A stretch of 64,000 nucleotides of DNA from positions 1 to 64,000 of the forward strand of contig JBBDRK010000069.1 in NCBI GenBank assembly GCA_040905465.1, read 5' to 3'. Shown here piece by piece: positions 1 through 64,000 of the stretch; within the stretch, counting starts at the first letter, position 1, and each line of letters opens with the position of its first letter. Source of the DNA: Trueperaceae bacterium. Lineage in GTDB: Bacteria > Deinococcota > Deinococci > Deinococcales > Trueperaceae. Under the pieces are notes generated by a model. That model was not told the DNA's origin, ran no database searches, and saw nothing but the letters and a program-made list of their open reading frames with translations. The position numbers and the translations under genes were made by a program.

Positions 1-86
1 AGGAGGTGACTGTCCTCAAGCGGATCAAGGCCAAGCTCGAGGCGCGCGAGAAGGAAGAGTCGTCGCAGGAGGCGATCCCGGCCTGA
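1..86 (+). CDS. 3' end of V/A-type ATP synthase subunit D (partial)
   Basis: Frame from nt 3 reads EVTVLKRIKAKLEAREKEESSQEAIPA*, resembling the LKRIKxKxEARE C-terminus of Thermus-type subunit D; followed by a terminator. Confidence 0.7.
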   Translation, partial: EVTVLKRIKAKLEAREKEESSQEAIPA

Positions 87-107
87 ACGCAAGTCACCCC
101 GCAGGGA

Positions 108-150
108 CGTCGGGAGCCGGTCCATGGGGGCCGGCCCCCGACGGTTTTTT
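108..150 (+). terminator. Rho-independent terminator
   Basis: Hairpin cgtcgggagccggtcc-atgg-gggccggcccccgacg followed by a T-tract. Confidence 0.85.
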
Positions 151-212
151 GGCCTGCCGGCGGTTGTTCGCGGCCCCGCTCTGCCCTTTACTCCGAACAA
201 GTATCATCTCCC

Positions 213-938
213 GTGATGCCCCGACTTCTGCTGCCGCTGCTTCTCAGCGTGCTCCTGTCCGCGTGCGCTCCCCAGGTAGTCAACGAAGACAGCCAGGCCG
301 ACCTCCAGGAGTTCGGCCTGGAAGCGTTGCCCATCGCGGAGCGTTTCGTCATCGCCGTGCCCGATTTCTCCGTTACCGCCGGCGCAGTAAAGGTGGGACG
401 CGTGGATCTCTCGGATGAAGGGGAGCAGTTCTACCGTGAGCTCGGCTCGGGTGTCGCCGACATCTTCCTGACCGAAGCCTTCCGCAGCGGCCGATTCCGA
501 ATCACCGAGCGGAGCCAGTTGGACGCGGTGCTGCGCGAGCAGAACCTTGCCCTGAGTGGTCGCCTCGACCCCGACACCGCCGCCGACCTGGGCAGGATCA
601 CCGGTGCGGAACTGATAGTGCTCGGCTCGTTGACCGAGTTCGCGATCGATACCACCGGCGGTGGCGGCCGGGTGCTCGGCATATTCGGCGGCACTACCGA
701 AACGGTTACGGCGAGAGCCACGGTAGACATCCGCCTGGTCGACTCGGTAACGGCGGAAGTGCTGGCAATCGGGCACGCAACCAGCGAGGTCTCCCAGCGC
801 AACGTGCAGCTCGATATCGGAAACGTGCTGCGGGCGTTGCGTGCCGGGCGTTCAGGCACGACGATCGTCGATCTCGCTGTCAGGAACGCTATTCGCGGCG
901 CTATCAGGGAGGCCGCTACCAGTTTGCCGGTCAAGTAG
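213..938 (+). CDS. CsgG/HfaB-family lipoprotein
   Basis: Lipobox LSAC; IAVPDF, RFRITERSQLDAVLREQ, GRITGAELIVLGSLTEF and VDIRLVDSVTAEVL motifs. Confidence 0.85.
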   Translation: MMPRLLLPLLLSVLLSACAPQVVNEDSQADLQEFGLEALPIAERFVIAVPDFSVTAGAVKVGRVDLSDEGEQFYRELGSGVADIFLTEAFRSGRFRITERSQLDAVLREQNLALSGRLDPDTAADLGRITGAELIVLGSLTEFAIDTTGGGGRVLGIFGGTTETVTARATVDIRLVDSVTAEVLAIGHATSEVSQRNVQLDIGNVLRALRAGRSGTTIVDLAVRNAIRGAIREAATSLPVK

Positions 939-1083
939 CCGGTACGGCAGGAATCCGTACGGCGGATGACCGGATCGGCGCGGCAAATCTCCACGGCGCT
1001 TTACAGGACCTGTTCTGTACGGATACGATGGCCTCCGGCACGAAAACAGAAGCTTCTTTGCGTTGACGATGGGAGAACTATAT

Positions 1084-2100
1084 ATGCGCATACCCCTTTC
1101 AATCGTTCTGGCTGCCACTCTGTTCCTGGGTGGAGCGGTGTCGGGCCAGGGCCTTCTTCAGGAGATCCAGGACCGCGGCAGTCTCGTGTGCGGAGTGAAC
1201 GACCAACTGCCGGGCTTCGGCTCGATCAACGAGCAGGGCGAATACGAAGGCTTCGATGTCGACTTCTGTCGCGCGATCGCCGCTGCCGTGCTCGGCGACT
1301 CCGAAGCCGTCGAGTTCCGTCCGCTCTCGGCGCAGGAGCGCTTCACGGCGGTTCAGTCGGGTGAAGTCGACGTCCTGATCCGCAACACCACCTGGACCTC
1401 GACCCGTGACACGGACCTCGGTCTGAACTTCGCCCCGACCACCTTCTACGACGGCCAGGGCTTCATGGTTCCGCGCGACTCCGGTGTCGAGAGCCTGCAG
1501 GACCTGCAGGGGCTGCGCATAGGCGTGCAGGTCGGCACCACGACCGAACTAAACCTTGCCGACGTTCTCAGCGCGCTGAACGTCGACTACACCCCGGTAA
1601 CGTTCGAGACCGCCGATCAGTTGGTGGCCGCCTACGACGCCGGCAACGTCGACGCCTGGACCACCGACAAGTCGGGCCTGGCATCGAGGCTCGTCACCCT
1701 GCAGGACCCCAGCGCCCACCGGATCATGGACGCCACCATCTCCAAGGAGCCGCTCGGACCGTCGGTGCGTCACGGTGACGACCAGTGGTTCGACGTGGTC
1801 AAGTGGGTCGTGTACGGCCTGTTCGAGGCCGAGGAGTTCGGCATCACCTCGGACAACGTTAGCCAGCAGGCGGAAAGCACCCAGAACCCGAGCGTGCAGC
1901 GAATCCTGGGCGTGGATCCGAGCGCCGTCGAGGACCTCGGCCTGGAACCGACAGCCATTCGCGACGCCATCGAGCAGGTGGGCAACTACGGGGAGATCTA
2001 CGAGCGCAACCTCGGCCCCGATACACCGTTCGACATCCCGCGCGGCCTGAACGCGCAGTACTACGACGGTGGTCTCATCTTCGGGATGCCCTTCCGTTGA
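1084..2100 (+). CDS. aapJ: General L-amino acid ABC transporter substrate-binding protein (AapJ/BztA)
   Basis: Signal peptide; GFDVDFCRAIAAA, ERFTAVQSGEVDVLIRNTTWT, ISKEPLGP, VGNYGEIYERN. Confidence 0.92.
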   Translation: MRIPLSIVLAATLFLGGAVSGQGLLQEIQDRGSLVCGVNDQLPGFGSINEQGEYEGFDVDFCRAIAAAVLGDSEAVEFRPLSAQERFTAVQSGEVDVLIRNTTWTSTRDTDLGLNFAPTTFYDGQGFMVPRDSGVESLQDLQGLRIGVQVGTTTELNLADVLSALNVDYTPVTFETADQLVAAYDAGNVDAWTTDKSGLASRLVTLQDPSAHRIMDATISKEPLGPSVRHGDDQWFDVVKWVVYGLFEAEEFGITSDNVSQQAESTQNPSVQRILGVDPSAVEDLGLEPTAIRDAIEQVGNYGEIYERNLGPDTPFDIPRGLNAQYYDGGLIFGMPFR

Positions 2101-2106
2101 CCTCGA

Positions 2107-2172
2107 TGTCCTGCGCGGCGCACTTTCCGCGCAGGACACCTTTCGGGCGGCTCCCTCGGGATTGCCGCCCGA
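2107..2172 (+). terminator. Two intercistronic hairpins after aapJ (attenuator or mRNA stabiliser)
   Basis: 12-bp stem tgtcctgcgcgg/ccgcgcaggaca (2107-2138) and a second stem ttcgggcggc/gccgcccgaa. Confidence 0.65.
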
Positions 2173-2268
2173 ATTCACTCTTTTGCAATGGTATTTTCGA
2201 CTTAGCGTGAGCCTCCAAATCGAGCCTCCCCGGATTCCGGTTGCCCGTCCACGCGCGGGAGAGCGCTC

Positions 2269-4104
2269 ATGAGCCGGTACATGACCAGGCCGAAGGGTCC
2301 CGGCAACCAGGAGCGGATCCCGTTCTACCGGAACGTCCGCACGCTGGGCGTACTCGCCCAACTTATCTTCGTGGTGATTACCGTCACCGCCCTTTACTAC
2401 CTGTACCGCAACGTCTCAACCGCACTGGCGTCCTCGAGTCTCACGTTCGGCTTCGGCTTTCTGGACGATCGCGCCGGCTTCGACCTGGGCGAGACCGCCA
2501 TCCCCTTCGCCAGTTTCGACAGCTACCTGCGAGCGATAATCGTGGGAATGTTGAACACCCTGAAGGTGGGACTTTCCGGGGTGGTGCTCTGCTCTATCCT
2601 CGGTGTGTCGGTGGGCGTGATGCGGCTTTCGGCGAACTGGCTGCTTCGTACCCTCGCAACGGCCTATGTCGAGCTGCTGCGAAACACGCCGTTGGCCGTC
2701 CAGCTCATATTCTGGTACTACGCGATCATCCTCTCGATTCCGCCCCGCTCCGATAATGCGGTAAGGCTTCCGGGCGATATCTTCCTCAGCCAGATCGGCA
2801 TCGCATTGCCGTGGCTCTACCCCAGCTATAACTTCGGCGCCTGGCTGCCCTGGCTGGCCGGAGCAGCGGTAGCCGCCGGCGCGCTCTATCTGTGGCGATG
2901 TCGCCAGATTGCCCGTGCCGACCGGCCCGGTAACCCCTGGCTCATTCCCCTGGCAGCAGCCGCGATCGTGTCGGGCGCCGGGTTCGTCCTGGTAAGCGCC
3001 GGCGCCGACGCTCCGGCGGGCCTGACCGCCGAGGTCTCTCCCGCGCGCGGCGTCGGCCAGACCTTCCTGGACGAGAACGGGGATAGGGAGCGAGGTGCGA
3101 GGGAACCGGCGGTACCGTATACGCCGTTGGTCGTTTCGATCTCCCAGGGTCGTGTCCGGACCATCAGCCAGAACCTCGTCGAGTCGCGAGACGCCGTTTA
3201 CAGCACCTTCCGCTTCCCGCTGGTCGACTCGGACGAGTATGAAAGCGTCTCGGTCGTCATCGACGATCCCGAGGCCGCCGAGCAGTTGTCCCTGCACTTC
3301 GACACCTACCCCAGTGTCGGAACCGTTTATCGAGACCTGAACGAAAACGGCGAGTTCGACGAAGGGGAACACAGCTTCGTCGAGGACGGCATAATTCGCG
3401 GCTACAACGGCGTGCGCCTGGTGATGGACATCGAAGGTTTCACTCGCCGTGTAGTGTCGGATCGCTCGGGCCAGTTGCGACTGCCGATCTTTACTGCCCC
3501 CCCGCTCGAGGACAGCGAAGCGCAAGAAGCAGATCCGGCCGGTGGCGGCGGAGGTGGGGGACTCGGTGCTCTGTTCCAGCCGACCGCCCGCACTACCAGT
3601 GTCATCGAGACCGAGCTCGAGCTGCCGATCCCAGGGCCGCTCGTATTGAGCAAGCCGACAGTGCCGCGCAGCAGCTACTTCGGGGGGGCGAGACTGACAA
3701 CTCCCTTCCTGGCACTGCTGTTGGGATTGGCCATTTACACTTCGGCGTTCGTGGCCGAGATAGTTCGCGGCGGGATCCAGGCGGTGCCTCGCGGGCAACC
3801 CGAAGCAGCCAAGGCCCTCGGCCTTTCCGGCGGGCAGACATTCTTTCTGGTGGTCTTCCCGCAGGCCCTGCGCATCATCATCCCGCCGATGATCAGCCAG
3901 TACCTGAACCTCACCAAGAACTCCTCGCTCGCCATTCTCGTCACCTTCAGCGATTTCTTCCAGGTCTCCAACACCGTCGGAAATCAGACCGGTCAGTTCG
4001 TTTCGGTCTACGTGATAATCCTCGCGGGTTACCTGGGACTATCGCTGGTCTTCAGCCTGATCCTGAACATGGTGAACGCCCGCCTGACGCTGGTTGAAAG
4101 ATGA
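2269..4104 (+). CDS. aapQ: Amino acid ABC permease AapQ/BztB with large soluble insertion
   Basis: GFGFL, YVELLRNTP, AEIVRGGIQAVPRGQPEAAKALG, QYLNLTKNSSLA; about 230 aa non-membrane insert. Confidence 0.9.
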   Translation: MSRYMTRPKGPGNQERIPFYRNVRTLGVLAQLIFVVITVTALYYLYRNVSTALASSSLTFGFGFLDDRAGFDLGETAIPFASFDSYLRAIIVGMLNTLKVGLSGVVLCSILGVSVGVMRLSANWLLRTLATAYVELLRNTPLAVQLIFWYYAIILSIPPRSDNAVRLPGDIFLSQIGIALPWLYPSYNFGAWLPWLAGAAVAAGALYLWRCRQIARADRPGNPWLIPLAAAAIVSGAGFVLVSAGADAPAGLTAEVSPARGVGQTFLDENGDRERGAREPAVPYTPLVVSISQGRVRTISQNLVESRDAVYSTFRFPLVDSDEYESVSVVIDDPEAAEQLSLHFDTYPSVGTVYRDLNENGEFDEGEHSFVEDGIIRGYNGVRLVMDIEGFTRRVVSDRSGQLRLPIFTAPPLEDSEAQEADPAGGGGGGGLGALFQPTARTTSVIETELELPIPGPLVLSKPTVPRSSYFGGARLTTPFLALLLGLAIYTSAFVAEIVRGGIQAVPRGQPEAAKALGLSGGQTFFLVVFPQALRIIIPPMISQYLNLTKNSSLAILVTFSDFFQVSNTVGNQTGQFVSVYVIILAGYLGLSLVFSLILNMVNARLTLVER

Positions 4105-4223
4105 CGGGCCTACCGATGACGAACCTAGAGATCGAGGGCGGAACGATGGCGGACGAAACGATGGCGGGCGGAGAGGTGGCGGGCGAAACGCCGGCGGGCG
4201 GAGACATGAGGGTGACGGAATGA
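4101..4223 (+). CDS. Putative 40-aa bridging mini-ORF between aapQ and aapM
   Basis: ATG overlaps the aapQ stop (ATGA) and its TGA overlaps the aapM ATG (ATGA); [40 protein letters not shown]. Confidence 0.45.
   Translation: MTGLPMTNLEIEGGTMADETMAGGEVAGETPAGGDMRVTE
4136..4210 (+). repeat. Degenerate 15-bp tandem repeat, about 5 units
   Basis: gggcggaacgatggc / ggacgaaacgatggc / gggcggagaggtggc / gggcgaaacgccggc / gggcggagacatgag. Confidence 0.8.
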
Positions 4224-5434
4224 CGACCGGCCGCCTCCCCCCGCAGAGAGACCGGGGCATGCGCGGTTGGGTGCGGGCCAACCTGTTCGCCACCACCGGG
4301 CACACTATCGCCACCGTGCTCGTGGCTGCGGTCGTCCTCTGGGCGGGATTGAACCTGCTCACCTGGGTGATCGGGGCGGCGAACTGGGAGCGCCTGTGGG
4401 TGAATCTCAAGCTGTTCGCGGTGTTCCGTTACCCGGTAGACCTGCTGTGGCGGCCGCTGGTTGCTGCCGGTGTGATACTGTTCGCCTTCGGCGCGACCAG
4501 CTTCGGGGCGGAAGCGGGCACCGCGCGCATCGTGCGCGGGGCGTTCTGGCAGTTCTGGACCCTGATGGCGTTCCTTACCGTGGTCGCGTTCGTCGCCGGA
4601 TGGCAGGTAGCCCCCGCATACTTGCTGGCGACTGTCATGGGCATGGCGGGATTCGCCGCCGGCCGCTGGTTGCCGGCAGCATCGACGCATGGCGGCGTGA
4701 TCTGGCTCGTCTCGCTGCTATCGGTTCCCATCCTTCTATACGGTATCCCGGGACTCTCGGGTGCCATGAGGGTCGTGCCGATTCGCATGTGGGGCGGCTT
4801 CATGCTCACGCTGGTACTGACTACCGGCATCGTCCCGAGCTTTCCCATCGGCGTTGCGCTCGCGCTGGGCCGGCGCAGCAAACTGCCTGCCATCAAGTAC
4901 GTCTGCATCGCGTTCATCGAACTGATCCGCGGCGCCCCGCTCATAGTCTGGCTGTTCGTCGCCAACCTCATGGTGCCGCTGCTCTTCAACATTGGACCCG
5001 ACGCGGTGCCGTCACTCGGCAAGGCCTATATCGCCCTCACTCTCTTCAGCTCCGCTTACATGGCAGAGAACGTGCGTGGGGGGCTGCAGTCGGTACCGAT
5101 CGGCCAGAGCGAAGCGGCACGCGCATTGGGCCTGTCGGGATGGCAGACGACGATGCTGATCGTTCTCCCACAGGCGATTCGAGCTGTGATCCCGGCGATA
5201 GTGGGGCAGGCTATCGGCCTGTTCAAGGACACCTCGCTGGTGTTCATCCTCAACCTGCAGGACTTCTTCAACGTCCACAACATCGTCGCTCAGCAACCCG
5301 CCTCGATCCAGGTGACTGGCGGGATCAGGCTGGAACTGTCCTTGTTCCTGGCGGTGACCTATTTCTTTTTCGCCTACCGCATGTCGGTCGCCAGCCGGCA
5401 GCTCGAGCGGCTGATGGGAGTGGGCGAGCGATGA
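4220..5434 (+). CDS. aapM: Amino acid ABC permease AapM/BztC
   Basis: [61 protein letters not shown]. Confidence 0.9.
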
Positions 5435-5474
5435 TCGAAGCGCCCGTATCGACATTTCGACGGAGGTACCATTC

Positions 5475-6254
5475 GTGACAGACACAGCAGTCCAGAGCGC
5501 CAGCGGGCACGCCCCGGAGGGCGGCGAGCGGATAATCGAGGTCTACGGGCTGAACAAGTGGTTCGGCGACTTCCAGGCGCTGTCGGATATCGACATGTCG
5601 GTGAACAAGGGCGAGGTGGTCGTGATCATCGGCCCGTCGGGCTCCGGCAAGTCGACGTTGATTCGCTGCATCAACCGCCTCGAGGAGCATCAGGAAGGGC
5701 GTATCGTCGTCGATGGAATCGAGCTGACCGATGACGTCCGCAACATCGACATGGTGCGGCGCGAGACCGGGATGGTGTTCCAGCAGTTCAACCTGTTCCC
5801 GCACCTGACGGTTCTCGAGAACATCACCCTGGCGCCGATCCGGGTGCGGAAATGGAAGCGCAGCGAAGCCGAGGAGCGGGCGCGCTACTTCCTGGACAAG
5901 GTGGGCATCCCGGAACAGGCCGCCAAGTATCCCGGGCAGCTCTCCGGCGGCCAGCAGCAGCGCGTGGCGATCGCCCGCGCCCTGACGATGGGCCCGAAGG
6001 TGATGCTGTTCGACGAGCCTACCAGCGCCCTCGATCCCGAGGTGATCGGCGAGGTGCTGGAAGTGATGGTGGGCCTGGCCAAGGAGGGCATGACCATGTG
6101 CGTGGTAACCCACGAGATGGGGTTCGCCCGCGAGGTCGGGGACCGGGTGATCTTCATGGACGCCGGGCAGATCGTCGAAGTCGGCCCGCCGGAGCACTTC
6201 TTCACCAATCCCGGCGAAGAGCGCACCAAGGCGTTCCTGTCCAAGATCCTCTAG
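5475..6254 (+). CDS. aapP: Amino acid ABC transporter ATP-binding protein (AapP/GlnQ)
   Basis: [36 protein letters not shown] upstream of GTG. Confidence 0.95.
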
Positions 6255-6391
6255 ACCGGCGATTCTTGCCGTGTTCGCCGTCGTCCCCCTTTGAACCTTT
6301 CCACACCGTCCGCGGTCGCCGCTGACTAGACTCAGTGGAAGGCTCCGCAGGCGGAGAGTATGCCGCTGCGGTGCGGGAGGAAGGCCGGTCG

Positions 6392-7537
6392 ATGACGGAA
6401 GCCAAGGGTCGAGGGTTGAGGATCGCCGACATGTTGCGTCAGATGGTGGCGCAGCGGGCGTCGGACATCCACTTGCAGGCGGGGGCGCCGCCCTACGTGA
6501 GGGTAGACGGCAGCCTCAGGCCGTTCGATGGATCGCCCGAACTCACTGCGGCGCAGACCGAGCAGATCGCCTTGGCGATGATGAACGAGGCGCAACGGGA
6601 TCTGTTCACCCACAGGCACGAGCTGGACTTTGCCTTCAATCTGCCACAGGTGGCTCGCTTCCGCTGCAACGTGTTCCGGCAGCGCTCGGCCGTGGGCGTG
6701 GTGATGAGGGTAGTGCAGGACGCTGTTCCCTCGTTCGAGTCGCTCGGTCTGCCGGCGGCCGTCATGACCGACTTCGCCTCGCAGACGCGCGGCCTGGTGC
6801 TGGTGACCGGGCCGACGGGTTCCGGCAAGTCGACTACCCTGGCCGCGGCGCTCGACTTCATCAACCGGAAGTTTCCGCGCAACATCATCACGATCGAAGA
6901 TCCTATCGAGATCATCCACAAGAACCAGCGCAGCCTGGTGGTACAGCGCGAGGTGGGTCTCGACACCGCCGACTTCGTCGACGCAATCAAGTACGCCATG
7001 CGCCAGGACCCGGACGTGATCATGCTCGGCGAGATGCGCGACAAGGAGACGGTCGAGGCGGCGCTCACCGCCGCCCAGACCGGGCACCTTGTACTCTCCA
7101 CGCTGCATACGCTCGACGCCGTGCGCACCGTCAATCGGATCATCGATTTCTTCCCTCCGCACGAGCGCGATCAGATACGCATCCTGCTGGCGGAGTCGCT
7201 GCTAGGGATACTCAGTCAGCGGCTGCTGCCGAGGGCCGACGGCCCGGGTCGCACCGTCGCGCTCGAAGTGCTGGTGAACACGCCGTTGATCCGCGACTAC
7301 ATCAAGGACTCGGACAAGACCGGGCTCATCAAGGAAGCATTGCAGGACGACAACATCCGCGGCATGCAGACGTTCGACCAGCACCTCGTCGAGCTCTATC
7401 TGACCAGGAAGATCACGATGGAAGACGCCTTGGCGATGGCCACCAGTTCGCACGAGTTCAAGCTGATGGTGACACAGCGCCAGGGCGGCGAGGAGCAGGC
7501 GGCCGCGTCCGACACCGGGTTCATCAAGCGCCGCTAG
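6392..7537 (+). CDS. pilT: Type IV pilus retraction ATPase, PilT/PilU family
   Basis: ASDIHL, GPTGSGKSTT, TIEDPIE, RQDPDVIMLGEMRD, TGHLVLSTLHT, GMQTFDQ. Confidence 0.9.
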   Translation: MTEAKGRGLRIADMLRQMVAQRASDIHLQAGAPPYVRVDGSLRPFDGSPELTAAQTEQIALAMMNEAQRDLFTHRHELDFAFNLPQVARFRCNVFRQRSAVGVVMRVVQDAVPSFESLGLPAAVMTDFASQTRGLVLVTGPTGSGKSTTLAAALDFINRKFPRNIITIEDPIEIIHKNQRSLVVQREVGLDTADFVDAIKYAMRQDPDVIMLGEMRDKETVEAALTAAQTGHLVLSTLHTLDAVRTVNRIIDFFPPHERDQIRILLAESLLGILSQRLLPRADGPGRTVALEVLVNTPLIRDYIKDSDKTGLIKEALQDDNIRGMQTFDQHLVELYLTRKITMEDALAMATSSHEFKLMVTQRQGGEEQAAASDTGFIKRR

Positions 7538-7567
7538 GCGAGGTTCAGCGGCCGGTTGGGCTCGGCG

Positions 7568-8806
7568 TCAGCCGACTCGTGCCGCCTGCGGCGACCTGGC
7601 GGACAGCTCGCGCAGAACCGGCCTCAACTCCCCGGCGAGGTACAGCGATCCGCCGACGACCAGCAGGCGACCGGCGGCACACGCTTCGAGCGCCGCCGCC
7701 AAGGCGGTACGCGGCTCGGCCAGGAACGTCCGGGTAGCGCTCGGTGACACGGTGATAGGTTCGCCCCCGGCTGTCGTTACGAACACCCTCAGCGCGGCGG
7801 GCTCGAGCGCCTGCAAGGTCGCTTCGCCCTGCTTGCGCCGCAGTGAACCGAACAACAGCACGTAGTCACGGCCGGCCCGTTCGGCCAGCGCCGCTGCCGC
7901 CGCCGGGTCGTGTGCCCCGTCGAGGAGGACCTCGACGGGGCCGACGCGAAACCGTTCGCCCCGGCCGGGCAGCGGAGGCGTCTGGAGGCCGGCCGCCAGC
8001 GCCGGTTCGTCGACTCCTCCCGCCAGGCGGATAGTAGCGGCGGCCAGCCGCTGGTTTCGGCGTCGCACCGGATCGCTTTGGACCGCCATTCCGGACGGAA
8101 GTTCGAACAGGTCGCTCGCGGGCCGGTCGATATGCAACCTGGCGCCACGGCGTCGTGCCGCTGCGGCCAGGACCTCGAGCACCTCGGGCGGCTGCACGGC
8201 GCTGGCTGCCGGTACGCCGGCGCGGATCGCCGCCGATTTGTCGAGCGCGATATCCGCCAGGCGCGGTCCCAGCGTCTCCAGGTGGTCCAGGGCGACCGGG
8301 GTGATGGCGACGGCGGCAACGCCGGTAATGACGGCTGTCGCGTCGTGCAGCGCTCCTACGCCCGCCTCGACGGCCGCAAAGGCGACGCCCAGGCGCTCGA
8401 AATGATCGAGAGCCAGCGCCAGGCACAGTTCGAAGAACGCCGGGGTGAACGGTAGCCGGGAGCTGCGGACGCGCTCCACGAAAGAGACCACCTCCGCCCG
8501 GCCGATCGGTTCGCCGTCGACCGCTATGCGCTCGCGAAAGTCCTCGACGTGAGGGGAGATGAAACGGCCGCTGCGCAGGCCCGCGGCCGAAGCCGCGGCA
8601 GCCGACATCGCCGCCACGGTGCCCTTGCCGTTGGTGCCTACCACGTGAACAACATGCCCGGGCAGAGACAGCCCGAGCGCATCGATCAGCCGGCTCATTC
8701 TCAGCGGGTCGCGAGGCGCGTCGCCGCGGGTCTGCCGGTAGAGCCAGTCGAGGCTCTGCCGATAGGCGATCTGGAGATCGAAGTCGTTCGTGTTCGTTCC
8801 GGTCAT
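7568..8806 (-). CDS. folC: Folylpolyglutamate/dihydrofolate synthase
   Basis: HVVGTNGKG, SPHVEDFRERI, FFE, VEAGVG, LDGAHD, GGSLYLAG. Confidence 0.92.
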   Translation of the reverse strand: MTGTNTNDFDLQIAYRQSLDWLYRQTRGDAPRDPLRMSRLIDALGLSLPGHVVHVVGTNGKGTVAAMSAAAASAAGLRSGRFISPHVEDFRERIAVDGEPIGRAEVVSFVERVRSSRLPFTPAFFELCLALALDHFERLGVAFAAVEAGVGALHDATAVITGVAAVAITPVALDHLETLGPRLADIALDKSAAIRAGVPAASAVQPPEVLEVLAAAARRRGARLHIDRPASDLFELPSGMAVQSDPVRRRNQRLAAATIRLAGGVDEPALAAGLQTPPLPGRGERFRVGPVEVLLDGAHDPAAAAALAERAGRDYVLLFGSLRRKQGEATLQALEPAALRVFVTTAGGEPITVSPSATRTFLAEPRTALAAALEACAAGRLLVVGGSLYLAGELRPVLRELSARSPQAARVG

Positions 8807-8851
8807 AATCCGCTCAGGATAATATCGGCGGCAGAAGTCTGAGTCGGCCGA

Positions 8852-9520
8852 TCAGCGGCGCCGACGGCGACGGCGCCGCCGCTTGCCCTGGCGTGGACGG
8901 TCGCTTTCACGAACCGGCATTGCGTCTTCCTGCGCCACCTTTACCAGAAGAGCGTCGAGCGGCTGTCCCTCCACTCGCTGGCTCATCTGCAGTATCGCGT
9001 GCGGCTCGTCGACCTCCACATAGACGTAGGCGTTGCCGGGATGCAGTCGGTATGCGTGCGCCCGGCGCTTTCCCAGGGCGGTATCGAGCTCGGTGGTTCC
9101 CAGGTAGAGCACGGTGACATCCTTGCCCAGCATGGGGATGCGCAGCGGCTCGTCGGACGGCGCCAGGCTACGCAATTCGTTCAGGAGCCCGAGTGGGTCC
9201 CGGTACGGCCGGATGTAGGGGACACTCGCCTCGTCGCCCGACCCACGCGATGCCCGCACCAGCCCCTGAGTGACGTCGAAGACTACGTCGTACACGCGGT
9301 TCTCCCCGCGCCGTTCGGTGTCCTCACGAAAGCCCAGCGAAACGTGGTGGCGCCGCTGTACCCTGCTCACCTGTGTCGTTGTCAGTTGCCCCAGGCCCCC
9401 TTGCAGCATGAGCCGGCCCTCGAGTTGAGTGATCTGGCCGCGATGCTCGGTGCGGAGCACATGCGTTCCCACGGGAGTGCCTCGCAATGAGATCCGGTAG
9501 CTGCAGACTTCCACCGCCAT
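8852..9520 (-). CDS. Hypothetical protein (possibly DUF3108-like) with poly-Arg C-terminus
   Basis: Beta-rich ORF with DPLGLL motif ending KRRRRRRRR; co-oriented with folC. Confidence 0.6.
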   Translation of the reverse strand: MAVEVCSYRISLRGTPVGTHVLRTEHRGQITQLEGRLMLQGGLGQLTTTQVSRVQRRHHVSLGFREDTERRGENRVYDVVFDVTQGLVRASRGSGDEASVPYIRPYRDPLGLLNELRSLAPSDEPLRIPMLGKDVTVLYLGTTELDTALGKRRAHAYRLHPGNAYVYVEVDEPHAILQMSQRVEGQPLDALLVKVAQEDAMPVRESDRPRQGKRRRRRRRRR

Positions 9521-9651
9521 GGCCGAGGCTACCACGCCCTCCACCGCCTCGGTCAGCCGGCGAGCGACCGACCGGCGTTACAGACGCGCCCCCGGCCCGC
9601 AACTAGGGTGACCTGTGAGAGGCTCGACACGAGCGGGCGGATGCGAGGGGG

Positions 9652-10731
9652 ATGGCAATGGCTCGAGCGAAACCGGCACGGGTAGTTGTGATAACGGGAG
9701 CTTCGGCCGGGGTAGGACGGGCCACGGCCGTCGCGTTTGCGCGAGAAGGCGCGAGTGTCGCGCTGCTGGCTCGCGGCGCGGCCGGACTGCAGGGAGCCCG
9801 CGATCAGGTCGAGAGCTCGGGCGGCCGGGCGCTGGCCATCGAGGTCGACGTAGCCGACGCCGATGCCGTGGAGCGGGCGGCCGATCGGGTCGAGGAGGAG
9901 CTCGGTCCGATCGATATCTGGGTCAACAACGCCATGCAGTCGGTGCTCGCCCCGGTCGAGTTGACTCGGGCCGACGAGTACCGACGGGTTACCGAGGTTA
10001 CCTATCTCGGTACCGTGCACGGCACGCTGGCGGCGCTACGCCGGATGCGGCCCCGAAACAGTGGCGTGATCATCCAGGTCGGCTCGGCGCTCGCATACAG
10101 GTCGATACCGCTGCAGTCCGCCTACTGCGCCGCCAAGCACGCCACGGTCGGCTTTACCGACTCGCTGCGGTCGGAACTCATCCATCAGCGCAGCGCCGTC
10201 GCGCTCTGCGCGGTGCATCTTCCGGCACTGAACACACCGCAGTTCGGCTGGGTGCGCAGCCGCCTTCCGCGCAAGCCGCAACCGGTACCGCCCATCTATC
10301 AGCCGGAGGTGGCGGCCAGCGCGATCGTCTGGGCCGCACGAAACCCGCGGCGCGAACTGTTCGTGGGTGGCCCGACGTTCAAGGCGATCCTCGGCAACCG
10401 GATCGCTCCGGGTTTTCTCGATCGCCTCCTGGCACGGCAGGCCTGGCAGGGCCAGCAGCACGATGGCCTGGCCGACCCCGACCGGCGCGACAACTTCTAC
10501 TCGCCGCAGGACGAAAGGGAAGACCGTGGAGCGCACGGCACCTTCGGCCAGCGCTCCCGCGCTTCCAGCCCGGCGCTGTGGCTCGTCAAGCACCGGCGAG
10601 GTTTGCTCGTCGGCACGGTCGCGGTGGCTTCGGCGATTTCAATCGCCGCGCTGATGGTCAGTCGCCCGGCAGTGCCGATCTCCCCCCACCGAACAGCCGA
10701 GCGGCCTCGCCTGCCGGCAACGGCCTACTGA
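9652..10731 (+). CDS. Short-chain dehydrogenase/reductase
   Basis: TGASAGVG, VNNA, catalytic YCAAK. Confidence 0.92.
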   Translation: MAMARAKPARVVVITGASAGVGRATAVAFAREGASVALLARGAAGLQGARDQVESSGGRALAIEVDVADADAVERAADRVEEELGPIDIWVNNAMQSVLAPVELTRADEYRRVTEVTYLGTVHGTLAALRRMRPRNSGVIIQVGSALAYRSIPLQSAYCAAKHATVGFTDSLRSELIHQRSAVALCAVHLPALNTPQFGWVRSRLPRKPQPVPPIYQPEVAASAIVWAARNPRRELFVGGPTFKAILGNRIAPGFLDRLLARQAWQGQQHDGLADPDRRDNFYSPQDEREDRGAHGTFGQRSRASSPALWLVKHRRGLLVGTVAVASAISIAALMVSRPAVPISPHRTAERPRLPATAY

Positions 10732-12748
10732 ACAGGAATCCCTGCCCCTCGTCGAAGCCGGAGCCGGTGAGGAAGCGCAACTGGTCCTCGCTCTCGATTC
10801 CCTCGCCTACCACCCGCAGGTGGAGGTTCTTGCCCAAGTCGACCACCGCCCTGAGAATGGCGGCGTCTTCGTTACCGGCGCCGTGGTCGACCAGGTCGCG
10901 TACGAAATTGCGATCCACCTTCAGGGTGTCCATCGGCAATCGCTTGAGGTAACTCAGCGACGAGAAGCCCTTGCCGAAGTCGTCGATGGCCAGAAATACG
11001 CCGAGCCCCTTCAACGAGTGCAATAGCTGGATGGTCTCATCGCGGGTTCCAACGGTGGCGCTCTCGGTAATCTCCAGCTCCAGGCAGCCTGGTTCCAGCC
11101 CCGACTCCCGCAGTACCCGCTCGACCGTCTCCATGAAGACCGGCGCCTCCAGCTGCTTGGCCGAGAGGTTCACGGCTATTCGCCCGATGGGCACTCCGGC
11201 TCGCTGCCAGGCTACTGTCTGCCGGCAGGCCTCGGTGAGCACCAGTTCCCCCAGCTTCCGGATGAGGCCGGTCTCCTCGGCCAACGGGATGAACAGGTCC
11301 GGGAGGATGAGGCCGCGCTTGGGATGTTGCCAGCGCACCAGCGCCTCCAGGCCGGTGATCTTCAGGTGCGTCAGGTCGAGTTGGGGCTGGTAGTGCAGCA
11401 CGAATTCGTTGCGATCGAGCGCCCCCCGGAGGTCGCGTTCGAGGTTGAGTCGTTCAACCGCTTCCAGGTCCATCGCCGGAGTGAAGAAGCGGTAATGCCC
11501 CTTGCCGCTCTCCTTGGCGAGGTACATGGCCAGGTCGGCGTGTTTGAGCAGGTCGTCCAGGTCGTGGCGGTCGCCGTCCGACATGGCGATTCCAACGCTG
11601 GCGCTGAGCGTAACGCCCTGCCCGTGAAGCTCGAAGGGTTCGGACACCCGCGTCAGGATCTTTTCGGCCACCTTGGCGGCGTCCTCCGGTGCATCTATCG
11701 CCGGCAGCACCACCACGAACTCGTCGCCGCCCAAGCGGGCGACGGTGTCCTCGTCGCGAACGCTCTCCAGGATGAAGTGAGAGGCAGCCTGCAGCACCTG
11801 ATCGCCGAACTCGTGTCCCAGGGAGTCGTTGAGCACCTTGAAATTGTCGAAATCCACGAACATCACGCCTACGGATCTTCCCACGCGGCGGGCGTGAGCC
11901 AGGGACTGCCGCAAGCGGTCGCGAAGCAGGGTGCGGTTCGGCAGGCCGGAGAGCGGGTCGAAGAACGCCAACTGCTTGAGGCGCTCGGTCATCTCCTTCT
12001 GGGAGGAGATATCGCGCGAGATGCTAACCAGATGGGGCTCCCCTTGCCACATAACCAGTGTGGTCGAACCCTCCACCCAACGCCAGGCTCCGGCGGCGTC
12101 GCGCATCCGCATCTCGAAATGCTCCATCGCGCGCCAGTGGCGGAATCGTTCGCGATCCTCGGGATGGATGAGTTCGAGCGGGCCGCTCGTCAGCAGGTCC
12201 TCTTCCGAGTATCCGAGCACCGTCTGGTGCGAGGGGCTCACATACACGTAGCGGCCTGCCATGTTGGTCATGGCGATCAGATCGCGGGCATTCTCGGCTA
12301 TCAGCCGGAATCGTGCCTCGCTCTCGCGCAGTGCTTCTTCGGCCGCGCGGCGCGCGCGGCGCTCCTCGGCCTCACGGAGAGCTCGGTTCACGGCCGGTCC
12401 CAACAGATTGAGACGGTTCTTGTTGACATAGTCCACAGCCCCGCTCTTCAGGAGGGCCACTGCCGCTTCCTCGCCGATGGCACCGGAAACGACGATGCAG
12501 GGGATGTCGGCGTCGCACGAGGCCAGCACCTCCATTACCCCCCGTGCGCTGAAGTTCGGCATGGCATGGTCGGTCAGGACGAGGTCCCAGGCACAGTCGT
12601 CGAGAGCCCGTTCGGTGGATTCCCGGTCTTCGACACGCTTGGTGTCGAGCTCGAATCCGTTACGGCGCAACTCCAACTCGATCAGGTCGGCGTCGTCCAC
12701 CGAGTCCTCCACCAGCAGCGCCCGCAGTGCCCCCGCGCTCGTGATCAT
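10658..12748 (-). CDS. REC-PAS-GGDEF-EAL c-di-GMP cyclase/phosphodiesterase
   Basis: N-terminal receiver (LLVEDS..D..K), PAS (IHPED), RLGGDEF, EALVRW, DDFGKGFSSL. Confidence 0.93.
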   Translation of the reverse strand: MITSAGALRALLVEDSVDDADLIELELRRNGFELDTKRVEDRESTERALDDCAWDLVLTDHAMPNFSARGVMEVLASCDADIPCIVVSGAIGEEAAVALLKSGAVDYVNKNRLNLLGPAVNRALREAEERRARRAAEEALRESEARFRLIAENARDLIAMTNMAGRYVYVSPSHQTVLGYSEEDLLTSGPLELIHPEDRERFRHWRAMEHFEMRMRDAAGAWRWVEGSTTLVMWQGEPHLVSISRDISSQKEMTERLKQLAFFDPLSGLPNRTLLRDRLRQSLAHARRVGRSVGVMFVDFDNFKVLNDSLGHEFGDQVLQAASHFILESVRDEDTVARLGGDEFVVVLPAIDAPEDAAKVAEKILTRVSEPFELHGQGVTLSASVGIAMSDGDRHDLDDLLKHADLAMYLAKESGKGHYRFFTPAMDLEAVERLNLERDLRGALDRNEFVLHYQPQLDLTHLKITGLEALVRWQHPKRGLILPDLFIPLAEETGLIRKLGELVLTEACRQTVAWQRAGVPIGRIAVNLSAKQLEAPVFMETVERVLRESGLEPGCLELEITESATVGTRDETIQLLHSLKGLGVFLAIDDFGKGFSSLSYLKRLPMDTLKVDRNFVRDLVDHGAGNEDAAILRAVVDLGKNLHLRVVGEGIESEDQLRFLTGSGFDEGQGFLFSRPLPAGEAARLFGGGRSALPGD

Positions 12749-13182
12749 GGACCCTGGTTCACGAGGAGCCAGTAGACGCCCAGCTGCTTCACGGCTTCGG
12801 TGAACTCGTCGAAGTCGATCGGCTTCTGCACATACGAGTTGGCGCCACTGGAGTAACTCTCCACCACGTCCTCATCCTGTTCCGACGTTGTCAGCATTAC
12901 TACCGGGACCATCCTGGTGGTCTGGTTCTCCCGCATCATCCTGAGCACCTGGATGCCTGACAGCTTGGGCAGGTTTATGTCTAGCAGCACGAGTTGGGGA
13001 AGGTCATGCGGGTCGCGGTCGGAATAGGGGCCGCGTGCGAACAGGAAGTCGAGAGCTTCGGCCCCGTCGCGCACCACCTTGATATCATTGGCGATGTTCT
13101 GTTTGGCCAAGGCGCGCATAGTGAGATCGATGTCGTCCTGATTGTCTTCCACCAGGAGGATATAGCCGCCGTCGCTGTTCAT
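12745..13182 (-). CDS. Single-domain response regulator (Rcp1-like)
   Basis: ILLVEDN, LLDINLPKLSG, VVMLTTS, GANSYVQKP; ATGA-coupled to the GGDEF/EAL gene. Confidence 0.9.
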   Translation of the reverse strand: MNSDGGYILLVEDNQDDIDLTMRALAKQNIANDIKVVRDGAEALDFLFARGPYSDRDPHDLPQLVLLDINLPKLSGIQVLRMMRENQTTRMVPVVMLTTSEQDEDVVESYSSGANSYVQKPIDFDEFTEAVKQLGVYWLLVNQGP

Positions 13183-13427
13183 GCGTTGCTCCCGGCGCCG
13201 TCCGCGGCCCCGGCAACGCGCCGGGACCTGACAGACCGACGCGTCCCGTTGAGTTCGCGCCGGCAGGCCGGCAACGGTCTCGACCGGACACACTCGAAGA
13301 GTGCTTCCGCTCCTGTATCGCGGTTCAACCTGGCCCCCCTGCTTTCGACGCCGCTACGCCTCGATTCCTGCGTCCCTCGCTTTTACGTTAGCCTACGCTC
13401 ATGACGGGCACAAGGACGTGCGCACCA

Positions 13428-14903
13428 ATGAGGCGCCTGGCGGCTACCGGCGCTCTGCTGCTGCTCGGCGCATGCCTGCCCATTCCCGACCTGCAGGTCG
13501 ACCTCAACCTGGCGCCTCCGTCGTACCGCGCTCCGCTGGGTGACGTGCGAGTGGACTACGTGGTGCGTCCCGGGTTTACCGAGCGCCATACGCCCGCCCA
13601 GCTCAACCGGACCGCCTACCTGCGTTATCGGCTTGACGACGTGCCCGATACCATCGTGCTGCTGGTGCCGGGCATCTTCGGTGGTGCCGCCAGCTTCGAC
13701 GCCCTCGCCCGACAGTTGGTGGCCAGCAGCCCGGGCGTTGAGGTCTGGGCGCTCGATCGCAGGGCGAACCTGCTCGAGGATCGTTCGGCGATGCGCCAGA
13801 GTCTGGCCGCGAGCGATCCATATATCGCCTATCGCTACTACATCGAAAACTGGGGACGCACTGGAGGGTTCAGCCCTCCGGGCATCGAGGAGATGTTCTA
13901 TCTGCGTTACTGGGGGCTTCAGGTGCACCTGCATGACCTCCACCGCGTCGTGTTGGATGCCAGAGCGCGCGCGCCGCACCTGATCCTGGGCGGGCACTCG
14001 TTGGGGGCGGCCCTGGCCAGCCTCTACGCGGCGTTCGACGCTGCGCCGAATCAGCAACGCCGTTACGGCTACCAGTTCCTCGATGGACTGGTGCTGCTCG
14101 ACGGCTCGTTGGGACGCACCGGCGGATTCGCCAGGGAGGACATCGGTTTTGCCGTAGGCCCACTGCGTCTGGCCCCATCGGCCAGGGAGCTGGAGGCGGG
14201 TAGTGGGGCGCCTTACTCGAACTCGGTGATCAGCCCACGCTTTCAGATCGAGCGGGAGGTGGCCGCGCTGCTCGGCCGTCTGGCTCCCGAGGAGTCTGCT
14301 CCTGCGGGCATGAGCGATTTCCCGGTCAGCAACAAGGCTCTGGTAGGGGTGCGCAACGATGACGAATACGGCCCGGTGCCTATCTTCAACGCAACCCTCG
14401 GCCACGCAGTGGGAGCCGAATTTCAGGGCAACCTGGGAGCGGTGATCCTGGGCGGGCTAGAGGGGCTGCGGTCGCGGAGCGTGGTGGGCGTGGCCGACGG
14501 CTTCGAGCGGGTAAGCTGGGCGTCCGGCGATCCCCAGCGCGAGCGAACCGATCTCGAGGCATTCATTCGCGCCTGGACCCTGGCCGATACCAATTTCGCC
14601 GAGTGGTACTTCCCGTTGCGGCTGGCGCTCGACATGACCTTGCTCGACCCGGCCCTGGAGGATGTCGCGGGATTCCTTCCCAATCGGCTGGTCACGGTCC
14701 CGACGCTGTCGTTGGGAGCGGGCCGGGGGTTGCTGCCGAGCCTCAACGGCATGCGAACCTACGCCAATATCCGCTACGGCTCGCCGATAACCGTTTACGT
14801 GCTGCCCGGGCTCACCCATATCGACATAATTACGGCACGAGCGAATCCGGTGGTGCCGATCCTGCAACGCTGGATCGCCTTTTTCACCAGCGCGCCGAAT
14901 TAG
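13428..14903 (+). CDS. Lipoprotein alpha/beta hydrolase
   Basis: Lipobox LGAC; nucleophile elbow GHSLG; C-terminal THID. Confidence 0.75.
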   Translation: MRRLAATGALLLLGACLPIPDLQVDLNLAPPSYRAPLGDVRVDYVVRPGFTERHTPAQLNRTAYLRYRLDDVPDTIVLLVPGIFGGAASFDALARQLVASSPGVEVWALDRRANLLEDRSAMRQSLAASDPYIAYRYYIENWGRTGGFSPPGIEEMFYLRYWGLQVHLHDLHRVVLDARARAPHLILGGHSLGAALASLYAAFDAAPNQQRRYGYQFLDGLVLLDGSLGRTGGFAREDIGFAVGPLRLAPSARELEAGSGAPYSNSVISPRFQIEREVAALLGRLAPEESAPAGMSDFPVSNKALVGVRNDDEYGPVPIFNATLGHAVGAEFQGNLGAVILGGLEGLRSRSVVGVADGFERVSWASGDPQRERTDLEAFIRAWTLADTNFAEWYFPLRLALDMTLLDPALEDVAGFLPNRLVTVPTLSLGAGRGLLPSLNGMRTYANIRYGSPITVYVLPGLTHIDIITARANPVVPILQRWIAFFTSAPN

Positions 14904-14968
14904 GGCAACGCAGCGGGGACGGCCGGGCGCTCGGCCGAAGCCGACGCCTTTCCCGTACACTTAGCAAC

Positions 14969-16249
14969 ATGCTCGACCTGCGCTACATCCGGGAGAATCC
15001 CGAGACCATCCGCCGCGCCATCCGTGCAAAGCAGTTGCCCGACGCCCTGGCAAAACTCGACAAGCTCATTCTCATAGACGAGGAGTACCGCCTGCTGCGA
15101 CAGGACCTCGAAGAGAAACAGGCACGGCGTAACGTCGCCAGCAAGGCCATCGGCGACCGCAAGAGGCGGGGTGAGGAGGCCGATGAGCTCATCCGCGAGA
15201 TGGGCTCGCTGGCCGCCGAGGTCAAGCGCCTCGAGGAGAAGAGCAAGGTACTCGGAGCCCAGGTACAGGAGCTTCAGCTCGAGATCCCCAACCTGCCGCA
15301 CGAGAGCGTGCCGTACGGGGAGAGCGAACACGACAACGTGGTGGTGTTCGAACGTGGCGATGCGCCGCGTTTCGACTTCGAGCCGAAGCCGCACTGGGAC
15401 CTGGCGGTGGAGCGGGGCTGGCTGGACCTGGAGGCCGGGGTGAAGATCACCGGCGCCGGCTTCCCGGTATTCCGGGCAAGCGGCGCACGGCTGATTCGGG
15501 CGCTGGAGGGCTGGTTCCTCGACTGTGCCCGCGAGAGCGGCTACGAGGAGGTGATCCCACCGCTACTGGTGAACGCCCAGTCGGCCCGGGCCACGGGCCA
15601 GCTTCCCGACAAGGAGGGGCAGATGTACCGGGTAGAGGACGGCTTCTACCTGGTGCCGACTTCCGAGATCTCGCTTGCCAATCTCCACCGTGACGAGATC
15701 CTCGACGAGGAACTGCTTCCTATTCGCTACGTGGCGCTCACCCCGTGCTTCAGGCGAGAGGCCGGCTCCTACGGCAAGGAAGTGCGGGGCATCAACCGGG
15801 TCCACCAGTTCGACAAGGTGGAGGTCGTGCAGTTCGCGCGACCGGAGCGTTCTTACGATCTTCTCGAGGAGATGACCGAGATGGCCGAGAACCTTCTCGG
15901 TCGTCTGGGCTTGCGTTACCGGCGATTACTGATGTGCACCGGCGACATGGGCTTCACCCAGGCCAAGAAGTACGATCTGGAGGTGTGGAGCGCGGGCCAG
16001 GGCCGCTGGCTCGAGGTCTCCAGCGTCTCGAACATAACCGAGTTCCAGGCGCGCAGGCTGCAGACGCGTTTTCGTCCTGGCGGCGCGGCCGGGCAGGGTC
16101 GCCCGGAGATGGTTCACACGCTCAACGGTTCCGCTCTGGCGTTGCCGCGAACGTTTGCCGCGTTACTCGAGCACTACCAGTGCGAGGATGGAAGCGTCAC
16201 GGTTCCCGAGGTACTTCGCCCGTATGTCGGGACCGACGTGCTGAGTTGA
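14969..16249 (+). CDS. serS: Seryl-tRNA synthetase
   Basis: MLDLRYIREN, PTSE, CFRREAG, RVHQFDKVE, HTLNGSALA. Confidence 0.96.
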   Translation: MLDLRYIRENPETIRRAIRAKQLPDALAKLDKLILIDEEYRLLRQDLEEKQARRNVASKAIGDRKRRGEEADELIREMGSLAAEVKRLEEKSKVLGAQVQELQLEIPNLPHESVPYGESEHDNVVVFERGDAPRFDFEPKPHWDLAVERGWLDLEAGVKITGAGFPVFRASGARLIRALEGWFLDCARESGYEEVIPPLLVNAQSARATGQLPDKEGQMYRVEDGFYLVPTSEISLANLHRDEILDEELLPIRYVALTPCFRREAGSYGKEVRGINRVHQFDKVEVVQFARPERSYDLLEEMTEMAENLLGRLGLRYRRLLMCTGDMGFTQAKKYDLEVWSAGQGRWLEVSSVSNITEFQARRLQTRFRPGGAAGQGRPEMVHTLNGSALALPRTFAALLEHYQCEDGSVTVPEVLRPYVGTDVLS

Positions 16250-16295
16250 AGCGTGTGCCGAACCTCCGCGGTTTCCTGTGCTGAGCGGCTCGCGG

Positions 16296-16592
16296 TCAGC
16301 CGTCTTCCTCTACCGTTCGCGGCACCTTGAAAAACCCTGCCTCGGTCTCGACTCCCAGCGCCAGTGCCGTGCTTCGCGGGAGCGACTCACGCGTCTCGTC
16401 CTCGCGCAGCACATTGCTGAGCGGCACCGGGCGAACGAGTTCCTCGACGCCTTCGGTGTCGAGCCGGCTCAGCGAATCGAAGTAGGCTAGAACCGCGCCC
16501 AGGTCCTCCCGCACCGACTCCCGTTCACCGTCGTCCAGGGCGATTCGGGCCAAGGTCTCCAGATGGGCCAGTTGTTCATCGCTGATGCTCAC
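16296..16592 (-). CDS. gatC: Asp/Glu-tRNA amidotransferase subunit C
   Basis: HLETLARI, NVLRED, FFKVPR. Confidence 0.92.
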   Translation of the reverse strand: MSISDEQLAHLETLARIALDDGERESVREDLGAVLAYFDSLSRLDTEGVEELVRPVPLSNVLREDETRESLPRSTALALGVETEAGFFKVPRTVEEDG

Positions 16593-16646
16593 GGAGGGAG
16601 TCTAGCACGGTCTTGCAAGGCCGCCGGCGGCCTCTCCGGGGCCGGT

Positions 16647-17381
16647 TCAGCGGTAGAAGAGCAGGCCCAGGTGGTAGAACGCGACCACCACCAGCAAAGC
16701 CGGCAGCATCGCGGCGATACGGAGCCTACGCACCTGGAGCAGGTCGAGACCCAGCCCGACGATCATCAGACCGCCCACGCCGTTGACCAGGAGCACGCGG
16801 GGATCGCTGGCGGGTTCCGGTACCAGATTGGCGAAGAGGCCCGCACCAAGCGACAACCCTCCCTGATAGACGAGCACCGTCACGGCCGAGAAGAGCACGC
16901 CGAAGCCGAAACTGGCGGCCAGCGCCAAGGCGGCGATTCCGTCCAGCGCGGACTTCAGCAACAGGAAGCCGTTGTCGCCGGACAGCCCGTTCTGGATCGA
17001 GCCGATGAGCGTCAGCGGGCCCACGCAGAAAAGCAGGCTGGCGCTGACGAAACCCTGGGTAAAGGTGCCGTGGCCACCGAAGCGCCGCTTGAGCGCCTCC
17101 CCCAGTCGCTCGAGGGCGTCGTCCAGCCGCCACCACTCGCCCAGCGCTCCGCCCGTGGCCAGCGCGGTGAGCCCTACGATCAGCCCGGGAGGGGTGGTTA
17201 CCCGGGTCAGGTCGAGAGCGTTGATCACGCCCACCAGTACGGTCGTGAGGCCGAGCGTCTGCACCACCGTCGCCACCACCCGCTCGGGCAGCCGGTCGCG
17301 CAGCAACAGGCCGAGCGCCCCGCCCGTGAGCACGGCGACGACATTGAAGACCGTTCCCGAGGTCTGTTCGAACGGGGTCAA
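16647..17381 (-). CDS. DUF554 (YdfK/YqgA) membrane protein
   Basis: GTVFNVVAV, FVSASLLFCVGPLTLIGS, KSALDG; TTG start overlaps the upstream stop. Confidence 0.88.
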   Translation of the reverse strand: MTPFEQTSGTVFNVVAVLTGGALGLLLRDRLPERVVATVVQTLGLTTVLVGVINALDLTRVTTPPGLIVGLTALATGGALGEWWRLDDALERLGEALKRRFGGHGTFTQGFVSASLLFCVGPLTLIGSIQNGLSGDNGFLLLKSALDGIAALALAASFGFGVLFSAVTVLVYQGGLSLGAGLFANLVPEPASDPRVLLVNGVGGLMIVGLGLDLLQVRRLRIAAMLPALLVVVAFYHLGLLFYR

Positions 17382-17989
17382 TCCTCTTCCGCCTGGGTGC
17401 GTCCGGTGAGTACCAGAACCGTGACCAGCAGACCAGCCAGCAGCGGCAGGCCGACCAGCCAAACCAGCCACGTTCCCAGCCCCCCCTCGCCCGACGGCGG
17501 CAACAGCAGCTGCAGATCCACGGCGCTGCTTCCGCCCACGCCCAGGTTTCCGGCGGCGCTCGACTCGCTTTCGCCATCGACGACCTCGACGAGCGTTAGT
17601 CGGTAGACACCTTGTGGCCGCGCCGCTATCCGGCCACGGTACTCGCCGGAACCGGGCTCGGCGATCAGAGGCTCCGCCAGCGCGAGCGCCCGGTCAGGGA
17701 GCGTTCCGTCCTCGGCCTGCTCGTCGACCGCCGTTTCCGCGTCATCGTCGACCTGGGCCACGAGATTCACGTCGCTGACCTCTCGATGCGAAGAGTCCGT
17801 CAGATGGACGCGCAGCTCGAATGCTTCGCCGGCAACGGGCATGGCGGGTCGCGTGGTGACATGGGCGAACAGCAACGACTGATGCGCCGAGGCGAAGCAG
17901 AGCAGCGTCGAGGCGGCGAGCCAACCGAAGACCGGTTGGAACGGGCGATGCCTGCCTGGAGGTCGATCGAGTGACAGTTTCATGCTCAA
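17378..17989 (-). CDS. Exported, C-terminally membrane-anchored protein (YtkA/FixH-like Ig fold possible)
   Basis: Signal ending ASA|H; beta-rich body with GEYRG and GVYRLTL; C-terminal TM helix. Confidence 0.6.
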   Translation of the reverse strand: MSMKLSLDRPPGRHRPFQPVFGWLAASTLLCFASAHQSLLFAHVTTRPAMPVAGEAFELRVHLTDSSHREVSDVNLVAQVDDDAETAVDEQAEDGTLPDRALALAEPLIAEPGSGEYRGRIAARPQGVYRLTLVEVVDGESESSAAGNLGVGGSSAVDLQLLLPPSGEGGLGTWLVWLVGLPLLAGLLVTVLVLTGRTQAEED

Positions 17990-18711
17990 TCAGCCCCTTC
18001 TTCCACCAGCCGCCATAGCCACTCCCGGGCGGTTAGTCCGCTCGACCGAATTTCCGCGGCCGCGTCGCGGCCGAACCAACGGTAGTGCCAGGGCTCATAG
18101 GCGTAGCAGGTGACCGCCTCGCGGCCTCGGGGATAGCTCATGACGAAGCCGAAGCGCCAGGCGTTGGCCTGCAACCAGGTTCCCTCGGGCGTCTCCGCCC
18201 AGTCGGCCAGGCCCCACGGAGCAGGGCCGCCTCGGGTGCGCAGGTCGATTGCGGTGCCGAGCTGGTGCTCGGAATGGCCGGGGCGCGCGCTCGTCAACAG
18301 GGCCTGCTCGCGACCCTGGGCCCGGACCCAGCCGCTGAACACCTGCTCCTGGTACTCGAACGACCGGTAGGCGCTCTGTAGCTCGAAGAGCACACCGGCC
18401 CGCCCGGCCGCCGACAGGAGCTCGGCGAGGTCCGCCACTGCCGGGGCCCTGAGGGTGCGGTCGTCGGCGAGGCCGGCTTGCCGTACCGATACCAGGTCGG
18501 CGGGCACGAACTCCTCAGGAAGGCGGAACCTGGTGTCGACGAGGGCGAAACGCCATTGATCCCCGGCACTTACCGGTGTCGGCTGGTCGGCATAGACGCA
18601 CGCCGGAGGCGCGGCCGCCGTCGCCGGGTGGGCCAGCACGCCCAGGCAGACGGACCCGAGGGCCCAGTGGCCGATGGTGCCGAACAGGGGCGGACGCAGG
18701 CGCAAGCGCAT
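17986..18711 (-). CDS. D-Ala-D-Ala carboxypeptidase, M15B/VanY family
   Basis: SAYRS, SEHQLGTAID, YEPWHYR. Confidence 0.92.
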   Translation of the reverse strand: MRLRLRPPLFGTIGHWALGSVCLGVLAHPATAAAPPACVYADQPTPVSAGDQWRFALVDTRFRLPEEFVPADLVSVRQAGLADDRTLRAPAVADLAELLSAAGRAGVLFELQSAYRSFEYQEQVFSGWVRAQGREQALLTSARPGHSEHQLGTAIDLRTRGGPAPWGLADWAETPEGTWLQANAWRFGFVMSYPRGREAVTCYAYEPWHYRWFGRDAAAEIRSSGLTAREWLWRLVEEGAD

Positions 18712-18827
18712 GGCAGCCACAGTACCGCAACCTGCTCGCATCGGATCGCTCGGGCCGGCTCCGCCGTGGCCGGCGACCGGGCATGTTGCCGCGCCGGCAG
18801 GCCGGTCGCGCCCATGAGCCGGCCACG

Positions 18828-19415
18828 TCAGCCGGCGGCGTCCGAGGGTGTCAGGACAGACTCGTGCAGGACGACATGACTGGCACCTTTCGGGCTCAAC
18901 TGGCTGTGAAAGAGCTGCACCGAGTCGACCGGCCAGGAAACCGGCTCGACCGGCCGCTCACCGCTCAGCAGGGCGGCCATGCGCGTGCGGCCTTCCTGGC
19001 CGATCCGGCGGACTCGGCCGAGTGTCAAGTGGGGCCTGAAGGCGACTTCCGATGGCGGCGTGCCGGTTCGCTGGAGAGCGCGCTCGAGCTGCGCTTGCAG
19101 GTGCCCCAGCTCTTCGGTCTCACCGGTTACCCCCAGCCACAGCACGGCCGGTCTGGCGGGACCGGGGAACACTCCGAAGCCGCCGGTGCGCAACATGAAC
19201 TGCCGCGTGCCGCGAGCGGCGGAGTCGACTGCGAAGCGCCAGTTCGCCAGCCCTCGTTCCGGGACGTCCCCCAGGAATCTCAGGGTCAGATGGCTTCGCG
19301 CGAGTTCCTGCCAGCGGACATCTGCATCGGTCAGCTCGTCCGCCAGCGTTTCCTGTGCCGCCCTCAGGACCGCGCGGACTTCGTGTGGGATCGCCAACGC
19401 CACGAACAGCCGCAC
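18828..19415 (-). CDS. thpR: RNA 2',3'-cyclic phosphodiesterase
   Basis: MRLFVAL, HLTLRFLG and PHLTLGR (two HxT motifs). Confidence 0.92.
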   Translation of the reverse strand: MRLFVALAIPHEVRAVLRAAQETLADELTDADVRWQELARSHLTLRFLGDVPERGLANWRFAVDSAARGTRQFMLRTGGFGVFPGPARPAVLWLGVTGETEELGHLQAQLERALQRTGTPPSEVAFRPHLTLGRVRRIGQEGRTRMAALLSGERPVEPVSWPVDSVQLFHSQLSPKGASHVVLHESVLTPSDAAG

Positions 19416-19417
19416 GC

Positions 19418-20191
19418 TCAGTGGCCGCCCAGCCGGCCCCGCTGCTCGAGGAACGCCGTTATGCCCTCCTCGAGCAGTGCCGCTACCCGGTCGGGGCGCC
19501 GCAGCAGTTCTCTGTCCGATGGGTGACTCAGGTAGCCGATCTCCACGATAGCCGCCGGTGTCCTCCTGGCCACGCTATGGCGAAAGCTCCCGTTGAAGGC
19601 GTAGTACTCCAGCATGTCGCCGGTGACGTTCGCGTCGTCGTCCGGAAGCGACGAGCCGGCCAGGTAAGCACTGTCCAGAGCTCTCTTCAGCCGCTCGTCC
19701 CAGCGGTTGCGCACCGGCCGGAATACAGCGCTCTTGTAGCCGCGCCGGCCTGGTTCGAGACTGCTGTCGGCGTGGATCGCCACCACCAGCTCGGCTCGGT
19801 AGCGCGGCGGAACGGTTGCCGGCAGCAGGTCGACGGCGATTCCACGCCTCTCGAGTCTTTCCGCCAGTGCGGCGGCGACTGCCCGGTTGACGTCGACCTC
19901 CTGCATGCCGCCACCCAAGCCGCCGGTGGAGACTCGCAGTCGAGCCAACTCCTCGGGATGCGCCTCGGCATCGAGATGACCGACCTGCAGTCCGATGCGG
20001 GGAGGTCCGAGGACCAGGTTTCGGAGGCGCTGGAACCCATTGCCCGCCGCCTGTCCGGTGCTCTCGGCCAGCGATTCGGTCCGAGTGGGGTGGTTCAGCG
20101 CAAGCAGCACGGTGCCGGCGATCAGCAGGAGCGCCAAAAGCAGTATTCGGCGCGTTACCGAGCCGGAACGCGTGGCCCTGGAAGCTTGCAT
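19418..20191 (-). CDS. N-acetylmuramoyl-L-alanine amidase (Amidase_3)
   Basis: GH, E(VDVN), AIHAD, PAAIVEIGYLS; N-terminal TM helix. Confidence 0.85.
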   Translation of the reverse strand: MQASRATRSGSVTRRILLLALLLIAGTVLLALNHPTRTESLAESTGQAAGNGFQRLRNLVLGPPRIGLQVGHLDAEAHPEELARLRVSTGGLGGGMQEVDVNRAVAAALAERLERRGIAVDLLPATVPPRYRAELVVAIHADSSLEPGRRGYKSAVFRPVRNRWDERLKRALDSAYLAGSSLPDDDANVTGDMLEYYAFNGSFRHSVARRTPAAIVEIGYLSHPSDRELLRRPDRVAALLEEGITAFLEQRGRLGGH

Positions 20192-20219
20192 GACAAGAGC
20201 TTACCGAAAGCCGGGGCTG

Positions 20220-20858
20220 TCAGATTCGTTCGTTGGTGAGCCAGAAGACGATGTGCTCGTTTACGTTCTCGATATGGTCGCCGAGACGCTCGAGATAGCG
20301 GCCGACGGCGAGTAGCCTGGTGGCGCTGTCGATCTTGCTGGGGTCTTCGATCATGTAGCTCAGCAGTTCGCGTTGGATCTGCTCGTAAAGGTCATCTATC
20401 TCGTTGTCCATCGCCAGCGCACGTCGCGCGGCGTCCGCGTCCGACTCGGTCAGGGACCGGATCGTGACCTCGAGCATCGATCCCAGGATCGTGAGGATGC
20501 GGTCCATGTCCAGGTATTTCTTCATGGGCGGTTGGCCGGAGAGCACCAGTGCCGCTCGGGCCACATGCACGGCGTAGTCGCCAGCGCGCTCGATGTCCGC
20601 CAGTGCCCGGTGCATCGCACCCAGGAAGCGGAGGTCCCGCGCTGCCGGCTGCCGGCGCGCGATGACCGTAAGTATTCTCCGTTCGAGCGTCTCCTGCAGC
20701 CGGTCTATCCGCTCGTCCGTCTCGATGCAGCGCTCGCCGGCCGTGGTGTCGGCATCGATAAGCGCGGATCTGGCCAGCTCGCACTCCTCGCGCACGAGAC
20801 TGAGCATGCGTACGGCCTCGGCGGCGATCTCCTGGAGATCCTGGTCCAGAGCGGTCAT
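20220..20858 (-). CDS. phoU: Phosphate signalling protein PhoU
   Basis: QPAARDLR, DIERAGDYA, LERLGDH. Confidence 0.95.
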   Translation of the reverse strand: MTALDQDLQEIAAEAVRMLSLVREECELARSALIDADTTAGERCIETDERIDRLQETLERRILTVIARRQPAARDLRFLGAMHRALADIERAGDYAVHVARAALVLSGQPPMKKYLDMDRILTILGSMLEVTIRSLTESDADAARRALAMDNEIDDLYEQIQRELLSYMIEDPSKIDSATRLLAVGRYLERLGDHIENVNEHIVFWLTNERI

Positions 20859-20957
20859 ACAGGGGGAGAGTAGCACACGCTCGAGAAGGTGCCGACGCCG
20901 GTCGTCGGTCTAAAATAGGCCCCGTGGGCGCGATGCGCCCGGTCTGGAGGAGTTCTC

Positions 20958-21617
20958 ATGTCGGCTGTCATCCTCGTGGTCGAGGACGAGCCCGCGGTGC
21001 GGGAATTGGTCACGTTCCACCTCGAGCGCGGCGGGTTCACGGTTCGCGCGGCCGAGGATGCCGAGCAGGCCTGGCCGCTGCTCGCCGACAGCGACCTGCT
21101 GGTTCTGGACCGCATGCTGCCCGGCGCATCGGGCGAAGAGCTGCTGCGTCGCCTGCGCCGGGCCGACGGCTCGCGCCTGCCGGTGCTGATGCTGACTGCC
21201 CGCGGAACTGAACTCGACCGGGTCGAGGGGTTGGAAGCAGGCGCCGACGACTATCTGGTAAAGCCGTTCAGCGCCGCCGAGCTGGTGGCCAGGGTCCGGG
21301 CGCTGCTGCGCCGCACAGCGCCGGTGAGGTCACACACGGTCGGCGAGCTCACTGTCGACGAGTCGAGCGGTACGGCGCGCCTGGCGGGCAATCCCGTTCC
21401 GCTCACCCGCCGTGAGTTCGAGCTGCTGGCCTTCCTCATCGCCAGCCGCGGCCGCATCTACAGCCGCCGTGAACTGCTCGACCGGGTTTGGGGCGAGGAG
21501 TTCCTGGGGACCGAGCGGACCGTCGACCAGCATGTGGCCCAACTCCGCTCCCGTCTGGGAAACGAGTTGATCGAGACCGTGCGCGGGCGGGGATACCGGT
21601 TGGCCGGTGGCGAGTAG
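20958..21617 (+). CDS. OmpR/PhoB-family response regulator
   Basis: Receiver plus winged helix (GADDYLVKPF, RTVDQHV, ETVRGRGY); divergent from phoU. Confidence 0.9.
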   Translation: MSAVILVVEDEPAVRELVTFHLERGGFTVRAAEDAEQAWPLLADSDLLVLDRMLPGASGEELLRRLRRADGSRLPVLMLTARGTELDRVEGLEAGADDYLVKPFSAAELVARVRALLRRTAPVRSHTVGELTVDESSGTARLAGNPVPLTRREFELLAFLIASRGRIYSRRELLDRVWGEEFLGTERTVDQHVAQLRSRLGNELIETVRGRGYRLAGGE

Positions 21618-22695
21618 TCCGGTCGGCTGGGCCGACGCCCTGAACGAGGGCGTGGTGCTGGTGTCCGGGTCGACCGTGCGCTGGCTCAACCGGCGGGCGG
21701 CCGAGCTGTTGGACGTCGACCGCGAGCGGGCGCCGGGTTCGCCGCTCATCGCGGTGTTGCGGGACCACCGGCTCGAGCGCGTGGCACTGGTCGGCGGGGC
21801 GCCGGTCGAGGTGATTACCGGCGGCCGTACCCTGGCGGCAAGGGCGATTGCGGACGGACTGCTGCTCACCGACGTCAGCGAGATCCGGCGCGCCCGCGAG
21901 AGCGCGAGAGCCCTCCTGGCGGTCCTGTCGCACGAACTGCGCACGCCGGCCACAACCATTCGTTCGGCGCTGGAAGCGCTCCATTTCGATCTGGGCGACG
22001 AGCAACGGGCGCGCTTCCTGGCACACGCCGAGGACGAGTGCGACCGGCTGGGCCGCTTGATCGAGGACCTCACGGTGGACAGCGCGCCCCCGCGGCAACG
22101 GCGTCTGGAGCTGCCGTCACTGGTGGAGCGGGCCGCCCGAATTCTAGCTTCCCGCCTCCAGGAGCGGGAGGTGCGGCTGCGAAGCGAGGTGCCGGCGTTG
22201 CTGGTATGGGCCGATGAGGACAAGCTGTTGCAGGTCCTGCTCAATCTGCTCGAGAACGCCGCGGTTCACGGTCCGGCCAATTCCGAGGTGGTCGTTCAGG
22301 CGCGGCTCGACAACGAAGCGGAGCCCGCTCGCCTGCTCGTGCGGCAGGAGGACGGCCTCGGCCAGGGCGGCGCCAGGAACAGCGTCATGAACGGCGTCAT
22401 GAACGGCGTCATGAACAGCGGAGCAACGGTGGTGGTTCGGGTGGTCGACCGAGGGAGGCCGCTCGCGGAAGGCGCCTTTTGCGAGCTGTTCGAGCCGCAC
22501 GCTCGCGGACGCCGTACCGGTAACAGAGACGGTAGCGACACGAACGGCAGCGGCGGCACCGCCTCCGGCAGGGGCAGCGGCATGGGACTCTATATCGTGA
22601 GGTCGATCGTGGAGCGCTGGGGCGGCACTGCCTGGGGCCGACCGCTGGCGGACGGCAACGAGTTCGGCTTCACCGTGCCATCGTCTTCGACTTAG
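21607..22695 (+). CDS. PhoR-like cytoplasmic sensor histidine kinase
   Basis: SHELRTP, QVLLNLLENA, GSGMGLYIV; no obvious TM helix. Confidence 0.88.
   Translation: MASSPVGWADALNEGVVLVSGSTVRWLNRRAAELLDVDRERAPGSPLIAVLRDHRLERVALVGGAPVEVITGGRTLAARAIADGLLLTDVSEIRRARESARALLAVLSHELRTPATTIRSALEALHFDLGDEQRARFLAHAEDECDRLGRLIEDLTVDSAPPRQRRLELPSLVERAARILASRLQEREVRLRSEVPALLVWADEDKLLQVLLNLLENAAVHGPANSEVVVQARLDNEAEPARLLVRQEDGLGQGGARNSVMNGVMNGVMNSGATVVVRVVDRGRPLAEGAFCELFEPHARGRRTGNRDGSDTNGSGGTASGRGSGMGLYIVRSIVERWGGTAWGRPLADGNEFGFTVPSSST
22378..22419 (+). repeat. 12-bp in-frame tandem repeat (NSVM/NGVM)
   Basis: aacagcgtcatg aacggcgtcatg aacggcgtcatg aacagc. Confidence 0.85.
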
Positions 22696-22708
22696 CGGAA
22701 GAAAGGGT

Positions 22709-23506
22709 CTAGCCGCCGGAGCGCTGTCTCGACCGCCGTCTTCGCCGCGGCCCGAGCGGCACGTCCGGAATCTCGGAGTGTCCCAGTTCGCGACGGCGTG
22801 CGCTGCGCCGTGCCGTCAGTGGTCCTATCACGACGTTGTCGTCGCCTTCCGCGAGATAGATGTTGCTGTCCGGGAAGAGTCTTCGGTAGCCGTTGGGGGT
22901 GATCATCACCAGCAGGAATGCGGACGCCAGAACGCCCATCCAGGGTGCCGAGTGAGTGGCGAGCAGATTTGCCGCTTCCAGGTTTCCGAATTGCCACTGC
23001 CTGAGGGCGAGACCGGCCGTTGCCCATGCGAGCGTGTAGGCGATGACGGCGTTTACCGGCCCGGCCCAGCGGTGCTCGCGGGGCGAGGGGTAGATGGCCA
23101 GCCAGCCGACCAGGGCCAGCTCGAGCCCGAGCACGGCTTCGCGGGCGGCCGGCAGCGCGCCTTGGGCGCCGAACGAGGCGAAGAGGGCGGCGACCACCAG
23201 TCCCGGCGTGGGACCGTAAGCCATCGCTGCAAGCACCAGCGGAAATCGCTCGATTCCGGCCATGGGCGGAACCGGTTGGTTCGGAGAGATGGTGAGGTCG
23301 CCGTAGACCAGCAGCCGCAGCAGCACAGCGGCAGCCACGCATAGTGCGCAAGCCAAGGCCGGTCGCGGATTGGCGAGCGCGGCCAGGTCCAGGCGGGTGA
23401 GCCCGGCGGTCACGCTAACGGCGGCCAGGAACAGGGCGGCCAGGAGGCTGTAGCCGAGAATGGGATCGACGACGAACAGGCCGATCAGGGGGTCCAGGTC
23501 CGGCAT
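22709..23506 (-). CDS. Hypothetical multi-pass membrane protein (ECF S-component-like)
   Basis: About 7 hydrophobic segments; LAAMAYGPTPG motif; basic tail. Confidence 0.6.
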   Translation of the reverse strand: MPDLDPLIGLFVVDPILGYSLLAALFLAAVSVTAGLTRLDLAALANPRPALACALCVAAAVLLRLLVYGDLTISPNQPVPPMAGIERFPLVLAAMAYGPTPGLVVAALFASFGAQGALPAAREAVLGLELALVGWLAIYPSPREHRWAGPVNAVIAYTLAWATAGLALRQWQFGNLEAANLLATHSAPWMGVLASAFLLVMITPNGYRRLFPDSNIYLAEGDDNVVIGPLTARRSARRRELGHSEIPDVPLGPRRRRRSRQRSGG

Positions 23507-23651
23507 CCGCCGAGTGTAGCACTAGCACCAATTCGCCAAGTATGCCTTTCTGCTCTCCGGGCGGCTGAAAGGAGCCGCAATTTCCCACACTCTCGGCAAT
23601 ACTCATCTTGATGACATTCGTGTCATATTTGAGCCCCTATACTTGAAGGCC

Positions 23652-24680
23652 ATGATCCCAGCCCCCAGCGACCCAGCCCCCGACCCAGCCCCCAGCGACC
23701 CAGCCCTCAGCGACCCTGCCCCCAGCGAGCCCGCCCTAAGCAAAACAGCTCCGAACGATACGGCTCCCAGCGATACGGCTCCCTGCGACACGGTTGTCAG
23801 CGATACGGTTGTCAGCGACACGCGTCCGCGTATCGGAATCGCGCTGGGCGGCGGAAGCGCACGTGGCTACGCACACATCGGGGTGTTGGCGACCCTGGAG
23901 CAGCACGGTCTTGCTCCCGACCTGGTTGCCGGTACCTCGTTCGGCGCGGTAATCGGTGCACTGTACGCCTCTGGGCGCAGCGTGTCCCAGATGCGCCACG
24001 ACGCCTCGGTGATGCGTCGCCGGCATCTGCTTCCGCAGCTCGATTTCGGCCTGCACCGAGCGGCCCTGTTCGAGGGCCGCAGGCTCGAACGCTACCTGGA
24101 GGGCCTTACCGAGGGCAGGCATTTCGAGGACCTGAAAACTCCGCTGATAGTGGTTACGACAGATGTTGACACGGGTGAGCGGGTACTGCTCCGGTCGGGT
24201 CCGCTGGCTCGGGCGCTGCGCGCCAGCGTCGCCATGCCGGGCGTGTTCTGGCCGGTGGAAGTGGACGGGCGGCGGCTGGTCGACGGTGGCATCGGCACAC
24301 CGATTCCACTCGATACCCTGGCCGCCTTGGACGTCGACATACGTGTGGGCATCGGCGCCGGCATGATGTCGGGAGATTCGCCTGCCATTCAACTGGCCCA
24401 GCGCCTGGTCCAGACTCCGGTGGGACGCCGGCTGCACAGGGCGCTGGCGGACAGCAGCCAGCGGAATCCGGTGGCAAGCCTGGGACGAGCCCTGGCGTTC
24501 ACCGTCGACAGCTGGAACTGCCCGGAGGCTCCGCTCGATACCTTGCAGGTCCACACTCGGCCGCCGATCTCGTGGCTGAATTTCAACCGTGCCGAGGCGG
24601 CGATCCGCGCCGGGGAAGAGGCGATGGTGCGATTCATGCCACGTCTGCGCGTGGCCCTGGCCGACTTCGAGGCCGCCTGA
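23652..24680 (+). CDS. Patatin-like phospholipase
   Basis: GGGSARG, GTSFG, DGG. Confidence 0.92.
   Translation: MIPAPSDPAPDPAPSDPALSDPAPSEPALSKTAPNDTAPSDTAPCDTVVSDTVVSDTRPRIGIALGGGSARGYAHIGVLATLEQHGLAPDLVAGTSFGAVIGALYASGRSVSQMRHDASVMRRRHLLPQLDFGLHRAALFEGRRLERYLEGLTEGRHFEDLKTPLIVVTTDVDTGERVLLRSGPLARALRASVAMPGVFWPVEVDGRRLVDGGIGTPIPLDTLAALDVDIRVGIGAGMMSGDSPAIQLAQRLVQTPVGRRLHRALADSSQRNPVASLGRALAFTVDSWNCPEAPLDTLQVHTRPPISWLNFNRAEAAIRAGEEAMVRFMPRLRVALADFEAA
23658..23819 (+). repeat. 15-bp in-frame tandem repeat, 11 units
   Basis: ccagcccccagcgac (PAPSD) drifting to acggttgtcagcgac (TVVSD); one unit is 12 bp. Confidence 0.9.
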
Positions 24681-24705
24681 GGGTCAGGCGGAACCGGGCC
24701 GACGC

Positions 24706-25593
24706 CTAGAGGATTCGCTTGCCCAGCAGGCTTGCGGCCATCTCCACCATTATGCGGGCGGTGCGGTTCTTCTCATCCAAAAAGGGATTGACCTCTACCA
24801 GGTCCACGCTTTCGACAACTCCGGCGTCGGCGAACAGCTCCATCAGCAGGTGCGCTTCCCGGTAACTGAGCCCGCCGGGGACGGGCGTGCCGACTCCCGG
24901 CGCGAGGTCGGGCTCGAGCGCGTCGGCATCGAACGAAAGATGGACCCGGTCCACCTGCGCCAGGTGCTCCAACGCTTCGGCCGCGATACTGGCGATGCCG
25001 CGGCAGTCGACATCCTTCATGGTGAAGGCCTTCAGGCCCAGCTCGCGCACCAGGCGCTGCTCGCCGTCGTCGAGTGCGCGCAGTCCGATGAACACCACGT
25101 CTTCCGGCCTCACGACCGCGCCCCCGCCCCAGATCTCCAGCAGGCCTGCGTGGCCCCGTCCCAGCAGGTGAGCCAGCGGCATGCCGTGGATGTTCAGGCT
25201 CGGTGAGGTCTCGGGAGTATTGAGGTCGGCGTGGGCATCCACCCAGACGACGCCGGTACGGCCACCCCTGGCCGCCGCGCCGGCGACGGTGCCCATCGAC
25301 ACCGAGTGATCTCCACCCAACGAGACCGGCACGGTCGTGGCGGGCAACGCCGCGAGAGTCTCGAACGCCCTGCGGCAGGTGTCGGCGATCGTCTCCACGA
25401 ACCGCAGGTCGCCGGAGCGTGCCAGCGCCTCCGGGACCGGAACCTCGACGTTACCCAGGTCCGCCACCCGGTGCCCGATATCGGCGAGTGTCGATTCCAG
25501 CTTGGCCAGTCGCAATGCGCTAGGTCCCATATCCACTCCGCGCCGGCCGGCTCCGAGGTCCATCGGAATCCCGAGGATGGCTATGTCGGACAT
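24706..25593 (-). CDS. rocF: Arginase
   Basis: GVDMGP, GGDHS, DAHAD, NIHGMP, SFDADA, GTPVPGG. Confidence 0.93.
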   Translation of the reverse strand: MSDIAILGIPMDLGAGRRGVDMGPSALRLAKLESTLADIGHRVADLGNVEVPVPEALARSGDLRFVETIADTCRRAFETLAALPATTVPVSLGGDHSVSMGTVAGAAARGGRTGVVWVDAHADLNTPETSPSLNIHGMPLAHLLGRGHAGLLEIWGGGAVVRPEDVVFIGLRALDDGEQRLVRELGLKAFTMKDVDCRGIASIAAEALEHLAQVDRVHLSFDADALEPDLAPGVGTPVPGGLSYREAHLLMELFADAGVVESVDLVEVNPFLDEKNRTARIMVEMAASLLGKRIL

Positions 25594-25616
25594 GGCTCAA
25601 GGGTAGCATTGCCCAC

Positions 25617-26009
25617 ATGATGATTCTCGGCATCCTCGTCGGAGGCGCGCTCGGGGCACTGAGCCGCTATGGCGTTAGCGTAGCCCTGAATGCCTGGACC
25701 GCTAGCGGACCCTACGCCTCGTTCCCGCTCGGTACCCTGGTCGTCAACGTTGTCGGTTCGTTCCTGCTGTCGTTCCTGGCCAACGCCGGGCTGGCGACCT
25801 TGCTGCCGCCAGCGGTGCGAGTGGCGATAGGCACCGGATTCCTGGGGGCGATGACGACTTTCTCCACTTTAGAGCTGGAGACGGACACGCTGCTGCGAGG
25901 TGGCGAAGCGGGAAGAGCTGCGCTCTATTTGCTCGCCACCCTGGTGCTCGGATACCTGGCGATACTGCTGGGGCGAGTGGCGGCGGCGCAACTGGCGGTC
26001 CAGCGGTGA
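25617..26009 (+). CDS. crcB: Fluoride efflux channel Fluc/CrcB
   Basis: GGALGALSRY, FPLGTLVVN, GFLGAMTTFST. Confidence 0.93.
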   Translation: MMILGILVGGALGALSRYGVSVALNAWTASGPYASFPLGTLVVNVVGSFLLSFLANAGLATLLPPAVRVAIGTGFLGAMTTFSTLELETDTLLRGGEAGRAALYLLATLVLGYLAILLGRVAAAQLAVQR

Positions 26010-26061
26010 CGGCCACGGCGGGCCGCAACAGCTTCGGCCGCGACGGGAACTACCGCCGGCC

Positions 26062-27574
26062 CTAGACGCTGTTGCCGGGCCTGTACCAACGGCGGTCTAT
26101 CGCCGCGGGCAGCCGATCGGCCTGCGGTGGACCGAGCGTGCCCGCCTGATAGGGGAAGGGACCGCCAAAATCGTCGTCCTGGCAGCGCAGGATGGGCGCC
26201 ACCACCCGCCACTGCGCCTCCACCTCGTCGGCCCGCATGAACAGCGTGGCGTCTCCGAGCATGGTGTCGAGCAGGAGCGTCTCGTAGGCGTCGGGATTGG
26301 GACGCGCGAAGCGGGATGCGTAGGTGAACTCCATGTTGGCCCGCTCCAGCTCGATTCCCTGGCCCGGGACCTTGGTGTTGAAGCGCACCGCGATGCCTTC
26401 GTCGGGCGTCAGCCGCAATGTGAGCCGGTCTGCGCGCAGCTCCTCCGGCAGCGTGAAGGGAACGTGCGGGGGCGTCTTGAAGCGCAGCACGATCTCGGTC
26501 GCCTTGCCCTCGAGCCGCTTGCCGCTGCGCACCAGGAACGGAACGCCGCTCCAGCGCCAGTTGTGGATCTCGAACCGGGCGGCGGCATAGGTCGCCTGGC
26601 GCGACGCTGGGTCGACATCCTCCTCCTGACGGTATCCGCGCGTCCCTGGAGCCTCGACATACTGACCCAGCACCGTGTCTTCCGGGGCCGCGCAGCCCAT
26701 GGCGTCGAACAGCTTGACCTTCTCGTTCCGTACGCTGGTGGCGTCGTAGCGAGCCGGCGGCTCCATCGCCACCAGCGCCAGGAGTTGCAGCAGATGGTTC
26801 TGGAATACGTCGCGGACCACGCCCGACTCCTCGTAGAACCCGCCGCGCCCCTCGACTCCCACGCTCTCGGTCATCGTCAGCTGCACGTGGTCGATGTAGC
26901 GGTTGCTCCATACCGGCTCGAACAGGGTGTTGGCGAAGCGCAGCACGGCGAGGTTCTGGGCGGTTTCCTTGGCAAGGTAGTGGTCGATCCGGTAGATCTG
27001 CCGCTCCTCGAAGCGTTGCAACAGCAGTTCGTTCAGCCTGGTCGCACTCGCCAGATCGCGGCCGAACGGTTTCTCGATCACCAGGCGGGTCCAGCCCTCC
27101 GAACCGGAACTGAGGCCGGCGTCTGCCAACGCCTCGACCAGCACCGGATAGGTCGTGGGTGGCGTGGCGGTGTAGAACACCCGGTTCGGTTGCTCGAGCT
27201 GGTCCAGCAGCCGCGCCAGGCGCTGCATCGCCTGCCCGTCACCGTAATCGCCGCGAATGTAGTGAAGGCGAGAGGCCAGCTCCCGCCAGCAACTCTCCTC
27301 GAACGAGTCGCCGTGTTCCCGAATCGCCTCCGCCGCGTGGGCGCGCAAACCGTCGTCGTCCCAGTCGCTGCGTCCGAATCCGATGATGCTGGTGGCCTCG
27401 TGAAGGTGTCCGCCGCGGTGCAGCGCGTAAAGGGCCGGAAGCAGTTTGCGCGACGACAGATCGCCGGTCACCCCGAAAATCACGAATGCCGTTCTCGGAG
27501 CGGCCTCGTCCGGGGCCACTCCCCGACTGGCGGCCTGTGGAACGGGGCGGTCCATCACCGATGCCGGCATCCCC

Positions 27575-27582
<8 letters not shown>
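26062..27582 (-). CDS. zwf: Glucose-6-phosphate dehydrogenase
   Basis: FGVTGDL, EKPFG, RIDHYLAKE, RDVFQNH. Confidence 0.95.
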
Positions 27583-29772
<2,190 letters not shown>

Positions 29773-29823
29773 GCCGTCGAAAGTGCCGGAGGGGCATTCA
29801 CCGTGCCCGGTCGGGGCGCATTC

Positions 29824-30792
29824 CTAGATCGCCAGTACCTTGGCGATCTCGAACAGCTGCCAGTCGAGCTCCTTCTCATGCTCCCAGACGTCGGCCAACG
29901 GTACGAAGACCGCTCCGCGCTTGTCCACGCCCACCATCACGCCCGTCTGGCCCTGCTTGAGCCCGGTGACCGCCATATAGCCCAACCGCGATGCCAGCAC
30001 CCGGTCGCGCGTGGTGGGCGAGCCGCCACGCTGAGTGTGGCCGAGGATCGAGGTCCTGACCTCGTAACCACAGACTTTCTGGATGTGCGCCTGCAAGGCG
30101 AGCGCCCCGCCGGGGTAGGCGCCTTCGGCCACGACCACGATGCTGGAGCTCTTTCCGCGTTCCTGGGCGCTGATGACCATGGCGGCGACTTCGTCGCCGC
30201 TCAACTTGGTCTCGGGCAGCAGGATCGCTTCCGCGCCGCCTCCTACACCCACGTTCAGGGCGATATGCCCGGAGTTGCGGCCCATCACCTCCACCAGAAA
30301 GAGCCGGTCGTGCGACGCGGCGGTGTCACGCAACCTGTCGATCGCCTCGAGCGCTATGTTGAGGGCGGTGTTGAAGCCGATGGTGACGTCGGTGCCGTAG
30401 ATATCGTTGTCGATCGTGCCGGGGATCCCGACCACCGCGGTTCCGTGCTCCTGATGGAGCAGCGAGGCGCCCCGGAAGGAGCCGTCGCCGCCGATGACCA
30501 CCAGGCCGTCGATCTCCAGCTGCCGCAGGTTTCGGGCCGCGCGGGCCCTGCCTGGCGGTTCCATGAACTCCTCCGAACGGGCGGTACGCAAGATCGTGCC
30601 GCCGCGCTGGATGATGTTGGCCACGGCCCGCGCCCCCACTCGCTCGATATCGCCTTCGATAAGGCCCTGAAAGCCGCGATAGACGACCGATGTGGCGATG
30701 CCCTCGTAGATTCCCGTCCGTATCACCGCACGAATTGCGGCGTTCATTCCTGGCGCGTCACCGCCGCTGGTCAGGACCGCGATATGCTTCAC
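29824..30792 (-). CDS. pfkA: ATP-dependent 6-phosphofructokinase
   Basis: TSGGDAPGMN, GGDGS, TIDND, EVMGR, GHTQRGG. Confidence 0.96.
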   Translation of the reverse strand: MKHIAVLTSGGDAPGMNAAIRAVIRTGIYEGIATSVVYRGFQGLIEGDIERVGARAVANIIQRGGTILRTARSEEFMEPPGRARAARNLRQLEIDGLVVIGGDGSFRGASLLHQEHGTAVVGIPGTIDNDIYGTDVTIGFNTALNIALEAIDRLRDTAASHDRLFLVEVMGRNSGHIALNVGVGGGAEAILLPETKLSGDEVAAMVISAQERGKSSSIVVVAEGAYPGGALALQAHIQKVCGYEVRTSILGHTQRGGSPTTRDRVLASRLGYMAVTGLKQGQTGVMVGVDKRGAVFVPLADVWEHEKELDWQLFEIAKVLAI

Positions 30793-30955
30793 GAGGATCG
30801 AGTATATCGCGGGGTCGGAGACGACCGGCAGCACCTTGAGCCGCCGATCGGCTCCTGCAGCCGGTCGGCGGACCGCGTCCTCCGATCGGGAACCGACGCC
30901 AGTGGGTGGCTATCGCTTGCCGGGCAGGGTGTCGATTGTGCAATCATGTGCCAGG

Positions 30956-32095
30956 ATGATTCTCTTTATCGGCACGGAACCTCCATCGGAACAACGAGTA
31001 GCTCTGACTCCCCAGGTGGCGGGCCGCCTGACGGCGCTTGGCATAGATGTACGCGTGCCCAGCGGCGTGGGGCGGACGCTGCACCTGGATGACGAGTCCT
31101 ATCGCCAGGCAGGCGCGAGCGTGGTCGCCGAATCGGCTCCGGCGATGGCGGAGGCGGACGTGGTTGTCCGGCTCAACGGCCCGAAGCGAGCCGAGGTCGC
31201 GGCGATGAAGCCGGGTTCAGTGTTGGTTTCTTTCCTCGACCCGTTTCGCAATCCGGAGCTGGTGGCGGCGTTGGCGGACCACCGGGTAAGCAGCCTGTGC
31301 ATGGAGCTCATTCCGCGTAGCACCTATGCGCAGAAGATGGACGCCCTGTCGTCCCAAGCCAGCCTGGCCGGTTATGCGGCGGTGATTCTCGCCGCCGACC
31401 GCATTGATAAAGCGATACCGATGATGAGCACGCCGGCCGGAACGATCGCACCGGCGCGCGTGTTCGTGGTTGGCGTCGGGGTAGCCGGCCTTCAGGCCAT
31501 CGCGACCGCTAAGCGGCTGGGCGCGAGAGTCGAGGCGTATGACACGCGCCCAGTCGTAGAGGAACAGGTCAAGTCGCTCGGCGCGCGGTTCGTGAAGATC
31601 GACGTCGGCGAAACCGGCCAGACGGAGCAGGGCTACGCCAAGGCGCTCTCCGAGGAGCAGTTGGAGTTGCAGCGGCAACAGATGGGCCGTTTCTGCGCCA
31701 ACGCCGACATCGTAATAACCACCGCCCAAGTGTTCGGCCGCCCCGCCCCGCGAATCATCACCGCCGAAATGGTGGCCGGCATGCGGCCCGGCAGCGTGAT
31801 CGTCGACCTGGCCGCTTCAACCGGCGGCAACGTCGAGGGCACGGTCGCCGATCAGGACGTAGAGGTCGGGGGCGTGCTGATCCTCGGGCTCGCCAACATG
31901 CCCGGCCTGGTCGCCCGCGACGCCAGCCAGGTGTACTCTGCCAACGTCGCCAACCTCATCGAACACGCGTTCGACAGCGAGTCGGGCCGCCTGGCGCTCG
32001 ATCCGGCCGACGACGTGATCGGTTCCTGCCTGCTTTCGCACGACGGCCAGGTCCGACACGACCAGATACGCGCCCTGGTGGAGGCCGCCGCATGA
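30956..32095 (+). CDS. pntA: NAD(P) transhydrogenase alpha subunit, part 1
   Basis: RVALTP, DALSSQ, GVGVAGL, DLAASTGGN. Confidence 0.93.
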   Translation: MILFIGTEPPSEQRVALTPQVAGRLTALGIDVRVPSGVGRTLHLDDESYRQAGASVVAESAPAMAEADVVVRLNGPKRAEVAAMKPGSVLVSFLDPFRNPELVAALADHRVSSLCMELIPRSTYAQKMDALSSQASLAGYAAVILAADRIDKAIPMMSTPAGTIAPARVFVVGVGVAGLQAIATAKRLGARVEAYDTRPVVEEQVKSLGARFVKIDVGETGQTEQGYAKALSEEQLELQRQQMGRFCANADIVITTAQVFGRPAPRIITAEMVAGMRPGSVIVDLAASTGGNVEGTVADQDVEVGGVLILGLANMPGLVARDASQVYSANVANLIEHAFDSESGRLALDPADDVIGSCLLSHDGQVRHDQIRALVEAAA

Positions 32096-32367
32096 TCTTG
32101 CTCCTGTTCATCTTCGTTCTCGCGATCTTCCTCGGACTGGAACTGATCACCAAGGTGCCGTCGCAGCTTCACACGCCCCTGATGTCCGGGGCCAACGCAA
32201 TTTCGGGAATTACCATCGTCGGCGCCCTCGTCGCCGCAGGAGCCGGCGGGGTAGTCGGCACCATACTCGGCACTCTGGCTGTCGTCTTCGCCACCATCAA
32301 CGTCGTCGGCGGTTACATGGTTACCGATCGGATGCTGGCGATGTTCAAGAGCGGCAAGGGGCGCTGA
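32092..32367 (+). CDS. NAD(P) transhydrogenase alpha subunit, part 2
   Basis: LHTPLMSGANAISG, NVVGGYMVTDRMLAMF. Confidence 0.93.
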   Translation: MILLLFIFVLAIFLGLELITKVPSQLHTPLMSGANAISGITIVGALVAAGAGGVVGTILGTLAVVFATINVVGGYMVTDRMLAMFKSGKGR

Positions 32368-32368
32368 G

Positions 32369-33748
32369 GTGGACGTCCTGGTTCAGCTCGCGTACATCGC
32401 CGCTTCGGTCCTGTTCATCTACGGCCTCAAGATGCTGGGAAGGGCGCACACTGCGCGGCGCGGCAACCTCGTTTCGGCGGCCGGCATGCTCCTTGCGGTG
32501 GTGGTGACGCTGCTCCAGGGCGGGCTCGATTACACCTGGATACTGGTCGGCCTGGTGATCGGCTCGGCCATAGGCCTGGGGGCGGCTCGGCGGGTGCAGA
32601 TGACCCAGATGCCCGAGATGGTGGCGCTCTTCAACGGTTCGGGCGGCCTCGCCAGCCTGCTGGTGGGCTGGGCCGAGTATCACAACGCACCCGGGGCGAT
32701 TCCACCGGTTACCGGCGTGGCGATATTCTTCGCGGTGCTGATCGGCGCTATCGCCTTCACCGGCAGCGTCGTTGCGTTCGGCAAGCTCTCGGAACGGATT
32801 CCGGGTCGTCCTATTCAGTTCCCCGGGCAGCAGATAGTGAATGCCGGGCTGGTAGCGGCGGCGCTCGTGCTGGGCGCTCTTTACCTGGTAGCGCCCGAAG
32901 CGTCCTACCCGATCTTCCTGGCGATAATCGCGATCTCGCTCGCCCTGGGTGTGCTGGCCGTCATCCCGATCGGCGGCGCCGACATGCCGATAGTGGTGTC
33001 GCTCCTCAACTCCTACTCCGGCCTGGCGGCGAGTGCCGCCGGATTCGTGATCGGCAACAACGTCCTCATCGTCGCCGGCTCGCTGGTGGGAGCCAGCGGG
33101 CTGATCCTGACGCAGATCATGTGCAAGAGCATGAACCGCTCGCTGGCCAACGTGCTGTTCAGCGGCTTCGGCGCAGTGAGCATCTCCGAGTCGCGTGAGG
33201 TCGAGGGCGAGGTACAGCCGTTGTCGGCGGAGGACGCCTATTTCATCCTGGAAGCGGCCCGCAGCGTGCTGTTCGTGCCCGGTTACGGCATGGCGGTGGC
33301 CCAGGCGCAGCACGCGGTGCGCGAGCTGGCCGACCTGCTAGAGGCGGCCGGCGCCGAAGTGCGTTACGCCATCCACCCGGTCGCCGGGCGCATGCCGGGG
33401 CACATGAACGTACTGCTGGCCGAGGCGAACGTGCCGTATGAGCAACTGGTGGAGCCCGAGGACGTCAATCCGACGATGGCCACCGTAGACGTGGCGGTAG
33501 TCATCGGCGCAAACGACGTGGTGAATCCGGCGGCCCGCGAGGACAAGGGCTCGCCGCTCTACGGGATGCCGATCATCAACGTCGACGAGGCGCGCACCGT
33601 TTTCGTGCTCAAGCGCAGCATGAAGCCCGGATTCTCGGGCGTGGAGAACGAGCTCTTCTACAAGCCGAACACGCGCATGCTGTTCGGCGACGCCAAGGCG
33701 ACGCTGTCGACCCTGGTGACCGAGTTCAAGGACGCGGTGGCTGCCTGA
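32369..33748 (+). CDS. pntB: NAD(P) transhydrogenase beta subunit
   Basis: IGGADMP, VPGYG, HPVAGRMPGHMN, GANDVVNP. Confidence 0.96.
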   Translation: MDVLVQLAYIAASVLFIYGLKMLGRAHTARRGNLVSAAGMLLAVVVTLLQGGLDYTWILVGLVIGSAIGLGAARRVQMTQMPEMVALFNGSGGLASLLVGWAEYHNAPGAIPPVTGVAIFFAVLIGAIAFTGSVVAFGKLSERIPGRPIQFPGQQIVNAGLVAAALVLGALYLVAPEASYPIFLAIIAISLALGVLAVIPIGGADMPIVVSLLNSYSGLAASAAGFVIGNNVLIVAGSLVGASGLILTQIMCKSMNRSLANVLFSGFGAVSISESREVEGEVQPLSAEDAYFILEAARSVLFVPGYGMAVAQAQHAVRELADLLEAAGAEVRYAIHPVAGRMPGHMNVLLAEANVPYEQLVEPEDVNPTMATVDVAVVIGANDVVNPAAREDKGSPLYGMPIINVDEARTVFVLKRSMKPGFSGVENELFYKPNTRMLFGDAKATLSTLVTEFKDAVAA

Positions 33749-33796
33749 GGAACCGACAGGAGCCTCTCGAGCGAGCTGCAGGAAGCGTCGAGCCGG

Positions 33797-34981
33797 CTAT
33801 ACCGGCAAGAGCAGGCCGGTAACGTACATGATTGCCAGTCCGGAGGCGAATCCCCCCAAGGTCGCCGCTGAGAAACCCCGGCTATCGTTGGGCACGAACT
33901 TGCGCGCCAGGTAGGCTCCCAACTCGACCATCACCTGGAGGATGGCGCCGGCTCCGATGCCCAGGAACAGTGCCGCCCAGTGGGGGGCGAAAGCGAACGC
34001 TCCGATCCAGGTCCCGGCCACGGCAGGCAGGCCGGCCAGCGCGGCCAGACCCACGAACGCCAGCAGCGGCGCTCGCTGCCTGGTGAGCGTCGCGGCAATT
34101 CCGATTCCCTCGGTGAGGTTGTGGAGGGTGAAGCCGATGACGAGGAAGGAGCCGAGCGCGGCTTGGCCGATGGCGAAGGCCGCGCCGATCGCCAGGCCCT
34201 CACCCAGGTTGTGCAGGCCGATGCCGAGAGCCAGGAACCAGGCGAGCGCCAGCCCGGCGGGCGCGGCGCCGTGCCGGCGGCCGACTGCCACCAGGATGAG
34301 GAACGACAGGGCGGCGGCCAGCCACACCGTCGCGCTTGCCTGGAATGCGCCGGCAGCGCCGGCTGCGAGCTCCAGCCCTTCCTCGAGGGTGTCGACAAGC
34401 AGGAAGGCGAGCAGTCCGATGGTGAGCGCCAGCAGGAAGTGAACGCCACGCCGTCCCGCGGTTCTGAGCCAGGGGTAGAAGAGCAGGCCCAGGGCAACCG
34501 GCACGACTCCGACGTAGATTCCCAGGAGGGCGTAGGCCAGGACCCTGGCGAAGGTCGGTTGCGGCGTAGCGGTCGCCACCTCGATCTCGTGTTCGAAGGT
34601 TGCGCCGGTGCTGCTGAGCACGGTGATGAAGTGAGCTTCGTCCTGCACCCAGGGATAGGGGATGTGCAGCGCGGCGGTGGCCAGCCGGCCGAGCCGCCCC
34701 GGCGGGTCCTGGCTGAACTGCCAGAAGGCGCCGTCTACCTGTACCTGGGCGATGCTCAGCGGCTCTGATCCGTCGGCTCGCACCCACAGGGTGATGCCGG
34801 AGTCGTCGAGCCTGGTGCGCTCGACGGTCAACCGCTCGACCGGTGGTGCCGAAACGCCGAGCGGTGCCAGCGGGTCGGTAGCCAGGAACAAGCTCAGCAG
34901 GCCGGCCAGGAGCACGAGCGGAACCAGCGCCCAGAGGATATCGAGGCGTCTGGCGCCTCCGACTGCCGCGTCGCTGCTCAT
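33797..34981 (-). CDS. ZIP-family metal transporter with N-terminal extracytoplasmic domain
   Basis: IGLHNLGEG and LHNLTEG motifs; N-terminal TM plus about 105-aa soluble domain. Confidence 0.88.
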   Translation of the reverse strand: MSSDAAVGGARRLDILWALVPLVLLAGLLSLFLATDPLAPLGVSAPPVERLTVERTRLDDSGITLWVRADGSEPLSIAQVQVDGAFWQFSQDPPGRLGRLATAALHIPYPWVQDEAHFITVLSSTGATFEHEIEVATATPQPTFARVLAYALLGIYVGVVPVALGLLFYPWLRTAGRRGVHFLLALTIGLLAFLLVDTLEEGLELAAGAAGAFQASATVWLAAALSFLILVAVGRRHGAAPAGLALAWFLALGIGLHNLGEGLAIGAAFAIGQAALGSFLVIGFTLHNLTEGIGIAATLTRQRAPLLAFVGLAALAGLPAVAGTWIGAFAFAPHWAALFLGIGAGAILQVMVELGAYLARKFVPNDSRGFSAATLGGFASGLAIMYVTGLLLPV

Positions 34982-36087
34982 TCCATCACCTCGAAGAAGC
35001 TCATCCAGCCCAGTTCAGGGAATTCGGACTGATGGGCGTGGAACATGTACGACCCTGGTTCGAAGCCGGCGAACGATATCTCCAGGATCCCGCGCTGCGC
35101 CTGACACTGCATGATCGTGTCCACCGTAGTGCTGGTCGGCTGGAGAGTGGTGCCGTGGTCGTAGTAATCGAAGAAGTTGCCGTGCAGGTGAAATGAGTTG
35201 ACCGGGTCGAACTCGGTGAGGTTACTGAGGTACACCCGGACCGGCCGATCCCGGGCCACCGGGATCGGCTTGTGGGAATATGCGTGCGCCACCGTGTTCA
35301 CCGCGTACACCTCGTTCTCCTCGTCGAAGTTGGTGTCGAAGCCGTTCATCACCATCACCATCTCCTGCCAGCGACGGTTCGCGGCCGACCCCAGCAGACG
35401 GCTTTCCGCCACATCCGCCGCCTCCGGATGCTTCGCGGGATCGGGATCGATGATGAAGGAGCCGTACAGCCCCTTGTGGATGTGCCGTTTCAGCGGAATC
35501 GCGTGGCAGTGGTAGAGGTGCGTTCCGAAAGGAAACGCGTCGAACTCGTACACCGTGCTCTGGCCGGGCGCTATCATGCCGGCGCCGACGCCCGGTACGC
35601 CGTCCATGCGTGCCGAGTGGATTCCGTGGAAGTGGATCGTGTGCGGATGCGAGCCGCCGTTGACGAAGGTGACCCGGACTCGGTCGCCCTCGGTGACCCG
35701 CAACGTGGGTCCGGGAACCCTGCCGTTGTAGGTCCAGGCCGGGAAGAACAAACCGGGTGCGATCTCTATCTCCTTGTCGATCGCGGTCAGCTGGAACTCT
35801 CGGAGGGTCTGGCCGTTTTCCAGGATCGAGATCCGGCCGGTGTCCCAGTCGGTCAGCAGGGTGTGCGGGTCGAAGCCGTTCCGTTCGTGGTCCACCTCGC
35901 CCACCGTCGTCATCGCCCCGTGGGCGTCCATCCCATGCGCATCCGTTCCGTGCGTATTGCCGCCTGCAGCCGGTGTCTCGGCTTGGCCGGCGACGAACGG
36001 CCGTGCGATCTGGCTCAGCAGCAGGCCGGCCCCTCCCAGCAGTCCGTTTCTCAGCAGTGCGCGACGCAACGGATTGATCGGTTTCAT
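34978..36087 (-). CDS. Tat-exported two-domain multicopper oxidase
   Basis: RRALL Tat motif; HTIHFHG, YHCH..HIHKGL, FHLHG, FHAH. Confidence 0.9.
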   Translation of the reverse strand: MKPINPLRRALLRNGLLGGAGLLLSQIARPFVAGQAETPAAGGNTHGTDAHGMDAHGAMTTVGEVDHERNGFDPHTLLTDWDTGRISILENGQTLREFQLTAIDKEIEIAPGLFFPAWTYNGRVPGPTLRVTEGDRVRVTFVNGGSHPHTIHFHGIHSARMDGVPGVGAGMIAPGQSTVYEFDAFPFGTHLYHCHAIPLKRHIHKGLYGSFIIDPDPAKHPEAADVAESRLLGSAANRRWQEMVMVMNGFDTNFDEENEVYAVNTVAHAYSHKPIPVARDRPVRVYLSNLTEFDPVNSFHLHGNFFDYYDHGTTLQPTSTTVDTIMQCQAQRGILEISFAGFEPGSYMFHAHQSEFPELGWMSFFEVME

Positions 36088-36205
36088 TCGCCGTGCCTGC
36101 CCGATTCTCCCACGATTACGACCTCCTCTGCCGTCGGCGTTGCCGCCCCAGGCTCATATGGCGACCGGCGTCGATGAGGCGGGAACGCTAATGCCGCTGA
36201 GATGG

Positions 36206-36223
36206 AATTAGCCATACCTAATT
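36206..36223. promoter_or_regulatory. Putative DtxR/MntR-family operator
   Basis: Palindrome AATTAG-CCATAC-CTAATT, resembling TTAGG..CCTAA boxes, at the predicted transcription start. Confidence 0.7.
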
Positions 36224-36226
36224 AAG

Positions 36227-36255
36227 AGTCTAGGTAGGGCCTCTTTGCTTGTCAA
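36227..36255 (-). promoter_or_regulatory. Sigma70-type promoter for the MCO-ZIP operon
   Basis: TTGACA (36255-36250), 17-bp spacer, TAGACT (36232-36227). Confidence 0.8.
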
Positions 36256-36460
36256 GGGTTCCGGGATGCGGCGACTCGACGACTTTGCCACCACCGGCGG
36301 CTGCGCAACGGCGCTTCCGCACCGCTCACTGCCCGCTGGACCGTCCTGAATAGCGTCCGCCGCACCATTGTCGTCAAGGCGCGGATGAAAGCATGGTTGA
36401 GTTGCCGGCCGTCCCCTGCAGGGCACCCACATAGGTCGACGGTCCTCGTGGGGCAACGGC

Positions 36461-36508
36461 GGTTCGAGGGGGACGCGGATCGAAGGGGACGGGGGTCGAA
36501 GGGGTCGT
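36461..36508 (+). repeat. 16-bp tandem repeat, 3 units, upstream of the VKOR gene
   Basis: ggttcgagggggacgc ggatcgaaggggacgg gggtcgaaggggtcgt. Confidence 0.75.
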
Positions 36509-36509
36509 A

Positions 36510-37961
36510 GTGACGAACCGGAAGTCTGGGCACGAGCAGCAGCGAGGTCCCGCCGAGATGACGCGGGCGACGCGCCAGCCATGGTTGTGGACCAACTTCC
36601 TCAACATCGGCCTCGGGATCTGGTTGATTACCGCCCCGTTCACCTTCGGTTACCTCGATCCGGCGTCGGTGGGCGACGGTGTCCTGAGGATCACGGCCGA
36701 GCGCGAGCTGCCCTCGGTTGCCGTGCGCGGTGCGGCGATGGCCCGGAGCGATCTGGTCAGCGGTGTACTCATCGTGCTTCTCTCCGCGATCGCGGTGATA
36801 CCCAGGGCGCGGCTGGACTTCGTGGGGCGTTGGGGGACCTGCTTCGTCGGCATCTGGCTCGGGTTCGCGCCGCTCCTGTTTTGGTCGCCGAGCCCGGCGG
36901 CGTTCGTAAGCGACACCCTCATCGGCGTGCTGGTCATCACCTTTTCGATTCTCGTGCCGATGATGCCCGGCATGGCGCATCACACGATCATGCAGACGCC
37001 GGGACCGGTGGTTCCCAGCGGCTGGACCTACAACCCCTCGTCATGGCTGCAACGGGCGCCGATAATAACGCTGGGACTTGTCGGCTGGTTCATCTCGCGC
37101 TATCTGGCGGCCTATCAACTCGGCTACATCGACAACGTCTGGGACCCGCTCTTCGGTGACAGCACGATGCGGATCCTCGACTCGGAAGTCTCGCGCGCCT
37201 GGCCGGTCTCGGATGCCGGATTCGGAGCCTTCGCGTACACCTTCGAGGTGCTCATGGGCTTCATGGGCGGGACAAGCCGCTGGCGAACGATGCCGTGGAT
37301 GGTGACCTTCTTCGGAATCCTGGTGATACCCCTGGGGATCGTGAGCATCGGGCTGGTGATCCTTCAACCGGTGGCGGTCGGGACCTGGTGCACCCTCTGC
37401 CTGGTGACGGCACTCGCCATGCTGGTGATGATTCCCCTCGCCGTGGACGAAGTGGTGGCGATGATCCAGTTCCTGGAGCGCATGCGACGTCGAGGAAAGT
37501 CGCTCTGGCACACATTTTGGGTCGGAGACACGCTCGAGCACGCAGCCAACGAGGACCGGCGAACCCCGCCTTACGGCTCGGGTCTCGCGCAACTCGTACC
37601 CGCCATGCTGTGGGGAGTAAACGTCCCTCGGTCCCTGCTGGCGTCGGCGACAGTGGGAGCCTGGCTGATGGCTGCGCCCGCCGTAGCGGGAAGCGGGGGC
37701 GCCGCCGCCAACAGCGATCATCTGACAGGTGCGCTGGTCGTGACGTTCGCGGTCATAGCGATGGCGGAGGCCACCCGGGCGGTGCGGTACGTGAACGTGC
37801 CGGCCGGAGCCTGGATTGTCGCCGCACCTTGGCTCCTGGGGGGTTCGACCATGGGTGCCAGCATCAACGGCCTTCTGGTCGGAGTGGCCGTCATCCTCCT
37901 CAGTCTGCCCAAAGGCGCTGTCCGGGACCGGTACGCCGGCTGGCAGCGCTACATCGTTTAG
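36510..37961 (+). CDS. SPW-repeat / vitamin K epoxide reductase family membrane protein
   Basis: GxW..AP repeats at both ends; YNPSSW, SDAGFG, RWRTMPW, WCTLC (CxxC). Confidence 0.85.
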
Positions 37962-38038
37962 GGCGCCGCCCTGCTGCGACCGTAGACACGAGTGCGGCTG
38001 GCCGACGGCCAACGAGCGAACCGCCGGTAAGCTCCAAA

Positions 38039-38068
38039 CTTGACACGAGTAGACTCAGATTTCATAAT
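38039..38068 (+). promoter_or_regulatory. clpB promoter with overlapping HAIR-like (HspR) site
   Basis: TTGACA (38040), 17 bp, CATAAT (38063); CTTGACA-N7-ACTCAGA versus HAIR consensus CTTGAGT-N7-ACTCAAG. Confidence 0.72.
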
Positions 38069-38074
38069 AACGCC

Positions 38075-40660
38075 ATGAACGCTGAACGGCTCACCGAATC
38101 GGCCCTGCAGGCGGTTGCCTCCGGCCAGCAGGTCGCCCGTACCCGCCAGCACCAGGCGTTCGGGCCGCTCCACCTGGTGACCGCCCTGTTGGCGGACGAA
38201 ACTGGAGCCCCGGCACGCCTGGTCCAGCGCGCCGGCGGCGACCTGGAGGCGCTCCGGGGTGAGTTCCACGGCGCACTCGACCGAATGCCTCGCGTGTCGG
38301 GTTCAGAAGGCAGTGCCGGCCAGTACATGGTGCCGGAGTTGGCGAGGGTGTTCGATGAAGCCGAGAAGCTGGCGAGCCATTGGGGCGACAGCTTCATCGC
38401 CGCCGACACGCTTGTGGTGGCCCTTCGCGGAACCGCCGAGCGCGAGCTCTCGGCATTGCCCGCCAAGGCCGAGCTCGAGCGGGCGGCAGGGGAGATAAGG
38501 AAGGGGCGCACGGTGGACAGCAAGACTGCGGAGGGCGCGTTCGAGGCGCTCGAGCGCTACGGGATAGATCTCACCGCGAGGGCGCGTGAGGGCAAGCTCG
38601 ATCCGGTCATCGGCCGCGACGAAGAGATCCGCCGCACCATCCAGATCCTTCTCCGGCGCACCAAGAACAACCCGGTTCTCATCGGCGATCCCGGGGTCGG
38701 CAAGACGGCCATCGCCGAGGGTCTCGCGCTGCGCATAATCAACAAGGACGTCCCCGAGGGCCTGCAGGGCAAGCGCGTCCTCCAGCTCGACATGGGCAGC
38801 CTGCTGGCGGGAGCGAAGTACCGGGGTGAGTTCGAGGAACGACTCAAGGGCGTGATCAAGGAAACCGTCGACTCCGGGGGCGAGATCGTGCTGTTCATCG
38901 ACGAGCTCCACACCATAGTCGGCGCAGGCAAAGCCGAAGGGGCGGTGGACGCTGGGAACATGCTCAAGCCGCCCCTGGCGCGCGGCGAGCTGCGGATGAT
39001 CGGCGCGACCACGCTGGGCGAATACCGTGAGATAGAGAAGGACGCCGCCCTCGAGCGTCGCTTCCAGCCGGTGCTGGTGGACGAACCCTCGGTCGAGGAG
39101 ACGGTGAGCATCCTGCGCGGGATCAAGGAGAAGTACGAGGTACACCACGGCATTCAGATCTCCGACCTGGCCATCATCGCCGCAGCGTCGCTCTCGCACC
39201 GCTACATCGCCGACCGGCGCCTGCCCGACAAGGCCATCGACCTGATCGACGAGGCCGCTTCGCGTATCCGGGTACAGCTCGAAAGCCTGCCCGAGGAGAT
39301 CGACGACCTCCGGCGGCGCAAGCTGCAGCTCGAGGTGGAGCTGCAGGCGCTACGCCGCGAGGAGGATCCGGAATCCGCTCAACGCCTGCTGCGGCTCGAG
39401 GAGGAGCTAAGAGGCGTCGAGGACCGAATATCCGAGGCGCAGACCGGCTGGGAAGCCGAAAAGGAGGTGCTGGACCGGCTCCGTGACGTGCAGGAGGAGC
39501 GCGACAGGGTCAGGACCCAGATGGACGCCGCCGAGCGCGACTACGACCTGAACCGCGCCGCCGAGCTGCGCTACGGCGAGTTGCCGCGCCTGGACCGGCA
39601 GCTCGGGGAGCTGTCCGAGAAGCTCGAAAGCGCCGAGTATGTGCGGTTGGAGGTGGGCGAGGACGAGGTCGCCGAAGTAGTGTCCCGCTCCACCGGAATT
39701 CCCGTCTCGCGGCTGATCGAGAGCGAACGGGAGAAACTGCTCGAGCTCGAGAGCGCCCTGCACCGACGGGTGGTCGGGCAGGACGAGGCGATCGGCGCGG
39801 TTGCCGACGCCATCAGGCGCTCGCGGGCCGGCCTCGCCGACCCCAACCGTCCGATCGGTTCGTTCATCTTCCTGGGGCCGACCGGCGTCGGCAAGACCGA
39901 GACCGCCAAGGCGCTCGCCGAGCAGCTCTTCGACAGCGAGGAGAACATCATCCGTCTCGACATGTCGGAATACATGGAGAAACACACTGTCGCCCGGCTG
40001 ATCGGAGCGCCCCCCGGATACGTGGGGTACGAGGAGGGCGGCCAGCTCACCGAGGCGGTGCGCCGGAGGCCTTACAGCGTGTTGCTTTTCGACGAGGTGG
40101 AAAAGGCGCATCCCGACGTTTTCAACGCGTTGCTGCAACTGCTCGACGACGGACGGCTCACCGACGCCCACGGGCGCACCGTGGACTTCCGCAACACGGT
40201 GGTGATCATGACCAGCAACATCGGCTCGCCGCAGATCCTGGAGATGAGCCGTGCCGGAGCGGAGCAGGAGCAGATCAGAAACGCCGTGTTCGGCCGGCTT
40301 CAGGAGCACTTCCGGCCCGAGTTCCTCAACCGGGTAGACGACATCATCGTGTTCCACGCCCTCGAACGCGAGCAGGTGGCGCGCATCGCCGAGATCCAGC
40401 TCGACCGGCTGCGCGAGCGGCTGGCGGGGCGGCGCATCGGGCTCGAGCTCTCGGAGGTGGCGCTGGCTCACCTGGCGGCCGTGGGATACGACCCGGTCTT
40501 CGGCGCCCGGCCCCTCAAGCGGGCGATCCAGCAGCAGATAGAGACTCCGCTCTCGCGCAAGATAATCGCCGGCGAGGTCGAGGACGGCTCCACCGTTCGG
40601 GTAGAGCCGGGTTCCGGTGGTTTCGTGTTCAGTCGCGCCGAGCCGCAACCGGCGAACTAG
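38075..40660 (+). CDS. clpB: Chaperone ClpB
   Basis: Two AAA+ modules ([16 protein letters not shown]), [10 protein letters not shown]-domain, [10 protein letters not shown]. Confidence 0.96.
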
Positions 40661-40682
40661 CCGGCAGCGGTAACATGCAGGA

Positions 40683-41432
40683 ATGGTCGACCTCTGCCTG
40701 ATCGTTCCCCATCCCGATGACGAGGTCTTCGGAACCGGTGGGCTCATCCGCCGCATGACGCAGCACGGCAAGCGCGTCGCAACCGTCACCCTCACTCGAG
40801 GCGGCGCCGGCCGAACCCTCGACCTGTGCAGCCGCGAGGAGCTCCCGGAGCGGCGCGAAGAGGAGTTGGTCCGGTCGCTGGCAACGCTGGGCGTGCCTCG
40901 CGAAGACGCATACGTGTTCGACTACCCCGACTTCGTCACCGCAAGCGATCGGGGCATGGATCCGCGAGCCGGGCTGCAGGGCGCCGACCGCGACGAGATC
41001 GAGGCCCGCCTCGTTCGGCTGCTCGACGAGTTGCGCCCGCGCGTGGTCGTGACGTTCCCGCCCAACGGCGGCAACGGACATCCCGACCACGTGGTCACCA
41101 ACGCGCTGGTGCTGGCCGCCCTCGAGAGGATGGCGGAGGCGCCGCAGGAGCTCTACTACTTCGCCAGCGAACGCCCGTACGAAGGTCCGGTTCCGCCGGG
41201 TTTCCTGAACAACGACGAGATCGCCCGGCTCCACCTGCCGCCCACCCACTACCTGGAGCTCGACCGGGAGATAGAAGCCAAGCTCAGAGCAATGGGGCAG
41301 CACGAAACCCAGGCGCGCAGCGTTCTGATGTTCATGCGACGCTTCGCCCGGCGCCTGCTGACTGAGAGCTTCCACCGGGCAGTGCCGGCGCCCACCAGTG
41401 AGTCGGTCGGCGACACGGTCTACTGGCTGTGA
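40683..41432 (+). CDS. PIG-L family deacetylase
   Basis: PHPDDE, GHPDH, HETQ. Confidence 0.9.
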   Translation: MVDLCLIVPHPDDEVFGTGGLIRRMTQHGKRVATVTLTRGGAGRTLDLCSREELPERREEELVRSLATLGVPREDAYVFDYPDFVTASDRGMDPRAGLQGADRDEIEARLVRLLDELRPRVVVTFPPNGGNGHPDHVVTNALVLAALERMAEAPQELYYFASERPYEGPVPPGFLNNDEIARLHLPPTHYLELDREIEAKLRAMGQHETQARSVLMFMRRFARRLLTESFHRAVPAPTSESVGDTVYWL

Positions 41433-41556
41433 GCCTCCGGCACTGAACTTCGCCCGGCGGCGGCCCGAAGATACGGAACCGCGGTGCCTCGCGGCCGTTC
41501 CCACCGGTGGTCGGACGGCCGAGCCGTCCTGCAGAGCGCGTGGTACTTTGGTGGCG

Positions 41557-42963
41557 ATGTTAGCCAGTGGTGACCTGAACGAGCTCGAGCCGGTGCGCCA
41601 GGCCCTTGCCCAGGGTAGGTACGACGCCGCTTTCGCGCTGCTCGAGAGCGCAGCCCGCAGGCCGCGCCGGCGAAGGACCAAGGCGCTCTACCGCCTGCAT
41701 CTCGCCGGCCTCTATGCGCTCTACGGTGACGACGGTCTGGAAGACGGCTCGCTGGCGCTGCGTTCCGCGGTCGAGACAGATCCAGGGGTGACCGAACTGG
41801 CTCTTTACCGCGCGCTGTTCTGGGAGTTCGGCGCGCTCGGGGGAGAGACGGCCCGGGCCGTCAAGCGCGGGGTGAAGCCGGTGCGGGAAGACGGTGACGC
41901 CGAGGCGCTCTATCACGCAGCTAACGCGCTCTACACGGCTGGGGCGCTCGAAGAGGCGTTGTCGTACCTCGCCCAGCTCGACGAAGGGGCGCTGCCCGGT
42001 TACCTGGGCTGGCGCCGTTGGTCGCTCATCGGCCTCGCCGAGGAGCAGCTCGGCCGTCTGGAGGACGCAGCGCAAGCGTTCGAACGATCGGTCGAACTCT
42101 CCTCCGGGGCCGATCAGCAACTGGAGCGGCTGGCACTCGCCGGCTGCCTGCTGGAGTTGCACCGTGGCGACGACACACTGGCGGTCTTGGCCGGGGTCGA
42201 CAAGGATCTGCTCGAGTCGGACGACGACCTGATGCACATGCGATATCTCGCAGGCAGGGCCGAGTACGTTCGAGGGAATCCGAATCGCGCCCTCGTCCTG
42301 CTGGAGGAAGCGCGCGCCGTGGGGAGCGGCGAAGGCGAAGAGCAGTATGCCTTGCTGGTCGCCGAGGGTCAGGTCATGAGCAGCCTCGGGCGCTTCCCGG
42401 AGGCCGCCGAAAGGTTCGAGCTGGCGGTCGATTTCGCGGCCGAGGATCAGATCTCCTACGCGCTGCACGAGTGGGCGCTGGCGCTGATGGAGACGGGCGA
42501 ACTCGGTTCCGCCGAGGAGCGGCTCGATGAGGTGGCGGCGGACCTGGCATACCCCTACCGGGCGGACGCCCTGGCCGATCTGGCCGAGGTGCTTCTTAAG
42601 CTCGGCAGTTTCGACAGGGCAGAGGTAGTGGCGCAGCAGGCCCTCGAACTGGGGGCGACCGCAACCGCCTGTTTCACACTGGGGTCGATCGCTTACGAAT
42701 ATTTCCGGCTCGATGAGGCGGTCACCTGGTTCGAACGCGCGGCCAGCGCCAGCGAGCCGGGTGACTCTGTCTGGGTGCTTTCTCAGCAATTGCTGGCGGA
42801 CGTGTTCGCCCAGAAGGGGCCGGAGGTCGCCGAGCGCCTGGTGACCCACGCGCGGGCGGCTCTCGCCTATACCGATCCCGCCAACGAGTGGTACCTGCCC
42901 CTCAAGGGCTACCTGGAGACCGCGGAACGCCAGCTCGGTGGGCACCGGCGGGTGCTCAACTAG
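41557..42963 (+). CDS. Tetratricopeptide-repeat protein
   Basis: Repeated helical TPR-like pattern; start chosen from TACTTT 7 nt upstream. Confidence 0.75.
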   Translation: MLASGDLNELEPVRQALAQGRYDAAFALLESAARRPRRRRTKALYRLHLAGLYALYGDDGLEDGSLALRSAVETDPGVTELALYRALFWEFGALGGETARAVKRGVKPVREDGDAEALYHAANALYTAGALEEALSYLAQLDEGALPGYLGWRRWSLIGLAEEQLGRLEDAAQAFERSVELSSGADQQLERLALAGCLLELHRGDDTLAVLAGVDKDLLESDDDLMHMRYLAGRAEYVRGNPNRALVLLEEARAVGSGEGEEQYALLVAEGQVMSSLGRFPEAAERFELAVDFAAEDQISYALHEWALALMETGELGSAEERLDEVAADLAYPYRADALADLAEVLLKLGSFDRAEVVAQQALELGATATACFTLGSIAYEYFRLDEAVTWFERAASASEPGDSVWVLSQQLLADVFAQKGPEVAERLVTHARAALAYTDPANEWYLPLKGYLETAERQLGGHRRVLN

Positions 42964-42987
42964 CGCGTTGCGCCGCGCACCTCACCC

Positions 42988-44547
42988 ATGGAAGGCCTGC
43001 TGATTGCCGAGGAGTTGCGGCAGCTCCGACCGCTGCTGCCCAGCCGCCGTCTCAGCTGGCGGTTTCCCGACGCGCACACCTTCGTGCTGCCGCTCGCCAC
43101 GGGCAGCCTGTGGTTGTTCAACCGGCCGCCTAATCCGCGGCTCGAGTTGCGCTACGACGCTCCCTCGCCGGGTCGAAGCCACTCGGGATTCCAGGACCTG
43201 CTGGCGTCGCGCGCGGTCGGGGACCTCGCCGAAGCTCGGCAACGGAAACTCGACCGGGTCCTGACTCTGGAGTTCGCCGCCGGCGGCGGCTTCGTCGAGA
43301 CGCCAGGCGTGTTTCTGGTGGCCGAGCTTACCGGACGGAACTGCAATCTGATACTTCTCGACAGCAACGAGACCGTGCTCGGCGCCGCCAGGGAGGTCAG
43401 ATCCGACATCAACCGATTTCGGGAGGTAGTAGCCGGACGCCCCTACACGCCGCCACCGCCGTATGAAAAGCTCGATCCGCGCACCGCCGGCCGGGAGACG
43501 CTGCATGAAGCGCTGTCCGGGGCGCCCCTGCGTTCCTGGCGAAAGATAGTCGACGGGGTGGGGCCGGAACTGACCAGGGCGCTGGCCGCCGCTACCGAGC
43601 TGCCTGACACGCGTGCTCTGGACGGGAGGGAGCTGAAGCGGGCTCTCGATGTCCTCGAGGGCCTGGTCGAAGCACCTAGCCGGGTCGTGCGAGACGCACT
43701 CCAGCGGCCAGACGTGGCCACGTTGCGGCTGCGTGAGAGACGTCAGGCGGTTCTGGAGCGCCTGAAGAACGAACTACAGCGCGAGGTTACCTTGCTGGAG
43801 AAACGTCTGGGGGACCTGACGAAGGCACGAGAGGCTGCCGCCGAGGCCCATGAGCTGCGCGGCCACGGCGATCTCTTGCTGGCGCTGGCGAATCGGGTGC
43901 CGGAAGGTGCGGGGAGCGTCATGCTCACCGACTTCTCGGGACGCCCGGTTCGGTTGACCCTCGATCCGAGCATAGGTGCCGCCGCCAACGCCCAGGCGTT
44001 TTATGAGCGGGCGCGCAAGCGCGAAGCGCGCGCTCGCCAGGCCGACCTGCGCGAGCCGGAATTGAGGGAGCGAACCGAGGAGCTGTCCGACCTGTTGCGG
44101 AAGTTGCATGAGCGGACCGACGCGGAACTCGCCCAGTTGACCGAGCGATTCCTTCCCGAGGCCAAGGCCCAAGGCCGAAGCACCCCTGGCGCCCGCTTTC
44201 GGGGACCGCACGGTTTCACCGTCCTGGTCGGGCGCAGCGCTCGGGAGAACGACCAGATCACGTTCAAGTTGGCGCGCAGCCGCGATCTGTGGCTGCACGT
44301 TCAGGGCTTTCACGGCGCGCATGTGGTGATTCTGGCGGAGAACCGTGAGGTGCCGTTCGACACGGTTCTCTTCGCCGCAAGCCTGGCGGCCGGTCACTCC
44401 AAGGCGGCGGATTCGGACAACGTGCCGGTGGACTACACCCTCCGAAAGAACGTCTGGAAGGTGAAGGGACAGAACGCCGGAGCCGTTCATTTCACCCGGC
44501 ACAAGACGGTTTACGTGACGCCGAGCCGGAATCCACCCGTCGCGTAG
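42988..44547 (+). CDS. rqcH: Ribosome quality control protein RqcH/Rqc2 (NFACT)
   Basis: DRVL, ELTGRNCNLIL, VGRSAREND, WLHVQGFHGAHV, VDYT. Confidence 0.9.
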   Translation: MEGLLIAEELRQLRPLLPSRRLSWRFPDAHTFVLPLATGSLWLFNRPPNPRLELRYDAPSPGRSHSGFQDLLASRAVGDLAEARQRKLDRVLTLEFAAGGGFVETPGVFLVAELTGRNCNLILLDSNETVLGAAREVRSDINRFREVVAGRPYTPPPPYEKLDPRTAGRETLHEALSGAPLRSWRKIVDGVGPELTRALAAATELPDTRALDGRELKRALDVLEGLVEAPSRVVRDALQRPDVATLRLRERRQAVLERLKNELQREVTLLEKRLGDLTKAREAAAEAHELRGHGDLLLALANRVPEGAGSVMLTDFSGRPVRLTLDPSIGAAANAQAFYERARKREARARQADLREPELRERTEELSDLLRKLHERTDAELAQLTERFLPEAKAQGRSTPGARFRGPHGFTVLVGRSARENDQITFKLARSRDLWLHVQGFHGAHVVILAENREVPFDTVLFAASLAAGHSKAADSDNVPVDYTLRKNVWKVKGQNAGAVHFTRHKTVYVTPSRNPPVA

Positions 44548-44604
44548 GCAGCGGGAGTAGCGCGGGACGGCTTTGGCACGTGACGAGCGGCGTTAGACTG
44601 CCGC

Positions 44605-45804
44605 GTGCCCAAACGCTCCCTCGTCCTCTCGGGCTCGTCGCTCGCGGCGCTGCTGGTAGCTGCCCACGCCGTCAACGACTCCTTCAGCGGAATGCTGGCC
44701 GCCCTGCTGCCTACGTTCCAGGCCCGCTTCGGGGCCAGCGAAACCGTGCTGGCAGCTCTGGTAGCCACACTGTCGTTCTCCGCATCGGTCACGCAGCCCG
44801 TTTTCGGCGCCCTGGCGGATCGTCTCGGCCGGCGGCTGGTGGGTGCGCTGGGCGTGGTGGCTTCGTCGGCTCTGCTGAGCCTGATGGGCGTGACCGATTC
44901 GCTGTGGCTGCTGTTCGGGCTGCTGCTCATCGGTGGCCTCGGCTCGGCCGCTTTCCACCCCTCGGGTACGAGCATGGCGCGTGCGGCGGCAACTACCAGC
45001 CCGGGCATCAAGAGCGGCGTGGCGGTCGGAATATTCAGTGCCGGCGGTACTGCCGGAATGGCGTTCGGTCCACTCCTCATCGGATTTTTCGTCATCAACG
45101 ACATCCTGCAATTTACTCCCTGGTTGATGGTGCCCGGGCTCGTGCTGGGGGTTCTGCTGTATGTACTGGTGCCCGTCCAGGAGCGGGCAGCGCGCGCCAA
45201 CCGTCCCAAGCTATTCGATGCGGCGCTGTTTGCGGGTCCGGTGGGGGTGCTCTGCCTGGCGGGGATCTTGCGGTCCATTGCCTGGGTAACGCTCCTCAAC
45301 GGCGCCCCCCTGTGGCTGGTACAGGAGCGGGGTCTCATGGCCTCCAGCCCCACTATCTTCTGGACGCTCGCCGTCTTCTCGTTCTTCGGCGGTCTGGGCG
45401 GCATAGTCGGCGGAATGCTTGAGCGGAGGCTGGGCCGCGAGGCCCTCATCGCCGGTAGCATGCTGCTGGCGCTGGTACCGCTCTATGCGCTTTTCGTCCT
45501 GCCCCCCGGCAGCGTGGCTTACTTCACCGTCGTCGCCCTCGCCGGCGCGCTCGTCAACGGGGGCCTTCCGCTGATGGTGGTCAGTGCCCAGGATCTCGCG
45601 CCCAACGCGATGGGAACCGCGTCGGGTATGCTCATGGGCCTCACATGGGGCACGGCCGGGCTGATCTACATCCTCATCGGGAGCCTTCAGGAGGCGATAG
45701 GGGTCGGCCCGGCCATGGCGCTGGCCTTTTCTACCCTCGTGCCCGGCGCCTTCCTGGCGTTGCGGGTGCTGCGTGGCAATGTCGAGGCGCTCACGGCCGA
45801 CTGA
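44605..45804 (+). CDS. MFS transporter (Fsr-like)
   Basis: HAVND, QPVFGALADRLGRR, GSAAFHP. Confidence 0.88.
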   Translation: MPKRSLVLSGSSLAALLVAAHAVNDSFSGMLAALLPTFQARFGASETVLAALVATLSFSASVTQPVFGALADRLGRRLVGALGVVASSALLSLMGVTDSLWLLFGLLLIGGLGSAAFHPSGTSMARAAATTSPGIKSGVAVGIFSAGGTAGMAFGPLLIGFFVINDILQFTPWLMVPGLVLGVLLYVLVPVQERAARANRPKLFDAALFAGPVGVLCLAGILRSIAWVTLLNGAPLWLVQERGLMASSPTIFWTLAVFSFFGGLGGIVGGMLERRLGREALIAGSMLLALVPLYALFVLPPGSVAYFTVVALAGALVNGGLPLMVVSAQDLAPNAMGTASGMLMGLTWGTAGLIYILIGSLQEAIGVGPAMALAFSTLVPGAFLALRVLRGNVEALTAD

Positions 45805-45912
45805 CCAGTCTGAACGGCCGCCGATCAGCGTTCAGGGTGCGTTCGGGCCCCCCACTCTAGGGTGTATGCCATGGAGGTCACCGTGCCCTTGAGACTCGAA
45901 GGTACAGCGTCG

Positions 45913-46398
45913 ATGCTGGCCGAAAATTACAGCCGTCAGGTGTCCATCCTGCTCGTTGAGGATAACGAGGACGACGTGCTGCTCACGCTGCGCGCGTTCA
46001 AGAAGAACACCGTCGAGCTCGAAGAGGTCGTGGTGGTGCGTGACGGAGCCGACGCGCTGGACTACCTGTTCACGCGTGGCCCGTACGAACAGCGCAACCA
46101 GGCGATCATGCCCAAACTCATCCTTCTCGACATAAAACTTCCCAAACTGAGCGGCCTGGAACTGCTCCGAGCGGTCCGCAGCGATCCGCGTACCCGCCTC
46201 ATTCCGGTGGTGATGCTTACCTCGTCCGCCGCCGAGCAGGACCTGATGTCGAGCTACGGAGCAGGCGCCAACGGTTATATTCAGAAGCCGGTGAACACTC
46301 GGCAGTTCGAGGAGACCGTGCAGCAGGTAGTCAACTACTGGCTGGGGGTCAACCGGGCTCCAGGCAGTATCGGCGAAAGCCTGCACGCCGGCTGCTGA
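45913..46398 (+). CDS. Single-domain response regulator (Rcp1-like), orphan
   Basis: ILLVEDN, LLDIKLPKLSG, VVMLTSS, GANGYIQKP; start uncertain. Confidence 0.88.
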   Translation: MLAENYSRQVSILLVEDNEDDVLLTLRAFKKNTVELEEVVVVRDGADALDYLFTRGPYEQRNQAIMPKLILLDIKLPKLSGLELLRAVRSDPRTRLIPVVMLTSSAAEQDLMSSYGAGANGYIQKPVNTRQFEETVQQVVNYWLGVNRAPGSIGESLHAGC

Positions 46399-46528
46399 CA
46401 CGGGAAGCCCGGTTGGTACGACTGGCTGGTAGGTATCGGGATTATTACCTAACCGGTACTGCAAGACTCGCCCGGGGGGTACAGGGACACGGCGACCTGA
46501 TTCGTCGGGCCTGCGATACTATGGGCCG

Positions 46529-48934
46529 ATGGTCCTCAAGACGCTCGGCCAGTTCTCACTGGACGGTAGCGGCTTCCGGCGCATAAAGCCCCTGTTGCTC
46601 GTCGCCTATCTGACCCTGGAGGGTGCCAAGTCGCGGCGCTATCTCGCCGAGATCTTCTGGCCCGGGGCCAGCGACGCCATGAACAGCCTGTCGGTAGCCC
46701 TTTCGCAGCTGCGGCGAGGCGCTCCCGGGAGCACCGACGCCGATGAGGCGCGCGCCTGGAGTTTGATTGGCTGCGACGCACTGGAGTTGCGTGCCGCCTT
46801 CGCCGGAGGCAAGCTCGAGGAGGTGGCGGAGCTTTACGAAGGACAGTTCCTGGAAGGCCTGGAGCTCGAACTCGGCGAGGAGTTGGAGGAGTGGGTCTAC
46901 GTCACGCGCGAATCGCTGGCGGCGACCGCTCGGGAGGCGTTGCTGCGGCTGGCCGAGATCAAAGCGGGCCAGGGCCGTTTCGACGTGGCCGGCCAACTGG
47001 CCGAGCGGGCGTACTACCTGGCGGGGGCGGCGCCTCCCGAGCCCGAGGAGTTCGTCCGTTTCCAGGTGCTGTTGACTGCAGGCAAGAGTCCGGCCGCGGC
47101 CGAGTTGCGGCGCGAGGCGGAGGCCTACGACATCACCCTCTCGATTTCGGCGGACGAGGCGCGAGCACGCATAGGTCAGGTGCTCGTGGGCCGGGAGCGC
47201 GAACGCGAACAGCTCGCCGGACTGGCCGAGCGGGAGTGGGCGTGGCTGCGCGGCGGCAGGGGGATGGGCAAGACGGCGTTGCTGAGGCAGATCCACGGAA
47301 CCTACCTGCCCGCGCGTAGCGGCCTGCCATACGCGACTCTCGAGCCGCTCATCGGAGACAGGCTGGGCCAGAGTGAGACGGTTCTGCTCAAGCAGCTCGC
47401 GGGAATGACCGGTACCTGGCTGGTAGACGATTGGGAGCAGACCGACCAGGAGAGCCGTCTGCTGCTGGCGCGGCTGCGCTCGCTGCGTCCGCCGGTTCGG
47501 GTCGTGATCGCCTCGACCGAGGCGCCGAGCCTGTCCGTGGACACCGAAATCGAGCTGGGACCGCTGGCGGACGGAGCGCTCGGCGCGTTTCCGGACGCGT
47601 GGGAACAGACCGGCGGCCTGCCTGAGCTCGTGGGCGCCTTTCTGCGCGAGGAGCCGCTGGACGCGGCGCTCGAGCGTCGGTTGGCAAGGCTCAACGACGC
47701 GTCGCGCGAAGTCTACCTGGCGCTGGCGCTGCTGGAAGAGCCCGACCCCGCGCTGGTACGTCGCGCTCTCGGGCTCTCCAGCGCCGCCATCGGCGGAGCG
47801 CTCGCCGAGTTGCTGCCCGCGGGATTGATAGAGCCCTCCGGAGCAGTCCGGGCGCGCCAGTCCGCGCTGACTCATCTCGAGTCGCATCCCACGCTGCTCG
47901 GACCGCTGTCGCTGGCCCTGGCGCGCCAGAAGAGCGGTATCGAGGCGTTCCCTCTGTACCGGCGGGCACGACCCTTCTGGGAGACCAGCGACCTTCCGGC
48001 AATAACCGAGTCCTACCTGGCTTGGGGCGAGGAGCTGCTGCGCCGTGGCTTCGCGAGACGCTCGCTTGACGTCATGGCCGAAGCACCGCCCTCGCAGGCG
48101 GCCAACCTGCAGTGGGCGCGGGCGCTCGAGCAGGCAGGTCAGTACAAGGAGGCGCTCGAAAAGCTCTCCTCGTTGGAGGACAGCACTTTGGTGTCGGCGC
48201 TCAAGAGCGCCCTTTACATGCGGTTGGGACAGCCCGACGAGGCTCACGCGGCCGCCCAGCAAGGACTCGAGGGCGATACCGAAGCGCGCGCCGAAGCGCT
48301 CAACACATTGGGCGTGCTGGCTCTTCATCAGCAGGACTATCCGGCGGCGGAAAGCCTCACGCGCCGGGCGGCGGCCCTGTGGAAGACGCTCGGCAACCAG
48401 ATGCGGTGGGTGTCGGCGCTGAATAATCTGGGAATCGCCAGAACCCTGGCAGGTATACCGGGCGAGAACGCCTTTGACGAAGCCCTCAGCGCTGCCGGCG
48501 AGAGCGCATTGCTACAGGCCAGGACCCTGCTGAACGTGGGCTGGACTCGGGAGCGTGAAGAGCGCTTGGAACTAGCCGAAGAAGCCTACCACGAGGCGGC
48601 GCGGCTTGCGGCCGAAGCCGGCGTGATCGAGGTGGCCGCGTGGGCCTGGAACAATCTGGGCGTCCTGCACCACAAGCTGGAACAGGTCGAGCGCGCCAGG
48701 GAAGCGTACGAACAGGCGTTGGCGTTGGCCCAACGCGCCGGCGAGCAGCGGATTCTGGGCATGGTCATGGCGAATCTGGCCGAGCTGACCGAGGATCGCG
48801 AGGCCTGGGAGGAGGCGCTGCGCATCCTGGAGAAGTCCGGCCACGGGACCACGGCTGACAATTTCAGGCGATCGCTGGGTGAAGGTCATGTATTTCAGAC
48901 GGACGACGAAAGCAAGGAGAACCGTATAGGCTAG
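46529..48934 (+). CDS. SARP-like regulator: wHTH-BTAD, P-loop ATPase, TPR
   Basis: LLVAYL..SRRYLAEIFWP, LYEGQFLEG..EEW, GGRGMGKT, WLVDDWE, C-terminal TPRs. Confidence 0.82.
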   Translation: MVLKTLGQFSLDGSGFRRIKPLLLVAYLTLEGAKSRRYLAEIFWPGASDAMNSLSVALSQLRRGAPGSTDADEARAWSLIGCDALELRAAFAGGKLEEVAELYEGQFLEGLELELGEELEEWVYVTRESLAATAREALLRLAEIKAGQGRFDVAGQLAERAYYLAGAAPPEPEEFVRFQVLLTAGKSPAAAELRREAEAYDITLSISADEARARIGQVLVGREREREQLAGLAEREWAWLRGGRGMGKTALLRQIHGTYLPARSGLPYATLEPLIGDRLGQSETVLLKQLAGMTGTWLVDDWEQTDQESRLLLARLRSLRPPVRVVIASTEAPSLSVDTEIELGPLADGALGAFPDAWEQTGGLPELVGAFLREEPLDAALERRLARLNDASREVYLALALLEEPDPALVRRALGLSSAAIGGALAELLPAGLIEPSGAVRARQSALTHLESHPTLLGPLSLALARQKSGIEAFPLYRRARPFWETSDLPAITESYLAWGEELLRRGFARRSLDVMAEAPPSQAANLQWARALEQAGQYKEALEKLSSLEDSTLVSALKSALYMRLGQPDEAHAAAQQGLEGDTEARAEALNTLGVLALHQQDYPAAESLTRRAAALWKTLGNQMRWVSALNNLGIARTLAGIPGENAFDEALSAAGESALLQARTLLNVGWTREREERLELAEEAYHEAARLAAEAGVIEVAAWAWNNLGVLHHKLEQVERAREAYEQALALAQRAGEQRILGMVMANLAELTEDREAWEEALRILEKSGHGTTADNFRRSLGEGHVFQTDDESKENRIG

Positions 48935-49051
48935 GCGAACGGTGGGTAGCACGGCCCCCGTTCAGGGCTGGTTCAGAGGGGGGAGACTAACCTCGGATTG
49001 TGGCCTGGACTAATATAAAAAATACAAGTGCACTCATAGGGGAGGTCAGCG

Positions 49052-50530
49052 ATGTCCATGCATAACGTTTTGAGAGCCCTCGCGCTGTCATCACTCGCGT
49101 TCCTGCTGGCGGCTTGCGGATCCACGACTGAGCCGTCGGAGTTCTCGGCGCTGTCGACCACCGCGAAGCTTTCGCCCGAGTGGGCCGAGCGGGGAGACAT
49201 CGTCACCGTGAAGCTCTCGGGCGCCAACACCAAGAGCGTCGAAGTGACGGTGGCTGCGATAACTGCGAAGGTTTCGATCATCAACGGAAGCGAATTCTCA
49301 TTCGTCGTGCCGGAGGAGGCACCCGCGGGCAATCAGCCCGTGACGATCACCCTTTCGGCACAGACCCTTCTTACCGATATCGATGTCCTCGGTGACGACG
49401 TAGTGGCCGGTGAATTCACGCTGGTGGTGGCTCCCGGGACCACGGTCCCGGATCTCACGAACGTTCTCGACGGGCTCGACTTCCTCGTGCTGGAAGGTCC
49501 GCGGCCACTGGGTGCCCAGTCGGGCACCTGCAGCGGTGAGTTGGTCCGCATCCAGGTTCTCGGTCTGGACACGGGCGAGGCTCTCGATGACCTCAAGAGC
49601 CGCGTCGACGGGGAAACCGTCTGGCACAGCGACCCGCAGAGCGGGTACTCGACGGGCGCGATCAATCATCTCGGGGCAATCGGTGCGGACGACTCGCGCC
49701 TTCGCGGCCTCACTGGCGCCGGAACTCTGATCGCCGTTATCGACACCGGCGTGTCCGATCACGACGAGCTGGGCAGCCGCCGGCAACTCGCCGACGGGTA
49801 CGACTTCATCGACGAGGGGACGCCGGCCGACGACTCGTTCGGCGGTAACGGCCACGGCACACCGATAGCCGTACTGGCCGCGGGCACCAGCTCCGGCGTA
49901 GCACCGCAGGCGCAGGTCCTGCCGGTCCGGGTCTGCGGCTCCGACGGTACGTGCTATACCAGCGACGTGTTACTCGGTGTCTGCCATGCGCTGGCGACCT
50001 CGGAGGGCCGTAGCGAGGGGATGGACGACCTGATCATCAACTTGAGCCTGGGTGGCGAGACCCCGGTAGAGTCGATCCGGTCGGCCCTGGAGTTCGCCCT
50101 GCAGAACGGCACGCTGATAGCCGCCGCCGGCGGCAACGAGCGCGAGCAGGGCTCGCCCCGGCACTACCCGGCAGCCTACGACTTGAAGGGCCTGCTGGCG
50201 GTTGCGGCCTTGCAGGCATCGTCACTCGGTGAGCTCGCAGGTGACTGGAAACCCGCCTCGTTCGGCACTCGCGGGGACTACCTCGACATAGCCGCCCCGG
50301 GCGTGGATCTCACCAGCGGCAACTCCGCGGGAGGCTACAGCTCCGGCTACAGCGGGACCTCCTTCGCCACCGGCTTGGCGTCGGGCGCCCTGGCCGTCTG
50401 GCGTGAAGCGAACGACAGCATGAGCGCAGCTGACGTAGAGGCCGGCGTCAAGGCCGCCGCACGCCCGCTCGACTATTCCGAGAACGAAGTCGGCGCGGGA
50501 ATGCTCGATCTCTCGGACGAGCCGAATTAG
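49052..50530 (+). CDS. Lipoprotein S8 subtilisin-like peptidase with N-terminal IPT/TIG-like domain
   Basis: Lipobox LAAC; triad IDTG, GHGT, SGTSFA; NLSLG and AAGGN; GGGGAGG RBS. Confidence 0.9.
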   Translation: MSMHNVLRALALSSLAFLLAACGSTTEPSEFSALSTTAKLSPEWAERGDIVTVKLSGANTKSVEVTVAAITAKVSIINGSEFSFVVPEEAPAGNQPVTITLSAQTLLTDIDVLGDDVVAGEFTLVVAPGTTVPDLTNVLDGLDFLVLEGPRPLGAQSGTCSGELVRIQVLGLDTGEALDDLKSRVDGETVWHSDPQSGYSTGAINHLGAIGADDSRLRGLTGAGTLIAVIDTGVSDHDELGSRRQLADGYDFIDEGTPADDSFGGNGHGTPIAVLAAGTSSGVAPQAQVLPVRVCGSDGTCYTSDVLLGVCHALATSEGRSEGMDDLIINLSLGGETPVESIRSALEFALQNGTLIAAAGGNEREQGSPRHYPAAYDLKGLLAVAALQASSLGELAGDWKPASFGTRGDYLDIAAPGVDLTSGNSAGGYSSGYSGTSFATGLASGALAVWREANDSMSAADVEAGVKAAARPLDYSENEVGAGMLDLSDEPN

Positions 50531-50551
50531 GTCGAGAACCACGATTGGAAA

Positions 50552-50585
50552 AGCGGGCAGGAGGCGCCAGAGCCTCCTGCCCGCT
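50552..50585. terminator. Probable bidirectional terminator
   Basis: 14-bp perfect stem agcgggcaggaggc/gcctcctgcccgct between convergent genes. Confidence 0.8.
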
Positions 50586-50613
50586 CCTTTCTCATCGCAG
50601 TCGCTCGGCAACC

Positions 50614-51534
50614 TCAGCCCTTGCCCGCGGAACCGAACAGCGCGATCCGGTCGCTGACCAGCTCCTTCATCTGATCGCGAGCCGGGCCAAGGATCTTGCG
50701 CGGGTCGAACTCGGCCGGCTTGTCGCGCAGTATCTCGCGGATGGCGGCGGTGAACCCCAACCGCAGGTCGGTATCGGTGTTGATCTTGGCTATGCCGTGC
50801 GAGACAGCCTTGCGCACGTCCTCCTCGTGGATGCCCACAGCGCCCGCGAGCACTCCGCCGGCGGCGTTAAGCCGCTCGACCACCAGTGCGGGAACTCCGC
50901 TGGCGCCGTGCATCACCAGAGGATGGGGGAGACGACGTGCTATCTCGGCGATCCTCTCGAGATCTACGAACGGCCGGGTCTTGCCCTTGTTCGGCCCGTG
51001 TGAGGTGCCTATCGCCACCGCCAGGTAGTCGGCACCGCTCTCAGCCATGAACCGCTCTGCCTCCTCGGGCTTGGTGAGGATGGCGTCCTCCTCGGCCACC
51101 ACCACATGTTCCTCGACGCCGCCCAAGCGCCCGATCTCCGCTTCTACCGTGACCCCCACGGCGTGCGCGGCTTCCACCACCTTGCGAGTTTCAGCCACGT
51201 TCACCGCTTCGTCCTCATGCGACTTGTCGATCATCACCGAGGTGAATCCCGATCGGATAGCGCGCATGCAGGATTCGAACGACGATCCGTGATCGAGGTG
51301 AATGGCCACCGGCACGCCGACCTCGCTGCCCATGGTGCGCACGATGTCGACCAGTTGCTTGCCGCCGTACTTCAGGGCGCCCTCGGAGAGTGCCACGATG
51401 ACGGGAGACCGAGAGTCCTCCGCCGCCTCCAGGATCGCCTGAGTGATCTCCATGTTGTTGGTGTTGAAGGCGCCCACGCCGTATCCGCCGTCGCGCGCCG
51501 CCGCGAGTATGTCGAGTCCGCTCACTAGTGCCAT
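50614..51534 (-). CDS. fba: Class II fructose-bisphosphate aldolase
   Basis: GAFN, HLDHG, VEAEIG, GTSHG, HGAS, KINTDTD. Confidence 0.95.
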   Translation of the reverse strand: MALVSGLDILAAARDGGYGVGAFNTNNMEITQAILEAAEDSRSPVIVALSEGALKYGGKQLVDIVRTMGSEVGVPVAIHLDHGSSFESCMRAIRSGFTSVMIDKSHEDEAVNVAETRKVVEAAHAVGVTVEAEIGRLGGVEEHVVVAEEDAILTKPEEAERFMAESGADYLAVAIGTSHGPNKGKTRPFVDLERIAEIARRLPHPLVMHGASGVPALVVERLNAAGGVLAGAVGIHEEDVRKAVSHGIAKINTDTDLRLGFTAAIREILRDKPAEFDPRKILGPARDQMKELVSDRIALFGSAGKG

Positions 51535-51575
51535 TCAACGAGTATAACGCGGGTTTCAGGTGTTTCCGGCGGCCT

Positions 51576-52331
51576 TTATCGAGCCGGAGTCGACGAGCGC
51601 GAGTTTGCGGCCTTCACAGGTGCGCCGAGCTCGAACCAGCTACCGAGCACTTCGGTGGCTGCTTCGAGGGCGCCGCCGATGCGCCACCGGCGAAGGTCGC
51701 GCTCGCCCACCCGGTTGCTCACGCCTCTGACCTCGCCGAACGGGACACCGAGGGCGAGGCACACCTGGGCGGCCGCGGCGCCCTCCATCGATTCTACGGC
51801 CACTCGGAATCGACCGGTAGCCGGAACCGTCTCCTGTGCAATACCCGTAACCGTCTCCGCCGTGCCGAACGGCAGCGCCGGCCAGCGACCGCCGCCGAGG
51901 ACGGCGGCGAACTCCGAGTCGACCGGCACCCGGTTGAAGATCCGTTGCGGCGTAGTAAGGAGCGGGAAGCCCAGGCTTTCCAGGTCCTCGAATCCGTTGG
52001 CTGTGTCGGCGCCCAAGTCGAGGTGCACCTCCTCGGCGGCCACGGCGGCCGAGCCGGGGTCGAGGCCCCAACCGTCGAAGGCGCCGCCGACTCCAAGTTG
52101 CACTACCGCTCCTGGCCGCAGCAGGTCGATGGCCAGAGCAAGGCCGGCGGCAGTGTTGGCTTTGCCCACACCTAGCCAGGCGACCACCGCCGGGACGCCG
52201 CAGACGTGACCGGCATGTGCCTCGCCGTAAGGCAGTGGTTTCAGGGACGGACCGTCGAGCCGCTCGAGGAGAGGTTCGACCTCCCTCCGAGTCGCGCCGA
52301 CGACCAGGCGGAGCGGCCGAGCGTCATCCAC
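51576..52331 (-). CDS. mqnB: Futalosine hydrolase
   Basis: GVGKAN, GVGGAF, ESMEGAA, EVRGVSNRVGERD. Confidence 0.88.
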   Translation of the reverse strand: MDDARPLRLVVGATRREVEPLLERLDGPSLKPLPYGEAHAGHVCGVPAVVAWLGVGKANTAAGLALAIDLLRPGAVVQLGVGGAFDGWGLDPGSAAVAAEEVHLDLGADTANGFEDLESLGFPLLTTPQRIFNRVPVDSEFAAVLGGGRWPALPFGTAETVTGIAQETVPATGRFRVAVESMEGAAAAQVCLALGVPFGEVRGVSNRVGERDLRRWRIGGALEAATEVLGSWFELGAPVKAANSRSSTPAR

Positions 52332-52342
52332 CCCGACTCCGC

Positions 52343-53275
52343 TCAGGCGACCCGTGCCGGAATGTCGAGGAGCGCCTGCACGAAGGCAGCCGCATCGTAA
52401 GGCTGCAGGTCCTCGGCCTGCTCGCCCACACCGATGAACCTGATCGGCAGTTCCACTTCACGCGTGATCGGCAGGAGGATCCCGCCCTTGGCGCTGCCGT
52501 CGAGCTTGGTAACAATCACGCCGGTCACGCCTACCGCCTCGTGGAACTTCCGCGCCTGCTCGAGGCCGTTCTGGCCGGTTACCGCATCGAGTACCAGCCA
52601 CACGTCGCGCGGTTCTCCCGGGTCGGCCTTGGCGATCACACGCTTGACCTTCTTGAGCTCCTCCATGAGGTTGTGCTTGGTATGCAGCCGGCCGGCGGTG
52701 TCGACGAACAGCAGATCGTATCCGCGCGCCTTGCGAGACTGCGCCGCGTCGAACGCTACCGCGCCCGGGTCGCTGCCGTCGGGGCCGCTGACCGTCGGGA
52801 TCTCCAGCCGCTCGCCCCACAGCTCCAGTTGAGCGGTCGCGGCAGCCCGGAAAGTGTCGCCGGCCGCGAACATGACCCGTTTGCCGTGGCTTCGGTAGTA
52901 GCGGCCGAGCTTGGCGATGGTCGTGGTCTTGCCTACTCCGTTCACTCCCACGACCATCACCACCTTGCCCAACGGCTCTACCTGGTGACGGGTGACGTCC
53001 AGTTCGAAGCCGACCCGGCGCAGCTTCTGGCGCATCCGATTGGGCTCGAGCTGGTCGAGCAGTGCCTGCTCGAGAGCATCCCGGAACGAGGTGCCTCGCT
53101 CGCGCTCTCGCTTTGCTCCGGCCACCACGTCCTCGGCGATGCGAGCCCCGACGTCGGCTCCGATCAGGGCGAACTCCAGATCCTCCCAGTCCATCTCCCA
53201 GCCGTGACCGGTGTCCTGAGCCAGGACGTCGCGCGTGCGCCCCAAGCCCTGACGCAGCCTGTCGAACCACGCCAT
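52343..53275 (-). CDS. ftsY: Signal recognition particle receptor
   Basis: GVNGVGKTT, DTFRAAA, DTAGRL, TKLDG. Confidence 0.96.
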   Translation of the reverse strand: MAWFDRLRQGLGRTRDVLAQDTGHGWEMDWEDLEFALIGADVGARIAEDVVAGAKRERERGTSFRDALEQALLDQLEPNRMRQKLRRVGFELDVTRHQVEPLGKVVMVVGVNGVGKTTTIAKLGRYYRSHGKRVMFAAGDTFRAAATAQLELWGERLEIPTVSGPDGSDPGAVAFDAAQSRKARGYDLLFVDTAGRLHTKHNLMEELKKVKRVIAKADPGEPRDVWLVLDAVTGQNGLEQARKFHEAVGVTGVIVTKLDGSAKGGILLPITREVELPIRFIGVGEQAEDLQPYDAAAFVQALLDIPARVA

Positions 53276-54855
53276 CAGCTGCTGGCGCCCGTCTTCTGCG
53301 AATCGCCCTGCGCATGCTTCTGTCGCGATCGGGCTTCGTTCTCCGCCTTCACCCGGGCCTTTTCCTGCGCCTCCTGCTGGGCTTTTTTCTGGGGGTTGTC
53401 GTCGGGCAGCCCGGAGTTGATGACCTGAATGGCACGACCGATCCGCGCAAGCACCGTCTGCTTTCCGAGAATGGTTATCAGGTCGATGACCGACGGGGTA
53501 TTGCTGCGCCCACTGAGGGCCACACGAAGCGGCATCATCACCTTGCCCAGGCCGACGCTCTGCTCCTGCACGTAGTCGTGGACCAGTTCATCGATGCTGT
53601 CGTAATCGAAGAACTCGAGCATCGAGAGCTCCCGCTCCAGGTCCTCCAGGTAGGACTGGCCGGCCGCCAGGCGCTTGCGGGCATCCTCGTCGTAGAAGAT
53701 GCTGTCGTCGAAAAAGTAGCCGCTCTGCTCGACGAAGTCGGTGAGCGTCTCCACGCGCGGCTGCAACACGTCGATCACGTCCAGGAGGTAATCCTCCTCG
53801 GTCCAGTCGTAACCGCCGGCGCGCAGCAGCGGGGCGGCGCGCCGGGCAACCTCGTCGAGCGGCAGCAGCTCGCGCAGGTACTTGGCATTGAAGTGTCGCA
53901 GCTTCTTCAGGTCGAAAACCGGGCCGCCCAGGGAGATCCGCTCCAGCGAGAACATGGCGACCATGTCGTCGACCGAGAAGAACTCGCGCCCATCCGGCAT
54001 GCTCCAGCCCATGTTGCCCAGGAAGTTCAGGAGCGCCTCGGGCACGATCCCCTGATTCCGGTAGGAGTCCACGCTGGTGTCGAGCTTGCGCTTGCTGATC
54101 TTGGTCTTGTTCTTATCGGGGTTCCGGAGCAACGGCATGTGAGCGAATACCGGCAACGGCCAGTCGAACGCCCGGTAAAGCAGCACGTGGATCGGTGTGG
54201 ACGTGATCCACTCCTCGGCGCGAACGACGTGGGTTACCTCCATGAGCCTGTCATCGACGACGTTGGCGAGGTGGTAGGTCGGAAATCCGTCGCTCTTGAG
54301 GATCACCGGATCGCGGATCTCCTTGTTGGCGATCGAAATCGGGCCCCGCAACTGGTCCGCGAAGTCGGTCGAGCCGCGCTCAGGCGTGACCAGGCGGACC
54401 ACATGCGGTTCCCAAGCGGCCGCCCGGCGCTGCTGCTCGTCGACCGGTACGGCACGGCCGCGGGCGTCGTAACCAGGATCCTGTCCACGGCGCTTCTGTT
54501 CGCGGCGCATCTCGTCGAGCTCGGCCGCCGTCTCGAAGGCACGGTACGCCTTGCCCTGGTCCAGCAGGCGATCGACGTGCTCACGGTAGATGGCGAGCCG
54601 CTCGCTCTGACGGTACGGACCATTCGAGCCGCCCCGGCGCGGGCTCTCGTCGGGCTCGAGGCCGAGCCAGGTCATCGTGTCGAGGATGCTCTCTTCCGAG
54701 GCGGGATCGTAGCGTTCCCGGTCGGTGTCTTCGACGCGGAGGATGAACCGCCCACCGTGACTCTTGGCGAGCGCGTAGTTGAACAGTCCGATGTAGGCCG
54801 TTCCGACGTGGGGGTCACCCGTCGGCGAGGGCGCTATTCGGGTCACGACAGTCAT
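53275..54855 (-). CDS. gltX: Glutamyl-tRNA synthetase
   Basis: RIAPSPTG, HVG, PTYHLA, KISKR. Confidence 0.95.
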   Translation of the reverse strand: MTVVTRIAPSPTGDPHVGTAYIGLFNYALAKSHGGRFILRVEDTDRERYDPASEESILDTMTWLGLEPDESPRRGGSNGPYRQSERLAIYREHVDRLLDQGKAYRAFETAAELDEMRREQKRRGQDPGYDARGRAVPVDEQQRRAAAWEPHVVRLVTPERGSTDFADQLRGPISIANKEIRDPVILKSDGFPTYHLANVVDDRLMEVTHVVRAEEWITSTPIHVLLYRAFDWPLPVFAHMPLLRNPDKNKTKISKRKLDTSVDSYRNQGIVPEALLNFLGNMGWSMPDGREFFSVDDMVAMFSLERISLGGPVFDLKKLRHFNAKYLRELLPLDEVARRAAPLLRAGGYDWTEEDYLLDVIDVLQPRVETLTDFVEQSGYFFDDSIFYDEDARKRLAAGQSYLEDLERELSMLEFFDYDSIDELVHDYVQEQSVGLGKVMMPLRVALSGRSNTPSVIDLITILGKQTVLARIGRAIQVINSGLPDDNPQKKAQQEAQEKARVKAENEARSRQKHAQGDSQKTGASS

Positions 54856-54941
54856 GGTGAACCCTCCCTATGCGGGCATTCTAGCTCAGGCGCGTGCGGC
54901 CGAGTGTCGTCTCTGGGCCGCTGACAACGGACTTTTCGGCT

Positions 54942-55751
54942 CTACCTGAACGCCAGCGAGACCAGCGTGAGCGCCGATACGGTCCAGAGGTAGGGAGCGA
55001 AGATCCTGAAGCGCCCGCGGCGCAGCAGCCGGAACAGCCACACCAGTGCCAGGTAACCGGTAACGAACGATGCGACAGTCATCGCGGCCACTGCCGCAAG
55101 CGGAATCTCGGCGGCCCGCACCTCGGTCATGCCCAGTAGCGCGACGCCGAACGAGGCCACCAGGTAGAGCAGGAAAGAGAAACGCGCGGCCAAGGCGCCG
55201 TCGCAACCGCGACCGAGCAGGGTAGCTATGGTGGCGCCGGAGCGCGATATGCCGGGCACGACCGCCAGCCCTTGCGCCACGCCGGCGATAAGCGCGTCCT
55301 TGAAAGTCAGCGTGGCCGGGGTGGACTTGGCTCCGGTCTTCGGGGCTACCCAGAGTATCAGCCCGGTCACCGCCAGCGCGATCGCCACCGGGAACGGTGC
55401 GTTGAGCGTGTGGAAAACGCCGCGCAGGGCAAGGCCCAGGAGCGCGGTGGGAATCGATCCCGCCAGCACCAGCAGCGCCAGCCGCCAGCCTTCGCCCAGC
55501 CGCGCCTCGGCGCTGACCAATCCCCTGAAGAACCCGCTCAACGCCTGCCAGACGTCCTGCCTGAGCACGATCAATACCGCCAGCAGAGTGCCGGTATTGG
55601 TGGCTATGTCCACGGCCAACTCCAGCGAGCCGTCGCCTTCGTCGAAACCGAAGAACCAGTTGGCCAGCACCAGGTGCCCGGACGACGAGACCGGCAGGAA
55701 CTCGGTAAGCCCCTGGACAATGCCCAACACGACGGCTTCGAATACGGTCAC
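54942..55751 (-). CDS. uppP: Undecaprenyl-diphosphate phosphatase
   Basis: QGLTEFLPVSSSGH, PGISRSG. Confidence 0.95.
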   Translation of the reverse strand: MTVFEAVVLGIVQGLTEFLPVSSSGHLVLANWFFGFDEGDGSLELAVDIATNTGTLLAVLIVLRQDVWQALSGFFRGLVSAEARLGEGWRLALLVLAGSIPTALLGLALRGVFHTLNAPFPVAIALAVTGLILWVAPKTGAKSTPATLTFKDALIAGVAQGLAVVPGISRSGATIATLLGRGCDGALAARFSFLLYLVASFGVALLGMTEVRAAEIPLAAVAAMTVASFVTGYLALVWLFRLLRRGRFRIFAPYLWTVSALTLVSLAFR

Positions 55752-55787
55752 GGCTTACCTATCTGATCTGAACCTGACTACCGAGAA

Positions 55788-55822
55788 CCGGGGCTGGAGA
55801 GAGCGTGTCTCTCCAGCCCCGG
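55788..55822 (-). terminator. Hairpin downstream of rpsI
   Basis: 15-bp perfect stem ccggggctggagaga/tctctccagccccgg; weak U-tract. Confidence 0.7.
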
Positions 55823-55871
55823 CACTAACCGATGCCTGCGCAACGCAAGCCGGCGGGTCGACTGGCGTCGC

Positions 55872-56258
55872 TCAGCGCTTGCTGAACTGCGGCGCGCGGC
55901 GCGCCTTCTTGAGTCCGTACTTCTTGCGTTCGACCACTCGTGCGTCCCGGCTGAGGTAGCCGCCCTGCTTGAGCGCCGGCCGGAAGTTGGGGTCCACGTG
56001 CAGGAGCGCGCGGGCGACCCCCAGGCGGATCGCGTCCGCCTGGCCGCTCGGACCGCCACCGGCAACGGTGATGAGCGCGTCATAGCGACCCGCGGTGTTG
56101 GTGACTTTGAGCGGCTCGAGCGCCTGCACGCCCACCAGGATGCCACGGAAGAAGTCCTGGAAGTCCTTGCCGTTAACGGTGATGCGACCACTACCGGGGC
56201 GCAGGAATACGCGGGCTATCGCTGCCTTGCGGCGGCCGGTCCCATAATACTGCTCCAT
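55872..56258 (-). CDS. rpsI: 30S ribosomal protein S9
   Basis: [25 protein letters not shown]. Confidence 0.97.
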
Positions 56259-56329
56259 CAGACGAGCTCCATCTCTAGCGGCTTCCGGTCACGGGGCGTC
56301 GCCCGGTCCCATTCGATATCGTTTTCCAT
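56258..56329 (-). CDS. Putative 23-aa bridging mini-ORF from a duplicated rplM-rpsI junction
   Basis: [28 protein letters not shown] overlaps at both ends. Confidence 0.5.
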
Positions 56330-56754
56330 CAAGCGAGCTCCATCTCTTTCGGCTGTTGTGCGGCGTGCGGGTGAGCGGCGCCTGCGTAAACCTTCATGCG
56401 GCGAATCAGCCTGCGGCCCATTCGGGTCTTCGGCAGCATTCCCCACACCGCCCGCTCCAAGACGCGCTCAGGGTGCTTGGTGAGCATCTCCCGCGCGGTG
56501 GTGCTGCGCAGCCCGCCCTGGTAGCCGGTGTAACGCGTGTACACCTTCTGATCGAGCTTGTGGCCGCTGAATACGACCTTCTCGGCGTTGACTACCACCA
56601 CGAAGTCTCCTCCGGGCTGGTTTGGCGTGTAATCGACTTTGTGCTTCCCGCGCAGGACCTGGGCGATCTGCGTAGCCAAACGGCCAACGGTCTGGCCCTC
56701 GGCGTCGATCAGCACCCACTCGTGCGTCGTTTCCTTGGGAAAATAGGTCTTCAC
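56329..56754 (-). CDS. rplM: 50S ribosomal protein L13
   Basis: [26 protein letters not shown]. Confidence 0.97.
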
Positions 56755-57062
56755 TTCAAGTCACGTCCTCTGGCTTGGGGTTGCTCTGCCGAATCCATCG
56801 CGTCCATCGTCCCGGATGCCTTGTTCGATCGATCGTTTCCCAGTTGATCGTACGGAGACGACCGAGCCCCGGCGCCCGGCGCCAGGTTCGAACGGGCAGT
56901 ACCGTGGCCGACAAGGCACGAAACCAAACGAAAGTGTAGCACATGCCCGCCGGCCTCGTAAAGCTGGGCGACGACAGCGAACAACGTGACAGTCGCTTCG
57001 GCGGCGGCCGCAGCGGAAGCGGCCCGGCCTTGCGCTACAATCGCACCACTCGGGAGGCCCAT

Positions 57063-59432
57063 ATGCTCCGTGCCCTGCGCGGCCTGCTGCTATTCGTCGT
57101 TCTCGCTCTGATCGTGCTCGCTGGGTTGTACGCCTGGGTGCAGACATCGCTGCCGCGCCGTCAGGGCGCCATCTTGCTCGGCGGGCTCTCCGCCGCAGTC
57201 GAGGTGGCTCGCGACGTGGACGGAGTACCGCATATCGACGCCGCCTCCCAGGAGGACGTCTATTTCGCGCTCGGCTTCGTCCACGCCCAGGACCGGCTGT
57301 GGCAGATGGAGGAGCGCAGGTTGCTGGCTGCGGGTCGCCTGGCTGAGCTGTTGGGCGAGCGCGCGCTTGCCAGCGATCGCTTCATGCGCTCGTTGGGGCT
57401 CTATGGCGCGGCCGAGCGCGACCTGCAGGCTCTAACGCCGCGAGCGCGCGGAATCGTGCAGGCGTACAGCGAAGGGATCAACGCGTTCCTCGACCGACGC
57501 TCCGGCGCGCCGCCGCCCGAGTTCCTCCTCCTGGGACATCGGCCCGAGCCATGGGCGCCGGTCGATGTGCTGGCGCGGGCGAAGCTGTTCGCCTGGGAGC
57601 AGGCGGGTGACTGGCGAGAAGACCTGCTACATGGGCTGATAGCGGCCGAAGCGGGCGCGACGGCGTCCCGAAGCCTGTGGCCCACCGCCGCGACGGACGA
57701 GGCGGACCACCGAGCGGCACCGCCGGATCTCTTGCGGCGATTGCCCCTGATGAGTTTGCTGGACGCGACCGCCGGCTTCGCGGGTGGAGGGGACTCCTCG
57801 TTGGCGTGGGCAGTCTCCGGCGAGCACACCGCGGGGGGCGCGGCCCTGCTGGCCATCGAACGGCACGGAGAACAGCAGGCGCCGAGCCCCTGGTATCTGG
57901 TACAGCTGACGGCTCCAGGGCTGGACGTTTCCGGTGCGACGCTCCCCGGCATCCCGGCCGTCCTGGTTGGCCGCAACGACGCGATCGCCTGGGCGCTGAC
58001 CGGCGCTGACCACGATACGCAGGATCTGTACATCGAGAGGCTGGAGGCGGACCGTTACCTGACGCCCGACGGTTGGCAAGAGCTGGAGACAGTCAGCGAG
58101 TCGCTGGAGGTCCGGGGCGGCGACGACGTGCAAATGTTGGTGAGGCGCACTCGGCACGGTCCGCTCGTCTCCGACGCGCTGGGGCCCGAATCGATCGACG
58201 GCGGCCGGATAGACGAATCGACCGCGAGCGGGGAGAGCCTGGGACTGTCACTGAGCTGGACGGCGCTGCTGGAGGTCGATCGCTCGCTGCAAGGGGCCAT
58301 CGACATCTCGTTCGCTCGCAATTGGGACCAACTGGGCGACGCGCTGCGAAATCTGCAAGAGAGCGGACAGTCGGTGCTCTATGCCGATGTCGAAGGCAGT
58401 ATCGGTGTGCAGACAACCGGACGCGTCCCGGTACGCGCCGCAGGCGTCGGGCGCCTGCCGGTGCCGGGTTGGGACGAGTCTTTTGACTGGGACGGCTTCG
58501 TTCCCTACGCCGAGCTCCCGCGAATACGCGACCCGGCATCAGGAGTGATAGTTGCCGCCGGCGGGGAACCGCCGCAGACCTCCCGCGCACCCTCCCGGCA
58601 GAGACCGCCGGCCTCTCGGCAGATTCTCGAGCTTCTCAACGACCTCGAGTTCCACACAGCTTTCAGCTTCGAACGGATGCTCGGCGAGAGGCCACTGCCG
58701 TTGACCGCGGACCTCCTGCCGCTAGCTCGTGCGGCCCGTCCGACAACCGATGCGGCTAGCCGGGCGCACGCCGAATTGCTGGCCTGGGACGGTTCCTCGA
58801 GCGGCGGCACGGCGGCGCCCATTCTCTTTTCGACATGGTATTCGACGCTGGCGCGGCTGATCTTCGCCGACGACCTCGGCGAAACGCTCGCCGCCGCCGT
58901 GGCCGAGCGGCCCGCGTTGATCGCCCGCGTGGTGAGCGGGCAACCGCAGTGGTGCGACGACGGGAGAACCGCGGAGGCCGAGGACTGCCGCGACCTGTCG
59001 ACCCGCGCTCTGCGCGACGCTGTGGCCCGTCTGGGAGAGCGCCACGGGGACGAGCCGGACTCCTGGCGGCGTCGGACCGGTTACGAAGAGATTCACGCTC
59101 ACCCGGTTCTGACCGGAACGACATTGGCCGGGCTCTTCGACGTTCGTATCGTTGTCGAGGAGGACGGTTCGGCCGGGAGGGCGGTAGCCGCGCCGGTAGC
59201 AGGTGCGCGCGGCGTGCCGGCCCGCGGACCGGTGCTCCGGGCGGTCTTCGACCTGGGCGATGACTCCTCTTCCGGCTACCTGCTGGCCACCGGCCAATCC
59301 GGGAATCCGCTGGCGCGAGACTACCGGGCGTTCACCGAGGATTGGGGGCGTGTCGACCTGGTTCCGCTGCGCCGCTACGGCGCTGCCGAGACCGGTTCCG
59401 GTCGGGTTCTGGTGTTGGAGCCTCGCCGCTGA
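57063..59432 (+). CDS. Penicillin acylase family (Ntn hydrolase) protein with degenerate active-site motifs
   Basis: RDVDGVPHI, GFVHAQDRLWQM, TRHGP, TGQSGNP. Confidence 0.85.
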   Translation: MLRALRGLLLFVVLALIVLAGLYAWVQTSLPRRQGAILLGGLSAAVEVARDVDGVPHIDAASQEDVYFALGFVHAQDRLWQMEERRLLAAGRLAELLGERALASDRFMRSLGLYGAAERDLQALTPRARGIVQAYSEGINAFLDRRSGAPPPEFLLLGHRPEPWAPVDVLARAKLFAWEQAGDWREDLLHGLIAAEAGATASRSLWPTAATDEADHRAAPPDLLRRLPLMSLLDATAGFAGGGDSSLAWAVSGEHTAGGAALLAIERHGEQQAPSPWYLVQLTAPGLDVSGATLPGIPAVLVGRNDAIAWALTGADHDTQDLYIERLEADRYLTPDGWQELETVSESLEVRGGDDVQMLVRRTRHGPLVSDALGPESIDGGRIDESTASGESLGLSLSWTALLEVDRSLQGAIDISFARNWDQLGDALRNLQESGQSVLYADVEGSIGVQTTGRVPVRAAGVGRLPVPGWDESFDWDGFVPYAELPRIRDPASGVIVAAGGEPPQTSRAPSRQRPPASRQILELLNDLEFHTAFSFERMLGERPLPLTADLLPLARAARPTTDAASRAHAELLAWDGSSSGGTAAPILFSTWYSTLARLIFADDLGETLAAAVAERPALIARVVSGQPQWCDDGRTAEAEDCRDLSTRALRDAVARLGERHGDEPDSWRRRTGYEEIHAHPVLTGTTLAGLFDVRIVVEEDGSAGRAVAAPVAGARGVPARGPVLRAVFDLGDDSSSGYLLATGQSGNPLARDYRAFTEDWGRVDLVPLRRYGAAETGSGRVLVLEPRR

Positions 59433-59433
59433 C

Positions 59434-60393
59434 TCAGCCGGGTGCGGGGTAAGGTTCGCCTCGCTGGGTGGCTGTGAACGTCGTGCGTAGGTTTAGGGCA
59501 TCGAGCAAGGCGGCCGTGCGCTCCTCCAGGACCGCCGGCTGGTGGTCGAGCAGGAGGTGCCAACCGGGACGGCCAAGCGCCCGAGCTCGTCGTGAGGGCG
59601 GCGGCTCGTCGGGCGGCTGGATGAGATCGTCGGCGGGAATCGCCTCCGCCCGGCCGTGCTGCAACGCCAGGGCCGCCAGTACGAAGTAGAAAGCGCTGCG
59701 AGAGGTAACCTCGACGGACTGCCCGTCGAACCTGGCCTCGAGCTTTCCGTGGAGATGACGTACCTGTTCGGCGATCGACTGCACCTCTCCCATGGCGATC
59801 CGTTGCAGCGTTACCGACTCTCCGGCCGTCCCCCGCGACCCCTCCGCGCCCTCGTGCCGCGCCTGCATCCGGTCCTCGGCAGGTCTGCCCCTCCCTGTCC
59901 TGCCGTCACGCAGCGCCTCCTTGGCACGGTCGAAGCGCTCGGACGGTTCGGTTCCCTCGGCCAGGAGCAGGTGGAGTACCTCGGCGAAACCCTCATCGAA
60001 CAGGTCGAACTCCAGGTTCCGCGCGTCGTCAGCCGTCGCCGCGCGCCAGACCCGCCCGTTGCTGGCGAGGGTCCAGGCGTGTTCGGCGCCTTCGCGGCCG
60101 ACTCCGGTCACCGGCGTTTCCACCGCGAAAACCGTCACCAGGACCGATTCGGCTCCATTGAGCAGGCGGTAGTCGGCTCGCTCGCGTGCCGGTTCGCCGG
60201 CCAGCCGCATCGTCTGCAGGTCGAAGATGTCTACCGCCAGGGAGTGCAGGAGCGGAAATACAGCAGCCTGTGCCAGGTCGATAGCGCTGGCACGCGGTCT
60301 CGCCACTAGTGCCCGCCGCGCCCGCTGCAGTGCCGCGGCGACCCTGAGGCGCTCGACCTCCAGGTGCGATTCGGGGACCGGTGTATCGCGCAT
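59434..60393 (-). CDS. Hypothetical protein with degenerate HsdR_N-like (PD-D/ExK) N-terminal domain
   Basis: VFPLLHSLAVDIFD..RADY..TLASNGRVW resembles the HsdR_N pattern; TAGACT 7 nt upstream of ATG. Confidence 0.55.
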   Translation of the reverse strand: MRDTPVPESHLEVERLRVAAALQRARRALVARPRASAIDLAQAAVFPLLHSLAVDIFDLQTMRLAGEPARERADYRLLNGAESVLVTVFAVETPVTGVGREGAEHAWTLASNGRVWRAATADDARNLEFDLFDEGFAEVLHLLLAEGTEPSERFDRAKEALRDGRTGRGRPAEDRMQARHEGAEGSRGTAGESVTLQRIAMGEVQSIAEQVRHLHGKLEARFDGQSVEVTSRSAFYFVLAALALQHGRAEAIPADDLIQPPDEPPPSRRARALGRPGWHLLLDHQPAVLEERTAALLDALNLRTTFTATQRGEPYPAPG

Positions 60394-60526
60394 CCTCCTA
60401 AGTCTACCGCCCGTCGGCGGGTCGTAGTGGGCGCCGGCAGCTGCGGCTCCGGCTTCCGGACCGATGTTGCGGACGCCATTACTCCGGAACGCACTGCACC
60501 GTGTTCCTCGAGCGGTCTCGAGATCG

Positions 60527-62083
60527 TCAGCGGACCGGCCGGCGCAGCCCCTTCGGGTAGTGGTTCTTGATGATGTCACGGCTGCTCCGGCCCCATCCGA
60601 GCGGGAAGCCGGCAACGGTGACGAGCACCCAGCCGTCTTCGCCCGGCCGTTCGAGCTCCGCTCCGAGGAGATAAGCGTCGAGGCCGGCTTCGCCGGGCTG
60701 CAGGATCACGCTCCGCAGCGCATCTTCGCGCCGCAACGCCAGTGCCAACGAGTGCGACGGGGCGAAGCGCTCCCGGGATACCGAGCCCAGCCACAACCCG
60801 GGTCGCAGGACTCGCACGCCGGCCAGGTCGGGAGCCCCGGGCGGCACCGCGTAGAGGCCGTCGCGCTGAACGATGAGCGCGTGGTCCGGAAACGGATCTT
60901 CGGTCAGGTTGTCGCTGATGAACCCGCGCCAAAGCTCCTTCGCCTGACGCGACTCGGCCGAATCGCCGGCAGACTCGCCGGCAGACTTCCCGGCGGAGCC
61001 GCCGGCTGTCGCTCCGCTCCGGCCCTGCCCGTAGTTTCGCCGCCCCTCGTTCCTCCCGATTCGGGTCGACACCGGTCCCGTGTCCCCGGTTCTGTCGGCA
61101 GGCTCCGGGGGCGACTCGTGCCCTCTCCTCAGCAGCACCAGGAAGTGGCCTTCTCCGGCGTGCCGGTGGGGCCATATCCGCACGGCGCGACGCAACTCGG
61201 TTGCCCGTTCGCCACCGGCCCACTCGGGACGGCCGGAAGCGACTCCTGCCAAGCCGGTCTCGATCGCCTCCCAGTCCGGGCGCTCCGCCAGGAACCGCCC
61301 GATCACCTCCTCGTTCTCGGCCGGTTCCAGCGTGCAGGTGCTGTAGGCAAGCCGTCCACCCGGCCGTACCAGCCGCGCTGCCTCGGCCAGGAGAGCGTCC
61401 TGCCGGATAACGCATGACTTCACTATCTGCGGGCTCCAATGAGCGATCGCTTCGGGAGTCTTGCGGAACATGCCCTCTCCGGAGCACGGGGCGTCCAGAA
61501 GCACCGCGTCGAAGCGAGCCGACCACAGGTCGGCCAAGGTCCTCGGATCCGCGCTGGTCACCAGCGCTCGGCGCGCTCCCCAGCGCTCGAGATTCCTGCT
61601 CAGCTCACGGGCCCGGCCGCCATGGACGTCGTTCGCAACCAGTAGCCCACTGTCGCCGAGCAGCGCCGCAAGGTGCGTACTCTTGCCTCCAGGCGCGGCC
61701 GCGAGGTCGAGGACGCGTTCGCCGGCACGTGGCGCCAGTGCCTCGGCGACCGCCATGGCCGAGGGCTCCTGCAGGTAGTAGAGTCCCGCGGCGTGAAAGG
61801 GATGCCGGCCCGGGCTTCCGTCGAACTCCAGAACGAAGCCGGCTGGACACCACGGCACGGCTTCGAGCGACCACGAAGGCGGTCGCGTCGATCGAGACGG
61901 TGGCGATCGAGGCTGTGGCGGTACTGCCTGCGACAGGAGGCGCTCGAACGCGGCCGCCGAGAGCTTGAGGGTATTGACCCGCAGGCCTGTTACGGGAGGC
62001 TCCTGCAGGCTGAGCTCCAGCCGGTCGGCCTCCGGGCCGAGGAGCCGGCGCATGCGCGCTCGAAACTCGGAGGGCAGGTTCAG
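60527..62083 (-). CDS. rsmF: 16S rRNA m5C methyltransferase RsmF (RsmB/NOP2 family)
   Basis: YYLQEPSAM, DLAAAPGGKS, LDAPCSGEG, YSTCT, KNHYPKGLR; start probably CTG at 62083 (first ATG at 62053). Confidence 0.92.
   Translation of the reverse strand: MNLPSEFRARMRRLLGPEADRLELSLQEPPVTGLRVNTLKLSAAAFERLLSQAVPPQPRSPPSRSTRPPSWSLEAVPWCPAGFVLEFDGSPGRHPFHAAGLYYLQEPSAMAVAEALAPRAGERVLDLAAAPGGKSTHLAALLGDSGLLVANDVHGGRARELSRNLERWGARRALVTSADPRTLADLWSARFDAVLLDAPCSGEGMFRKTPEAIAHWSPQIVKSCVIRQDALLAEAARLVRPGGRLAYSTCTLEPAENEEVIGRFLAERPDWEAIETGLAGVASGRPEWAGGERATELRRAVRIWPHRHAGEGHFLVLLRRGHESPPEPADRTGDTGPVSTRIGRNEGRRNYGQGRSGATAGGSAGKSAGESAGDSAESRQAKELWRGFISDNLTEDPFPDHALIVQRDGLYAVPPGAPDLAGVRVLRPGLWLGSVSRERFAPSHSLALALRREDALRSVILQPGEAGLDAYLLGAELERPGEDGWVLVTVAGFPLGWGRSSRDIIKNHYPKGLRRPVR
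60955..61011 (-). repeat. 12-bp in-frame tandem repeat within an rsmF insertion
   Basis: Encodes AGGS-AGKS-AGES-AGDS-AES. Confidence 0.75.
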
Positions 62084-62631
62084 TCGTCGCCTCCACCGTC
62101 GAGTTCCGGGCCGCCTTCCTCGTCACCTTGCGTGCGGCTCGCTGCGCCCCTGCGATCGGCGCTACGCGCTTCGTTGGCCCGCAAGGCGGCTAGCTCGCCG
62201 AGCTGGCGGATCTCCTCGATGAACCGGTCTACCGAATCGAAGTCCCGGTAGACGCTCAGGAAGCGGATATAGGCGACGTCGTCGAGGCCCTTCAGGAATT
62301 TCAGGGTACGCAGGCCGACCTCCTCGGAGGCGATCTCCGGTGCCTGGATCTCGTCCTCGAATCCGTAGGCGAACTCACGCAACTGCTTCTCGGTCACCGG
62401 TCTCTTGTTGCAGGCGATGCGCAGCTTGTCGAGCAGCTTGTCGGGATTGAACGCCTCGCGACGGCCCGAGCGCTTGCTCACCATCAGTGCTTCGAACTGA
62501 GCTCGCTCATAGGTCGTGAAACGGCGGTGACAGTTGGCGCAATCGCGGCGACGGCGAATCGAGGTGCCTTCGTCGGACGGCCGTGAGTTGATCACTCGGG
62601 TGTCGTTCGATGTGCAGTAGGGGCATTTCAT
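62080..62631 (-). CDS. nrdR: Transcriptional repressor NrdR (in frame with upstream SDR-like ORF)
   Basis: MKCPYC, RRRRDC..C.RRFTTYE, ATP-cone, DDVAYIRF. Confidence 0.95.
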   Translation of the reverse strand: MKCPYCTSNDTRVINSRPSDEGTSIRRRRDCANCHRRFTTYERAQFEALMVSKRSGRREAFNPDKLLDKLRIACNKRPVTEKQLREFAYGFEDEIQAPEIASEEVGLRTLKFLKGLDDVAYIRFLSVYRDFDSVDRFIEEIRQLGELAALRANEARSADRRGAASRTQGDEEGGPELDGGGDD

Positions 62632-63489
62632 GGTAGCGCCATCGCCGAGCTGCCGGGCGCAGCCCGGCAGCTCTCTGGGGAATGCCACCTCGTCGGCGAA
62701 CTCTCGCTCGCCGTCGTCGCCGTCGTTGCCGTTGTCGAAGGAATCCTCGTTGCCGTCGTCGTAGAGGCTCGCCTCGAGGTCGTCCTGGCGCACGCTCGAG
62801 TCGAGCGCGGCCTGGACCTCCGGGAGGAGCGACTCCACGACCTTCGGCGGCGGAGGCAGCTCGACGTAAAGCTGCTGCCCACGTACCCCTTGCGCGGTTG
62901 CCGAGCCCAGGTACAGCACGCTGTCGATGAGAGCGGCATCGTGTCGAGGATCGGACGCCTGCCGCGACGGAACCACCATGTTCGCTCTCAACCGCTCGTA
63001 ACGATCTCCGAACCCGGCCACCATCCCGGACAGCGCTCCGCGTACCGCGGTCATCTGCGGCTCGTCGGCGCTCTCGGGCGGGGCGACCAGCACCAGCCAG
63101 CCCTCCCGCAGCACCTGGGCACAGACCTTTAGCGTCAGGTAGCTGCTCTTGATGTCCTCATCGAGCAACTCCACGAACTCGCTCTCCCCGAGAGCATGGA
63201 ACGGCGTGTGACTCCCGTAGGCTGCCACGTGAATCACGCCGTTGAGATCACCGAAGATCTCGTAGACCTTGTGAAAGGCGTTCAGGACGTCCATGTGGGT
63301 GGTCATGTCGGCCTGGATGGGGATGGCCTGGCCCCCGAGCTCCTCGATCTCCGCCGCCGTCTTGGATGCGAGATCGACGTCACGATCGGCGCACACAACG
63401 TCATGCCCACCATGGCCGCAGGCAAGGGCGACAGCCCGGCCGAAGCCCTGTCCGACATTAGTCACGAGCACCACGCTGGCTGTACCCAT
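62632..63489 (-). CDS. Atypical SDR-like domain with no stop codon before nrdR
   Basis: Rossmann TNVGQGFG, ADMT; YxxxK absent; acidic linker runs into NrdR. Confidence 0.75.
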
Positions 63490-63623
63490 AAGAGGTAGGA
63501 TACAGCCCATTCAGACGCGGCCACAAGGGATGCCGCGACCCACTGTGAATACCTTTATGGACGGCCCACCGCCCTGATCGGCTAGAACTGGACGGGGTGG
63601 GAGCGGCAACTGGAGGGCGTTGA

Positions 63624-64000
63624 GTGTTTTCTAGGCGAACCAGAGGACGGCGCGGCAGCGGCGAACCGTTTACCTACATCCAGGAGGGAACCGTGCTTCG
63701 CGGCGATCTCGAGGCAGCCGGCAGGGTCCGGATTCACGGGACCGTGCTGGGCAACGTCACGGTAGCCGGAGTTCTCGAGGTGGCCGCCGAAGGTATGGTG
63801 AAGGGCGATCGTGTCGAGGCCGATCAGGTGCGGATACTCGGTGCCGTCGAGGCGATGGTGTGCGCGGCCGGCAAGGTCGAGATCTGGCGCGGCGGCCAAC
63901 TGACCGGAGACGTAAGGGCGGCATCGCTCGACATCGAAGAGGGCGCGAGCTTCACCGGCCGGAGCGAGATGCGCCCACCCGGGTCTCCACCTGCCCTGCC
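63624..64000 (+). CDS. Bactofilin (polymer-forming cytoskeletal protein), partial
   Basis: GTG at 63624 after GGAGG: MFSRR..TYIQEGTVLRGDL..RIHGTVLGNV..GDVRAASLDIEEGASFTG; absent from the ORF track, runs off the window. Confidence 0.88.
   Translation, partial: MFSRRTRGRRGSGEPFTYIQEGTVLRGDLEAAGRVRIHGTVLGNVTVAGVLEVAAEGMVKGDRVEADQVRILGAVEAMVCAAGKVEIWRGGQLTGDVRAASLDIEEGASFTGRSEMRPPGSPPAL

Follow-up and report, generated by a model that had tools for sequence, protein, structure and literature searches.

Within the window, by which we mean the whole stretch of 64,000 nucleotides analyzed here, a single open frame on the reverse strand unites an SDR-like protein with the repressor NrdR (all genes, domains and codons given below lie on this strand). 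Its translation, together with the Pfam and NCBIfam matches, agrees with what the first-pass annotation had described, namely one ORF of 469 amino acids comprising an SDR Rossmann domain, an acidic linker and a complete NrdR. The fused frame of 469 codons spans 62083..63489 and is closed by a TGA stop at 62080-62082; the ORF listing gives one open frame (62080..63510), with 476 amino acids from an upstream ATG and 469 from the ATG at 63489. Since the proteins of relatives begin at the position of the MGTASV motif, with one of them using GTG, the ATG at 63489 is the likely start of the SDR-like gene. A TANNNT-type, -10-like hexamer (TATCCT, 63497..63502), read from the sequence, is located 7 nt before this ATG and may indicate a leaderless start. 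Scans for sigma-70 consensus promoters and for intrinsic terminators gave no matches, and the search against Rfam returned a single below-threshold miRNA match, which we attribute to chance. The downstream neighbour, a gene for an RsmF-type rRNA methyltransferase (60527..62053), starts 26 nt past the nrdR stop.

The SDR-like core comprises residues 1-245 (62755..63489), as delimited by Pfam, PDB alignment, an AlphaFold2 model and Foldseek. The family adh_short (PF00106) matches residues 6-127 with 61.3 bits against a cut-off of 26.6, covering only positions 2-123 of the 195 in the profile, and adh_short_C2 matches residues 14-174, while all NCBIfam enzyme models on this half stay far under their cut-offs (at most 60.7 bits versus 215-639). 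The AlphaFold2 model of the core reached a pLDDT of 88.4 and retrieved classical SDRs at TM 0.69-0.75 in Foldseek. It had been noted from the sequence that the domain keeps a Gly-rich loop and has no YxxxK motif, and both observations were confirmed. The loop at residues 10-17 (63439-63462) reads TNVGQGFG here and TGxxxGxG in other families, and a HMMER alignment to PDB 5thq places Met146 and Arg150 at the Tyr and Lys sites of YxxxK. By hand count in the same alignment, the position of the catalytic Ser, 13 residues upstream of the Tyr, falls on Pro138 within Pro137-Pro138. None of the 40 aligned SDR-like proteins carries the catalytic Ser/Tyr/Lys triad. Across these proteins, G15, G17, R18, D35, D61 and H87 show no or almost no variation, and H87, S115, R176 and D184 are invariant. 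This SDR-like protein has lost its catalytic triad and kept the dinucleotide-binding positions; binding of NAD(P)(H) is putative, as judged from residue conservation. The SDR half does not belong to the NmrA-like family (Pfam PF05368), which is absent from the seven Pfam families listed at E<=1.

The core is followed by an acidic tail (residues 246-276, 62662..62754), which ends in VAFPRELPG and which comparison with relatives assigns to the SDR-like protein. This tail was found in all 24 genomes of family f1 in the first set, whereas the four remaining families lack it (0/16 genomes). At the corresponding place, ELPG, ELPH, ELPS, EMPR or PGEAP forms the end of the 11 database proteins most similar to it (80-88% identity). 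A metagenome search with the back-translated VAFPRELPG motif gave 13 loci, all of them chance matches in unrelated context.

NrdR, a near-universal bacterial repressor of ribonucleotide reductase (RNR), is under study both as a target for antibacterials and as a model case for nucleotide-sensing oligomerisation. Here, it occupies residues 287-469 (62083..62631; Pfam, NCBIfam). Its zinc ribbon (62506-62631) matches Zn_ribbon_NrdR (PF22811) at residues 287-328 with 72 bits, its ATP-cone (62236-62484) matches PF03477 at residues 336-418 with 52.1 bits, and the NrdR equivalog TIGR00244 covers residues 287-430 with 153.5 bits against a cut-off of 124.65. Past the ATP-cone and equivalog region lies a C-terminal extension (62083-62193), which measures 30-55 aa in this genus. 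The zinc-ribbon residues C3, C6, C31 and C34 are invariant in 40 NrdR sequences, and the best solved relative of this half is 7p37 (E 4e-35). As reported in the first-pass annotation, the internal nrdR ATG at 62631 has no evident Shine-Dalgarno or TANNNT element: the 22 nt upstream hold no GGAGG-like stretch, and the sole TANNNT therein overlaps the ATG itself. The nrdR in this frame is the only one of the genome. No gene for an RNR large subunit was found in this assembly, which is 95% complete.

We also searched for potential NrdR binding sites. Published sites, as far as the accessible portions of two papers describe them, consist of two 16-bp boxes with a spacer of 15-16 bp (PMC13584703, PMC12051234). 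Paired boxes 31-32 nt apart are present upstream of RNR in 3/4 relatives, with the pattern derived by eye from these same sequences. With this RNR-leader pattern, neither the 64-kb window nor the region preceding the SDR gene yielded a pair. A 16-nt NrdR-box consensus matched the genome twice, as did the control (2), and in the regions preceding the SDR gene of 40 loci its best matches were no better than those in shuffled sequences (mean of 7.4 versus 7.0 mismatches).

The two halves meet at codon 277 (62659..62661), which is TGC (Cys) in this genome and which aligns at the DNA level with the SDR stop TGA of the congeners G001, G002 and G014, where the stop follows the VAFPRELPG end. The base deciding the fusion is 62659. 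What was formerly an intergenic spacer of 27 nt (62632..62658; DNA alignment) now encodes residues 278-286 (ARQLGDGAT). This spacer is in frame here, whereas the spacers of G001 (28 nt) and G002 (13 nt) put nrdR into another frame. A repeat search further revealed that codon 277 forms the 3-nt loop of a perfect inverted repeat with arms of 12 nt (62647..62673). This hairpin is unique in the genome and thus does not represent a repeat family. In the DNA alignment, the sequence behind it shows homology with the last part of the spacer in the congeners, so that it is not a fold-back artefact. As a conserved junction structure the hairpin found no support: of 40 junctions, just two stood out, namely those of this genome (z -3.3) and of G021 (z -3.0).

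The alignment of TGC with the congeners' TGA, and the hairpin next to it, could also be read in another way: the TGA of the relatives might be a selenocysteine or programmed read-through codon that is replaced by Cys here, so that the relatives would be fused as well. We rejected this explanation, to which we assign almost no probability, as the reading frames of the relatives contradict it. With spacers of 28 and 13 nt, nrdR lies in another frame in two congeners, and in-frame relatives (10/39) are no more frequent than chance. Moreover, many relatives use TAA or TAG stops, and the hairpin is not conserved, as z falls below -3 in just 2/40 junctions.

Next to the junction itself, the gene order was compared across related genomes. 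Of 40 relatives, representing five families and 30 genera, 39 have an SDR-like gene directly upstream of nrdR and in the same orientation; the 40th (G018) showed no match to either half. A stop separates the two genes in all 39 of these relatives and in all 44 further family members (83/83). Their spacing ranges from an overlap of 4 or 1 nt (30 relatives) over 2-29 nt (31) and 30-100 nt (15) to more than 100 nt (7). In Thermaceae, whose loci were retrieved with an alignment of eight Thermaceae rows, nrdR lies downstream with an intervening stop in 57/57 loci, and 23/57 show a 4-nt overlap. As a control, 22 generic SDR loci from other phyla were inspected, and none had NrdR within 900 nt. Both genes are under similar purifying selection, with dN/dS values of 0.03-0.15 (SDR core) and 0.04-0.13 (NrdR). 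In the SDR as well as in the NrdR gene tree, the families form their expected clades and this genome branches as the sister of its two congeners (support values of 99/90 and 99/87).

The patristic distances of the two trees correlate with r 0.66 overall and 0.35 within the family. This correlation reflects shared descent and was not counted as co-evolution.

A stop-free match spanning both halves was obtained in 1/128 family genomes, and this is the genome analyzed here. No protein covering both halves was found in searches of 5.8 billion proteins, nor among the best 150 matches in 1.84 billion representatives. The idea of an evolved, fused SDR-NrdR family of NAD(P)(H)-sensing RNR repressors, for which the ORF in this window is the one piece of evidence, is hence faced with a stop in every junction that was read directly, with the single stop-free junction in 128 family genomes and with the absence of the two-domain protein from these large searches; we consider it extremely improbable. 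Separate genes in all 83 relatives and in the 57 Thermaceae loci, an outcome that the first-pass annotation had named as refuting, likewise leave a conserved fused family unsupported. The first-pass annotation had offered two readings, a fusion coupling NAD(P)(H) status to nrd repression or an SDR gene that recently lost its stop codon. The former is not supported as a conserved architecture, while the latter fits the change from TGA to TGC and the in-frame spacer, with a sequencing error as a further option. Altogether, the fusion is a one-off, confined to the terminal branch leading to this genome, and not an evolved architecture. We conclude, with a probability of about 0.85, that the locus represents a conserved two-gene module whose genes are joined by one base in this assembly alone.

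Is this one base real? A check of read support across the linker had been suggested at the outset, and our data answer it in part: independent contigs reach both edges of the hairpin, but the base that creates the fusion is without independent contig support. In the best-holding run, a contig of depth 41 ends at 62649 and continues with 8 letters unlike the window, and a contig of depth 42 starts at 62671, so that both high-depth contigs extend exactly 3 nt into the hairpin stem. The positions 62650-62670 are covered solely by a contig of depth 3 with four mismatches; this evidence comes from independently assembled contigs and not from raw reads, and a hole at this place proves nothing. Sequence-specific errors of Illumina data, which make assembly more difficult, have two reported triggers, inverted repeats and GGC, and among A/T-to-G/C conversions the miscalls T>G and A>C occur more often, according to the part of the study available to us (PMC3141275). 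We consider it slightly more probable than an even chance that, at this strong hairpin, TGC reflects an error in base calling or assembly, or else a minor allele; the small remaining probability beside this and a real stop loss falls to the inner 21 nt being wrong in some other way. Arguing against an error, the assembly passes through the junction within a contig of more than 64 kb, and strand-specific miscalls are usually out-voted by consensus assemblers.

If the stop loss is real and fixed in the population, a fusion of about 51 kDa would be made, possibly beside free NrdR from the internal ATG. The assembled contig itself, with its TGC and the in-frame, stop-free 27-nt spacer, is in line with this, as is an identical 469-aa sequence in the ESM Atlas, which may derive from the same assembly. 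It also fits that this is the only nrdR in the genome and that the genes of the relatives are translationally coupled, so that a fusion would shift the stoichiometry little. On the other side stand the missing independent support for 62650-62670, the position of codon 277, which forms the loop of a perfect, GC-rich hairpin and thus lies in a context known for errors, and the lack of any fusion in 83 relatives and 57 Thermaceae loci. The stop was lost in none of these 83 relatives although dS is about 1 between congeners, which suggests that selection keeps it. A real stop loss thus remains a serious contender, for which we estimate somewhat less than even odds. If true, it would provide a natural Rosetta-stone fusion of two interacting proteins.

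Independent of this single base, the conserved pair of an SDR-like gene and nrdR is the solid result, and the fusion itself matters less. The head-to-tail order, with stop and start codons that very often overlap (ATGA or GTGA), implies co-transcription and coupled translation. Under the two-gene module, the SDR-like protein would be made together with NrdR in matched amounts, and the dead SDR could serve NrdR as a partner or modulator that binds nucleotides but catalyses nothing. Such a matched-amount partnership might also explain why a real fusion would be tolerated. The idea of a functional tie between the non-catalytic SDR and NrdR is not refuted; the order-wide and often overlapping gene pair lends it indirect support, and a role as partner or sensor appears plausible for the SDR-like protein. 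In the ESM Atlas model of the complete fusion (pTM 0.46), the two halves were not docked with confidence.

Neighbours in a conserved operon do not necessarily interact. The adjacency could be purely operonic: the dead SDR would then share the nrdR promoter but have a task of its own that does not concern NrdR, or still be an enzyme whose active site is non-canonical. The invariant H87, S115, R176 and D184 could build another active site, no NrdR box was found upstream of the SDR gene, and we know of no physical link to NrdR for conserved nrdR neighbours in other phyla, such as ribD. However, the pairing extends across five families with stop/start overlaps in 30/83 and 23/57 loci, it is specific to this SDR family (0/22 control SDR loci), and both genes experience similar purifying selection. 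Weighing these points, we place the purely operonic explanation close to, yet just below, an even chance. The most far-reaching version of the partner model is that, throughout Deinococcota, NrdR might work with an obligate accessory subunit: a dead, NAD(P)(H)-binding SDR made by coupled translation, with a DNA-like acidic tail in Trueperaceae, that would tie RNR repression to the redox or cofactor state, with the fused frame as its natural Rosetta-stone. As a whole, this scenario is unlikely, though not negligible, in our judgement.

What would follow differs between these possibilities. A phylum-wide, translationally coupled pseudo-enzyme beside nrdR would, if true, add a second input to dNTP control, which could be the redox or cofactor state, or the protein could simply be a chaperone or anti-repressor. 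Deinococcota are known for surviving oxidative and radiation damage. As to the fusion, if real, it is the stop loss of one lineage; if not, it illustrates how a GC-rich hairpin can yield a false fusion gene in a metagenome-assembled genome.

Compared with known NrdR proteins (TIGR00244; 7p37, 9fzf, 9fxk and others), the C-terminal half shares the CxxC...CxxC zinc ribbon and the ATP-cone, and candidate box pairs of canonical spacing precede the RNR gene in three of four relatives, by the pattern taken by eye from those sequences. NrdR elsewhere is a stand-alone protein of about 150 aa, whereas here it forms the C-terminal 183 residues with 286 residues preceding in frame. In the 83 relatives it stands alone as well, but always follows a dead-SDR gene across the order. 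In the NrdR literature searched, including work on Deinococcus and Thermus, the portions available to us contained no mention of an SDR or other protein partner of NrdR (PMC9110341, PMC12051234). The closest precedent is found in Thermus thermophilus HB8, where a postulated operon is listed with TTHA0133 (SDR) as its gene 1 and TTHA0134 (NrdR) as its gene 2; the part of that study we could consult proposes no function for them (PMC7662524), and TTHA0133 was found nowhere else in the literature searched. As in the window, an SDR-family gene, likened here by its tabulated entry, precedes nrdR, and the Thermus loci carry this pair with a 4-nt overlap; unlike the fused frame, there are two genes and the SDR has no acidic tail.

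Classical SDR enzymes (adh_short), e.g. 3-oxoacyl-ACP reductases such as 5thq, share with the SDR-like half the Rossmann fold with its Gly-rich loop, the RxN..PSR segment and, behind strand 2, an acidic residue. They differ in the catalytic Ser/Tyr/Lys, which correspond to Pro138, Met146 and Arg150 in this protein and are missing in all 40 aligned relatives. Rex and MAT2B are further Rossmann-type regulators. Another is NmrA, which regulates AreA in filamentous fungi, according to the accessible part of the source (PMC5122588). The system described here differs from NmrA-AreA in that it shows no match to the NmrA Pfam family, would have a Zn-ribbon/ATP-cone repressor as target and is bacterial. 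What the two would have in common, putatively in the present case, is the concept of a non-catalytic SDR-like or Rossmann protein that binds a transcription factor or an enzyme and in this way regulates it.

At the 3' end of the window, a single open frame spans 62080..63510 (minus strand); read from the ATG at 63489, it encodes 469 residues. Pfam assigned residues 6-127 to adh_short (profile positions 2-123 of 195 only) and residues 14-174 to adh_short_C2, followed by the NrdR zinc ribbon (287-328) and the ATP-cone (336-418). The NrdR equivalog of NCBIfam scored 153.5 bits (cut-off 124.65), and the SDR enzyme models of NCBIfam all stayed far under their cut-offs. Aligned by HMMER to the reductase 5thq, the ORF has Met146 and Arg150 in place of the Tyr and Lys of YxxxK and, by count on this alignment, Pro138 in place of the catalytic Ser. 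The AlphaFold2 model of the SDR core was confident (pLDDT 88.4, pTM 0.81) and superposed on classical SDRs with a TM of 0.69-0.75 at 18-24% identity. Based on the domain matches, the replaced catalytic residues and the confident model, the first-pass annotation was therefore correct in describing an SDR without YxxxK and a complete NrdR in one 469-aa frame. The NrdR part carries a charged C-terminal extension (62083-62193, minus strand), which is found in the genus and in the near relative G014 and gives NrdR lengths of 179-206 aa, whereas most relatives have about 150. The frame is flanked upstream by a divergent bactofilin gene (63624-63998, plus strand), and an RsmF-type rRNA methyltransferase gene lies on the same strand 26 nt downstream of nrdR (60527-62053, minus strand).

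A first set of 40 relatives, drawn from 30 genera in 5 families, was searched in six frames: the SDR-like gene adjoined nrdR upstream on the same strand in 39 genomes, and in the remaining one (G018) neither half was matched. At all 39 junctions the SDR frame ends with a stop ahead of or overlapping the nrdR start. Of 128 family genomes searched, 122 matched at E<=1e-60, a tally that counts the unpublished G111, which enters no other result. Only G000, the genome of the window, gave a stop-free match over both halves, and seven others spanned both with one or two internal stops. A stop was present at each of 44 further family junctions, picked for SDR frames long enough to conceal a fusion; for the remaining 54 matched genomes, the sole evidence is that the family-wide search returned no stop-free spanning match. 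Across 83 junctions, the genes overlap by 4 or 1 nt in 30 cases and are spaced by 2-29 nt in 31, by 30-100 nt in 15 and by more than 100 nt in seven.

A scan of a species-representative collection with eight Thermaceae sequences yielded 57 orthologous loci from Thermus, Meiothermus, Calidithermus, Oceanithermus and MAGs (some genomes already counted), and one further locus truncated by a contig end. At every one of the 57, nrdR lies downstream, with a 4-nt overlap in 23. Generic SDR loci of other phyla were also returned (22 loci, 24-35% identity), and none had NrdR within 900 nt. Altogether, the adjacency of the two genes is conserved, with frequent stop/start overlap, and the fusion is not: the intervening stop at 83/83 relatives' junctions and 57/57 Thermaceae-scan loci refutes, by the first-pass annotation's own standard, the idea of an evolved, conserved SDR-NrdR fusion. 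In two family genomes the two matches fall on separate contigs (G108, C296:26347-27135 and C53:11712-12209; G066, C294 and C421), which may be an effect of broken contigs or a genuine exception to adjacency. G044 carries a second SDR-like copy with 59% identity (C59:2068-2868).

The protein-database searches likewise gave no fused form among the matches listed. Among 5.8 billion proteins, restricted to 257-821 aa, the best 120 matches to the whole ORF were all SDR-only and covered 50-60% of it; the NrdR part alone gave 13 matches in this length range, nearly all single-member clusters and none with an SDR domain. A HMMER pass over 1.84 billion representatives found no protein spanning both halves among the best 150, the top score (321 bits) being SDR only. 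All of the 11 closest proteins, at 80-88% identity, finish at the tail motif preceding codon 277, with the ends ELPG (six), EMPR (two), ELPH, ELPS and PGEAP. Five listed matches, four of them two-stretch, were inspected and rejected as fusions: P0154, P0168, P0173 and P0223 contain a second NrdR zinc ribbon or whole NrdR without SDR, and in P0245 an NrdR is flanked by long stretches with no SDR part.

The DNA alignment reads CCG GGC TGC in the window versus CCG GGC TGA in the two congeners (G001, G002) and G014. The spacer ahead of the nrdR ATG is 27 nt long in the window, against 28 nt in G001 and 13 nt in G002, and homology to G001 can be recognised over its last ~15 nt. In each of the two gene trees the family clades are recovered and G000 is sister to its two congeners (support 99/90 and 99/87), so the stop change would fall on the terminal branch of G000. 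A recent loss of the SDR stop stands as a reading, and sequencing error competes with it on equal terms; we give a real loss a probability of about 0.4.

Codon 277 (62659-62661) forms the loop between the two 12-nt arms of a perfect inverted repeat (62647-62673), which occurs once in the genome; reading A instead of C would lengthen it to 13 + 1 + 13. The fold reaches -47.1 kcal/mol over 111 nt (z -2.55) and -38.2 kcal/mol over 63 nt (z -3.3). This hairpin is not conserved, as z fell below -3 at only two of 40 junctions. The other one, L012 in G021 (C1, junction near 351850-351940; z -3.0), is the only further strong hairpin around an SDR stop, and its sequence is unlike the window palindrome.

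Read support was judged on assembled contigs of four runs, one of which, probably the source run, contains 95% of the sampled words. The flanks were matched: in the best-holding run, a contig of depth 41 follows 62000-62649 and then continues with 8 letters differing from the window, and one of depth 42 begins at 62671. Both therefore end after entering the stem by exactly 3 nt, from opposite sides. Across the intervening 21 nt, where the deciding base 62659 lies, the only coverage is a depth-3 contig of 203 nt that has 4 mismatches, and the three other runs leave the junction uncovered. Since a chance break within a given 21-nt stretch is unlikely, the break is tied to the hairpin. According to Nakamura et al. 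(PMC3141275), inverted repeats and GGC motifs set off runs of Illumina miscalls, causing false SNPs and impaired assembly, with T>G and A>C more common than the other conversions of their class; the miscall required here would be a plus-strand T>G immediately after CCGGGC. However, the assembly is unbroken through the site, the junction flanks are homologous to relatives, and a hole in contigs is no proof of error. Altogether, we give a base-call or assembly error, or a minor allele, at codon 277 slightly better than even odds. Elsewhere in the linker, contig depth at least doubles over the GAC/GAT-rich acidic-tail stretch (62702-62755) in all four runs, which is low-complexity cross-matching from other organisms and no copy-number signal.

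In the SDR-like proteins, Ser, Tyr and Lys are missing in all 40 aligned genomes, with Pro-Pro at the Ser position and [Q/H]-x-x-x-x-[R/Q] at YxxxK. The retained positions are R18, D35 (following strand 2), D61, H87 and the Gly-rich loop, which has the canonical form TGxxxGxG in four families; the alignment thus indicates that catalytic residues are lost and cofactor-site residues retained. Pairwise dN/dS among G000 and its three nearest relatives (0.03-0.15 for the SDR core, 0.04-0.13 for NrdR; dS near 1) points to purifying selection on both genes. Named family members bear generic SDR annotations only. An acidic tail, extending 8-203 residues past position 245, is present in 24/24 genomes of this family and 0/16 of the other four in the first set. 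It ranges from 8 to >200 residues within one family, giving SDR proteins of 251-471 aa (L013-L024, L062-L105), and its end, F/Y-P-x-E-L-P, resembles the ELP end of Thermaceae proteins.

These features suggest that the dead SDR might serve as a nucleotide-binding, non-catalytic partner or modulator of NrdR, and that both genes would be co-transcribed with coupled translation. For an identical 469-aa sequence, the ESM Atlas model (pTM 0.46, pLDDT 0.66) gave no sign of docked halves. Canonically spaced box pairs precede the RNR gene in three of four relatives, by a pattern drawn from these same sequences: TACAA-N4-TTGTA-like pairs, spaced by 31-32 nt and lying 110-200 nt ahead of the RNR start, in G001 (L045 1156-1200), G002 (L046 1225-1270) and G005 (L047 1112-1156), with no clear pair in G024. 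These are probably the local NrdR boxes. No pair was found upstream of the SDR gene, and autoregulation is therefore not supported. The RNR large-subunit domain PF02867 was not found in G000 (assembly 95% complete). In its congeners it is matched in separated pieces of an open frame of 1762-1821 aa (G001:C29:15889-19899, G002:C24:94432-98448), and an intein-bearing RNR, poorly assembled or binned, may lie behind its absence.

An SDR partner of NrdR was not described in the listed records of the open full-text literature on NrdR with short-chain dehydrogenase, Deinococcus or Thermus. Titles on NrdR with Deinococcus offered nothing relevant, and term searches of PMC9110341 and PMC12051234 returned no Deinococcus, dehydrogenase or fused NrdR. 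Most records on NrdR with short-chain dehydrogenase concern the unrelated mammalian NRDR or passing mentions; the exception is a Thermus table (PMC7662524), beyond which TTHA0133 did not appear in the open full texts available. The conserved pair of a dead SDR and NrdR is a lead worth following, and in T. thermophilus HB8 it corresponds to TTHA0133/TTHA0134, which that table lists, with no function proposed there, as a postulated two-gene operon.
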